DNA of 64,000 nt, from contig CM120641.1 in the NCBI GenBank assembly GCA_051362555.1, forward strand, positions 28,898,401 through 28,962,400. The letters are read 5' to 3'. Numbering within the stretch: the first letter of the stretch is position 1; every line of letters starts with the position of its first letter. Below are positions 1 to 64,000 of the stretch, one piece after another. Source of the stretch: Lingula anatina. Lineage: Eukaryota > Animalia > Brachiopoda. Under the pieces are notes generated by a model, which saw only the letters and a list, made by a program, of their open reading frames with translations, had not been told where the DNA came from and did not search any database. A program made the translations under genes and the position numbers.

Positions 1-1188
1 CCATCCCACTTCTTCAATGAAATTAAATTCACTAACCTTAGCGTGGATCCAAGAGTGAAGTCCATGTCCGTGTGGGGTCGCTCATCATCTTCTTTGTCCT
101 GTAAAAAGAAATGAAAAACAAGATTTGATTTTTTCAATTTAGCCATCCTACCACTTCAAAAAAATAAAATTTACTAACCTTAGCGTGGATCCAAGAGTGA
201 AGTCCATGTCGGGGGGGGGGGGGGGTTGCTCATCATCTTCTTTGTCCTGAAAAAAGAAATGAAAAACAAGATTAGATTCTTTCAATTTACTCGTCCCACC
301 ACTTCAAAAAAATAAAATTTACTAACCTTAGCTTGGATCCAAGAGTGAAGTCCATGTCCGGGTGGGGTCGCTCATCATATTCTTTGTCCTGTTAAAAGAA
401 ATGAAAAACAAGATTAGATTTTTTTCAATTTAGCCATCCCACCACTTCAAAAAAATAAAATTTGCTAACCTTAGCGTGGATCCAAGAGTGAAGTCCATGT
501 CTGGGTGGGGTTGCTCATCATCTTCTTTGTCCTGAAAAAAGAAATGAAAAACAAGATTAGATTTTTTCAATTTTCTCGTCCCACCACTTCAAACAAATAA
601 AATTTACTAACCTTAGCTTAGATCCAAGAGTGAAGTCCATGTCCGGGTGGGGTCGCTCATCATCTTCTTTGTCCTGTAAAAAGAAATGAAAAACAAGATT
701 AGATTTTTTCAATTTAGCCATCCCACCACTTCAAAAAAATAAAATTTACTAACCTTAGCGTGGATCCAAGAGTGAAGTCCATGTCTGGGTGGGGTCGCCC
801 ATCATTTTCTTTGTCCTGAGAAAAGAAATGAAAAACAAGATTAGATTTTTTCAATTTACCTATCCCACTTCTTCAAAAAAATAAAATTTACTAACCTTAA
901 CTTGGATCGAAGAGTGAAGTCCATGTCCGGGTGGGGTCGCTGATCTTCTTTGTCCTGTTAAAAGAAATGAAAAACAAGATTAGATATTTTCAATTTATCC
1001 ATTCCACTTCTTCAAAAAAATAAAATTTACTAACCTTAGAGTGGATCCAAGAGTGAAGTCCATGTCCGGGTGGGGTCGCTCATCATCTTCTTCGTCCTGT
1101 AAAAAGAAATGAAAAACAAGATTAGATATTTTCAATTTACCCATCCCACTTCTTCAAAAAATAAAATTTACTAACCTTAGCTTGGATT
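1..1188. repeat. ~142-bp tandem satellite (8 full units plus partial units; runs off the left edge of the window)
   Basis: The anchor (A/G)CTAACCTTA recurs at 31, 173, 321, 464, 606, 748, 890, 1029 and 1170 (periods 142, 148, 143, 142, 142, 142, 139, 141). Most units carry GGATCC. On the minus strand each unit reads polypyrimidine-CAG | 62 nt | GTTAG. Confidence 0.97.
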
Positions 1189-1194
1189 CTAGAG

Positions 1195-1500
1195 ATAAGA
1201 CAGGTTTTTCAACTGAAGCTATGTTTAAGTCCTATACTTCTTTTCTTTGTTTGATTTTTTAAATTTGGAGAAGTGAAAGTGACATGGTTTTCCTTTAATG
1301 GTCACGGTGGAGGCAGTGCCCAAAATATGGATGGCTTCAGTTTTGATGCAATATTAGATAATGCTTAACAGCATAATGACCATCAAGTTTTAATAATCAA
1401 ATAAAAGTATAATGTTTATTCAACAAATTTGACATGGATATGTCTTCAAGGTCATAAAAGTTCAGAGTCACACCTTCAAAATACCAAAATGTAAACAAGA
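1195..1500. repeat. Diverged dispersed repeat, related to 19540-20340
   Basis: Shares motifs such as ttttgatgcaatattagataatgcttaacagc and aagttcagagtcacaccttc with ttttgacgcaatattacataatacttaacagc and aagttcaaagtcacacc at ~19580-19720 and ~19910-20030. Confidence 0.6.
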
Positions 1501-4500
1501 GATAACTGTATTGAAATGATTTTTTTCCCATTTTTAACACCTTTTTTTACATAAAACAAAATGAGCAATTTACTGGCATTTTTAAATGATCAACTAAGAA
1601 AATTGTTGACATAGGAAATATATCAATAGAACAATTTCAAATGTCCTATTTGCTCCATTCTGAGATTCTGAACATAGTGAATGATTGAATCTGACAAACT
1701 GTAAAGATGTGTTTATTTCCATTTTTGAAACCTTATTTTATCATCATTTTTATTTAATCAACTAACAATATTGTTAAGATTCAGAAAATGTCAAAAGAAC
1801 ACCTTTATATATCTAATTAATTAAAAAATGAGACTGTTACAGACACATGTGTCTGTACATAAAAACAATACACAAAAGGGAAAAACACTCACTCACACTT
1901 GAGAGAAAATGCACATCAGCCTTAGAAGAGAAACACGACAACCAAACAAGCGTGACCTAAATATGGCATATGAAGGTTTTGGTTCTAGCCTCAAAGGGCA
2001 TTCAACTTTCAAGAACGACCTAGAAACATGGGCGTAAGAGGAATATGACAGTAATGAAAAGAGAATATTACATGGTGGTACTAACCCATCTCCAGTAGCT
2101 TGGATTTCAGTCCATTTATGATTAATTTTTCTGCGGCGGTTTTTCGAGGTCCGGGCTAAGAGCGGAGTGTTATTTGTACATTTCCCAGAGCGAAGAGTTC
2201 GCATGGATTGAAGGGTCGAATTCACAGAAGCACACCATGGGGAAAAGACGAAACATTCGATGTTTTGTGGTAGTAAAGAAAATATCCTCAGGTGCGATGC
2301 ACTGGCGTAGGATCACATGAGATTTGAAGGCGGTTGCCCGAAGAAATTCGCTCTCACTTCGCGTCCGTGTACTCCTCTGGAGTGAAACGCAGTATGTCCA
2401 TCCCGCCTCACAATTGCCCGCTCTTACACTTCCAATCTTAGATTGTCGGCTGGGGGCGTTGCTGTCGTCACCATCCTGTCAGTTTGAACTCGGGGGTGTC
2501 GTATGAGAGTAAGACCCATATTTCATTATTGCATTGTATATACACCTACGTTTGAAATGCATTCAGCGTTTTCATACCTATTCATTGTTTAAACAGAAAA
2601 AAAACCGCATTTACCTCGGAGGGAAGAATCAATCTTAGCCTATACTATATTAGTTTTTGGAAGGTACCCACGCATGCCTCTCCCCCAATTATGATTGACA
2701 GTGTCCTTGCATCTTGTTGACATGATATCAACCTGAAGTATACTAACCTGCCCCAGGCCATCATTGGAAGACCTTGTCCGCTTACACTGGAACACTTATT
2801 CACAATGCACTTTGAAGAAACTTTCATTTCATTTCTTGTTTCACAGATGATGATAATAAAGATAAAGTGATAATACATTTTTGCTATGAATATTTATGTG
2901 GAGTTGTCCAGCTTTTTTTTTTTTTTTTTTTTTTTTTGTAGTAGTAGTATTTATCTTCAAAGGAGAAAGGATAAGGAAAGGATAATATACTTGGTGTGAT
3001 TTAATGTTTTAGTTACTTTTTACATTTGATTAAATATTTTAACTACTTCTTATATTTGCTTGAAAGAAGATGGCATACAGGGCTCCATAGTCCCCCTTTT
3101 CACTGTTCAGAGCTGACATGGTTAAAAAAAACTTTCGTGTGTGTGTGTGGGGGGGGGGGGGGGTAGGGAGTTACCTCCCTCAGCTCCTGTGATCTTTTAT
3201 GTTGTTTAATTACCCAAATTAACAGGTCTGTAGACGGAAAGGGGGGGACGAACCCCAGGTTGTTTGCTCAGGGCAACATATGACCTATGAACACGGAGGT
3301 TTCATGGCAAAGGGTCAACTAATAGAAAAAAACGTCACGTTTTGATAATCTACATCTACTACAATTACCCAAATGGTTTTTTATTTAAAAAAATTAACAA
3401 AAAGCATACAACCATATAATGAAGAGGACATTATCAGACTGAGTCTCTAATAACTAAAATGAAAAAGTATACTTTAGCTGAAGATGGAGTTAAACAATCT
3501 GCCTCAACGGGTTCAGGGGTTGGGGTGAGAAGTCAAAAAGTAGAAAGCCAAAATGATGAAATAACCTTAGCATGAAATTACACAGCTTATACGAAGCATA
3601 TTTTTCTGACTGGCGTGGAGTTTTCATTTTTACACCATGGAATTTAATGTAAGCGATACTTAGACTACCTGTTCGAGATATGCAGCAAGAAAACAAAGCG
3701 GGAACATCGTGGTATATGATGGCCAGGCCATGGATATACTGCAGAGAGTTACAGGTGGTGCCCCCCTCTGAAAATGGAGGTAAGGCCAATGATCTGAGAA
3801 CTTAAGTATTGGACTTAAAGAAATAACAGTTGATGAAACATGTACCGTTAATTACATTTCGATTTCAGTGATGTGATGTGCGTAGAATAGGTGGTTTTGC
3901 TACTTAAAGATGAAGCCTATTTAGTGATGTTTGCTACCAGGGATTTTCAATTTGGCATATAGTTAATTAAAAATAAAAACAATCTTAACAGGTATAAAAA
4001 AGAAAATATTCCACCAAAAGGTGTTAAAAATCTGAAATCCCTTTTATGGCCTGGCATAATTATTATTATTTTGGTTTTAAAGTCTCCGCTTTTCTGGATA
4101 AATCCATTTATCAGCATGCTCTTTCTTTACAGCATTTGGCACAAATGTTCGTTTAAAACCAAAATAATTACAAGTAATTGACAGCATTAAAAGCAGACTC
4201 AAATCTAGGACCCAGTTTGGTCCTTGGATGATTAAAGCAGTGCAACATTAACGACGTCTAGGCGTTGCATTTGACTGAAGGTGTTTGCCAGCAAATGAAG
4301 GGACACAAGGGAATTTTTGATAGTTTGTGAATAAAAAGAAAATTAAAAATCTCAAAACAGCACTTGACATTATTTTCATAAGTTTTTGCATTTACATGCC
4401 TGCCCATTTGACAGCTGTCTGCACTATTATTATTAAGCAGGCGCATGATATTCTTTTTGACATTTATCTCCTAACATTTCGCAAACAGTTTTTGTTTGAT

Positions 4501-6918
4501 TCGAACTTCGTCTTTTTTTTCGTTTGAAACCGAATGCGTTAGTTGTGACACTAATTACAAACACTTTCCGACAATTCTCACTCTCATGTTTTAAATATTT
4601 TTAGGGTGCATCACTAGAGGGTGAATGCTTCAGTTGGGATACGATTAACAACTACCACATGATATTTCTAGATGATACAAATAAAAAAAACATGTATAAT
4701 GATAACGATCAATATAATAAAAAAAAAAACAATGATTAATTTGTGATAACAAAAAACAGAAATAGCAAATTATTATTGCAGTAAAGAGCACTGAGGACCA
4801 TGCCGGTTAGGTTTAACAAGTAAGTGAGTCAAAATCTAGGACGGGGCTTACTTGTTCAAATCAATGGGAACCAGACCCTGTATTACAGGGGACTCTTCGT
4901 ACGTGACACCGATATCTAATTTTCAGTTTCGCAAAAATTATATCTCAACGGGTTTTTTTACTTATAACTTATATAAACTTATAAAGAATAAACGTTTGAA
5001 ATATATCTCAAACTCGTATTTTGATATTTTATGTTTAAATATCCTGCAAGGCTTCTTTTCTTTTTCATTCCACACTTTAAAAACTATAAACCCCTCAAAT
5101 AAAAGTACCTTATCCATTGCAAAATTCCGGAAGATGAACTGAGAAGGGAAGACAGCGGAAGATGAAAGCCTTAGAGAAGACCCCGACACGAGAATGACAT
5201 GCATGGGACAACTATAACACCGAAGAAATTCATACGTTAAATTAAGGCTGCTGAAACGAAAGAGTTAGATGGTGGAGGATGCTGACAAGCCTTATGAGCC
5301 GACCATGGCTCAAAGAGGAAAGTAAGTATTCTGGAGACATGGTCTAAATGAATCAATATATTATATCTCAGAACTCCAGAACGCAGGATCAGGGAGGCAT
5401 TCCTAGGGCTTCATCTTTAAACTATTAACCTTTGGAATATACTGCTTTAGAAAAAAATACGGGCTTTTCTGATAAGCACCTTATCTATGGAATAGTTTAC
5501 CCACTGATATAAGAGCCGTAGAGAACTTGGACAATTCTAAGTAACTTTTAGACACTAGCTTTTTTGACACCGTTTATTGCGATTGATCAATCAGAGTTTT
5601 AATTGATAAATATGAATAACTCTGTACTGGAACTTACATTTAGCTGACCAACGTTGCGGTCTCAACCTGAGAGGTAAATGACCTGTATGGACTGGTATCC
5701 TGATATAATGTCAACATTTATCCAAAGCATCATTAAAAACTTTTTTTTCCTTACTGCCATTGTGCTACAGAGGCAAGTCACGAAAGAAGGTTTTTGTTGT
5801 CTGTGTTACAGTAACATAGTGCGCACTGAACGACAACCTCCATCCATCACAATAGACAAATGATAATAGACACTACATGTCGTCTGGAAACCTTGGATTG
5901 TTTTATGACACGCATTCATTACAAAATATCGTGCTCTTTTCCATCTATTAGGATTATAATATTTGACACGGCATAACTTACTACATCAGCGAATTTTGTC
6001 AAATACTGTGAATGGCCTAAATGCTACAGCTCAGTCAATCATGTCAAGTTGTTCTATAAATAAAGAAAAAACTAAAGGTGCACATAATTAATGTTTGTTT
6101 TAAGGATATTGTCACCCTTCGCCCCAAACTTCTTATTTACTGCCTTACATACATTCCTTTTGGTAATAAATAAATCTTCAGTGTTCAGTGATTAAATTAA
6201 TTAAGATTTACACATATGACGTCTTACGGGTGACGTCATAATTGCGATTTTGGGGTAAAAACAGAAAAATCGGTTTCTTAAATTTCTCTTTTACCAGAGC
6301 ACCCACGATCACCGTTTTAATGCCGATTTAATGATCCAAAACACTCCAGCAATTTTCTTAAAAGTCTTAGTTCAGACTTTATCGGTGATAAAGCAAAATA
6401 ATGCCTTTGTTTAATGAAAATCTGTAATTAGGGGTTCATAACTCCATAACAAAAACATTTAAACCAAAATGATGGAACGGGATTGTTGTGTATACTCTTC
6501 TGGACAACTCTGCCAATTTTCGTGATAAAATCTTGTTCATGGATGAAGTTACGCCCCATCAAGGAGTTATAACTCATTGGCCCCATATATAGAAGATTGC
6601 TATCTCACCTCAAATTAGAAAGGTGTAAAATTGACGATTAAAGCTTTGAGTTGCCCATGATTATACATTGCAACGAAAAAACATTAACGCCGATATTTTA
6701 TTTTCGAGGGATTTTTTTATTGTTTTAAATCAGCGCAAAGATAGATGCATTATTGAATAATGAGATGCAGGAAAAACTCATTTTCGGTATTTGGCTGATA
6801 TTTCGACATTTCAACCATGGCTTGTGTAAATATATACGAAATTTGTTGTGTTGTTGTACATTTTTGTATTTATCGTCACTGACTGCTGTTGTTGCCTTTG
6901 GCATTGATAAATGATATA

Positions 6919-7246
6919 CAGACTTGACATTTAATGTGGAATTTTTTTCAATTGATTTTTCATCAGTTTTTTTTTTCTATTTCGCTGACTGATAAATGAA
7001 AGTAAGGATCAAAATCGTGTTTTAATAACTTGTAATAATTTCTTCGATGTCATTTTGACATTAACTGAATTCGCCAGTGAAACAAACAAAAATATATTGC
7101 CTATTTTAAGTCATACGACAACCATTAAAGGCGATATTTTGGTGCTCCATATTTTCAAATTTATCATCTGTAAGAGGGTTACACACCCCACAAACGATCC
7201 TCATGTCAGTGTCTGGTTTAACAACGGTCGTTGTTACGCCTGACCT
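6919..7246. mobile_element. Truncated one-ended copy of the Tc1 element at 12518-14179
   Basis: TA + CAGACTTGACATTTAATGTGGAAT, then ~320 bp colinear with 12518-12853 (ending ggtcgttgttacgcctgacct). Confidence 0.9.
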
Positions 7247-8409
7247 AAAGTAGTTACGTAAACCTGAAGTAGATACGTAATTTGACGCTTTGCGCAATCT
7301 TTCATCGCCCATCGTTGTGATTCTGTCATTTTTTTGTAAATAAGACCTCTTTTGTTTTAAACAAACCGTTTTACCATGAGTTTACCTCCTTGTAATATTA
7401 AAAGTTTAACAAATATATTTGCCGTTTTTTATTTAATACGAAAACTGTTGAACGCGTCTGCAGTTTCAACATACCAATGCGTTGGTCGTGATTGTTGCAA
7501 CTGCAACTACGCGCTAGGGACGTGTGTTACGCACCTTTTTTTATTAAAATACGTAACTCTTAAAACCCACAAAACTCTGCCAATTAGTCATTAAATATGA
7601 AATAACTGACAATTATTACAGAAATTGAAGTGCAATAATAAGTACTACATTTTGGTCATTAATTGGACCAAATAAAGACGAGCCACATTTTTTGACCATT
7701 TTAGAAATATCATCAATGATTTGGAGGAGCATTTTGTAATAATAACGGGCGATTTTAATGAGATACAGAACTGCGACAAAGACCATTACAAATATATCAT
7801 AGATACTTATCACCAAGTAAGAGAGGTACATGTACAATTGTCTTCTAATTGAAAACAAAATTAAAACTGATGTATGTCCGTTTTGCTTGTTTTGTTCACG
7901 TTGACTTTGTAACAACTAAAGAAGACCCTTGACAGAGGGTGTCAAGTGTCCTTAATAGGCAGGTTGAAGTAGTTTAAATTTATGTTGACATGCCATCAAG
8001 CCCAGTAGCTTTCTAGTTTCCAGTTTTCATTGCCTATCTGTCTTGTCTTTAAAAAATGTTCAAATCTGCACAATTGTTGTGATATACAGTTTTGTTCCCA
8101 TTGATTTGCACAGATAAGTGATTTAAGTCTTTCTTCCTTTATTCATCTATCTGGTTAGTTATTTATTAGCATTATGTTCATTAGTTGCATTCTGTTCATT
8201 ATTTTGCGACTGTTTTCATTCTTTTCTAAATTTCTTTTACCCTTTTTGTAACTGACTATTATGTATTTTTTCTTTTGTTCTCGCAAGAAACACTTAAACC
8301 CCCTTTTCTTTCTTTATAATAAACCTCATTAAAATACGTAACTTAATTGGGGTATTCCCGTTGTAAAAAAGTATTTCTTTTACCTTTAACTGTATATCAT
8401 AAACTCCCA

Positions 8410-9230
8410 CGTAAGGTGTGTCGTTGGGCTGTTACAATGCTTTTTGTGATGTTAATCAGAAAATTTATATTCTATTCCTGAACACCTAATGGCAGATTTT
8501 CGTCAGAACCGTGACAATGCGTGGGAGAGATTACCTTTATGTTCGTCTTATCATATACCGAAACAGCTTTTTCAATGGTAAACAGTGAAAAAAAAATTAA
8601 TTATTTATCAGAACACCAACTGATAAAACTTTCAACAGAACCCTGATAACGTGTGGGAGAGATACAAATCAGTTTAATGCAAGGTCGAAAACTGGGAATC
8701 AGAATGTGAGAAATGACAAATAAAATATTGGAGAGACCGAAAAACAAAATGAATCTTTCAAATGGACCAATGGAATGATATGCCTAACGAATGAACAGAT
8801 ATTATTACATGGATACAGTTAAAACAGTTAAAACTTTTAACTGATTTTAACTGATACATGGATACAGGACTTTGAGAAAATATATGTAGGAAAGTGGAAG
8901 AAGATGAGAACCACGCGTGGCTTTATTGGGGTGTTGATTTAAACACCTTTTACATTATTAAACTGTCCATAAGTAAACGTGAGGTGTACCGGTGGGCTGT
9001 AACAACGTATTTTGTTATGTTAACAAAAAAAAAATAGATTATATACCTAGAAAACTAATGGCAGATTTTCGTCAGAACCGTGATAAAGTGTGGGGGAAAT
9101 TACCTTTAAATTCGCCTTCTTACGGGCATCTTTTTAAATTCTTATCAGTTAACAAATTAGTTTGCCTAACTGAACATCGAATTAACAAATTTTCAGTAGA
9201 ACCGTGATAACACGTGGGAGAGATCACCTT
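8410..9230 (+). promoter_or_regulatory. Duplicated upstream block (~8410-8665 and ~8978-9230) holding four AGAACCSTGAYAA-N-GTGGGRGARAT modules (GATA-like plus kappaB-like sites)
   Basis: Modules at 8505-8535, 8637-8665, 9074-9104 and 9198-9228, e.g. AGAACCGTGATAAAGTGTGGGGGAAATTACC. TATAAAA follows at 9309-9315. The repeated sequence is seen directly; the regulatory role is inferred. Confidence 0.6.
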
Positions 9231-9308
9231 TGTCCCTACGCCAACGCGAGAGCCAGTAATTGTGGCATGATTATACTTTTGCGAGATAACCATGTGTTTA
9301 AAGAAAAG

Positions 9309-9535
9309 TATAAAAGAAAATTGCGTCAAAGAAAAAATTTAGATGCTTAGACGTGACAAACGGTGTAAGAACAACGGATCTGGGGTAAATATACAACTTT
9401 TTTTTTTGAAAATGCGGTATTCTTGGGCAGCTTTGTCTTGATTATCTAGATAAAGTCGGTTATATGTTGTTAATGCTCTGTTTCTTTTAGTGAGATGATG
9501 ATACCCTGAATCTAGATATTTCTTTCTATATTCAG
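9309..9535 (+). promoter_or_regulatory. TATA box, probable non-coding first exon and 5'-UTR intron of the Cys-rich peptide gene
   Basis: TATAAAA at 9309-9315, candidate donor GG|GTAAAT at 9385, and acceptor tctttctatattcAG| ending at 9535, just before the ATG at 9546. Confidence 0.5.
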
Positions 9536-9545
9536 ACCAAAGACA

Positions 9546-10263
9546 ATGAAAATTGCACTGTTTGCCGTTGCTTTGTTACTGGTGGTGCATATGACGGAAG
9601 CAGTCCGTGATAAAGAAAGGAACAAAGTCCATTCGATCCAGAAACGATCTTCATACATCGAAGGTCTTGCTCGCAAAAGAGCCTGCGGTTCCACCACCTG
9701 CAAGTAAATCTGCTTTTTTTTTAGTAACTATATAGCCAATTTCGAATAAAACATTTTGATGGAAGAATATCATTTTTTTATACATGCCTAGCGATGATAA
9801 TTACCTCTTCCAGGGTTGCGTTAGTTAGATTATCATTACTGCTACAATGTTGTTAGACTTAAAGTTACTTTACTTTAAATACTTGGATACGTCAGATACT
9901 TAAAGCGATCTTCGCTTTTCACGATGCAAAACTGGTAGTTTGTGAACGCAGTTTACAAGTGGATTTTTATCTAAATTTATTTCCATAATCATGCAATACA
10001 TTAACAAAAGCAGATCTGTCCGTCGGACTACAAGACCGTATTATACTTTCAGGGTAAAGGGCTGTGAGTCTGGCGGTGGCTGGTGGTTTGTGTCGTATTC
10101 TGCGGGCTGGCACATCCGGGGCTCTGATCGAGGTTGCTGTGGCAACTACAACGGCTGCTGCAGGCATGCTTCTGCCGCGTGCTACTGGCACGACTACACA
10201 TGTCGCTGTTGTAATCCTAGTTGGTTTTGTGGACCTTCGTGCAAGAAAGCACCAGGATGCTGA
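9546..10263 (+). CDS. Secreted cysteine-rich prepro-peptide, 122 aa, two coding exons (9546-9703, 10053-10263); toxin/antimicrobial-like with a PLA2-like CxxHDxxC motif
   Basis: Exon 1 encodes MKIALFAVALLLVVHMTEA (signal), VRDKERNKVHSIQKRSSYIEGLARKR (propeptide ending in RKR) and ACGSTTC, then AA|gtaaat. The acceptor ttatactttcag|G at 10053 restores the phase (AAG) and continues VKGCESGGGWWFVSYSAGWHIRGSDRGCCGNYNGCCRHASAACYWHDYTCRCCNPSWFCGPSCKKAPGC*. Confidence 0.9.
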
Positions 10264-11920
10264 TACAATGTCTTGAATATAAATACATGAGCAACTTTCA
10301 TTATTATAGTCTTAGAGACAGTGGACGCGATTGTTCAGATTGAAGTAGGCCTACCTGGTAGATTTTTCATTGTTATAGGCCTATAAATACCTATTTACAC
10401 TTAGTTGACTCTTCCTCCGGCAGACGCTGCACTTTTGGAAAATTAAATCATAAAATCAATGATAGCATTTGTAAAAGACGGCCGTTAGACCATTAGCAAC
10501 TTTAGTAGTCATCACATTCATACGTAGGCCTACATGTAGCAGATATCAAATAAAATGGAGTTTGCCGAGTTAATCTTTGTGATAAGCAAATAGCTAGCTC
10601 CCTCTTATTTTTCAAATAATTTCTGTTAGAATACGATTTGATATGTCATTTAACTAAAAGACCTATAACAATAAAATGGAAAATGTCTGTCTAAATTGTT
10701 GGCTGTTTTTATTTATCTGTAACTAATTGTAAGTCGAGCACTGCGTAATGTATCCTCAAGCCAGTTTCACAAAAGCGCCTTATTCGAAATTTGGCTTTGA
10801 CTTTAAGAATAAAGAAGAAAAAGGTTCACTTTGACTCAATATAGATATTGGTACGTTATTCTGATGAATAAGTTGGACCTGTTTTATATGTGTAAAAAAG
10901 GAGAAATGGCCTGTGCTTCAGACCAATAGTTACATTTTGTCAGTGATCCATTACAGATTCATCCGGCTGTTTGTACACCTCCGCAGAATTCGCTACTTCC
11001 TTCCCATTATCTCTTCCATTGTATCCTCATCATAAATAAAGATATCTAGACACCGTATATAACTGGGCAAAAACCACAAAAATAATTATATATAATTTAT
11101 CCATTTCGTCAGGCAGTAAGGGCCGCTGTCAAAACACGTCCTCGGGACCCAGGCGTGAATCGTCTTTTTTTTTTTTTTTCTTTTTTTGATAAATGGATTT
11201 TAATCAAGGTATCAGTCTACAAGTCTATTTTCCGTGCATTAACATAATCATTGTCATTTGATAAAAAGCTTTAAAACAAAACAAATGCAAGTGCGTGTTA
11301 ATACGGGAGTAATGGGCTCCCATACCAATGATTTCTGGCACATATGGAACGTGCCGGACGGGAAAGTAAGGAGATTTGCGGTTAGCAGTTTTTAAAGCCG
11401 TGTTCGCTTCAAGTGTTTTTTTTACGATCGCACCATGAAATCACATATACGCCAGTTTCGGTACGAATACAGATCACACAGTGTTGCGATAGTTTCCCTC
11501 ACAGTACTGGGGGGGGGGGGGGGGGGGGCGGGGCATATCAACCAGCAGTCTGTACACCCTGATGACAAGTACCCTGTACATGTACATATTTGGCAAACAC
11601 ACTGAATGGCAGCTACATTTTTAAAGGTCTAGTAAGCATAGCTAAATTAACTCGTAAGAGACGAATTTTGCCATTCCGCCTAACCCTGGAGTCGGTTTCA
11701 TTAACTTGCTTGTCAGGTGAAGTTGTTTTTAATATTTCAGTAATTAGGTATAGCTTTACGAAAATTAAACAAGACAACAACACTGACAAATATACTGGGT
11801 AACACAAAATAAAGCATTTAAAGATATTTTAAGGGGTACAAAAGAAATCGATTTCTGAATGAATCTGCCTTTTTATATAACAAATTTTCTTTGGTAAGCA
11901 TAGCACTTTAACTGTCTTAA

Positions 11921-12258
11921 AGGGATAATAACTCTTTGTATGAGATCTATATTTCACAATAAAAACATTGTGAATAACTCATAGAAATATAATATATTCT
12001 GTTTTACCACAAAAACGGCAGTTATAGCTATTATTCTGATATCCGAGCTTGTCTTTAGACCATGTGACCTCCACTGATGGCTTTACTCTGTTAAAATCTC
12101 TTAAGAGATTTTAACAAAAAACCAAACTTTTTAGAAAAAAAAACAGGGGCTTAATTTGAAAGTAAAAATGGATTCATTAACCATTGGTAAGTATGGGAAA
12201 ATTGTTGTTTACTCCAGGAAAAATCATTTCTTGGCCGAAACGAAGAGTTATTATCCCT
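11921..12258. mobile_element. Non-autonomous TIR element with TTAA TSD (Kolobok-like MITE)
   Basis: TTAA-AGGGATAATAACTCTT ... AAGAGTTATTATCCCT-TTAA, a perfect 16-bp TIR. Confidence 0.85.
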
Positions 12259-12517
12259 TTAACTATTTTTATCGATTGACTGGAAACAATACCCAGATAA
12301 AGCCATGTCCATGCAAGCAAGGAGTTCCAACGCCTTGATGAAAGTAAGTGGGAACTATACAAAAATTTCTCGGTGACAAACATTTGACCTTAAATATAAA
12401 TATGGCTTTTGTGACCCCCTATAATTAAATTAGTTTTCTTTGTCAGGACTTATCTAAGATACTCGGTATGTATGTAAATGTAAAATATCAAACATTGGCA
12501 GCCACCTTGATTATTTA

Positions 12518-14179
12518 CAGACTTGACATTTAATATGGAATATTTTTTTCGAAATAATTTTTTATCAGTTTTTTCCTATTTTGCTGACTGATAAATGAAA
12601 GTAAGGATTAAACTCGTGTTTTAATAACTTTAAATTATCTCTTTGATGTCATTGTGACATCAGTTCATTAATGGAATTCGCCAGAGAAGCAAACAAAAAC
12701 ACATTGCCTATTCTATGTCATACGACTCCCATTAAAAGAGAGATTTTGGATCTCCATATTTTCCAAATTATCGTCTGTAAAAGGGTAATACGCTCCACAA
12801 AAGACCCTCATGTCAGTTGCTAGTCACAGTAATGGTCGTTGTTACGCCTGGCCTCTTCGTGGCTGTTGCCAGGGCTCTCAAGCGGCAAGGCATTTCTTGG
12901 GGGTAGGTTTTTAGAGTTCAATCTGGATTAGCATTCCAGGCATCGGTCTAAAATTGTCCAATCTGGTCCAGTTTTGTTGTAGGACATGTAGGCAGTTGAT
13001 TGGTGAGTAATGGTCTACCGAAATATTGTCAATGTGGTTCAAATGTGGCGATTTTGATGACCAGGGTAGCTGCTCATTCCCTTGGTTCTGTAAGTTATCT
13101 GCTATTAAAAGTGCTCTGTGTGAACCTGCAACCTCATCGTGCAACCTAGAATTGTTTCTAAGGTGCCCCCTATCAAATGATAGTCAAGTGGTTTCGAGAT
13201 AATTCCTTTATTTAATCTGGTTCAGGTTTTCGTCAATGACTACCGTTGGTGTTTTGGCACCAATATGGAATCTACTCCAAATACTGACGCTGTCAATCAC
13301 CCTTGTCACTTTAGACCCGGCATATTCTTCGTCGTAGGCCTCCTCTGGATATCTGTAAACTCTGTTTTGACTAATTGGGCGGTACAGGTGAAATCTGACC
13401 TCAATAAAGAAAGCCACGCAGTTTCAGTGTTCTACCCAGAATCGTTCATGGCCCCCAATTCATTAGAGAAACAGACGACGATGTTTTGCTGTATACAGTG
13501 GGTACCTCGGAGGTCATTTGGTGTTCTTACCTGCTAAAACCAGTTTGGTGTTCGCTAAGGACTTTGAAAAACGCATTTTAGTGGCAATTTACCCCTCGTT
13601 CTGAACGGACTAAGTGTTTTTTGTTTAGTTGCACCAGCGTATCCCGAAAGACAGTGGGTCCTGTACCCTGTAGGTAAAATTTTGATACATTGGGGGTGAC
13701 CTCTGTGTAGGTACATCAGTCTGGGCATTACTCTATAAAAGTGTGGGGACCGTTCCGTTTGGCGCTATGATCTGTCTGGTTATGTCTGTCTTTTTCGCGC
13801 CATTCTGCCTTAGATTAACAAATTTGTAATGCACTACTTGACTCATCTGACGCACTGCAAAACTGACCGCTTGCATGCAAAATTTCAAATTCTTCTATGC
13901 AGTAGTTGCCGAAATATGGATACTTTTTTGACAGAACTAAGCTTTGCCTAAGCCAAGCTTTGATCAGCCCAAAGGAACACTACCCAATTAAATCACTGCA
14001 AATTACATAATGTAGCAGCGCAACAGGCATGAAAGTCAGTTAATTGGTAGTGACACACCTGACTGCACACTTTTACATTCACAAATCTTATATGAGATCG
14101 GAGTTTTTTGAAAAAAGAACGTATTTTTATCTAGGTATACCTTCTAAACTAAAATATTCCATATTAAATGTCAAGTCTG
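12518..14179 (-). mobile_element. Full-length fossil Tc1/mariner DNA transposon (1662 bp)
   Basis: 29-bp perfect TIR CAGACTTGACATTTAATATGGAATATTTT with its reverse complement at 14151-14179. TA on both sides (12516-17, 14180-81). A decayed transposase lies inside. Confidence 0.95.
12911..13728 (-). pseudogene. Degenerate Tc1 (DD34E-type) transposase
   Basis: Fragments FFIEVRFHL..RVYR..DSVSIWSRFH..KTPTVVIDENLN (resembles FSDESRF..GSVMVWGG..RTPLVVIDGNL) and HRALLIADNLQNQGNEQLPWSSKSPHLNHIDNI (resembles WPAKSPDLNPIE). An MPRL-type start lies at 13728. Stops and frameshifts are present. Confidence 0.9.
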
Positions 14180-15775
14180 TAGATCAAACCAGATAATGAG
14201 GCTATTTTGCTACGAGGCTATTTTGATTTATTGTGTCAAAAGGTTACCACAAAATTTTGTGCTTTTGTCCTCAGTGTAACTAAGTGACTATTATTTTGCG
14301 CTAAGCCGCCTTACTTACCCGCGTACGTAATTCTCAAGCGACGGCATTATTTCGTTTAACGTAGTGAACGATTAAATAAACATGAACCAGCCTACATGAA
14401 TGTCAACTATACGAACTTTGCTTAGCATTGAATAGGATATTTTTCCTCTGTCAACTTGAAATCATACTCATTAGGCGTGCATTTGGTGGGCATTGTATGG
14501 GTTGGAATTGCACCCGTGAGGCTAGAAACGTCACAGCGTCTCAAGGAGCAAGAACATACTGGAGTGTATGTGCACGTACAGGAGATTTTATATGCAACAA
14601 TAGGATAAATACATGCACACTGTTCGTCACAACATGCTAGCTTACAGAAAACGTTTTCAATGATCACCGTTTACACTATGTGCGCTAGGAAGGATATAAT
14701 ACCGCCAAGTAGGCCCACTGCGTTGGGACAACCACAAGGGTGAGATTATCCTGGTACATACTTTTTTGTACGGGGTATGTACGTTGGCGTTACTAGAACC
14801 ATTGTAATTTCTACTGGTACATCGAAACATCGACCGCGTCGCTTTCCTGAAGTGCTACTGCTATTGATTTTCGTGTGTTCAACATGATTAAATACCGTTT
14901 GGAAAAATGACCCTGCTGTACATGAACAAAGAGACGGTAATACTTGGTACATATGTTATATACCTATACATGCACTCTGCATCTGTGCGACACATCCGCC
15001 GACGACACTGTTATTAACGCAATACGAGTACCTCTGAGAACTATAATTCGGCTTTCAGCAGTCAACCATTCATCGTATTGACCAACTACCTTTGCCTTTA
15101 GGTACATGTATCACGAGGCTTGGAATGGTCGCCATTAATTCTTCCTAGGGTACTCCTCCCTGTATCCCCGAGGGCAACATGAAAGGGGGCAGATCAGCCA
15201 AGCGCATATATCTACACGGCATGAGATTCCGGATGCACGACAGCAATACACGTATGTTGTATTAGATATTTACAATTGTGAGTGCCCGAAAGGAAAAGCA
15301 AATTTTGTTGGTCAGAGCAAAGTCGGTTGTATGCGTTGTTCTTCAGAGCGACTGTCTTTGAATGGACAATGTCATCAGAAAGACTGATAAACTAGTCCCC
15401 TTAGAAAGAAATGTGCTGATACAATTCTCTGGTGATACGTGTACTGTAGGTGGAAACTTGTGAACAAAAGGATCTACAGCAGCCGCCCATTTGTGGAAAC
15501 AAGTCACCGCTATCATATGGGAGATGGATCGGGCACTGCGAATTGTGATCTTGTTATGATTTATTTCTCATTTTCTATGGACCCTCGGAACTCCCTAAAC
15601 GACGTAATCTGGAAAAAGTGGCACAAATAAGGAACATTTCACGGCAAGATCTGCTCAGGATAACCCAAAGAAGGTGCTTTGTCGATATAAACAGATGGTC
15701 GTTTTACAGCGAAAGTAAAATCCAAGACTGGTGAATTGTCACATTACATTTACTGATATATTTTGCATTTTATGC

Positions 15776-16963
15776 ATGATGGCTAGAAGAAAAATAAGGA
15801 GTTATATTTACTTTGCTGTAAAGGCATTGGGGATTTTGATGGTATTGCGCTTAATTTCCTCGTTATTCCATGCACCATTTGCAGTGTCGAGGCAATCAGT
15901 TGCAGACGCAAAGTACCACAGCTATGCCACCGAGACAGCTGCAAAGCCGACAGGACGCCCTCACAGATTCTTATACACACCGACAGAAAAGTCTAATACT
16001 CTTGCCCCTAGTAAAGACATTTTCAGAGCAAGGACAAAGGCTCTCGGTATGTATCAAATGTCAAGTGATTTTTACGGCAAGCATTCCGTGGCTCAGCTTG
16101 TGAAAAGTCATAAGCTCGTCGAAGAAGGTGCGAATCCTCACGATTTTCGTTACATCATTCAACCAAAAGAACCCTGCAAAGATACCCAAAACATCTATAT
16201 TACTATCATAGTAAGCTCACACCCCAGTCATTCAAGTAGGAGAAATATCATTCGAAATACATGGGGCAATCCAAAAACGTTTGAATTCAAGGGGATTTTA
16301 ACACGTACCATATTTGTGATGGGACTTTCCAGGAATTCTACAACAAATTGGGCTTTGCTCGAAGAAGGTAAAAAATTTAACGATATTGTCCTTGAAGATT
16401 TTTTAACCGAATACAAGAATATGACTTATGCGCATATAGCAGGTTTTAAGTGGATTGCCACGTATTGTAACCAGTCGAAGTGGACAATTAAGACTGATGA
16501 TGATGTTTATGTTAATATCTTTCAAGCAATAAGTTTTCAAGAAAAGAACAAACTCACAGGCGATTTTATCGCTGGGGCTATCACCACGCCTGCAGTATAC
16601 AGACGCGGTGGAAAATGGCGCGTGACAAAATCTGAGTATATAGATGACCGATACCAGACGTACCCTATGGGATATGGTTATATGACTACAACAAACTTAG
16701 TGTCCAAGATGTATACTGCGTCTATTTCGACACCGTTTTACTGGATCGACGATGTTTATGTGGGGATTTTAGCCGCTAAAGTTGGTGGCGTGCGCTTCAA
16801 AAGGACACAAACTAACAATTGGCTGGGTAAAAACGTAAACATTATTGTTTTAGCAAATAATGGCGCGCTTTTCACACATTTGGAGGCCAGGCATGTCAGT
16901 AAAGCCACTGATATCTTTAAAAAACAAAATCAAACATATCATCAGGGCTTAAAAAGACGCTGA
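15776..16963 (+). CDS. Single-exon GT31-family beta-1,3-glycosyltransferase (B3GALT/B3GNT-like), type II membrane protein, ~395 aa
   Basis: Basic tail and TM segment (MMARRKIRSYIYFAVKALGILMVLRLISSLF), then RRNIIRNTWG, EGKKFNDIVLEDF, the DxD motif KTDDDVYVN, GYGY, WIDDVYVGILA and a C-terminal His. The ORF track starts at GTG 15731; the first ATG is at 15776. Confidence 0.95.
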   Translation: MMARRKIRSYIYFAVKALGILMVLRLISSLFHAPFAVSRQSVADAKYHSYATETAAKPTGRPHRFLYTPTEKSNTLAPSKDIFRARTKALGMYQMSSDFYGKHSVAQLVKSHKLVEEGANPHDFRYIIQPKEPCKDTQNIYITIIVSSHPSHSSRRNIIRNTWGNPKTFEFKGILTRTIFVMGLSRNSTTNWALLEEGKKFNDIVLEDFLTEYKNMTYAHIAGFKWIATYCNQSKWTIKTDDDVYVNIFQAISFQEKNKLTGDFIAGAITTPAVYRRGGKWRVTKSEYIDDRYQTYPMGYGYMTTTNLVSKMYTASISTPFYWIDDVYVGILAAKVGGVRFKRTQTNNWLGKNVNIIVLANNGALFTHLEARHVSKATDIFKKQNQTYHQGLKRR

Positions 16964-18107
16964 TTACAATAATGTATTTTGTTCCTTTTTTTTGCTCCTA
17001 GCATCACGTTCTGACGGTTTGATAATAAACAGATTATTCTTTTGCAATACAGTCAACGTTTGCTTTCACTGTCTTATATTTTATGAATGCAAATAAGATA
17101 AGTATTTTTTTCCAGATATCGATTCTTCTTTGGGTTTCTATATGCCTAATAATAAGGCATATGTTGCTGGGGTGACAACGTATTATCTCATACATAATTT
17201 GACCCTATATCTATGATTTGATTTATAATTAATTAATAATTATGGGAATTTAGTTGCGTTTTCTGAGTACATTTCTAGTTTGCCACGTGTTTTTCATTGA
17301 GCAAATGTGAAAAATGAATAGCCATTTTGCAGAATACTCGATGTGTGTTTCCTGAATAGTGGGGATCTACACATGTTGTATAAAAATGAAAATGAAAATA
17401 AATAGATAAATAAATAAATAATGCACTACCACAAAGTTTTCTCCGCGAAAAACACAACACTTTTTTCTGGCCATATAGGACTATTTTAGGGCAATGCAGT
17501 TATTTCAACGATGAAATTTTACACGTATTGTTTTATACCTGACAACAATACTGTCGTCTGAGCATGAAACGAATAAACTCGGACATGGTTTGACATTAAA
17601 AATGTTTTATTATGTTTTATGATAGGGACATCGCACAAGATCTGACTGAGTCGAATACAAGGTTATCATGGTGCAGTCGTCATGAGGAGCTAGGCTGCAC
17701 AAGTATGTAATGTCCATTGTTGACGATGTACGTGTACCAGAAGACGGATTCTGAATACTGCATACTGTTTTATGGCGATGCTCTGGAGTTGTTTTGCTCT
17801 TCGGATATTTGCGCTGCCCAAAAGAGTCTGTATTTACTGAAAAGATAAAATTAATTATGTCAACTTAATAAATACTGCAGTAATTAAGGTGGGTAAAATT
17901 GGTCACCAAGTGATATGCACTGGTCAGTCGTATTTTAAATTAGGTTATATGTTAAGCGCATATTCAGTATACCTGGTATACGCTCCTCAGTTTCCTGATT
18001 CTTTAGCAGATTGCTAAACTTAAAACACCCTCTAAAAATTAACTAAAAATATCTCACGAGAATTTAAGGGGGAAAAACATATTCGGCATACAAAGAGAGC
18101 ATAAGCG

Positions 18108-18362
18108 TCAATAACTAACCCAATAAGTCTTCTTGGCGCCGTAGTGTCTTGGGTAGTAGCCATAATCACCGAAGACGAACTTGCCACGGGAAGATAATAC
18201 AGCGGCAGTGTTGGCTGCGCCACGGGCCCGGGATGCAGGATCGAGCTGATAACCCCCTGGGTAGTATGTGAGGCGGCCATCTGGTCCTGGGTAGTAGTAT
18301 TCTCCAGGGACGGCACACGCCACGGCTAAAATAGCGACGAGACAGACAGCTTTCAACATCAT
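18108..18362 (-). CDS. Secreted Tyr/Gly-rich small protein, copy A (84 aa, intronless)
   Basis: Signal MMLKAVCLVAILAVACA. The 67-aa mature part has 12 Tyr, no Cys, and the core YQLDPASRARGAANTAAVL. TATA at 18426-18432 (minus), AATAAA at ~17606 (minus), and a conserved paralog at 22242. Confidence 0.9.
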   Translation of the reverse strand: MMLKAVCLVAILAVACAVPGEYYYPGPDGRLTYYPGGYQLDPASRARGAANTAAVLSSRGKFVFGDYGYYPRHYGAKKTYWVSY

Positions 18363-18649
18363 GGCGATTACTTGCTTGTGAGACGATCAAATATCGAAAC
18401 GCTGAGAAGACACTCAAATCGCTCTTTTTATAGTAAATTTTGTGCGTGCGACTTGCTCATTACGTGTTTCTTTTATCTTTTTTCTATTTTTTTTTTCAAT
18501 TACCGCATTTATTTTGATTTATCGTCATTATGTTGATCACGTACTTTAAATAATTGGCATGGGTAAGTGTTTTTCATACGCCCTTCATCTATTCTTATAA
18601 TTAATATTATTATTAGCTATAAAAAGTTAATATCGTCACTTACTGATAA

Positions 18650-18870
18650 GCACTGGTCAGTCTTAATTTAAATCTAATTGTGAATCAGTATTTCTGTTAT
18701 TTTCCTAAATCTTTAGAAAGTTCTGAACTTAATTTGATACCTCACGTGAATCAAAAAAGGGCATATTTGGTATACAAAGATAGCTATGCGGCAGTTTTCC
18801 ACCCAAAATACCTTCTGGCGCCGTGGGTAGAGTGTTATAATTTCACCTTGGATAGTTACCGACCTTCAAG
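18650..18870 (-). pseudogene. Decayed 3' fragment of a further Tyr/Gly-rich peptide paralog
   Basis: gcactggtcagtc...cctaaatctttag...cacgtgaa...acccaaaataccttctggcgccgt parallels 17917-18144 (3' UTR and C-terminal codons of copy A). The 5' part is missing next to the HINE insertion. Confidence 0.6.
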
Positions 18871-18914
18871 CAATAGCGTTGATTATAAGAATATATAGTG
18901 TCATGTTGTTCTTG

Positions 18915-19153
18915 TTACCTCCGCCAAGGAGGTTATGTTTTCACCCCTGTTTGTTTGTTTGTTTGTCATCAACATAACTCAAAAAGTTATTGACCGATTT
19001 TGATTAAATTTTCAGGAACTGTCAGAAGTGGACCAAGGGACAGATGATTAGTTTTTGGGGGTGATCTGGATCAATAATCAATCAATAATCAATAATAATA
19101 AAAAAAAATGCTGCCTTGGCGGAGGTCTGCGCTCTCGGAGTGCTTTTCTAGTT
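18915..19153 (+). mobile_element. Non-autonomous Helentron (HINE/DINE-1-like) element
   Basis: Sub-terminal inverted repeat ACCTCCGCCAAGG (18917) / CCTTGGCGGAGGT (19114-19126), internal (GTTT)n and (ATCAATA)n, 3' stem-loop GCGCTCTCGGAGTGC followed by TTTTCTAGTT. Confidence 0.85.
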
Positions 19154-19539
19154 AGTTGTCTGTTAATCTGATTGCATTTAGCAGGAGTACCCGTGGAGTA
19201 AGTATGTAAAAGCTATTGCGATCTAGTGGTTCTGATATATTGCAAGTTTATACTGTCAGGTGGTTTTCATGATGAAAAAGACCGCCGTTTCTCATTCGAC
19301 TTTATTCTAAGTATTCTAGTATTCACTTGACTCTTCAGGAACACTTCGCCTCCGTGATGTCTCTAGAGGTTTTTTATTGTCGTGGAGGTGCCTCTAGTAG
19401 AATTAAATAAGGCAGCAAAGATGTGAAATATGCAGACAAAAAGCAGAAATAATGAAGCACAAATAAGATATTTGTCAATTTAGATACAGTAATACATTAT
19501 GCTCCACATCATTTTCAATTATGCATACTTCCAGAAAAA

Positions 19540-20340
19540 GAATACACTCAGGCTAGCTTTCCAAAATAGGGTTTTCTTCAATTTTGACGCAATATTACAT
19601 AATACTTAACAGCCTGATCACCAACAGTTTTTAATAGTATACTAAAATTATCATGTATATTCACAAAATGTAACTGGTAAAAGTCTTCAGGCCCATGGAA
19701 GTTCAAAGTCACACCTTGAAGATGCTGATATGTGAAAACGTTATATGTCACAAAGAACTGCATAACCTCCAGAAAAAATATCAATCAGGCTGGTATTCCA
19801 ACTCGGGCTATATTTTAGTCCTGTTTCTTATCTGTAAGTTTGAGAATCATAAGTGACATGGTTAATTTCCTTAAATGTTCGCTATGATGGCAGTGGCTAA
19901 AATAGGGTTTTCTTCAATTTTTATGCAATATTAATATTACATAATGCTCAACAGCACAATCACCACTAATTTTTAGTACAGTGTAGTATACTATAAGTAT
20001 CAGGGATAATGGAAGTTCAAAGTCACACCCTGAAATGGCCAATATATGAAAAATGAACATTTCTCGGAAAAAAGCATAACTTAGAGAAATACGATCAGAT
20101 CAGGATGGTTTTCGTACTCGACCTGTATTTTAGTAATATTGATCAGTCCTGTAATTAAGTTTGAAGGCAATAGGTCAATCGGTTTTCCACGAGTCATCTG
20201 TATTGCATACACATGCAAGCTTTTAAAAAAATCAAACGAAAAAACAGCATAACTTTTGGAAAAATATTTCGATTAAGCTGGTTTTCGAACTCGACTTGTA
20301 TTTTATGAATATTTAACAGTTCTTTAAGTTTGAAAACAAA
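19540..20340. repeat. Internally duplicated dispersed repeat (two to three decayed subunits)
   Basis: aaatagggttttcttcaatttt at ~19564 and ~19899, atggaagttcaaagtcacacc at ~19695 and ~20009, and gcataac...ggttttcg..ctcgac.tgtatttt repeated at ~20075-20130 and ~20248-20305. Confidence 0.65.
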
Positions 20341-20812
20341 TGTGCTCAGCGACGGCGACGGTGGCGTCAACGACAGACGCAGGTAATGGCTCTATGTACA
20401 GACACATCTGTATCTGTACATAATGGCCAATGCATGGAATGACCAATGAGCGTAAAAGAGTTGTGTCACTGAAGACATTAAAGGTAGATTTGAACCGAGA
20501 GTCGGTGGAGTGTGGATTCCCAGTGACGCATATAAACACTTCTACTAGTTTCTTACATTACTCAAATTATGTCGAAATGCCAGGGGATAAACCGAATTAA
20601 TCAACCATAAAATGTTTTAAACTGCACCTTCTTCTAATTTGCCCCGTTTATACAAAGCAGAAAAAGCAAGCAGAAAAATCCGTTAAAATATCATTTCTCG
20701 GTAATATGATACGATGACTTTTGGTGTTTCTATTAATTATACCGAGTAAAACTAAATAGTGTCATTTGGCCGGCTTTTGTGGAAATTAATATTGATTCAA
20801 ATATATCTTTAA

Positions 20813-21135
20813 AGGGATATCAACTTTTCACATGAGATTCAAAATTCAACAATAAATGCATTATAAACAACACTTAGAAATGTAATTCCATTTCACCACC
20901 AAAACGGCGGCTATCGTAATTATGCTGAGATCTGTGCTTGCCATCGGACCTCGTGTACCTTCTTATATGGCTTCCCTCCGTGATAATCTCTTGAGGTATT
21001 GTTACTAAAACACTTTTTCAAAAATATCGACTACCTTTCAATGATGGAATGGATTCAATATACGTCGGTGTGGGAATTTTTTTATTTGCCCGTCTTATGG
21101 AACTTTTCCTGCCAAAATGAAGAGTTGCTATCTAT
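20813..21135. mobile_element. Older diverged copy of the TTAA-TSD Kolobok-like MITE
   Basis: TTAA-AGGGATATCAACTTTT...AAGAGTTGCTATCTAT-TTAA. The interior is colinear with 11921-12258 (atgagat..caataaa..caaaacggc.g.tat). Confidence 0.75.
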
Positions 21136-21529
21136 TTAAGTCTGAAATAAGGATAATGTGATTACTCATGCTATGTATTCCTGAATGATAAAGTAGTTTA
21201 ATAAAACTCGAAGGAAGGAGTCATTAACTAGCAATTTTTAACAGGGGCTCTTTTGCTTGGACTGAGCACCTTTGCACTATGACTGACAACTACGTTTTTT
21301 TTACTTATGTCATAGTACCCTTGCACTAAAACGTTTTTTTTTTAAGTATGTAATAGTACCTTTGCACTAAATCTGACAATTATGTTTTATCTGCATCACT
21401 GCATAAAAATATTAATGCCTCATATCTGATAATTGATTGGATTACTGCACCCCATGTACCTGGTACTATCAGTCCTTAAATCTTTCTATTTTTTTTTTAT
21501 TAAATAATAATAACTTGCTTGTGTTTCAT

Positions 21530-21805
21530 CTTTTTTTTTTTCAATTACCACATTTATTTTGATTTAACGTCATTGTGTTGATCAGGTTCTTAAAATAATT
21601 GGCGTAGGTAAGGACAGTTATTAACCTTTCATACATTCTTATAATTAAAGCTATTGTTATTTATAAAAATAGGTAAATATCGTCACTTACTGATAAGCAC
21701 TGGTCAGTCGTAATTTAAATTTGAACGTGTGTTAAGCGTATATTCAGTATTTCTGGCATTTTCCTAAATCTTTAGCGGCAATATGCCTTCTTGGTGCCGT
21801 AGCTA
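21530..21805 (-). pseudogene. Promoter remnant plus 3' fragment of another Tyr/Gly-rich peptide paralog
   Basis: 21541-21720 is a direct copy of ~18495-18672. gccttcttggtgccgtagc at ~21785 matches the reverse complement of the GTKKA codons of copy B. Confidence 0.6.
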
Positions 21806-22241
21806 CTATCAGTCCTTAAGTCTTTTTTTATTATTAATAAACTTATTTCTTTTGATTTATCGTCATGCGATTGACAAGGGCAAGGAAAACCATTGTTTTA
21901 CCAGTTTCATTGACTTTCTTTTTTCTTCTTTTTCTGGCGGTAATTCAATGATATTATACATTATACACGTTTAAGGCATTGCTTCTAAAACCAATTGCGT
22001 ATATTCGAATGAAACTGGTAGAAAAACTTTATCCTTTCCCACACCCAATTAAAAAAAAACGTGATCAATGTAGTGACGATAAATCAAAAATAAATGCGGT
22101 AATTGAAAAAGAGAAAATAGATTAAGTATAGATAAAACACAAAATAAGCAAGTAGCACGCACAACATTTTCTATAAAAAGAGCGGTTTGAACATCTTCTC
22201 AGCGTTTCGATATTTGATCGTCTCACAAGCAAGTAATCGCC

Positions 22242-22514
22242 ATGATGTTGAAAGCTGTCTGTCTCCTCGCTATTTTGGCCGTGGCGTGTGCCGTCCCTGG
22301 AGGATACTACTACCCCGGACCAGATGGCCGCCTCACATACTACCCCGAGGGTTATCAGCTCGATCCTGCATCCCGGGCCCGTGGCGCAGCCAACACTGCC
22401 GCTGTATTATCTTCCCGTGGCAAGTCCATCTTGGGTGACTATGGCTACTATCCAAGACGTTACAACTATTATGGTCGCTATGGCACCAAGAAGGCTTACT
22501 GGGTTAGTTATTAA
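22242..22514 (+). CDS. Secreted Tyr/Gly-rich small protein, copy B (90 aa, intronless)
   Basis: Signal MMLKAVCLLAILAVACA. The 73-aa mature part has 15 Tyr. TATAAAA at 22172-22178, gccATG context, AATAAA at 23081. In-frame 18-nt insertion relative to copy A. Confidence 0.9.
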   Translation: MMLKAVCLLAILAVACAVPGGYYYPGPDGRLTYYPEGYQLDPASRARGAANTAAVLSSRGKSILGDYGYYPRRYNYYGRYGTKKAYWVSY

Positions 22515-23142
22515 AGCTTGATTTGGTTTTGTGTACCAGATATGCTCTTTTCTTCTTAAATTCACGTGAGCTCTCTTTTCTTTATTTCCAGTTGTGGTCT
22601 AAATCTTGTAATGTTAATTTCGAAATCTTCTAAAGATATGAAGATAGTATTTCAGGTGTGCTTAATAAGCGCTTAACAATTGATCAAATTCATATGAATT
22701 GATGATTTCTCTGTTTTCTGGCCTCAGTTCCGACGTTTTGATAGATGTAAATAACGACTGGCTAGTGCTTATTAGTAAGTTTGTGTCCATACATAATTTT
22801 TTTATTATTGTAGCATATGTTATCTGTTTGAATTCAAGTATTAAAATTTCTTTCCAGTAAATACCGACCTAAACAATTTTGGGCAGCACAAATATCCGAA
22901 GAGCAAAACAACCCCAGTGCATCGCCTTAAAGCAGTTAGCAGCATTCAGAATTCGTACACGCACAACTTAGACAAAGGACATGACATAATTGCGCCATCT
23001 GGCTACGCAGATGGACTGAATAACCTTGTAGTTTACATATAGTCAGATCTTGTGAGATTTCTCTATTACTATCGTTTCTCAATAAAACATTTTGAATGCT
23101 AAACCATGTTTGTGTTTATTCGTTACATGCTCAGACGACCGG

Positions 23143-23181
<39 letters not shown>

Positions 23182-23622
23182 TTTTTTTTTTTTTTTTTTT
23201 GACCAGCATAAAACTAGATGTCAGGTTTCATTGTTAAGAAAACTGCATTTTCCTCAAAAAGTTTTACAATGGTCAAAAACTTTCTTTCTTTCCGCTACAA
23301 GGGCGAATATGAATATACTAATATTGTTGACTTATTCTACAATCTAAACTGGAATCAAAATCAAATAGAAAAGTCAACATTAAAACAAATTTTCCTCTTC
23401 AAACCAAAAAATTAAGATGGAAACCAGGCCCCGGTTTCATAACATTAGCATGATTCACTGGTTGCGGAAATGGTTATGACCGAATGAGGCCGGATGAAAC
23501 CAAGTGAGCTTCGTGTAAAGACTGTACAAGACTGGCATGAAAACCGACTAAAAATCGAAAAAAGAACGAAAAAATATATACATGTATATATATCCAGTCA
23601 ATTCCTCCTTGGCACAAAAACA

Positions 23623-23666
<44 letters not shown>
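23143..23666. repeat. Simple repeats: (TTA)n plus T-run (23143-23200) and a long A-run (~23624-23666)
   Basis: Directly visible. Confidence 0.95.
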
Positions 23667-23671
<5 letters not shown>

Positions 23672-23804
23672 CAATCAAAAAACATAAAACATTTTTTTTT
23701 ACTCACGGTTGCTGTGGACTGGCAATATATAGATTATGCCTATAATTACTGGACTCACTCTTTACTCTTTACTTGTGAATGATCGCATTTAAAACCAAAG
23801 TTGA

Positions 23805-24046
23805 TCCGCAGACTAACAGATCTGTGGGTCGGCCATATTTGATCCCCAGATCTGTTAGTGCTCATTCAGAACAGCAGACTAACAGATCTGCGGATCAAAT
23901 ATGGCCGACCCACTTGAATGCTTGTTGCATAATCCCGGCGGGGAAACTATTTGGCGGCAAGCTTTTTTTAAAATGGTCACCATATTTGATCCGCGGATTT
24001 GTTAGTCCGCTGTTCTGAATGCTAATCAAGTTATTCTGAATGGGCC
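23805..24046. mobile_element. Palindromic MITE fragment (PIF/Harbinger-like end)
   Basis: ~36-bp hairpin arms GTGGGTCGGCCATATTTGATCC.CAGATCTGTTAGT at 23824-23913, further subrepeats at ~23981-24021, and the end TTCTGAATGGGCC. Confidence 0.6.
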
Positions 24047-24650
24047 TTTCAACAGGCCTCATAAACAATAATTGCCGTTTCCGATCATGGGCCTCAGATT
24101 TGTGTGCAAAAATGCCCGAAGTAATAACGCGAACCACGATTTTATGACACGAACTTAAATTCACCTGACACGAACACCGAATAAAACAGGATGAACTACA
24201 AGTATCTGGGCAACTTTCATCCAGGTTTACAGCTGTGCGCATTTGGCTTCTTTTTATCAACCCCAAACTATGTTTAATATGGTGGAAGATGCAAGAAACT
24301 GCACATCATATTCCTAGTCGAAAAATAGTAAATATTCATATCATTCTGCTTCTTTAAAGAAAGAGAAAGGATACTAAACCAAGGTCTAATAAACGAAATA
24401 AAGTGGCTTGAGATTTATTGACAGGATTTGAGGAGGAGAGTGATGCTAGTTGCCGTGGTCTCTCAAAGCTTAAAAAAACAACCGAAAAACAAACAAATGC
24501 CTCAAGACAAATCAATTTGAAACTAATGCATTTCTATCATCTAGGCCTACTGTGGTACTGCGTATTGATAACGGGGAATGATGCGTGCATTGCTAAAAAT
24601 GGAAGTCCTATGGCATACATTTAGTATCCGTAGAATCTCCCAAGTAATTC

Positions 24651-24980
24651 AGGCCCAAGTTAGAACCGGAGGAACAGTGTGGTGTGGTGTAAGAATGCGA
24701 GTGCTATACGTGTGGTGAATCGTACATTGTAGAGACCGGTCGGTCTCTAACAAAGAGAAAAAAAAAAAAGAAAAAAAAAAGGCAAAAATGTGTCCAAAAA
24801 GTGACCCTCAGTCACCATCAAGAAGAATAAACGGAACACAATGGAATGACATCAAACAGAACAAAAAACATCAAAATACTGGACAAGAAAAACCGTGACT
24901 CCCACCATCAATCATGTGGCAACTGGCTGCACGTTGGAAGATATTCAGGACAGATCACTGTCGTCGCGGTCGGAAATTTG
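24651..24980 (+). mobile_element. Penelope-like retroelement GIY-YIG endonuclease remnant
   Basis: Translation from 24651 gives RPKLEPEEQCGVV*ECECYTCGESYIVETGRSLTKR (resembles GVVYxIxCxxCxxxYIGETGRxLxxR), with NIKILDK further on. Confidence 0.8.
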
Positions 24981-26305
24981 TAAATTTCACAACCTTCGAA
25001 AAAGTAATGAATTTTGCTACATTTACGAAAAAAATGTTACTCACATTGCGTCATGCAATGCATCCGTGCCTTTCCTTAACATTATATCAATAACACGTAA
25101 AACCAAGGAGCAAAAAGTGGCGTAGGACTAACATTACTTGGGAATAGTAGTCCTACAGGGACTTAAGTTCCTGGCTCATAATTAGAGTAGGTAGGACTTG
25201 TATTACTGTCGGAGTTTTATATCTGTTTCACCTATGACAGTAATATAAGTCCGGCCATTTAAAAGTCCTATCCTTTGGCAATAATACGGTTAAATGATAC
25301 AACTATAAATGTATATGAAATCCTTCTGGTGAGCCATATATCAGACAAAAAATGAGAGGTTTGCAATTTCAGCTCGTCTGTGTAGTGGTTAGAGTTCAAG
25401 TCCGTAAGGTAAGAAGTCATGAATCATTGTGTTACATCTATGGGTGCGAGACCTGTCTTTGACATGACCTTATCCCCCCCTCCCCTTTCCATTCATTTAT
25501 TACTTGTAGCAAAATGTTTAATGGTGTTTTTAATGTCTAATATGTGTTCGAATGTCCGTGCTTGTTACATTTACAACTATTTTTTGTTTTGTTTTTTAAG
25601 TGTCAAAGCACCAAAATGGCAAAGGGTTATTACAGAATAGTATATACATATGTTGCAATTTTCAATTTCTAAACTGTCTTGATTTGTCTTAAATCTCAGC
25701 CCATACTTTCCAAGAGCAAATTTCCATCGAGTTTGAGATTATTTTTCAATTTCTGCGAGTGTAAACCGAAAAATAAATCTAAGAACGGAGATCCCGCGTT
25801 TTGTGTAAAGTGATTTTTCTCTTAGGAATAAATTTTTGAAAAAGAGACCAAATAAGAAGACCAAATAAGAATTTCGACGCAAAACACAAAAGGTACACCC
25901 CAGTAGAAAAGGACATGAAATAATATACACTGTACATATACCTCAAAGGAGGAAAATAAGGGATGCCTTTGGATGGTGCCTTATTTTGTTTAAAAAATCG
26001 GGCAAACCAGGCTCATACATATTGTGCACTGAGGGAGGAGTACGCCAAAAATACGCGTTAACACATAAAAATTTGCGTTTACTAGATGAAAAGTACACAT
26101 AAAATAAATAATTTTTTGTTACTTCATTAATATGCATATAAACTACCTATCGGGACATAAAAGCATTGTAAAATATAAAGATAAAATGATGTCATATAAA
26201 TTGAATAAAACAAACGTTTATAATATCTTTAAAAATGAAACGTTTATTATATCTTTAAAACTAGTAGGCCTACATCTCTATATCTATTCATGTCATGTCA
26301 TGTCT

Positions 26306-26492
26306 CGGTGTAAACCATATAGGACATGCGTTACTACTGTACACGTAGGACTTGCATTACTTGGGAGCCTTCGTCCTACGGACATTGAATACTAGTAACG
26401 TATGTCCTAGGACTTCCATTCCTAGCAATGCATGCCCTAGGACTTGCATTCCCAGGACTTGCGTTACTAGGACGTGCACTCCTGCCACACCT
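26306..26492. repeat. Unclassified element built from ~15-bp TAGGACTTGCATT(A/C)C subrepeats in both orientations
   Basis: About 8 subrepeats between CGGTGT and ACACC. Related motifs lie at ~25120-25205. Confidence 0.6.
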
Positions 26493-26661
26493 GCTTAAAT
26501 GTCTGTCACGCCTACCGAATCAGCTAGGGCGTAAAAATAATTAGCCCCTAACAGCTTTACTAAGCGTGACAGACATTTAAGCCTGTTAAGTTGCATTGAT
26601 CGTAATTTAGTGAGACTCCCCAGGGAGATAGATCGATCTAAATATCTGTGGTAATGGTCCC
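26493..26661. mobile_element. Partial palindromic MITE (same family at 34621-34840 and ~55990-56050)
   Basis: 19-bp perfect inverted repeat GCTTAAATGTCTGTCACGC at 26493 and 26564-26582. tagtgagactcccc..gatagatcgatctaaa is shared with ~34783-34822. Confidence 0.7.
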
Positions 26662-27679
26662 TTTAGTTTGGCGTGTTCCACGGGCAAGAAGGTTGCACTA
26701 AGTTTTACCCCTGGTCTGGCTTGAACTACTTTACAATTGGTGAAGTAAATGTTTTGGAAGAATAGATAATAAAACGAGACCGTGAAGTATCTACCATTCT
26801 TTTCAGAATCATCCTAGATTTTAAAATCGCCATTACAGGTAGTTTTCATTTCCTTGACAAAATTTAACCTGGTGGATATTTGTTGTGTACGTAATTTCAT
26901 TGGATTGAGATTTTTTAAATGCTTACTTTCATCATCAATTCTAATTGAAAGATAAGGATAAATTAGTACAAATTTACACTTCATGCTTAGTTGCATTCGA
27001 CAAAAATTCAAGCATGATCTATTCCCTACATGATTTCTTTTAAGAAACTGGGTGTTATGACAAAATATAAGTGTGGGCGCTCACGAAGAAAAAACCGACT
27101 TCAGTTTAAAAGAAAAAAAAACGCGACAGCACATATAGCGTTACACAGTTTTCCTCACAATATCATCTAATTTGTTTGTTTTTTTTTAATAATTTATATA
27201 TAGCAAAAGTGAAGTTAATAGAAATAAATTAAATGCATTTGTTTATAGTATTCAGTGGTGTCTAAAGAGCCAGCCAAGAGACCTTTTCGTCGGACCACTT
27301 TTGAACACAGCATGATGGACGTTCACAGGTGTAAGTAGGATCAGACAGAACTGCTCAGTACCGAAAATAGAGTCCAGTGTAACAACACTGAGAAAGTCTG
27401 CCCTCAGTTTAGTTATAATGGTTAGGGTTAGCCTGACCCACGCCTGACCCACACCAGGGACCGGATTTGATCTGAGGACCAGGACACAGGAGAACGTCAC
27501 ATTTGGTCCATGCCAATTACTTGGAAGTTGGGATGCCATTCTCAACCTCAGAGTGACGCTCCCCCCCGTTAAGAATTTTCCAAATTCATTCCTTTTTATT
27601 CCACTTTTATTGTATGAAAAAAATATTGTTTTTGTGACAAAAGGTTACGACCCCTTGAAGTTACTAAGACAAACACAAA

Positions 27680-30452
27680 CGATTTTACATTATTTATTTA
27701 TTCTTTCTATCATTATTTAAACGTGGTACTGGGACGTAAATATTCTGATCTTACGTACCGGGGGTACACCATCATTAAACTGGAAGAGTTACAATTTTCA
27801 CATGCGTCCTGACTCAGAGAATTGCTCATACAACTCTCATTCTGTTTAGGATCTATTTACTGTATGGAGTCATGTGCTAGTACACATTACGAAAAGACTA
27901 AATATAAATATACAGTATCTCGCGGATAACTTCAGATCACATATGTTCCAGCACATAGACATGTAAAATAATTACTTCTGCAGCATACCGTTAATATCAA
28001 TCTTAAAGGAGTATAGGAGCTGCATGCTGTTAAAGTATCTATAATACTAAATGCAAAATGGTTCTATTTTTACCATCCGAAGCCAGGCTTTAACATAACA
28101 AGTAGACTGATGTAGATGCAGTGATAGGAATGTTACACTTTCCTTTCATTCAATCTACAATATTTGGGAGATGATATCATGATGCACCTGCAATGACATC
28201 ACAACTTCCGTGTAATGATACTTAGAAAAAAAATTACATCACAACCTCCATACAATGATATTTTTGTGTCATGAAATGACACCTGAGTAATCTTCCTGAT
28301 CATAACACAACCTTTCTGGAATACATTTTGAATAAAAACCAGTTTCTTTCATGGATAAGCTAAAATGGCTTCAGTTAATATGTTGCTTCAAGTTACATCG
28401 TCAAAATGCAATACCTTTGTCAAATGGATTCAGATAATGAGCCTGGAAACTACCAAAACTTAACTAAAAACAGGTGAAATGAAAGATTCGCCTTTGCATG
28501 CCTCAATATAACAGATTCACTTCTTGTTAGCACTGGATTCTTGTTAGCACTGAATTTTGTATATCAGTGCGAATAAAACCTCACTGAGGTTTTCATACAC
28601 AGTACACATGCTGTTTTTATCATGTGCTTTCAAGTGTCATGTGTTATCAAGTATTACACCAACATGCCTTTTTATAAAAACATCTGCCACCCCTGTGATA
28701 TTTCATCACCATGTTTTCTACAGATCACATCAAAATACAAACGGAATAATTAAATGCTTATACTTTCTTAAAAATGCTAAATCATTGAGGTATCTTGGGT
28801 TAGGGATAGCCATTTCTTGAGATATGAACAAAACTTAACGATAGCACAGAAGAAAGTTGATGGGTTTAGATCCACATTCCTTGTGTACTGTAGTAATGAT
28901 AAGATGTCAAATAACACATTCTGAACAGACACTGCCATGTGCAATTGATCTATCAGATCTTTTCTCTCTTTTTTTCATAACAAATACACACAAGTGTCTC
29001 ATCTTCTCCCAATTAACTACAAATCTTTCCTACATTTCCTGCAATAATAATAATAATAATAAAAAACTTCAATTTTCTACACAAACCATTCGGTTTACCC
29101 TTTGGAATTCCATGTTCATTTTCAAACTGATCAACTTCAAATAGTTTCTGTACAAATGCATACATGTACTATTCACAATATTTACAGGTTATTCAAAATT
29201 TGATAATACCAATTAATAAGATAAAGAAAAAGACACCAATATTTTTTCTGGAATACAGAAAACTTATTTCTTCATACACATATGGCAATAATGACGACTA
29301 CTGTCACCTGTCATTAAGAAAAAGGTGTGTCATAAAAAAAAAAAAAAAAAAAAACAGTCCTCATCTGATATTAACTCTTTTCTAAAACAGATATTAATTT
29401 TCCACAAAACAGTCCAAAAACACTGTTTAGAATTTAACATTGAAATTATTTTTTTAAAAAAATGATAAAGAGTTTACTTAACCATGAAATCCATAAATAT
29501 TGTTATAATTATTAGGACATTTATCTTTAAATTGCATAATATTCAAACATCCAATTCCCTCTTATAAACATTTTAACATACACAAACACTACTTGTGCTG
29601 CAACTAAGGCTTAGGAAATACATGACATTAATGCTAATACATCACAGTGTCTCAAAGCACCGCAGTTTTGGCCACAGAAATAGTTTGTTATAAATACATC
29701 CCATAGACATCCTTCATAATGATCACCTTGGCTGCCATCTGAAAATATCCTGAGTGAGACCATTAAACTTGGGACAACCCAACAACGCTGCAACCAATGC
29801 GGTAGGTGCATTTCCCTTCCTCACAATGAGTGAATAGACACAATCATTCTTGATATGCCCCTGAACTTTGTGACAATCGACCCTGTGTATGGCACGCAGA
29901 ATCAGAGGGCAGGATAAAGCCATATGAAGTAGGTATGCAGAATGCCCACAAGCTAACAAACCAGGCTTTCTTATTTCCATGGAACTGTATCATTTAACAG
30001 GACTGAAATATGCCCTTCACTTCATTTTAGTTTTGGACCTCTAAGTGATCTCAACTCAACAGACATTGTTTTCCGTAAAAAAGCCAGTGAGATATCTATC
30101 TACCATGCTTCCTTTGCTGCACATATTTCAGTATATATCACAATAACCAGGGACGGATCCAGAAATATTTTCTGGTAGTCTTCCGAATTATCTTCCTTGT
30201 TAATCCATCCTCATTTTTAACTGTCTTCTAACAAAAACAATTAGATGCCCATCAATGTAAACTTTAAAATTCTGACTGTCTTCCAGAAGACCCAGAAGAC
30301 AGTCTCCATCAGCCCTCCATAACAGCATTCAGTGTTCGTGGTCACTACTGCTGTAGTTGATAACAATGTGTCCTGTATCTCCTGTGCGTGTACCCTGAGG
30401 TTAGCTGCTCCGTGTGGTTCATATGAAATCAGACCATAGTCTTTGGCTAAGA
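27680..30452 (-). other. Probable long 3' UTR of the FAM149B1-like gene
   Basis: No ORF. Tandem AATAAA on the minus strand at ~27693-27702, followed by the GT-rich stretch gtttgtgtttgtctt. Confidence 0.45.
30148..30303 (-). mobile_element. MITE copy (family of 58554-58721) in the 3' UTR
   Basis: cagggacggatccag...catcaatgtaaactt..aaattctgactgtcttccagaagacccagaaga is the reverse complement of the 58.6-kb element. Confidence 0.8.
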
Positions 30453-30517
30453 TCACCTTACAGAGTTGAGTTGTGTTTTTCTCCTGTATGGATTGCCTGG
30501 AGAAGTGTGACTGGGTG
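30453..30517 (-). CDS. FAM149B1: FAM149B1-like last coding exon (PSHTSPGNPYRRKTQLNSVR*)
   Basis: tctcttcag|CA...TGA. Confidence 0.8.
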
Positions 30518-33500
30518 CTGAAGAGACAAAAAAAGAAAATTATTCCATCACAAATTGAAAATGAAATCTGGAAGAGAGGGAATTTAAAAAATCACTTACT
30601 CTCCTCACTTAAACCTTGCATTCACATTTTTCACACTCTGTCCCATGTGTATAAATATCTTGCAAAAAGTTAGAATGTTGATAAATTGATCCCCCCCCTC
30701 CTCGAAAAAAAATAATAAAATGAAAAAGCTCTCTGACAAATGTCTCTATATTTCCTCACCCCATGATTGTGAATGGACTGCCTGGTCTTCTAGGCTGTCT
30801 TCATTATAGTCTATATGTGCATGAGCTGCCTCAGAGCTTGGGTTGATTCCACTCCCTGTAATACCCAGCAACATTTCCCTCCCTGCTGGTGAACCTACAA
30901 ATGATAAATTTTGAGTTCAAAGTATTACATATTCCTGCCTAAGGTTAACAGAGAATCTAATTAGTTTTGCGGATAAAATAAATTAGAATCTGATCTTACT
31001 CTGACCACAAGAAGCCACCCTAACAGCACTAGATAATGTACATTGTCCATTCACTCTGCTGAGACGGTACATGGGAGAGGATTTAGTCTTCTACAAGTTC
31101 TAATATTATACATCACACTGTGAGAACAAGTACCCCTTACTTTCTCAGTAGTAATGATGATGAATGATATGTTCAATTGTTAACTGATAGAGACCCAAAC
31201 AGCATAATCAATCTCAGGAAATACAATGAAACCTGTTCCAATATCAGAGAGGATGCTCTTATTATACACTGTATGTAGATAGTTGTATACATTTATTGAT
31301 ACATTTTTTCATTATTTTCTATAAATTTCCATACTAAGTGTACATTGCCACTTTCTATCAGCATTTACCATTAAGTTCCAGGTCCATAGCCAGCAATTTC
31401 AAAAGGGGGGTTCTTTTTCTGAAAAAGTGAACCTTTTACCATGAAACCACCATGTATCCAAATAAAATTTTACCCAGAGGGGACCTTTTGCCAGCAAAAA
31501 AAAAAAAGGGGGGGGTCTTTTGAAAAGAACCACCCAAAATCCCCCTGGCTACGGGCCTGAGTTCTCTATTCTTACCTAAATGTAGCCCTCCCCTAGTTCC
31601 ACTGTAGCCAAGGGGGGTTGAGGATCTTCTACTGGGGACAGTATTGGCCAGGGCAGCTGCCACAGCTGGGTTAGGGGTCTGACCATGAGGGGTGTCAGCC
31701 TGAAAGATTCATTCATTATTATTATTTTTTTAATACATTATCAATTATTCATGCATGTATAGTTTAGCTTAATTACATCAGCTTAAATGTGGATTTAATG
31801 CTGTTTATAATATTCCATAATGCTATGGAGTACATACCGGTATTATATTATACAAAACTACTGCATGACTACTAAAAAATCTTTAACTGATGATGTTATG
31901 AAGTTTCTTAAGATTTGTATTTGAAAAAAAATGTCTCATGCCTGAGCGTAGGAATCTAGCTAAAGAATTTCTCACCCTAAATGTATGTGTTGTACTTGGC
32001 CTTGTTTCTAAGTGGTGTGCAGACTTAAGGCGATCTTTCCCCGCCCTGAGGTTGTTATCATGCACTGCACTGCTGGCGCGATTAGCGAAATGCGCTTTCT
32101 TCTGCTGAAAATTTAAGAGGATGAATCATCATACGATTCATCATGATACATAAAATAAACAAACTTCCACTTTATTTTATGTCGATCACAAATAATTCTG
32201 GGAAAACATATTAGACTCTGCATACAACAATATTTTAATCAAATTTTTTGAATTATTTGGTGTATACATGCTGTAAACCAAACAGAAAAACTGGAAAATG
32301 TACAGACATTGAACAGAAAAAAAAGCCATTCCCATTACCATATTTTTATGTAAATGTGTACATTCCAATTTACAGTAACTTAGTAAAAATAATAGGTCAT
32401 GTTGATTTAATTATGAACCTGTCTCTTTACCAATCAAAAACACTCAGCAAATTAAAAGTAACACAAAAATAAGATTAAGCACTTATGGTGTGAACATAGT
32501 AGAATATATAGATACAGTGTCTGTTTAGAAATATTCTTAATGAACCCCCACCACCCTTAAAGAAAAACACATACCGTGGTAGTGTTATTTTTCTGTTGCT
32601 GTGGATTAGCTGCCGAGGTATGTGCATTGGTTGCTGCTGCTGCTGTTGCATTTTGTGGCGATGCTGCACCATCAATATTTTCAAAGCCTATAGGTGGCAG
32701 TGGATGTGCTGAAGCACGAGAGGCACCCTGAGGCGGTGACGACAGCCTTTCGTTGAATGTACTTAGCCGGTGGCCTTGGATACCCCCTATAGCAAGCTTC
32801 TCCTCTCCCTCCTGCTGGAGAAATACATATGAATAATTACCTATTCACTGTAAATTAGATCAAATTAACAATTTTTGCAAATTAATTTAAAATGATAAAA
32901 ATCAATCATGGTGTTGTACTGCATAAAACAAGTAAAGGATTATACTTTTTTCATTTGTGATTCTAAAATTGTGTAAAACTATAACAGAAACATTTCATTC
33001 ACAAAAGATTTACATTAGTCTACATCTGAAACCAAAAGGAATCAAAAATCTTTTTAAAATGTGCATGGTGAGTATGCTTAAAGGTAGGCTCTCCTGCAAT
33101 ATATGACCAAATTCTGGCATCCTGATATACTTACAGCCCCAGGCGTCTTCGCCCTCCCGTCCAGAGGGGCCAGCCTCTGCGGATGGGGTTTTCTACGGAA
33201 TGTGGCCGAGGATGGATTGCGTAGGAATGAGTTGTTTCCCATGAACATGTTGCTGATAGGACGATTTTGTTTGTTGAAGTTAAAACTTGACCCTGGTCTC
33301 TCCATTGCCTCAGACCTGGACGTGCAAAATAGAACAACATGGTTATAAGAATTAGTGGTCCATCATAGATCAAATGGATTGCCTTTTCATTGCTTTACCC
33401 TTTTAGACCAATGCCGATGTCAATTCTTAAAATGCTGTTAGTCCAAATGAAGTTATTTGCCACATTGACACTGTGACAAACAATAAAATTGACCTTTTTT

Positions 33501-36500
33501 TATTACATTTGACTAGAATGTAATATAATCTTATAAAATATGACAATAATTGCTGTAATGTATATCATATATCAAGTGCATAAAATACCAATGAATTTTA
33601 CAACCTGGTATTTACCGCATGTTACTGATTAACTTTCTAATTCAATTTACTTCCAAATAAAAATATGATGTATCCATTATTGTTGACTGTTTTTGGTTGG
33701 AAGGTTCCTCTGTTATATAGGGAAAATTGTTAAATTCCAAGACATGAAAAAGCTCACAAAGTCATGTAATTATAACAAAGTGACTTATAGCTTACCCAAA
33801 CCCTGAGTTCTCCCGCCTTAACAGTGGGAAGGATGAAATGACCAGTCCAAAGTCTAAATTGCCTTGCTGACCTTTGACAAATGAATCCTCATACTCGAGT
33901 TGCATTTGTGGAAATTTTGTCAGTTGCTGAAAAAAATATTATTTTATGAAAAATGTTATAGTTATAATAAAAAACTTCAATTATTTTTTCCTTTTCTATT
34001 TTTCAATATGTATAATTTACTTTTTACACATTTTTTTCTATTCAATTATTTTCCCACTAATTTACCATTTAAGAATTTATTCATTCATTTGATAATTTTT
34101 TCAAAATATTTGTTCAGAATACACCTCATTATTAATGAATAATTATCTTTATGTATCTATTTGTTCAATAAGTAATATCTCACACAACCTTATGACTGAT
34201 CACAATGCATATATATTTCTTTACAGCTAAAAATATATCATATTGGGACTTACCAATTATAAAATTAATTTGGTAGAGCAAGATGGAAATCCTCTATAGG
34301 AAAACTCACCTTATCATTAATGATGCTGTTTTCCCTGGATGGAGGCACCTTGTCATTCATGATGGCTCCCAGGTGTGAGGGAAGGTCAGGCAACATGGGC
34401 ATATCATCTTCCTCTTCTTTTTCTGCAATACAAAATATCGACTTTTCAACCAATGCAGTTTACATGACAGTATGTTTATGGAAAAGACACAGAACAAGCC
34501 AGTCAGGTGTATTTGATATACACATATGCAAAGAGTGTCATTGAGTAGTTGACTTATGGATATAGGTACAAATGTAGACCTTGCTGAAGAGTGTTGTAAC
34601 TACATGTGACTTGTACAAAGACCCCATTTCCAGAGATTAGATCGATCTACTTTAGATCGACCTAACTCCCTGGGTGTTCACGCTAAAGAGCTGTCAGCTG
34701 AGCTGACACCAAAGTTAATTACCCCCTTACAGCTTGTAGTAGGCGGGACGGACATTTAAGCCAGATTATCTGACAGTAAAATCTAGTGAGACTCCCCGCG
34801 GGGATAGATCGATCGATCTAAAAGCTCTGGGAATACAGCCAAAGACAGATGTAGAGAACAAGCATGAGACTATGAATATTTCAAATACATAATAAAGTTA
34901 GCTAATACAGATGGTTGACAACATTAAAGCCATTCTGAAGCTATTTACAAAGGTGTGACATCAACACTGACCTGTTAGTAACTGCACATGGTATAACCGC
35001 AGCAGTTTCTTTAGATTATTCACAACCTGCTGAAAAGATCAAAATGGAACTTAAAACATACACTAAATATTATGTAATGATTTCCCTTTTATCTGCTTAA
35101 TTTTTCTACCTGATTGAGAGCTAAAATAAACTGCTTGAATAATTCAGCTGATTATAAAAAGCTGATTAAGCAACCTTTAAACCTTTTGTACATTTTTCAA
35201 AAATGTTTAATATATTATATGCTTTGTGTTTTCTTGAAAAAAATCCAAATGTCCTAGGTTCTGTAAATAAAATTTCTCCTACCTCTGACCATATATATTC
35301 ATATGAACTAACAGCTATTGTATCCTTAGCACATGCAGTTGGAGTCATTGGAGGGAAGCCTGGACGCCGTCTTCGCGGGGAGTGATATACTCGACTTTCA
35401 TGACCCTCATCGTCACTGAAAACATTTAAAAAACAGGTGAATTTTGTCTGTGAGCCCCTCTCCCTTTTTCTAAATACCATATATTCTGTTGATGCTCAAA
35501 AACTTTCCATTCCATTTTTGAACCACAGTATATATACCTACAAAGTTGGGCATCCTTTATGCATGGCAATAAAAGTATCTTATGTACATGTACTAGTTTG
35601 CCTTTTTAACATATTAGCAGAGGGAAATTTCTAATGTTCTAGTTTTGCATTTTATCAACATATTAGACCAAGGCCAAGGTGATTTCACGGTCATGTCATC
35701 TCAAGGTCAAACTGAAGTTACGCCAAGGAAGAGCACTACTTACTCATGCAGAACACTACTTACTCATGTTTATAATCTATTGCTATAATATCTTCATATT
35801 CCCCATCTTGCTCTATAACCTCCTCCTCCAAATGTGCATATTCCCCAGCAGAGTCCGGGTTGGTCCTATGGGTCAAGCTGTCCGATGGTACACTCCTGGG
35901 GGTCACTTGACGTCCAGTTATTGAAAGACTGGAATCAACAAATCATGCGTACAATGTAGTTACAAGACAACAATAAAATCCTTCCCCAATTTTAAATATT
36001 TTTCATTAGAACTTGTTTCCACTACACAAATACCTGCAAAATATAATTCTTTGCTATTTCAAATTGCCATCAACAATTTCAAACTATCTGAGGGTTTTGT
36101 AAGTATGTTAATATTTTTGTGTGTTTTGGGTGGGACAATCAAGCACAATCCTACATACCCCATTTGTTCTGTCGTAGCAGACAGGTCTTGCTCTGTCACA
36201 TCCACCAGTACACTGCCAGTGGCAGGGCGAGGCGTCTCTGACGCAATGGCAACAAAACCTTGGTCTTGCGTAGGGAAAAACTGCCTGCCCAATATCCTAA
36301 AGAAATAATAAATGTAACATTGGAAGTCTTTTTAGAAAACTGTTTACACAAATAAATCATTTGCATAGATGAGATCATATCTAGTTTTTCAACATGCATT
36401 TGTGATGTCAACATTAAAATACATGGAATTAACTTAAATATCAATTGTAATAAAACAGAATATTTAAACATCTGAAAATAAAAATATTTCACAAACTACA

Positions 36501-39253
36501 CAAAATGCTCACAGAAACATCATCTTAAGAGTGAAAACAGGAAAAAAAACCGTAATAATTTACAGCTCTTCCTACACTGATCTCCCATATCCCTTCCCCT
36601 ACGTTTACTGGTACTTAAAGTGATCTATTTACATAAAGCTATTTCACTTGACTAAAAATATTTTTCTATGTCTTGATTTACTTCCCCACTTTTATCATTT
36701 AACACAGCAGCTGTTTTAACAGGGTGCCATATATACAGGTTTCTTGCAAGCATTTTTTTTCTTTCTTTTTTTTTTTCAGAAAGAACAGGTGCCTTGATTT
36801 ACAAGTGAATACAGACAAACAGGCAAGAGACAGTTGTATGTGATATAAAATAATTTTGATTCCCATCTCATATATATAATCACTGATGATAGGATAGGAT
36901 AGGATAATATAGGAAAGAACAGGATAGAATAACTACATTAAATATGGAACTGATTTGATAAAAATAAAAAGTTTACTTGAAATAAATTAACAAAATTAAT
37001 TTAGTTTGTTCAAGCATAACAAATAAAAAAGTAATCTTTCATTAAGGCTAGCTTATTTACTTATCCCCTGCCCCCCCCCCCCCACACATTTTTTAAAATT
37101 AAATTAACAAAGTAACTAATTAAAAAAAAATTACTCCTATTCTGGAATACTTTTCCCCCCTCAAAACAGCAAATGCAATAACAAAAGAACACAATTGAGA
37201 CACAGTTGAAATAATATTAAATATGTCCCCTAACAATTACATAAATCTCAAATGGACAGTCACCCAACAACTATAACAATTAACATAGTAAGAACAATGA
37301 CCAGTGGCACAATTGACATTTCCCCCATTCTTTCAAAGCCATGCTTCAGGAACATCCCCCTCCCTTCCAATAACAACACAAGTAAATGAAGAGCCAAGGA
37401 AAGAGGGAAAAATATTTGTCCGTTCCTTGGCAACACAAGAGTCAAGCACTAGTGGTTTAAATGGCAAGCATTAATCTTCCGCCAGTAGATCATGTCATGG
37501 CCAGAAATAGAACACTGCGCTATTTTCTGAGAGATGAAGTGCACTCCTGCATACAAAGTCTACAAAGAGCTACTATTATATGATACCAATAATCTTTGTA
37601 GTATGATTTCACTGAACAGGCTTATTAAGCACTGTTATTGTGAGAAAGTGGTCCATTATGCAAAGGGTGGAGGATTAAGCTATAGATTTCTTGGAAATGA
37701 AATAGTTATTTGATACATGTCAAAAATAAATAAAAAATATGGTACACGTTACTGCTGTAATTTGGTCATTTTGGGGGGCACTTAACAATTATGCATAATG
37801 ACCATCTCAAAGAGGCCATTTTCTTAGCAAAATGAAAATTTTGCAGCAATATTGCAAACTTAAAGTTTGCAGCAACGAGTTTACAGGAACAAAATTTATT
37901 GCTGCTAATTTGCAGCCATATTGCAACAAATATGCAAGAAGGAATTGCAGTTTGCAGAAATATTGCAGCAAATTTGCTGTGAATTTGCAAGCAGGCCTGC
38001 TTGCTATAAAAGGACTGTACTGAGCTAGCACCCTTTTGTCACATCAAAACCATCATCGCATTCAACTATGTGAGAGCTCAGCATTCTTGTATTGATCAAG
38101 ACACCTGAGTAAAAACAAAGAGTTTTCCAGCTGAGTTCCAGTCTACTGCAGTTCAAATTCAACCCAGGGCTCATTTTTCTTTTCATTATACCGTGTGCCC
38201 CTTTCTTTGACTTTATGGCTTTTGGAAAAAAATGCTTTCAGACAATTTCACATAAAAGACTTAGGTGTTTAATAATACACCAAAGCTTTGTAAATCCAAA
38301 GCACAATAAAATAATTATAGCGCACTGTGCATAGTATTCATACAGCACAACCATTCACTGGTATATTGGGCTAAAGAACCAGAACTAACTAAACGTAGAT
38401 GTATATCATTTCAAAGAAAACTTCCCTCAATTCCAGTATAAATGACACAAATAACAGTTCATATTCGGATCCTAATTATTTTTTTGAGGGCTATTACATA
38501 CCACAGAAATGTATGCTGATGTGAATTAATGTATCTTTATGTGCATGTATCTATCAATATAGCCAATGTGAAAGACTACTGTACAATTCATCATTATTAT
38601 TATTATTCTAGAATGGAAAAAATATTCCATACTGCAGTATATTACCTCCCCATTAACCCAAAAATGTGATTGATGATGTTATTATTAAAAAAACAATAAT
38701 AATATGGATAATTATTCAATAATGCAATGAAAACAAGAATGGGCTCATATTGCTGACAGAGAGAGACACCTATATTTCATACCTGAGATGTGGAAAGGTC
38801 TCCACCCATTCTTGGCACTCGTTGACTATATGAGATGGCCCCGACTGGCTTTGTTCAAATAGCACAGAATCTATTTCTTCAAACAACTGTCGCACAGTTT
38901 TGGAAGCCTGCCTCTCAAATTCCTGTGAGAAAGAAATGTCAGAATCAGCATCACAGTCAGAAGTACGCATGAAGTACATTATTCAGGGAGCAAATCAAGC
39001 AGCCCTTACGTCATCCCTGCCTGATTTGGTGTAAACACATGTCAATTCACTTTCTATGTACGTCATCTTTTCCTGGATTAGTATGTGTGCAAATAAATTG
39101 ATAATGCCAGCTAGTTTAAGTATTTCTGTTAATAAAGTATAATTTACAAGATGATATGTAAATCTAATCATAATCAAATATAATATATAAAATATAATCA
39201 TATATATATATATACCCTGTAATTCTCTTTGTAATAACAGACAAAATTCTCTC

Positions 39254-39294
<41 letters not shown>

Positions 39295-42200
39295 GGGGTC
39301 AGGTCTCTGTGCAAAGCTAGAGTGCAGGAAAACTACATATAAGACCACAGAGATAACACTATTGGTTGACAGTTTCAAAACTGCATCATTTCAGCATCAA
39401 TTTACAAGTAAAACAACGTCCTTACATCATCCCCCCATGAGTAGGTAGAGTAGATGCTACTGCGGTCAGTGGTATTGCCTCCTGTCCACTCTGCCTGAGA
39501 ACCACACAGCCAGCTCTGGCTCTCAGTTAAGGGAGATGACCGCCCACTCTGAGATGGACTGCTGCGGCTGCTGTGGTAACTGAAAGAGTAAAAATTAAAT
39601 TAAATATAAAATCATCCCTAGACAGACTTGGCATACTTCTTACAATGTTAACAAATAATTCTGGTCCATATTTAAGCTAAAAAAGTTTTATTTTAATTTG
39701 AGAAATTTTTAATTTACCATAAAATCACAAAACACGATAGGTAGCACAGGAAACAGAACAGTTTTCAATCAACTAAAAAATGAAAATTGAAATAATGTTC
39801 TTATAAAATAAATTTAAAAAAATATCAAGTGTTGAAGCCTGCTTATAGTTTAAGATTAATACAAAATTAAGTTTCATATTTTTTAAAATCCTCATTTCAT
39901 ACTTCTGAACTCGGGCTGAGTTGTTCTTATATTGCTGATCATCAACTTATAATCATGCAGGACCTTTTTTTAAAAAAACAAATCTTAGGATCTTAATAAA
40001 AAAGGCATTTTTCCATGAAAGAGAGGTAATAAAAATTGTGATGAACTGCTGACAACAAAATTAAAAATGGCCAAACACTATGATCTCTCCCAGCATCACC
40101 ACCCAGACGCGGGGTCGACTTTTGCCACACGACTTTGCAATGTTCGACTGCAATGTCTCCACATAAATTAAGATTGAATTTTTGTTTTAATCTAACCAGA
40201 GGACATGGGCCAATCCCTTGGTGTGGTATATTGATAACAGCCACTTTAGTCTCAAGAGGAGATCACACCACATCCCCCATAAGCCAACTTAATTGAACTC
40301 TGCAGCAATGCCCACTACTTATTGCCTGTCTATTCAAACACTGAGGCAGGTAAATTGGTTCCCTGGGCATAGTTTTCACTAGCAATATTGATGACGATCT
40401 CATTTATCAGGAAATAGGACATTAATGGTGATGCCAAGATAGTGTGTATTTGAGGATAAATATGGATGCTGCAGCCTGCTGAATAAAGAGGTACTGGTGC
40501 AGACCAGAGACAGATCTAGAGATATTTTCTGACAGTCTTCCAAATTATCTAAGTTGATCCATTCTCCTTTTTTGACCTTCCGACAGAAAAAGTCAGACAC
40601 CCGTCAATGTAAACTTAAAAATCTGACAGTCTTCCAAAAGACCCAGAAGATGGCCAATGTTTGGACCCTACAGACAGTGTTTAATGTGTACATTATTGGT
40701 ATAGTCTGCCCAGATCAGAGTGGGATGCTGTGGTTGAAGCACCAACGTATGATGGTGACATATGGGTTAAAACGAGATAACTGTAACTGTATCAACAATC
40801 AAGATTCAATCTACATGGTATTCATCTACTGACACACTCTAACTTCCCCTCCCCCCTTAACAAACAATACTATTGGCAACAAGAATCAAGACACCCCCCC
40901 CCCCCCAAGCCCCTACCCAGAAGAGGGATGCAGCTTTCAATTTCCACATGACCAAAACTGCAGTGATAGAGTGGCCCTTCAAGTCAAGGACTACAAAGCC
41001 CTGAAGGTCACATGCAAACCCCTGTACAAGCAAATTAACATGCTCTATATTTCATTGCAGCATTATTCTAAGTTTGCCAATTGATTTCAGTGGCATTATC
41101 TTGAAGTACAACATAGCACAGAGAACAGCACAGTCACTGAAACGGGCCCACTGAAACAGGTATAATAGATGACTGATCAGTGAATACTCTTGTAAAATAC
41201 AAACCCTGGCAGATTACAAAAGAAAAAAAAATTGGGGCAGCATGAAAACATTATTTGTTATTTCTTAACTTTACTATCCTGTTACTAGTAGTTCTGTACA
41301 TTACATTATGTTATAATTTTATTACTCATAAAAATTCTATTCAGTCTAAGATTAAAAGCATTTAATCTAGTTTTATAGTCTGCTGTAATAAATCAATGTG
41401 CATAAACCCAGGATTTCTTTTATTAAAGTCAGTTTCATCCAGAATTTATCAACTCAAAGAACCAAACAGGGTGCCATGAAAATTGAATAAAAACCCACAT
41501 ATCAGTAGCCTTGTGCAGATAAATATATCACATTACAGTAAACTGAAAATCTTTCTGTGAAGAAATCGGCTTATTTTAATTCCAGAAAAGAAACTGGTTT
41601 TGCCTGGAGGTTGATATTTTCCCCCAGTGTTCAATGAGCCGGTCAATGCCCTGGGACAACACAGAAAACTCTATACCAGTAATCCTATTGGCAATAAAAC
41701 GCTCCAAAAAACATACTCAAACTACAGTTCTCAGTGACTCCCCTAATCCACTTCACCATTCAAGATCATTCAAATTGAGCAAGAAAAAAAACTTACACAA
41801 TGAGAGCCATTGTGTGTAATTAAGTTAATACTACCAACTTTTTTTTCTTCAAAGACTTTGAAGACAAGTTTGAGACCTAAACAAAGCCATAATAGGTTTT
41901 CATGCAGGGAGCACTGCATTTTTTACTCTGACACAGAGCACGAGAGATGTTTTAAAAATTTCAGAGTCTTGGTGACTGAGCTGGGTCTAAACACTGAATG
42001 GGATTAAAAGTGCTTGATGTCATGCCTGATACCTTGAAATAAAACCTGTGGAATTCTACCCCTACAGGAGTTTTCAATCGCGTAAATCTGATTAGCTCAC
42101 TCAGGCAGTCTGTTGCGCAAACAGATAGCTTCAAAACTGACCAAACAGTGGACTTAACAGCCAAGGAGACTGAGAAAGTTTCAACAAAGCTGCTCTCTGT

Positions 42201-43721
42201 TAATTGAACAAGCCATCTACAAGTATTTCTTCTTGAGGTGTTGAATAATGGTATTGTAGAATGGACACAAATTGTACTATGTTAACACATGAAAACCATT
42301 TAGTTCAGAAATGTTAGTTTTGTTCCCTTTGAGAAAGACAACATTTATATAGTTACCTCAATTTACTTATTGAGGAAATATATATGTATCACACTTACGT
42401 TCACTTGGTAAGATAATCTTAGCAACCAAAACATGAAGCCTAATATTGCTCAAATACTAGCATTGATTTTTTGTATCAAAACTGACAGTGAAACCACAGA
42501 AAGTATGAAAATTGTTACAATATTCAAATGTACAGACAAATCTTTAATTTATAAGATTCTGAACAAATTCCTTTTTTTTTTCTCCAGTATGAGAATGAAA
42601 AAAATTCAGGTTCACACACATGTAACTCACGTCATTCTTTATGTGAACTGACGTCATCAAACCATTAAAATTACAAAGAGATTCTTTCTCCTTTCTCACT
42701 ATGCAAGACATGTTGATTGGTTTCAATGCCAGTGCTGCTGTCAGAAATTGGAGAAATGTCACAAAAATTTTACCACATTAAATTGGGTGTTTCAGCAGGT
42801 GTTCCCATGTGACCAGTAACCTTTTAATATTTACTAGTGTGTGAAAAATAACCATTTGTCAAAAATAAATTTAAAGAAACCCTTTAAAACAAGGACTCAA
42901 CCAATTTCTATCCTTTTCTAAAAAGCTGTTGAGATTTTCAATGGCTTCCTTATCTGCTACATGTACCTGTGTTAAATTAAATGACAACCAAAAACTACAT
43001 GCAAACTTCATAAAATTGATTCAAACAACAGCCTCTCTTTACCCGTCACAAATTGTTTTTAGACAAACATTAAATGTTGCCTTGCGTGAACCATTTTCCC
43101 ATGCTCATATCAATCACAGAAGATTGACTTACCCATTCCTTTTCAAGTACATAGTTACAAAAGTAACATTAAACCAGTCATATAACTGCATTCTTTGAGT
43201 GTATGTCATTTCATTAATTAGCAACAAGCTCAATGTAGATAAAAAAAGTGAACTGTTACTCGGGGAGATTTAAATTACTTTGTGAGGTTCTGTGACATTT
43301 CATAGAATAAAATCATGTTTAATCTCCTTAGAAACAATTTACTATTTTATCATCAGTATACAAGCAACAATAAAAAACCTATTTCTTTGAAGTTCTGTGT
43401 AAAGAAGGCAAATGGAAACACCAAGAAAGGAGAATCAAAATGCATGATTTCGACTTCATAACATTTTGACATATTTCTACAATTTACAAAAAAACTTGTT
43501 TCTTTATCTGTATAATTCTTATTTATTACAACCTCCTACATGGGAATGCCATCAAAATAGAGATCTATAGTAATAAAATATTCTGGTGATAAAAAAAAAC
43601 TCAGAGATTTCCTTACTTCGATATGGCATCCTGTGTTGTCTGCAGGAACTCTGGAGGTAGCGTCTGCTGCCCAAACTCAGGTAATGGATGGACATCTACA
43701 CTGCCACGTGAAATTCCCCGT
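30453..43721 (-). CDS. FAM149B1: FAM149B1-like primary cilium assembly protein (DUF3719 family); 15 coding exons resolved, ~668 aa plus a variable N-terminus
   Basis: Exons (minus): 43721-43617, 39579-39426, 38922-38783, 36296-36159, 35928-35764, 35415-35283, 35026-34972, 34422-34310, 33926-33796, 33315-33135, 32814-32575, 32104-31976, 31699-31576, 30894-30760, 30517-30453 (TGA). All introns are GT-AG and phases are consistent. Family motifs: RGISRGSVDVHPLPE, SSIYSTYSWGDDEFERQAS..LFEEID..LFE..ECQEW..FPHLRILGRQ, EEVIEQDG, GFPPMTP..C.KD, RPSTTHTFRADTP. Confidence 0.93.
30760..30894 (-). CDS. FAM149B1: FAM149B1-like exon (SPAGREMLLGITGSGINP...SQSW)
   Basis: catttgtag|GT...G|gtgagg. Confidence 0.85.
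31379..31559. mobile_element. Intronic MITE with CAGG termini
   Basis: Imperfect 15-bp TIR CAGGTCCATAGCCAG / CTGGCTACGGGCCTG, with flanking direct repeat AGTTC (31374-78, 31560-64). Confidence 0.75.
31576..31699 (-). CDS. FAM149B1: FAM149B1-like exon (ADTPHGQTP...RRSSTPLGY...)
   Basis: tctttcag|GCT...G|gtaaga. Confidence 0.85.
31976..32104 (-). CDS. FAM149B1: FAM149B1-like exon (NRASSAVHD...RPSTTHTFR)
   Basis: ttttcag|CAG...AGG|gtgaga. Confidence 0.88.
32575..32814 (-). CDS. FAM149B1: FAM149B1-like exon (QEGEEKLAIGGIQGHRL...HPLPPIG...)
   Basis: ttctccag|CAG...ACG|gtatgt. Confidence 0.85.
33135..33315 (-). CDS. FAM149B1: FAM149B1-like exon (SEAMERPGSS...RLAPLDGRAKTPGA)
   Basis: cgtccag|G...GCT|gtaagt. 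Confidence 0.85.
33796..33926 (-). CDS. FAM149B1: FAM149B1-like exon (QLTKFPQMQL...LLRRENSGF)
   Basis: ttttttcag|CAA...GG|gtaagc. Confidence 0.85.
34310..34422 (-). CDS. FAM149B1: FAM149B1-like exon (KEEEDDMPMLPDLP...NDK)
   Basis: gtattgcag|AA...AAG|gtgagt. Confidence 0.85.
34621..34840. mobile_element. Intronic palindromic MITE (Harbinger-like), same family as 26493-26661
   Basis: Ends atttccagag / ctctgggaat, tagatcgatcta motifs at both ends, ggacatttaagcc core. Confidence 0.7.
34972..35026 (-). CDS. FAM149B1: FAM149B1-like exon (VVNNLKKLLRLYHVQLLT)
   Basis: ttttcagcag|GTT...G|gtcagt; bridges phase 0 to phase 1. Confidence 0.8.
35283..35415 (-). CDS. FAM149B1: FAM149B1-like exon (RRRPGFPPMTPTACAKDTI...IWSE)
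   Basis: gttttcag|T...GAG|gtagga. Confidence 0.9.
35764..35928 (-). CDS. FAM149B1: FAM149B1-like exon (LSITGRQV...EEEVIEQDGEYEDIIAIDY)
   Basis: gattccag|T...GA|gtaagt. Confidence 0.9.
36159..36296 (-). CDS. FAM149B1: FAM149B1-like exon (ILGRQFFPTQDQGF...)
   Basis: tttctttag|G...GG|gtatgt. Confidence 0.92.
37820..38012. repeat. Decayed element with GCAGCAAATTTGC-type subrepeats in both orientations
   Basis: Multiple ttgcagcaa / ttgctgc / tattgca motifs. Confidence 0.5.
38783..38922 (-). CDS. FAM149B1: FAM149B1-like DUF3719 core exon (EFERQASKTVRQLFEEID...ECQEWVETFPHL)
   Basis: tctcacag|GAA...AG|gtatga. Confidence 0.95.
39256..39291. repeat. (TG)n microsatellite
   Basis: Directly visible. 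Confidence 0.95.
39426..39579 (-). CDS. FAM149B1: FAM149B1-like exon (YHSSRSSPSQSGRSSP...TDRSSIYSTYSWGDD)
   Basis: ctctttcag|T...GAT|gtaagg. Confidence 0.9.
40505..40655 (-). mobile_element. MITE copy (family of 58554-58721)
   Basis: ctgacagtcttccaaattatct...acccgtcaatgtaaactt.aaaatctgac.gtctt...aagacccagaagatggcc. Confidence 0.8.
43617..43721 (-). CDS. FAM149B1: FAM149B1-like exon (RGISRGSVDVHPLPEFGQQTLPPEFLQTTQDAIS), phase 2-2
   Basis: ttttccag|A...AA|gtaagg. Confidence 0.85.
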
Positions 43722-46700
43722 CTGGAAAATTAAGCAAGAAAATTCATAAATATACGTATCTTAAATTTGTAGTGAGACTGAAACTAAAACATTCTAAAAA
43801 GTGGTTAAATAAAATATTTCAAAATTGTACTTAACTACTAAATACAAAAAATGAAAGACTAAAATTTTATTTGTGGCTGGAATGAGGAAAACATATATAC
43901 ATATATATCTTTATTAAAAACATAAACAAGACTGGAAGTTTTAAAATGTTCCTAGTATAATTAGATTTCTAATATGTGATGTGCTCTGTTAATCTGTGTA
44001 CAATATCAATTTCACCCAACTGACAAATCATGATAATTCATCCATCACATATTATATTCGACACAACCACAAAACATTTTAATGAGACTTCCTTTCACCT
44101 TGAAAAAAACAAACATGAAAGTTCTGCCTCTTGTGTGATCCCAAAGAAATTCACAAATGTTGAGTCAACAGCCTATCTTTGCTCACATTTTATCAAACCA
44201 GCTTCCAAATATTGACCAGTGTACCTAACAGCTTCATGCCATAGCTACCACTCATGTTTTTAGTAATTATGCTACTTATTGAATATCTGTTCTTAACTAA
44301 ATAACACGGGGTTGGCTATTACTTGCTGTCATGTCAGCTAAGGAGCCACATTAAACAGCATTTACGCACTCCTACAGGCTTTTTTAAATTTCTCTTTGTA
44401 GCACTACTTACAACCTCTACTCTTACTAAATATGTTTTATTTCACACATTATTCTTTTTAATGAGATACAAAAATAAATAAATATATTAAAAATGTGAAA
44501 GAAAAAAGGAAAGTTGCATAGGGGAAATTACTGTGGAAAAGCTCTATTAATAAAAGCAAAAATGTATTTTTTAATGACAATAATAAGAAGAAGAAGAAGA
44601 AGAAAAAAAAAGAAGAAAAAATTTTCAAAGGGTGCACTCTAATAAAAGATACAGGATGATCGTATTCACTAAGGCATGACAACTTTAAGTCAACATACAT
44701 CTACTATAACACTGACCATAAAAACAAATTCATGTGACAAGAATGATCATTGTTATGTTGAATTTATACAATACTTTTAAATGTGTGTCTTATACCTACA
44801 TACATAACGGATAGTTAAAACACTGTAATTAGATGGTAGTTGAAAGAGCATATGAATGTAACATTTAATGGTCAATAAAATATCACTATTATTAATATTA
44901 AAATTAAGAAATTTTATTAATACTGCTGATATCAATTTAATCCCAATTGTTCTTAGCTGTGATTCCACATTTCTTACTCCTCTTCACCTACAGCAATCTT
45001 ATAGGAGTTTCTCTTCCCACACAACCGTTGTATTTGGCAACTATGTGCGTATCTGTGTACACAATTTCAACTATTGGGATAAGTGACAAAGAATTAGGTA
45101 ACATCTTATCTGAAGAAGAAATAATTATAGCATCTGGGTAAGGTTGTAACAGGTGTACAGCTTTGATGCTCTGTCTACCTATGTTGGTCTTAAACACATG
45201 TCATATATGATGAACAACGAAAAAAAGTTTTTGATGAAGTTTGTTTGGACATTTAGATACCCTTTACTTTTGAGGAAATTGCCTGTACCACTGCTATAAA
45301 ACCTACTCAAACAAGAATCAGATTTTGAAATGTTAGAGAAGTTAGTACATTTTTCATCTTTTTTTTTCTTTAAAATTATTTTTATGAAACCTTAAACAAA
45401 ACATTCTTTTAAAAACCAAAAACTTAGAATTATCAGTATGTGGTATTACTGTTAGGTCAACCACATCCTTAATTTCCACATCCTTAATTTCCATCGATTT
45501 GGCTTCAACTTGGAATATTAAATTTAAATATCATAGTATGCGGCATCCATATGGGCTCTGATGTTCACTTCCTGCAGCCCTATTCCATTTTCAAAAATAT
45601 TCAAATGTGTTAAAATTGATCATATTGCACTAGATACCCTTGACCCTCTCCTTAACCCATGTCCACTTACCCTTGTGTTAAAACCTTGACCAGAACTGCC
45701 CAACAGGTGGTCATTCCAGTCAAAACAGAATCACTTAGCACATGGGAGTTATCAGAGCAAATTCTCCAAATTCTCTAGCACTTGTTAGACTTCTAAGGCC
45801 AATTTATGAATTTTTGTGTTGTAATTTGAAGTGTTGCACTGCAGCTACCTAATCCATAAATGTTTCAAGCAAAAATCTGAGAATCTTCCTCAAAGCAGTA
45901 ATGAAATGCTTAGATTTATATATAAAATGAAGTCACGAAGGAGCAGCCATATCTGAAAAAATCTTTCATGCCTTTGCAGTATGTTCTTTACTGCCATGCT
46001 TGTTTATTTGGTCTAAAATGCCCAAATGATGAGCAAATTATCCCCCAAGGTATTATTTCCCTTGCAGTTACAGATCTGGGATTAATCCCCCCAGACATTG
46101 AATACAGTTTCTGAAAACAGCTCAGTAAACTGACAGGTGTCATTTGTGAAGAGAAATATGAATTTAAATAATTGAATATTATAATAATTATCAGAACTTG
46201 TTCCAAGTCCTATAATTGATATAATTGATGGGTGTTATTTGTGTTTTACTTGTATTAATTGAATATAGAAATACGCAAACTCAACACTGATATTTCAAGC
46301 TATAACTGTAAGAAAAAATGGAAAAATATCAACAAATGATACAAATGTCAAATCTGCATATGGGGAGTAACTTGAAAAATATCAAAAAATGATATAAATG
46401 TCAATCTGCATGTAGGGAGTAATTAGACCTCTACACATACTAAGAGTATAGAGCAGGTTGGTATTTTTGTTCTTATCCTGAACATAATGACAGCCGAACT
46501 TTATTTTAATGATCAGAATATTGATCCACAGAGTGAAAGCCATGCAGTATTGTTGTATGACTGTGGTAATCACTAGGAGGATAAGTTTATTATGTAAACC
46601 AGAAAAAAAGCCACTTTTATAAAAATACCAACCGCAGAAAGAGCAAGTATACTACACGTAGCTGACTGTATGCATGTCAATTATTTCCAGCACTGAATAC

Positions 46701-47892
46701 CTCTTGTGTTAAAGCTAAGTTTTTCGTGACAAAAGTGCACGTTCGCATGCTCTCTGGCTCTACATGTCAATCAGCTGCATTCTGAATATAATATCAATCT
46801 TGATCATATGCATACACAGCTAATTTAAAGATCTCTCAAGACTGAAATTTCTTTTCCCCAGCTAATTGCTGTAATTCCATTAAGCCCACTGATTAGTTTA
46901 ATCCTTTGGAGACACAGCACTGGTATTTTGTAACTATTACTGTTACATTTACATAACTTGATTGCATAGTTCAAATGTAAACAATATATTCCAAAATTTA
47001 TGTCATATTTATTCATTAATTATGCAGAGCAATGCTGATACTCAACTTGTACTTAAACCTGCATACCAATGTCATTGATATAAATCATATTGTTAAGAGG
47101 GTCAGATTGAAAATGGCCTATCACGGAATATGAAAATCAACTGACACAACTTCCATAGAGGTCATGGGGATATAATGGAATTTTATAAGTACGCATGTGG
47201 GCAGGTCATTGGGAATCATCTGAGATGGCATAAAGTCATGCAACATTCAACTTTTGTCAACTAGCGCAAAATCAACTAAAATCTCATGAGATTTGAAGGG
47301 GAGCTGGGTCAGAAATAATGACTGACTAGCGAGTGCGTTTTGGCAACAAATAAAAGCTGACAGAATTTATCCATAGATATTTTACTGGATGTTTTCTGAA
47401 GTTATGTCAAATTACAGCCTATTACTCCCAACAGCATGACTTTACCATGTTTTGTGTCGCTATTATATTGTTTTCTAAAACAATATTCCAAGCACAAACT
47501 TATAGTTTTAACCCTTATCCCTTTGGCTCCTACAATCTACCGAATAATGAACCCTCAGAACAATAAACCCTTAGAATATAAGGACTCCGTCAGGTAGTAC
47601 CAACAGCATCTTAATAGACTTTCTTTGACAATTTTTATTGCTGAGTATCAAACCTCAATGCAGTACATATAAGGAGTCACGAAAATCACTTAAGTACATA
47701 TGTATGTTATTTCAGATTTTCTTTGTTGGAAATATTAAAAAAAACTGACAATGCTTCTTGAAGACCTTGCCACGAGGGTTATCAATATATTTTTCTATGA
47801 AATATATCTCTAAACTTAATTGACAGAAGAAAAAAAAGATTTTCAAAAAAATCAAAGTGTTTCTATTCTAGTTTTACCCTATTTTTTTTTAC

Positions 47893-48011
47893 CTGTCATC
47901 ATTCTTCAAGTTGCTGGAAACACGTGTTCCAACACAAACAAGAAGTCCTCCCAAATCATCGCGCGCCTGTGACATGTGAACCAACTCTTTCCCAGAGAAC
48001 TGCCACTTCAT
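47893..48011 (-). CDS. Candidate alternative first coding exon of the FAM149B1-like gene (MKWQFSGKELVHMSQARDDLGGLLVCVGTRVSSNLKNDD)
   Basis: Open from the ATG at 48011 to AG|gtaaaa in phase 2, matching the acceptor at 43721. An X-box-like site lies upstream. Confidence 0.5.
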
Positions 48012-48149
48012 GCACACACAGAACTGTGCCCACTTTGGGCATGTGAATATTGCAACTTGATGACGCTCATCATGACAACTGACTACAAAATCCCTGAAAT
48101 CTTGAGCTTTTCCATATGGCGTGTCCTCCGGCCCTCATGCTCTTGTTTT

Positions 48150-48179
48150 TGTTTATTTTTGGTCTGTTTCCCTGGGAAC
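48150..48179 (-). promoter_or_regulatory. RFX X-box-like site GTTTCC-CT-GGGAAC (48166-48179) next to a forkhead-like TGTTTAT (48150-48156)
   Basis: 14-bp near-palindrome ~155 bp upstream of the candidate ATG. FAM149B1 is a ciliary gene, and RFX/FOXJ1 control of ciliary genes is established. Confidence 0.45.
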
Positions 48180-51100
48180 TCTGTTTTTCATATTCAGTTT
48201 GTTTTTGTCAAGTACTGGTAAGTCACTTGTAACAAAAATTCCAGCTATTGACTTGTTTTTTTAAGACAATCTCCTTACAAATTATCCTTTGCCCTGAGAT
48301 TTAATGCAAGATATCTGTCAAAATTATGAAGATTCACTTTACTCTATTCATAAGTGAGACAAGACGAAACTGCTCAACAACAAAACCTGAGACAACCAAC
48401 CACCGTCAGCCCATGAGAAAAAAATCCTATAATTTATCCCTCGACTGCATGCCTAAATTCACCATCAAACGCCAGAGGTACTCTTTGTTCAGGAACACTT
48501 TGTTCAGGAACGCAATTTCTGCCATCATGCTGCCAGTAGTAATTCAACACTCCTTTCCCTTGCCTGTATCTGTAACACTGTCAGTCCCACAGATTTTAAA
48601 GAGAAAGTCCTCAAATGTCAGTTGACTGCTCAGACATCTCTTCATCCATAGTATCACAAAAGCTGCCAGATTAAAGTTACCATGCAAATATATCCTTTCG
48701 CCAGCAAAACTGCTATGAATGGAACTGCCTCAGCACGAGTAGAAGAAAAAGCTGCCGGCTTATCATATATACATACACTCTACATGCTTGCTTCAAGCAA
48801 CTTCTTTCAAAGCAACTTTTTCAAGTACACGCTTTCCTGCCTCTCTAGCTTATATAAACCCTGAGATAATAGTTTCTTTTCTGGTACAATCACACATTAT
48901 CATCCAATTTTTGTATTCGTCAGAGAAAACTTCACATATCCTAATCCACCAAACTGCCTTTAGTCTTTCCTTGATAAGGTCAGGCACCAGAGGTCCTTAG
49001 CCGCAAACACCAATCTTCTGATGTAAACACACAAATGTTGGTACGGTTTTGCCAACAATGCTCTCCTCACGCAATGTCAACTCATCACTTTCTTAGAGAA
49101 TCGACTTGTTACAAACACACACTGCTCACTGGAGAAAGAGCCCATGCCGCTGTTCTTTATAGTAGGTATATGCTTAGCAGCCCACAGCAACACTATAGGT
49201 CCCAGTTCTGTGTATTAATGAAAATGTGCTTAAACAAGCCTAGAACAGCCTTGTGTGTACAGTTGAATTTGCAAACATGGCATGTGATTGGTTAGGCCAG
49301 CCAGGAGATCCCACAGCACACACGAGGGAATATGTAATATGTGGTACTATGTACACTATCTTTGAGAACCCGATTAATTACTACACTTGGTGATTGTTCC
49401 TCTTTGATTATGGTAATGAATTCTTGAATTAATGAAGTAAGAATTTTCAAATGGCACTGGCATCTTGTCCTTGCTATACTATAGTCAAGATTTCAGATTT
49501 AGCAGCAGTAGCTTTTAGTAAAGGGAGATAAGTTGGGCTACATCCCCCCTCAATTTATTCATTAAGCATATTTTTATTTTTAATTTAACAATGCTTAGAA
49601 ATAAAAAGAAAGGTAACAAATGTAAGATTGCAGCTAATGTTAATATTCTCAATGAATAAGAGAAATTTTCAGAGAGTTGAAAACACAAAAAAGTTATGCA
49701 TAATATAATTAAGAAACCACTGCCACACAATTTCCCCCCTTCCACATTAAATTAGAAATAAAAAACCTGCCAATTGAAACTGAATGAATTTTTAGCTGCC
49801 AAAAAAGAATTGTACAAAACTGTTTGTTAAAAAAGCACTGTCCAGAATGGCTTTGTTTTCAGCAATGAATAATGAGCTCTAGCTGCCAATAAAATAAACA
49901 GCCAACAGATGTGGTAAAAATGTGGAGAGTTCACAAATTATTTGACCCATATGGTCTTCAAAGAAAAAATAACAATAAGTGGTCAGTTTCATATTTCACT
50001 ATATTTTATGGAACTGCCTAAAATGCTGAGATCCCAGAAATACTAGAACTCCAAGTGGGGTGCAAGTGAGAGCAAGAAAATGCAATATATTGAAAGAGGT
50101 GCAATAAGTTATTTTATCACTAAAGCAAAAAAAAACTCAATAATGACATTTCAATATTCTTAAAGGAAAGATACAATGAACAAGAGAAACACTGATATAT
50201 AAAAAATTGACACCCTCCAACCCCCCCCCCCCAAAAAAAAAAAAAAAATCAAAAAACATTTGACACAAATATAAAAGTCATTGGGTCACTGCTGCCTTTG
50301 GTCAGTCTGGGAGTCTACAGCCTGTAGAACAGCGCTGGGCTGGTCGCTGGCCATGCAATCTGGAGAGTTGACCCACAGTCTAATGACTGGTCATAAAGTT
50401 TCTGGCCCTGCACTTCGTGACAGGCATTGAAATTTGTGTGGTGAGAGAAAGCTGTATAGTAACTATGCTGCTTATCAGTCTTGCTGCCTAGTTGTAAGAG
50501 ATGACGAGATTAAAAGCCAGTTCAAAGGTGTAATGAAATTATTTTTCTTTATCAGCAAATGGAGTGTGTGGTATCTGCTGACTTAAATCATGACCAGGGC
50601 TTTAAATCGCTCAACTATACACTGCTGTTGATGCTATAATGGCAGTTTAACAAGCGTTGAATACAAGAAGAAAGGTCATCTTGTTGCTATCAAAGGGCGG
50701 CTCCTTTAATGCTGCTACCTTACACTGTTATCTCTGTTTTGAAGACAAAGTTGGTGACCCTGGAGATCCGTTGACAATAAACTATCAAATACCTATTTGT
50801 CTTTTTTTTTTCATGCAAGCCACATGGTGGTCTTGTTCCAAATACAATTCTATCAAATCTATATATTTTTTTTCAAAAAGCAAAGTGTTAGTTTTAAGGA
50901 CCATTTCTTGTATCTTTTTAAGCAAAAATCCTGCCTTTGTAGTCTAGGCATTCACCTTTACATTTATTCATCATTATGTATTTTAATAATAAAATTCACA
51001 CAATGACAACTTATAATACCACAGATAGACAAAAAGAGAACCATCAACCATCTTTTCAACTTGAAAAATTTATCTTAAAAAGCTCTCTTGACATTAAAGT

Positions 51101-53395
51101 GTGATCAATGTATGGCAGATCTGGCCAATAAAATATAACATCTATTTAATTTATATAACTTCAGAAATCTGCCACATATGTAGTATGAAGTAAAAAATTC
51201 TGCATCCTTTTTTATTTGGTTGATAGCCAAAGCGTAGTTACTGTAGTCCATTTTTGACAAAAAAAACTGCAACATTTTACTCATATTCAGTTGAAAACAT
51301 AGGTGATACATGACAGGTGTTCCAAAAATACACCCAAAGCTACACAAACCTATATCTTATATGCTATACCTTTATATATAAACCTACATATTATATGCTA
51401 TACCTTTATATATATATATATTGCATATTATATCATACCATTAATGATCGTGCTACAATTTACCAGCACCATTAGCCTCTTTCAGATCAATGTTACAGAA
51501 TGCAATAATCAACATTTTTTTTAATGCAAAAAATTGTAAAAGGTTTTCCAATTTAATGCATGAACTAATCATTCAAAGGTTACATCAAACAATCCTGTGT
51601 GTTTGAGCAGGGTTGAAAAGATTAATAGACAAGCTAGTATCATTTACAAAATAATGCAACTTCTGTCTACCCATAAGTTGAACTGAATGATAAGACTTCC
51701 TATAAAATAATAGAACCATGGAAACTGCAGGCCAATTTGGAAATGTCAACGAATTTGATCCTTTTTAATCATGCCCTTGTCATTAGCTAACTCCCATGGA
51801 AAAGGAAACATCCTTGTTTTTCATCATGATGTATGAAAAAAACAGAGAAATATGAACCTACCATTGTATGTTTGGCACAATCACATTTTCTATTATTGTC
51901 ATTGTAACATATTTTGTTGATACAGTGGCAATGAAGGATTTGCTTGGTAGAAAACTTGGATACAATGCAATATAAATTTCCTATTCAAAATGAAATCAGA
52001 TTTTATTCAGGTTGCCAATTTCAAATACATACAACCTTTTATCAGGACACACTAAGCTATGTAGTCTTTAAAAAAAGACGTTTTTTTTTTAAAGAAATGA
52101 GATAAACACCTATCATCAAGATGAAAATGACACTTAATTCACTTCAAAGAGGCAGCTGATGAGGAAGTCTATGAGATATAGACAAGAGTACCAGAGACCA
52201 CACCATCTGTTCATGAGAATTCAGAATGTGATTTAACTTTCATTCTATACCTGTTTAAAACTACAACTAGATGAATCAAAATATCCACTTTGATCTTATA
52301 AATTGAGACATTTCATCTCTAACATAGATTGCATAAACCTCTACCCTGTATCTCTGTTGCATAAACCTCTACCCTGTATCTCTGGTAAAGTAAACTCCCT
52401 TTAAGCAATCCTTATAAAAGTTAGAGTACTGCCAATGTAGTTGTACATTAAGGTACTCTTGTACCAGCAAAATAATTTTGATTTTCACGATAAGATGAGA
52501 TGATAATACACCCCTGGGTAACTTCTAGAGTTGGAAAAGTAAATTTACATGGTAAATAATGAAAAAGAATCAGAATTTGTACCCCTGCAAAGCGCAATGT
52601 GAAGCGCTGACGTTTTCCTTTGTGTCTTCATCTTTTTTTGACAACACTGATATATCTTCCTTTATTTAATTGACCTATCCCAGCTATAAATCCATACAAA
52701 AGCATCTTAAACCCTGTACTACAGTAACTTGCAGTGCTATTATGCCTCTCTGCAATGTTGGCTGTATAAGCATGTCTCCAGAAAATGAAATAAAACCTCC
52801 TTGGGTTTCTTATGACCAAACATTTGCTGTCACTTTACTCCGTGCTAAGTCTTTTTAATCTACGTAACCACCCCTCTAAAATAACATACAGTATTCTTGC
52901 CTGAGTGTTTGACTGTTAGCTCTATGTAACGCTTCTGTTTGCTGATGTCTTATTTCATTAATCAGATCAAATGCCAGATCAATTTTTTTTCCACTAAACA
53001 CAAATCTATTTGCTACAAAGAAACAATGTGGATTCTTTCATCTCTGAATCTGTTGTTTTTCTCCCCCTCAAAGTGACAATGGCATTAGTCACGCCCTAGG
53101 ATTTGTAGCCAAGGAAAAAAAAAACATTAATTCCAACAGTAAAAACTTAGCATACTCCCAGTAGTGAAACTGACTGTTTTCCACAGAATATCATGCTCTG
53201 AGACAACAATATTAATGTAATGTCATTATCTGCACAATATTGTAGGTCTGCCTTGGAGGTAAAGGAGGAAGACGATGTCTAGCCAATGCAAATGCGCTCC
53301 AACAATAGAAAAACTTATCCCAGAATCTTTCAGATCTCTACAGTTAAATAATAAATTCAAAGCAGTTGAAATGCCCTCCAGTGGTAACTTAAACG

Positions 53396-53437
53396 CACGC
53401 ACACACACACACACACACGCACACACACACACACACA
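53396..53437. repeat. (CA)n microsatellite
   Basis: Directly visible. Confidence 0.95.
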
Positions 53438-53814
53438 AAGGTAGTAGATAAAATAATTTGTTTCCATTTTTTGCAGATGTGTCCATGCATGTCCCACCTA
53501 AAGCAGCTGAGAATGACCATGTACCAGATATAAAAAGCTTTAAGCTTTTTTTTTCTGTTGAACAACCCTCCATCATTTATGTTGCCTATTCAAACAGAAC
53601 AAAATTGAATAATTTGCAAAAAAAAAAAAAAAAAAAAAAAAAAAATTCATTAGGATATTACTGAAGAAATAATGTTTTCTTTGAATCTTGACTTTCATTT
53701 TGAATTTCATGGAGCTGGTTTATTTTTTTAAATGTTAATGTCATTAATGATTCACAATGCATGCCAATATAGCACAAAAAGATACAACAGCAATTTCTTT
53801 CAATTCAAACTTAC

Positions 53815-53882
53815 CCTATGATGATCAAACTGTCCTCTAAAACTGCAGAACCTATGGAAGAATTCTTACGTGGTATTGTCAT
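53815..53882 (-). CDS. Candidate alternative first coding exon of the FAM149B1-like gene (MTIPRKNSSIGSAVLEDSLIII)
   Basis: agaATG...ATAGG|gtaagt, a consensus donor in phase 2. Confidence 0.55.
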
Positions 53883-56800
53883 TCTTTCTGCAGCAATAAC
53901 GTCAGAACAAGAAAACACCAGCAAGTAAACCTATATTCCACAGTATTCACTTTCTCCATAACTGGAGATTTTTAAACATCACTGCTCAGTTTTTGTCCAG
54001 GCTCCAAAGTTTTGACTTTGAAAGATGGTAAAATGGGCTGCTTGTCCCTCCTGTTGTAACAACACTGCAAACACACCCCGATAACAAGGGAGAAACTTGC
54101 TCTCAGGAAACAAAAACAATGACCCCTACACGGACTGGGTGTTGAATAACATTATCAGGTAATGGAACTGTCATTTTTCATTTTGTGAACATCCGATTTA
54201 TTTCTTTTTCATCAGTTTTCCACCAAATTTTTGAACAACTCTTTGTGCTTGACTGTGTTCATCCTTGTTTCTAATTGTCAATACATTCTGGACAAAAGAA
54301 GTCTAAATTCCTCCAATGAAATGGTAAATTTACCAAAGCCAAGTCCAGTAATATTTCCTCTCCCCATAAATGACATTTTACCTTTCATCTAGCGTTCTAA
54401 AGCAGCATCTCTTACCAACAGTCCATTTTTAAAATAGTGCCTTTAAATATATGCAAATATTTTTGACTATAATTATGCCCAAAGGTTTCTATTTTGTAGC
54501 TGACAGCAGCTCTAACTGGATGATTCCCAGTGGATAAAAATTCATCCATGCTGCAACTGACTTCTATTGTAGTATCATCATGACTGAAGGACTGTCACAA
54601 AAATAACTCCAAATTATGAATTTTTTCATCATTTCTACACAAGAACAAAAAGATTCTTGTCCTACAGTATTACAATCCTGGGTTTTCTCAGAAACACAGG
54701 AAATGTTTTGCCTTGAGACAATTTTGTAATATATTTACCTCTTGAAGACTTCTATCATCACATTATAACACATGTGCAAGGCAGTTCGCCCCCACACACA
54801 ATACTAAATATAATAAATGAAACAAAAGAAAACTAGCCTATGCACAGTCTCCTTATTTTACTGACTCATCTATATCGACCACAGATAATAAAGACAATTT
54901 GAAAAAAACCCCGAATAATCCTAATTGATCAATGACATAGCAGAAAACTCATGAGACCGAATGCATAATGCATTTGGATTGTCAGTGTTTTTAATAATGC
55001 CTTCTAAATGATGCTGCTTTATCAGTTGCTAGCAGGCAGACCCTGGGGAGTTTCCTGCAAGTGACTATCCCTGGAGAGTACAACGACCTAAACAACACAG
55101 CCAACTTTTCACCACTAAAGTGAGAGGTTTATGTTGATGATCATACTGTATTGCTGAACATCGTTTTCTGTGCCGCTCCTGAATGTCACTTTAAATGTCA
55201 TTTTTTTTGTTTTGTTTTATATTGATAAAATCAATCTTTTTAATAAAAGGAATTCTTATTTCGGATGGCATTAATCACTCTGCTGCTACAGTTTGCTGAA
55301 CATTTGATTTCTTGCAATCGAAAAAAATTCCTCATCTGACCAAACTATAGAAAAACAAGCACAACGATTCCTCCATCATTCTTTATCCAAGTGTCAAGTC
55401 TCCCTTGCATTTTCCTCTTAAAATTTCAAGAAATCCAGCAGTTTCTATCTTACCCACTTGTGGTGATTCTTTAATGCTGTCGATGAACACAGGTCCTTCC
55501 TCTCTGTATCACATACAAAATACAAACAATATATCCAGAAGGAACTATGACAAGGAATCCATGCTATTTTTCATTCTCTACAGACAGCATCTTGGTGTGC
55601 AAGGAACAGCAGAGCACTTGGATATCATTGGTCTAAAATGTAAATTGCTGCTGCATTTTGCCTCAGGTCTCTAAAATTGTTTTTCACTTTAAAGCCAGTG
55701 CTAACAAGCCATCCAATTAGCAGGCTGCATGACAAGAAATTGTCACTGCTTGTACAGCAACACAAATTAAGAGCAGTGGCAATTATTAACCCCCCCCCTA
55801 CGTAGAAGTCAATATGGCAGGCAATCCGTGCTTGCAGCATGCACTACATACATTACATGTTCAAATATTCATTACTTTCATGAACTATCATGAAAGACAA
55901 ACTGTTTTTTTTTTCTTTTTACTGATATATGGACCACGTTTCTGTAACAATTAAGGGCAACTCCTCAGTGCTAAAATGGTGATCACAAATGGACCATTCC
56001 CAGAGCCTATCGTACTAACTTTGGATCGATCTATCTCCAAGGGGATTCTTCCCCAGAATCTCATTCATTTGAGAGACTAATGAAGGACAGTACTCTGAGT
56101 GACTGTCATCATCATCTTCATCATCACCATCATCACCTTGATCATATACAGATGTATATTGTTTTTATGCAAAATTGTCAGAGTTAGTGCAATCTTCTTC
56201 CTAAAATGTCGTATCATTGAGGACATGTGCATTTAAAACAGACAGCACTGCAAAGACACCTTGTAAAAGTCCTTAATTGTATTCTCATGAATCTCTAAAG
56301 TAATGAACTTGCAATAAAGCAATCGGAATATCATTGATTTTGTCATATCTCCATGGCAGTAGGACTTGAAAACTGATATCCTCCTTTAATATGATCTCTA
56401 AGTCCTTCATTTGCTGAGAGGAGTCTGCACGATCTGGAAATGGTGTCTTTTTAAATTGAAATGCCACAAAGCATGAATTTTCTGGATCAGTATATTTTTT
56501 AAAGAGAATATTAACAGCTCAAGATATTAAATAAACACAGCATTTTCAATGTATAATAATCCAGGAAATTGGACAAAGGCAGGTGTCAGTATTATGTATC
56601 CCTGATACTTCAGAGCCATTGTTGTTTCTACATCACGATAAAGAGTGTATTCAAGAGAAAATTTTCACCTGTCACAGCGCTTCATTATAAATACATTGGC
56701 AAGTATAACTTGGAAACTCTCAACAAATACAATGAGCTCAATTCCTCAGTTATCATTCAAGGAACCTGATCATGCAAAAAACATTGTGAGCAATAGTGTC

Positions 56801-58553
56801 CTTGTAAACAGTGTGGTTATATTGACCTTACATACAGAGAGAGAGAAAAAAAAAACATTGAAATATCTGAACCAATATTCCCACAATGATTTTGTAAATT
56901 CCTTTTCCTATGAAAATCACCATGGAAGAAACACACTGGTCTTTCAACTAAGAACAGAGCTGGAACAAAAGCATGGGCTACATCCTGTGTGTTGACATTT
57001 ATATATACTAGGAGGAAATGGGCTGAACCAGGCCAATAATGGTGTCCACATTTTAAAATTATACTTCATCTCATATATACAAGTACAGTGCTAGTATGTG
57101 CTAGGCCAAAAGAGTGCTATCAGAACGTATCATCTATGCATCCTGAGATTTTGGTCACACAATCTCTTTTTTATTTCCAAATGGAATCACACTCTGGGAA
57201 AGTTCAATCAGATGCTGAGATGCCCAGGGCTCAGATTTCAACACAACAGGAAGCTGACTTTCCACTGGCAATATCCTGAGCATTCTTTTTCCATTTGCAA
57301 AATTGTATACTCTATCATTGTTATTAATGTATAAAAGAAACAATGTGATACAGTGCTGTTGGCTCTTGAATTTTATTTTATACTGTAAAGTGGGGAAATC
57401 CTATTGAGAAATTCTGTCTTCTTCTGAATACAACTTATAGTCATATATGACTATGTTATAATAATTTTTAATCATTATTAAATTGAAAATTACCAAGTCT
57501 GGAAAAGAAACACAATAGCAACAACCAAAATAATAATAAAAAAATAAACAGAAAAATGTTGGCTTTCGGTGCTTCAATTTGTATTTCTTCATTAATAACA
57601 CATAAAGAAACATATTGTATACATGCTATTTGTTACAAAGTAATGAACTCTGTCAACAGTGTCAGTAATATCAGTGTGACACTGCTGTTAACTTAGTTTT
57701 ATAGACATCATTAGATGCCACGCTTCCTTTCAAAATGCCATGTCATATTCCTACTCAATAGCTATGGCGTGTAACAATCCACAGACATTACAACAGCATA
57801 TTGCATAAAATGCTTTCATAACAAAGATGGATTGGAAGGAAGTTATACATACTTGGTTCAACATGAGTTTTTATGCAGGCTACAGTATGTTTATCCACAG
57901 TAAGTTTTTGATTGAATGAGCCAGAAAAAAATCATTAATATTCAAAACAGAACAGAAATACCAATGAAATAAATACACTGATATAGAAAGCAATTTACTA
58001 GAAGAACAATATACTGTGTTGTATTTCTTTACAGTTAATAACTTTAACTTTAAAGATATTACAAATTCAGAAAATGAAAGGTATATATTTTGTTTTACTT
58101 TAATAATGCAAAATACTTTGATTTGGGGTGGGGGGGGGGGGGGGGAGAAGTGATCTGAGAGCCCTCTTATAAAAAATTGAAAATCAAAACTAAACATTGT
58201 AGCTGTCTGAAGATAAGAAATGAGAAATAAACCCCCAATGATTTGGTAATCAAGTCTGTTTTCCCGCCAAGCGAATATTGAATCTTTTTATTTTTAGAAA
58301 TAGTTCATGTTACCAAAGAGGCTAGATGTTACACCAAGGAGTTTCTCAAGCAGCCTCGATGACATCTCCTTTGTCTGGCAAGAGTGTCAGCTTTGTTGGA
58401 GACCTTGAGGCAGGTAGTTTGGGGGGGGGGGGGGAGGGGACAAATGAAGGTTTTTCACTCATTGCTTATGGGGATCAACCCTTTGTGTATCAGATTAAAA
58501 ATAGAAATGTGTTGTATTTGTACTTCCCCTTCAAAATGAGATACTGATACTAG

Positions 58554-58721
58554 CAGGGGCGGATTTAGGCCATCTTCTGGGTCTTCCAGAAGACGGTCAG
58601 ATTTTCAAGTTTACATTGACGGGTATCTAATTTTTTCTGTTGGAAGATGGTCAAAATTGGAGGATGAATCAACAAAGATAATTTGGAAGACTGTCAGTAA
58701 ATAGCTCTGAATCCGCCCCTG
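58554..58721 (+). mobile_element. Complete 168-bp MITE with a 6-bp TSD
   Basis: TACTAG-CAGGGGCGGATT...AATCCGCCCCTG-TACTAG. Confidence 0.9.
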
Positions 58722-61577
58722 TACTAGAATGGATTAGAATAAAATATTTTGAGTATTATTGAATGGCAGGTATAAAGAATAGGTTTGTTATGCATATAGA
58801 TTATATATGTCTGGTTTTCAGATATTCTAGAATGTCAACAAATCAGACCAAGCAAAATAATGAAATTTTGTTTAAAATGCTGCAGCAGAAAATTTTGCTT
58901 GGTAATTTAATTATCACTTCTGTGACACGAGAAAGAGAAATCAATTCATTAACATGGCATACATTTCTGACTTATACAATAGTAAAGTGATGCAACCAAC
59001 ATGACAAGTTACTTTATATGGAACAGTGATTTGATATGTGCAGAAAAGATGTAATAAATTTTTTAATCTTTTTATACCTTAAATGCATGGGTAGTACATA
59101 TTAGTCCCCTACCCAAAATGGATATCTTTTCAATGTTCGCTTTCATTTTATTTTTTATGTCAATCACCAGTCTCTAAAATCCAAAATATATCAACATTAT
59201 CTGAATCATCTTCTTCAATATCCCATTCCTTCCTTCTACCTGTTCCTTCCCTGAGATGAATAAAGCATTTAATTCATCCAAGCTTGCCCTGAGAATGTGC
59301 AGCTACTTATCGGGCTGCCGTCACTTATCCCAGATTAACAAATTTAATAGCCATGGTCATTTCCCATTGTGCCTGATTTAATACCAATAATATCAAGATG
59401 ATATAACATCTAGCACTTGTATAATCTTGGAAGTACTTGTTTATCAGATTGCATTATATTTCACTCCTCTAAAACAGATTCCTTCAGGGACTCTTTTATT
59501 TCGCCTTTGTCAAATTCCTGCTAAGTGTACAAATTTAACTCTACTCCAACCTAAACACATTTAAGTTGCCACCCACCCCTTGCCAGGCCCCAACTGCATG
59601 CCCCCCTAAAGTGATCCCCTCATATTCCCTTTGTCTCAGTTTGTCGGGTTGACACAGCTATCCCAAGGATGGAAACCATCAAAACACAAGTCAACAAAAG
59701 AAGCTAATGAACTACAGGAGGCTTTTCAAGTGCACAATTAGCAGCAGTTTAATTAGAATACCCAGAAATAACCATCAATATTTCTAGGGGAAAAAAGAAT
59801 AGAGAGAAAAAAGGCACAATGACCAACATTTATATTGTCATTTACATAACGTTCATGTAAATATCCAAAATAAAATTTTCATGCATGTGCAAACGAAGCT
59901 CCACCTTCAATAATTGCTCCATGGCTAAATGGGTTTGCTCATACTAATCAAAACTCCTTCACGTGGTACTATTCTGATGACACATCAGGTGGCTGATCCT
60001 TCTAGCCACATTATCCCTATTGCCAAACAAAGCAAAAATGTATCTTTGTAATTTTTTTGTTTTGTTTCGGATTATAAAGCACATTTTATGTGTATTCAAA
60101 TCATCATCAAATACAAAAAATCAAAGTAAAGCTATCGTACCTGGGAAATGACTTAGCTGGCGATTATAATCAAAACAATTGCATAACAATAAGCTTTTAT
60201 TCATTGCAACATAAAGTGCTTAATTGGCAAGAAAAATGGATTCTCCATTCCAGGAGAAGAATGTATCAAGAGAAAAGTAACTAGTTTGAACACGTCTTGT
60301 ACATATTGAGACAAATAACTGAAATAAAAGTTGCCAAAGACAGATTTTTACTTTCAGTGGACAAATTTCTTAGAATTCAAAGGTTAGTTTTTACTTTGTT
60401 AAAAATCTGCCTTGCTGAAGGATAAAAACATTACTATGAGAAAAGTGTCATCTTGCAAATTCAAACATAAATTTCTTCTGTATAGGGCCTATATATATAT
60501 ATATTTTTTTTTTTTCTATAATTGCAACATAGTGCATATATCTGTATTGTATAGAATTGCAGATTGCAGTAGGAGAGCATAAAACAGACATATGCTGATT
60601 GTGTTTTTGGTTGAGACAGCATTAGGATGTGCTTTTCCCCATACTGTCTAATTTCTCAAAGCCCATATTTTCATTATAATAAATAACAACCTATCATTTA
60701 TCATAATGTACTTTGAAAATTATTTTCTACTCATATATTTTCATTTGAAGGATAAACACCATTCTAATCAAGATGACACTCCTTTATAATTCCTAGTTGT
60801 TTCGCCTCATTGATAATTATGTCTTTTATCAGACTATTCAAGAAAAAAGGCTGCAAATAGAAGTCATTTAACCTAAGTAAATATAATGAATCCTATGCTG
60901 CTTGATATCTAAGTTACCCCTCCCAAAGATTGAGTCGTGTGCCACCTTTCCCTAGAAACCAGCCTACTTCTAAGATTAAAGTCCTAACACTAAAGAACAC
61001 AAGTGCAGAGCTGGCATTTGACATGAAAAAAAAAGTGATAGACGTGTTTCTTACAACATCACAAGCATGCCTCCATTGGATTCAGTACTGTATACATTGA
61101 TTTAAATAAAAAATTTCATTTGGAGATAACTCTCCTACACTCTCTGGAATGTACAATTGGAATTTGAGCACTGAGCCGATGTGTATTTCATAAAGATGTC
61201 TATTTCTCTATTTACAAAAGATATTATCTTGAAAATAATGCCAGCCTCATCTAGGATAATGTGCAATGTCAAGACTAATCCACAAACGCTTTGGATATGT
61301 TATTTCAAGGTGTTCAGTTTCACACCTTTTTACCTGTCACTGTGGTTTTTAATCTAAAACGTACATAAACTCGTCTACCATGACAGCGTAAAGCAGTTAT
61401 AAAATCATAGCTCAATCCTACTTGTTTATTCAAAGCTAAAGACTGTCAGATATTTTTTTAACACTAAGAGTTTTGTTATATTAAAAAGACATTTAAACAA
61501 AAACAAAAAATCAGTCAGAGAGTAACTGTAAGAGAACGATGTCAAGTTAAGGCTAATGTATATATTATTCCGTATGA

Positions 61578-61823
61578 AACTAGAAAAGCGCTCAGTGAGA
61601 CCCCCACCAACACCACCGCCCAGACATACAAAAAAATAAAAAAAAAATTGGCATTCAGTTAATTAGTGAATGGATCATCACCAAAATCTGAAAACTTTTT
61701 AGTTAGCCCATTTGTGACCTTTTCTAAAAATTTCATCAGAATCCATCCACAACATATTGAGTTGGGCTGGTGACAAACAAATAGACAAATGGAGATAAAA
61801 ACATAACCTCCTTAGCGGAGGTA
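61578..61823 (-). mobile_element. HINE/DINE-1-like non-autonomous Helentron, related to 18915-19153
   Basis: AACTAGAAAAGCGCTC at one end and AAAACATAACCTCCTTAGCGGAGGTA at the other, with a decayed (CAAA)n. Confidence 0.8.
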
Positions 61824-64000
61824 CAACTGTAAAAACTATTTTTGTGCCATTTTTATGCTACAAGTGGCATTCATCCCATGAACACTGGCTGGAAGCATAG
61901 GGACAATCACTTGTGACATCTTTATTTCAGTGAGGAGAGGTTAAATTTGTTATGAGGACTCTTGTATAGAATTTTTTTGCCTTTTTTTTACCATTTCCCT
62001 TAAAGGCCAATTTTGATTTAGCTAGATCATGCTGTCCATACACAACAAAAAAAGTTTTTATGTTTTATTTGTCGCACATTTTGGCAGGGCTCAATTTAAC
62101 TTTAGCCACCAAGGGAACACCCTGACATTTTAAAACATAGTCTCTCATATCATATACTGGCAAGAAATCAAAACTGAGGCGATAACCTAAAATTGATATG
62201 CCTGTATTAAAGCGGCGTCTAACATGTTTATCTTATTGCTTAATCAGGATATTTTATGGGAGGAGCATCTTATCAATCAGAACAACACAGACACTCTTTT
62301 ATCAGTTCAGTACAGTTGCAAACTCCAAGATGAAAGTTATTGGGCTTTCCTATATCTGATCTGGGCTGCTGGATAGACGATATCTACAGGTGTATTCCAG
62401 TGTACCTGGACAAACTAGTTAGAGGTCTCATATCATCTGACATCCAGTTTTATCTAAAATACATTTATATCTGTGGCACAGAAGGATGGTTCTTGCAGGA
62501 GGAAGGGAGGAGGGTGTCTACAAATATGTCTCATGTGCTGTACTTCAGACAATAAAAAAACCCACAATTAAGTTAACTTATAGGTTGTCTAGTGGATCAA
62601 ACATGATTATTTTAGAACAATACTGTTTCAAGTTTATGTGTGATAGCACTTTGCGGAAGTATTTGTATTATACTAAATAACTCTTTTATTGTTATTAAAG
62701 AATTCTTGCTATACCATGTACTTATGGCATATCACTTTTAAATTTGATTCAATTTCAGGGGATAAATATGTAAGGCCAGAGAATATTATGCACATATGCA
62801 CGCATTAAGTTTTTATAAAAAGTCTTTAAAACAAGTCTTCAAGTAAGTGTCCATTTTTGTAACACATATGTGGTAGGTACCAAGCAGACTCCACGTACAA
62901 TATTCTCATGACTTTGTATGGCCTGAGTTATTTGCCCATGTATTGTTACATATAGTTACGATCCAGAGAGAAGTATAAACTTGCTATGAGGGACAGCCTT
63001 CAGTGGTATTGTACTGGCAGTGCCCCGGGTAAAGTAAACTCAATGCCTGTTCAATAGAGTGACTGATCAGCCCATTATGCCTAGCGCCAACCCAAATATC
63101 TGCAACAATCGCTGGCAGGCCCAGCACAATGTGTACTTCGGTGTGGAAACGATGAATTAATGCCAGAGCCAGTCGGTTGTGAAACCTTTCCCTGTCCACC
63201 ATTCAAGTCTGTTATTGTAAGCCGAGCACGGGGTTACATTTCAAAACAAAAACCGAAAGGAGTTCGTTATGACTGCGACAAAGGGTCCACCAATTAAAAA
63301 ATAATACTGACCTTTATTTGAATTATTAACCACTATGGGTTGATGCCTCAGAAAACAAGGCTCATTAGGTTTGGCTGTGTTTTGATATTGTTAAGAACAA
63401 GATGCCAAAATTGATCTGGGGGCGAAAGAGGCGGGGGAGACCCGAGCTCAGCCACACACACCAGGGCAACCATGGAAAACAAAGCTGACAGTGGCTACAG
63501 TTACGATGGCCTATTCTTCTCTCACCCCAAAGACATGTTATTCTGTGTCAACTCAGCATTCATGTCACCGTGGCAGACTCCGCAGAGTTAACGTGTTCCC
63601 ACAACAGCACCACCTTCCTGCATTGATACAAATGTAACATTTCACAATGAAAATGTTTCACTTCACTGACCATGAACGTTTTCTTGGACAGTGCATGTTA
63701 TGACAGCCACTCTGTTTTATTATAAAATATTGAAATTTTAGACTGTGAGGTATAGAAATAAGCATAAAAGCGTATACTATCACAGTTGCCAGTAAATATA
63801 AGTTAACAGTAACTTTAGCAAGAGACGAAAGTTCGATTATGTTAGTAACAGTTGGATAAAAGGTTTAAAAACTTGCAAAAAAAGACTAAGCTTCCTAAAA
63901 TTTGAGTAAATGTCAATAAAATCAAAGTTGAATTACTAAAATTCTTTATATGGATATAAGATAAAACACTTTCGATAGAAAAATCCTCTCTTACATTCAA

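Follow-up and report, generated by a model that had tools for sequence, protein, structure and literature searches.

A Spliced Gene of Lingula anatina for a Small, Predicted Secreted Cys-Rich Domain with a Conserved His-Asp Pair, and Its Relatives in Bacteroidota Gene Pairs

A short open reading frame (ORF) in a 64,000-nt stretch of Lingula anatina DNA (here called the window) had been read, from its letters alone, as part of a spliced prepropeptide whose Cys-rich mature domain resembles phospholipase A2 (PLA2). This raises the question of whether such a gene exists, to which family its product belongs, and what that product might do. Seven RNA runs (X12, X13, X15, X16, X18, X19, and X20) were aligned to the window. 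The junction joining position 9703 to 10053, with GT..AG ends, is spanned by 3 reads in X19 and 12 in X20, two runs whose reads are mostly 95 to 99% identical to the window. In X18, four reads fall on the two exons and none lies within the intron. X12 and X13, from two samples within a single study, gave 60 and 57 reads over the same junction from copies less than 95% alike, while X15 and X16 gave zero reads and hence have no bearing on it. Reads of the window's own gene are few (4, 10, and 41 in X18, X19, and X20, respectively), and a few of these represent diverged copies. The closest protein, XP_013406099.1 (L. anatina RefSeq), has the same length of 122 aa, and is collinear with both exons, with identities of 62% and, over exon 2, 80%. 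The splice proposed in the sequence-only reading is thus borne out, and the window gene is real, spliced, and expressed. Its features, all on the plus strand, are as follows.

9360 to 9384 (+): probable untranslated first exon, 3' end only (from loose read ends)
9385 to 9535 (+): probable 5' UTR intron, with a GTAAAT donor and a pyrimidine-rich AG acceptor; no read joint listed
9546 (+): start codon, ATG (sequence)
9546 to 9602 (+): predicted signal peptide, residues 1 to 19, with a basic start, a hydrophobic core, and small residues at -3/-1 (judged by eye)
9603 to 9650 (+): predicted propeptide, residues 20 to 35, ending at K34-R35, the likelier convertase site (KR is kept among copies)
9651 to 9703 (+): predicted N-terminal helix (model), with the first two Cys residues and RKR (9672 to 9680) inside; end of exon 1
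9704 and 10052 (+): GT donor and end of the AG acceptor (sequence)
9704 to 10052 (+): intron, 349 nt, GT..AG, phase 2 (15 reads in X19 and X20 together)
10053 to 10263 (+): second coding exon, with 12 of the 14 Cys residues and the conserved core (reads and family alignment)
10120 to 10155 (+): G-S-D-x-G-C-C-G-N-Y-x-G loop, residues 76 to 87, a candidate metal- or head-group-binding loop
10180 to 10203 (+): C-x-x-H-D-x-x-C motif with the candidate catalytic dyad, His99 (10189 to 10191) and Asp100 (10192 to 10194)
10263 (+): end of the stop codon (sequence)
Coding exons 1 (158 nt) and 2 (211 nt) (+): phases 2 and 1, 122 codons in all (sequence)

Loose ends of X19 and X20 reads before 9535 find their best match in the window at 9360 to 9384 (18 of 24 letters), immediately before a GT donor, and there is probably an extra untranslated exon that ends near 9384. 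One DNA run holds both a contig matching the window flanks and diverged exon ends, so that several diverged copies of the gene are likely in the animal. The exon-2-only gene calls P0004 and P0021 break at the codon that the intron interrupts in the window, which suggests that the intron is old and common to these genes.

Elsewhere in the window, a single long ORF at 15719 to 16960 (+) encodes a member of PF01762 (galactosyltransferase; E = 4.8e-40). Two short Tyr/Gly-rich ORFs that begin like signal peptides, near-copies of each other in opposite orientation, lie at 22218 to 22511 (+) and 18111 to 18386 (-); they match no Pfam family and are perhaps shell or chaeta proteins. Locally repeated stretches, noncoding or element derived, occur upstream of the gene at about 8480 to 8660 and 9050 to 9230, and further ones at 6989 to 7243 and 12647 to 12823.

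The mature domain had been taken to begin after RKR, and the 77 residues that follow do contain 14 Cys, 5 Trp, and 12 Gly residues, together with the CYWHDYTC motif at 10180 to 10203. The processing site itself finds less support: RKR (residues 43 to 45) is RER in XP_013406099.1 and falls within helix 31 to 47 of the RefSeq-copy model, and it is K34-R35 that both the RefSeq copy and the consensus of loose ends from diverged copies conserve. Because K34-R35 is kept and RKR is predicted to be helical and not kept, a mature product of about 87 residues is likelier than one of 77; two-step trimming of the precursor is possible. An A-R-x-x-A-C-G stretch is kept in an acorn worm, a sea urchin, and one further member, and in the first two of these its middle residues do not form a basic pair. 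In many animal-type members, KR, RR, or RxxR occurs some 8 to 48 residues upstream of the core. Cys residues co-occur at positions 47 and 52 (12 of 13), 57 and 88 (73 of 74), and 105 and 122 (44 of 45); these three pairs, with eight near-invariant Cys residues for four more bonds, would allow up to seven disulfides. The median net charge of the domain is -2 in animal-type members and -1 in the others, and over the same span it is +4 for the window copy and -1 for the RefSeq copy. These family medians show a domain that is not generally cationic and argue against a conventional, defensin-like antimicrobial peptide.

A profile search of 1.84 billion representatives returned 262 sequences at E ≤ 0.001, of which the best 150 were used. 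The alignment of 149 rows consists of 148 of these plus window exon 2, with P0007 (without the core) and P0082 (874 aa) omitted. The profile by which members were collected itself contains the His-Asp and loop motifs, so that their conservation is partly built in and the following counts are upper bounds: His99 is present in 149 of 149 members and Asp100 in 148, and in the loop G76 is kept in 145, C81 in 149, C82 in 148, G83 in 141, N84 in 137, Y85 in 147, and G87 in 142, with a spacing from CCG to CxxH of 12 residues in 146. The invariant residues are of catalytic type (H, D, N, Y, G, and C). Position 95 is mostly I, A, V, or L, and the next Cys is at 103. The sole other well-kept acid after the dyad, at position 119, is D or E in 41 of 45 animal-type members and in 70 of 104 others, and is Ala in the window gene. 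Four members come from Branchiostoma (P0131 and P0158 to P0160); in P0131, a long amphioxus form and the one of the four known to carry this change, His-Gln replaces His-Asp and the loop is altered, and it is possibly a noncatalytic member.

No Pfam or NCBIfam family is common to more than 2 of the 149 members, in keeping with the earlier suggestion of an uncharacterized family. A fold search found no PDB match for a query model that included the signal and pro parts, a match to an unlisted family being possible. Among 23 members looked up, the named animal ones come from Lingula, Mizuhopecten, Mercenaria, Dreissena, Amphiura, Strongylocentrotus, Glandiceps, and Branchiostoma, that is, from brachiopods, bivalves, echinoderms, an acorn worm, and amphioxus; in all eight genera they are annotated as uncharacterized or by low-complexity likeness. 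Relatives in Bacteroidota, which the sequence-only reading had suggested, were indeed found, in Chitinophagaceae and Flavobacteriaceae metagenome-assembled genomes (MAGs) and in Chitinophaga skermanii; across 401 Bacteroidota genomes the core occurs in 2, one of them the seed. P0054 (112 aa) joins an RmlA-like (nucleotidyl transferase) start to a core at its end, as a fusion remnant or an assembly artifact. In the profile libraries and literature searched, we found no description of the family, of its partner proteins (below), or of its presence in marine invertebrates.

In secreted PLA2s (sPLA2s), a long second helix after the His-Asp dyad bears the partner Asp. For the RefSeq copy, AlphaFold2 (149 rows; mean pLDDT, 83.6) predicts helices at 2 to 23, 31 to 47, 94 to 102, and 109 to 112, with the dyad on helix 94 to 102 (local pLDDT, 92 to 95). 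In a model of a long bacterial protein (107 rows; pLDDT, 87.0), a strand-rich beginning and a helical middle section accompany the same small core, whose dyad is on helix 286 to 294. Only a 4-residue helix follows the dyad helix in either model, and an upstream helix could substitute for the missing long one. Everything that the sequence-only reading had named as counting against it thus came out the other way: junction reads exist, no characterized Pfam or NCBIfam family was found for the domain, and the His-Asp pair is conserved and predicted to be helical.

The core shares with sPLA2s (groups I to III, XI, and XII; PF00068, PF05826, and PF06951) a disulfide-rich and, by prediction, secreted nature, a CxxHD motif on a helix, and a Gly-rich Cys loop about 15 residues upstream of the dyad. 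This fixed GCCGNYxG loop stands at a distance similar to that of the sPLA2 Ca-binding loop, YxxYCGxxxxGC, but differs in sequence (CCGNYxG against YxxYCG). The active-site motif also differs, being CxxHDxxC here and CCxxHDxC in sPLA2s, and the core is only about 50 residues long, with no long postdyad helix in the model and no profile match. Without the CCxxHDxC motif and, in the models, a long helix after the dyad, membership in the sPLA2 family is unsupported. Of the idea of a mini-PLA2, the conserved and predicted helical His-Asp pair survives and the family assignment does not; the domain may be PLA2-like in its chemistry. The bacterial and fungal PLA2s of the Tox-PLA2 type (PF09056; PDB 1kp4), as described in excerpts from PMC3482391, carry a PLA2-type dyad in a C-terminal toxin on long repeat carriers and share with our family a conserved Asp a little upstream of the first Cys. 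Their DxC[ST] and CxxHxxxYxN signature is absent here, however, where eight Cys residues are near invariant, and the excerpted table of that paper gives no immunity family for them. Membership in a PF09056-like family is unsupported, as a Cys stands four residues after His in 148 of 149 members.

Most nonanimal members are about 260 to 490 aa long and consist of an N-terminal domain followed by the core, which in bacteria is mostly the C-terminal end of a lipoprotein-like protein; a crude pattern finds a lipobox-like Cys in 44 of 87 long nonanimal forms. Single cases show other carriers: P0127 has a type IX secretion tail, and at locus L019 the core ends a 1383-aa SBBP/SprB repeat protein. Polymorphic toxins likewise carry toxin tips at the ends of long carriers (PMC3482391, in part), and export signals with varied carriers would fit a bacterial toxin-immunity cassette. 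At L002 (473 to 1400), either the core gene is split or other lipoprotein-like ORFs, one with Cys, precede it, possibly as a second cassette. The long animal forms have the N-terminal domain, often a basic cleavage site, and then the core; the Lingula, bivalve, and several further members have the core without that domain, the bivalve ones with long unrelated tails. By their N-terminal parts, BLAST joined 97 of the 98 long members, among them animal ones, into one network. A profile of the bacterial N-terminal domain scored 12 to 26 bits against the named animal-type proteins and 45 and 32 bits against two further ones; the bacterial-animal link in this domain, as judged by these comparisons, is real but partly indirect.

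Fifty-four loci contain the core, 46 of them distinct and 39 of these with room downstream. A partner, defined as an ORF of 80 to 130 aa with 2 to 4 hydrophobic helices and a start within -30 to +130 nt of the core stop, follows the core in 32 of the 39, versus 2 of 93 control ORFs (further long ORFs at these loci). At L010 the partner lies about 0.35 kb downstream and at L005 directly upstream of the core; L038 and L039 look eukaryotic, and at L014, L016, and L045 no partner was found beside the core. In total, 34 of 37 bacterial-looking loci have a partner. The partners fall into BLAST groups of 18, 6, 2, and 2, plus 4 singles, unlinked by BLAST, and no Pfam family was found for the 18 tested. 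The nearest core has the same partner type in 31 of 37 cases (13.8 in shuffles), a descriptive figure, since kin share labels. The largest partner group occurs in 6 of the 401 genomes, 5 of them without the core; these coreless genes could be like orphan immunity genes or belong to an unrelated ordinary small membrane family. The genes upstream of the bacterial loci differ between loci, and no regulator or transporter genes are common to them. Near related DUF4302-type genes, L007, L059/L065, and L058 have the orders core-partner, partner-core, or partner alone (with an in-frame stop); a cassette seems to have been gained, shuffled, and lost at one site.

The pair has the anatomy of a toxin and its immunity gene, the roles that we infer for it. 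According to portions of PMC8469651, three-helix immunity proteins guard against lipid II-degrading relatives of colicin M and also against pore formers. The pairs of colicin M relatives with PmiA/BmiA resemble ours in combining a periplasm-acting, lipid-cleaving toxin with a three-helix membrane immunity protein encoded down- or upstream, but those toxins have a DxYD(x5)HR motif absent here, receptor and translocation domains, and no Cys cage. BcpT, as described in part of PMC9308784, is a Bacteroidales lipoprotein toxin with an N-terminal part, a C-terminal active part freed by proteolysis, and a small immunity gene in its operon. This likeness is one of description: BcpT has 499 aa, and its immunity protein BcpI is a lipoprotein, unlike the multihelix membrane protein here.

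We give an even chance to a scheme in which the Lingula product is a secreted, convertase-processed, disulfide-locked putative antibacterial enzyme, whose His-Asp pair would act on bacterial membrane lipid and which is homologous to the C-terminal domain of the likely Bacteroidota cassettes. The Lingula gene is transcribed and spliced, as the reads demonstrate; the signal peptide would come off after residue 19 and the propeptide after K34-R35, leaving about 87 residues. In bacteria, the domain ends an exported carrier and a membrane-protein gene adjoins it, presumably as toxin and immunity. The N-terminal domain may be a pro-domain or carrier, as proposed for BcpT (PMC9308784, in part); several long animal forms have a basic site between it and the core, and the Lingula gene has lost it. 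A disulfide-rich exported toxin with an inner-membrane guard would imply action at the membrane from outside, where His99-Asp100 and the CCGNYxG loop would hydrolyze a membrane lipid, in the sPLA2 manner or with a lipid II-like carrier as substrate. Lipid hydrolysis is suggested by the motif, its helix, and the type of partner; that the substrate is phospholipid, cut in the sPLA2 manner, we hold to be doubtful overall.

An enzyme is favored because the His-Asp pair is near invariant and the family is neutral to acidic in charge. The domain might instead be a nonenzymatic cystine-rich toxin or antimicrobial ligand, binding a membrane receptor or lipid or forming pores, with His-Asp structural or metal binding. 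Its very small size, dense disulfides, and little regular structure would suit such a role, as would the cationic window copy (+5 to +7), the fact that membrane immunity proteins also guard against pore formers (excerpts from PMC8469651), and the existence of the bacteroidetocins, Cys-containing peptide toxins of Bacteroidota (PMC11901371, in part). Yet the pair hardly varies from bacteria to animals, most of the family is neutral or acidic, and the core has no long hydrophobic stretch, and we consider this reading unlikely. Distinctly unlikely, in our judgment, is a highly reduced sPLA2 with a housekeeping role in digestion, lipid signaling, or membrane remodeling, the bacterial neighbor being a nonimmunity membrane partner. 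A helical CxxHD motif that lies 15 residues beyond the first Cys in a Gly-rich loop recalls the sPLA2 hallmarks, a YGKYCGxxxxGC loop and a DACCxxHDxC active-site motif (PMC6635587, in part), and PLA2 clusters are among the language-model look-alikes, at 0.75 to 0.77 and below the 0.9 bar, as leads only. Such a protein would not, however, be expected in a tight, partner-switching gene pair on varied carriers; the core is rare in Bacteroidota (2 of 401 genomes), and there is neither a long helix after the dyad nor a PLA2 among the Pfam families of the 149 members.

A role outside conflict can also be imagined, as an extracellular signaling or matrix protein of the animal (a hormone-like prepropeptide, or a shell or chaeta component) and, in bacteria, as a sensor lipoprotein paired with a membrane protein. 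The signal peptide, propeptide, and basic sites would suit a peptide hormone too, bivalve members have their long unrelated tails, and two Tyr-rich secreted ORFs lie near the window gene. Against it, the bacterial loci share no regulator or transporter genes and differ upstream, the partner type switches, and the animal has several diverged copies; we regard this as quite improbable.

How the putative enzyme came to be in both bacteria and animals was considered with two unrooted trees. In that of 60 long forms (10 animal type and 50 of 77 others; 286 columns), all animal-type rows fall to one side of a branch with 88% SH-aLRT support, and the two rows nearest to them are lipoprotein type with long branches. 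In that of the core (50 columns, 91 rows), 43 of 45 CxCC-type rows group weakly with one long-branched lipoprotein-type row. Transfer between bacteria and animals, which had been raised conditionally, is plausible, and a single exchange fits the trees. The trees lack a root, and Bacteroidales toxins with eukaryote-like features exist (PMC11901371); either direction may hold, with bacteria slightly favored as donors in one old transfer because of their greater diversity and complete cassette. The gene is a true animal one, with introns and expression in Lingula and annotated genes in eight animal genera. Eight animal-type members (P0022, P0086, P0104, P0088, P0126, P0132, P0137, and P0147) were called as single long ORFs, on contigs of ENA or mixed-source origin that span 30 kb to 3.4 Mb; these may be intronless animal genes or nonanimal members, a point of relevance to the direction of transfer. 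Ticks have taken over a toxin gene by horizontal transfer, dae2 (10.1101/2020.04.10.036376), and so provide a case of a bacterial antibacterial toxin gene in the service of an animal. Its product is a peptidoglycan amidase of demonstrated activity, whereas here the antibacterial role is putative. The kinds of system involved, toxin-immunity pairs and domesticated effectors such as dae2, are already known; the family itself is likely undescribed.

In its fullest form, which we put forward tentatively and think less probable than not, the proposal is of tiny disulfide-caged His-Asp enzymes, possibly of a new fold, that serve Bacteroidota as lipid-cleaving toxins with three-helix immunity proteins, were captured once by early animals, and are still secreted as convertase-activated antibacterials in brachiopods, bivalves, echinoderms, acorn worms, and amphioxus. 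Thanks to the bacterial pairs, the function can be tested directly in laboratory strains. If the proposal is true, Bacteroidota would possess an interbacterial toxin of a new class, along with the matching immunity proteins; at about 50 residues, its catalytic core would be much smaller than the secreted phospholipases now known; and proteins annotated merely as "uncharacterized" would be an old and widespread antibacterial weapon of marine invertebrates.
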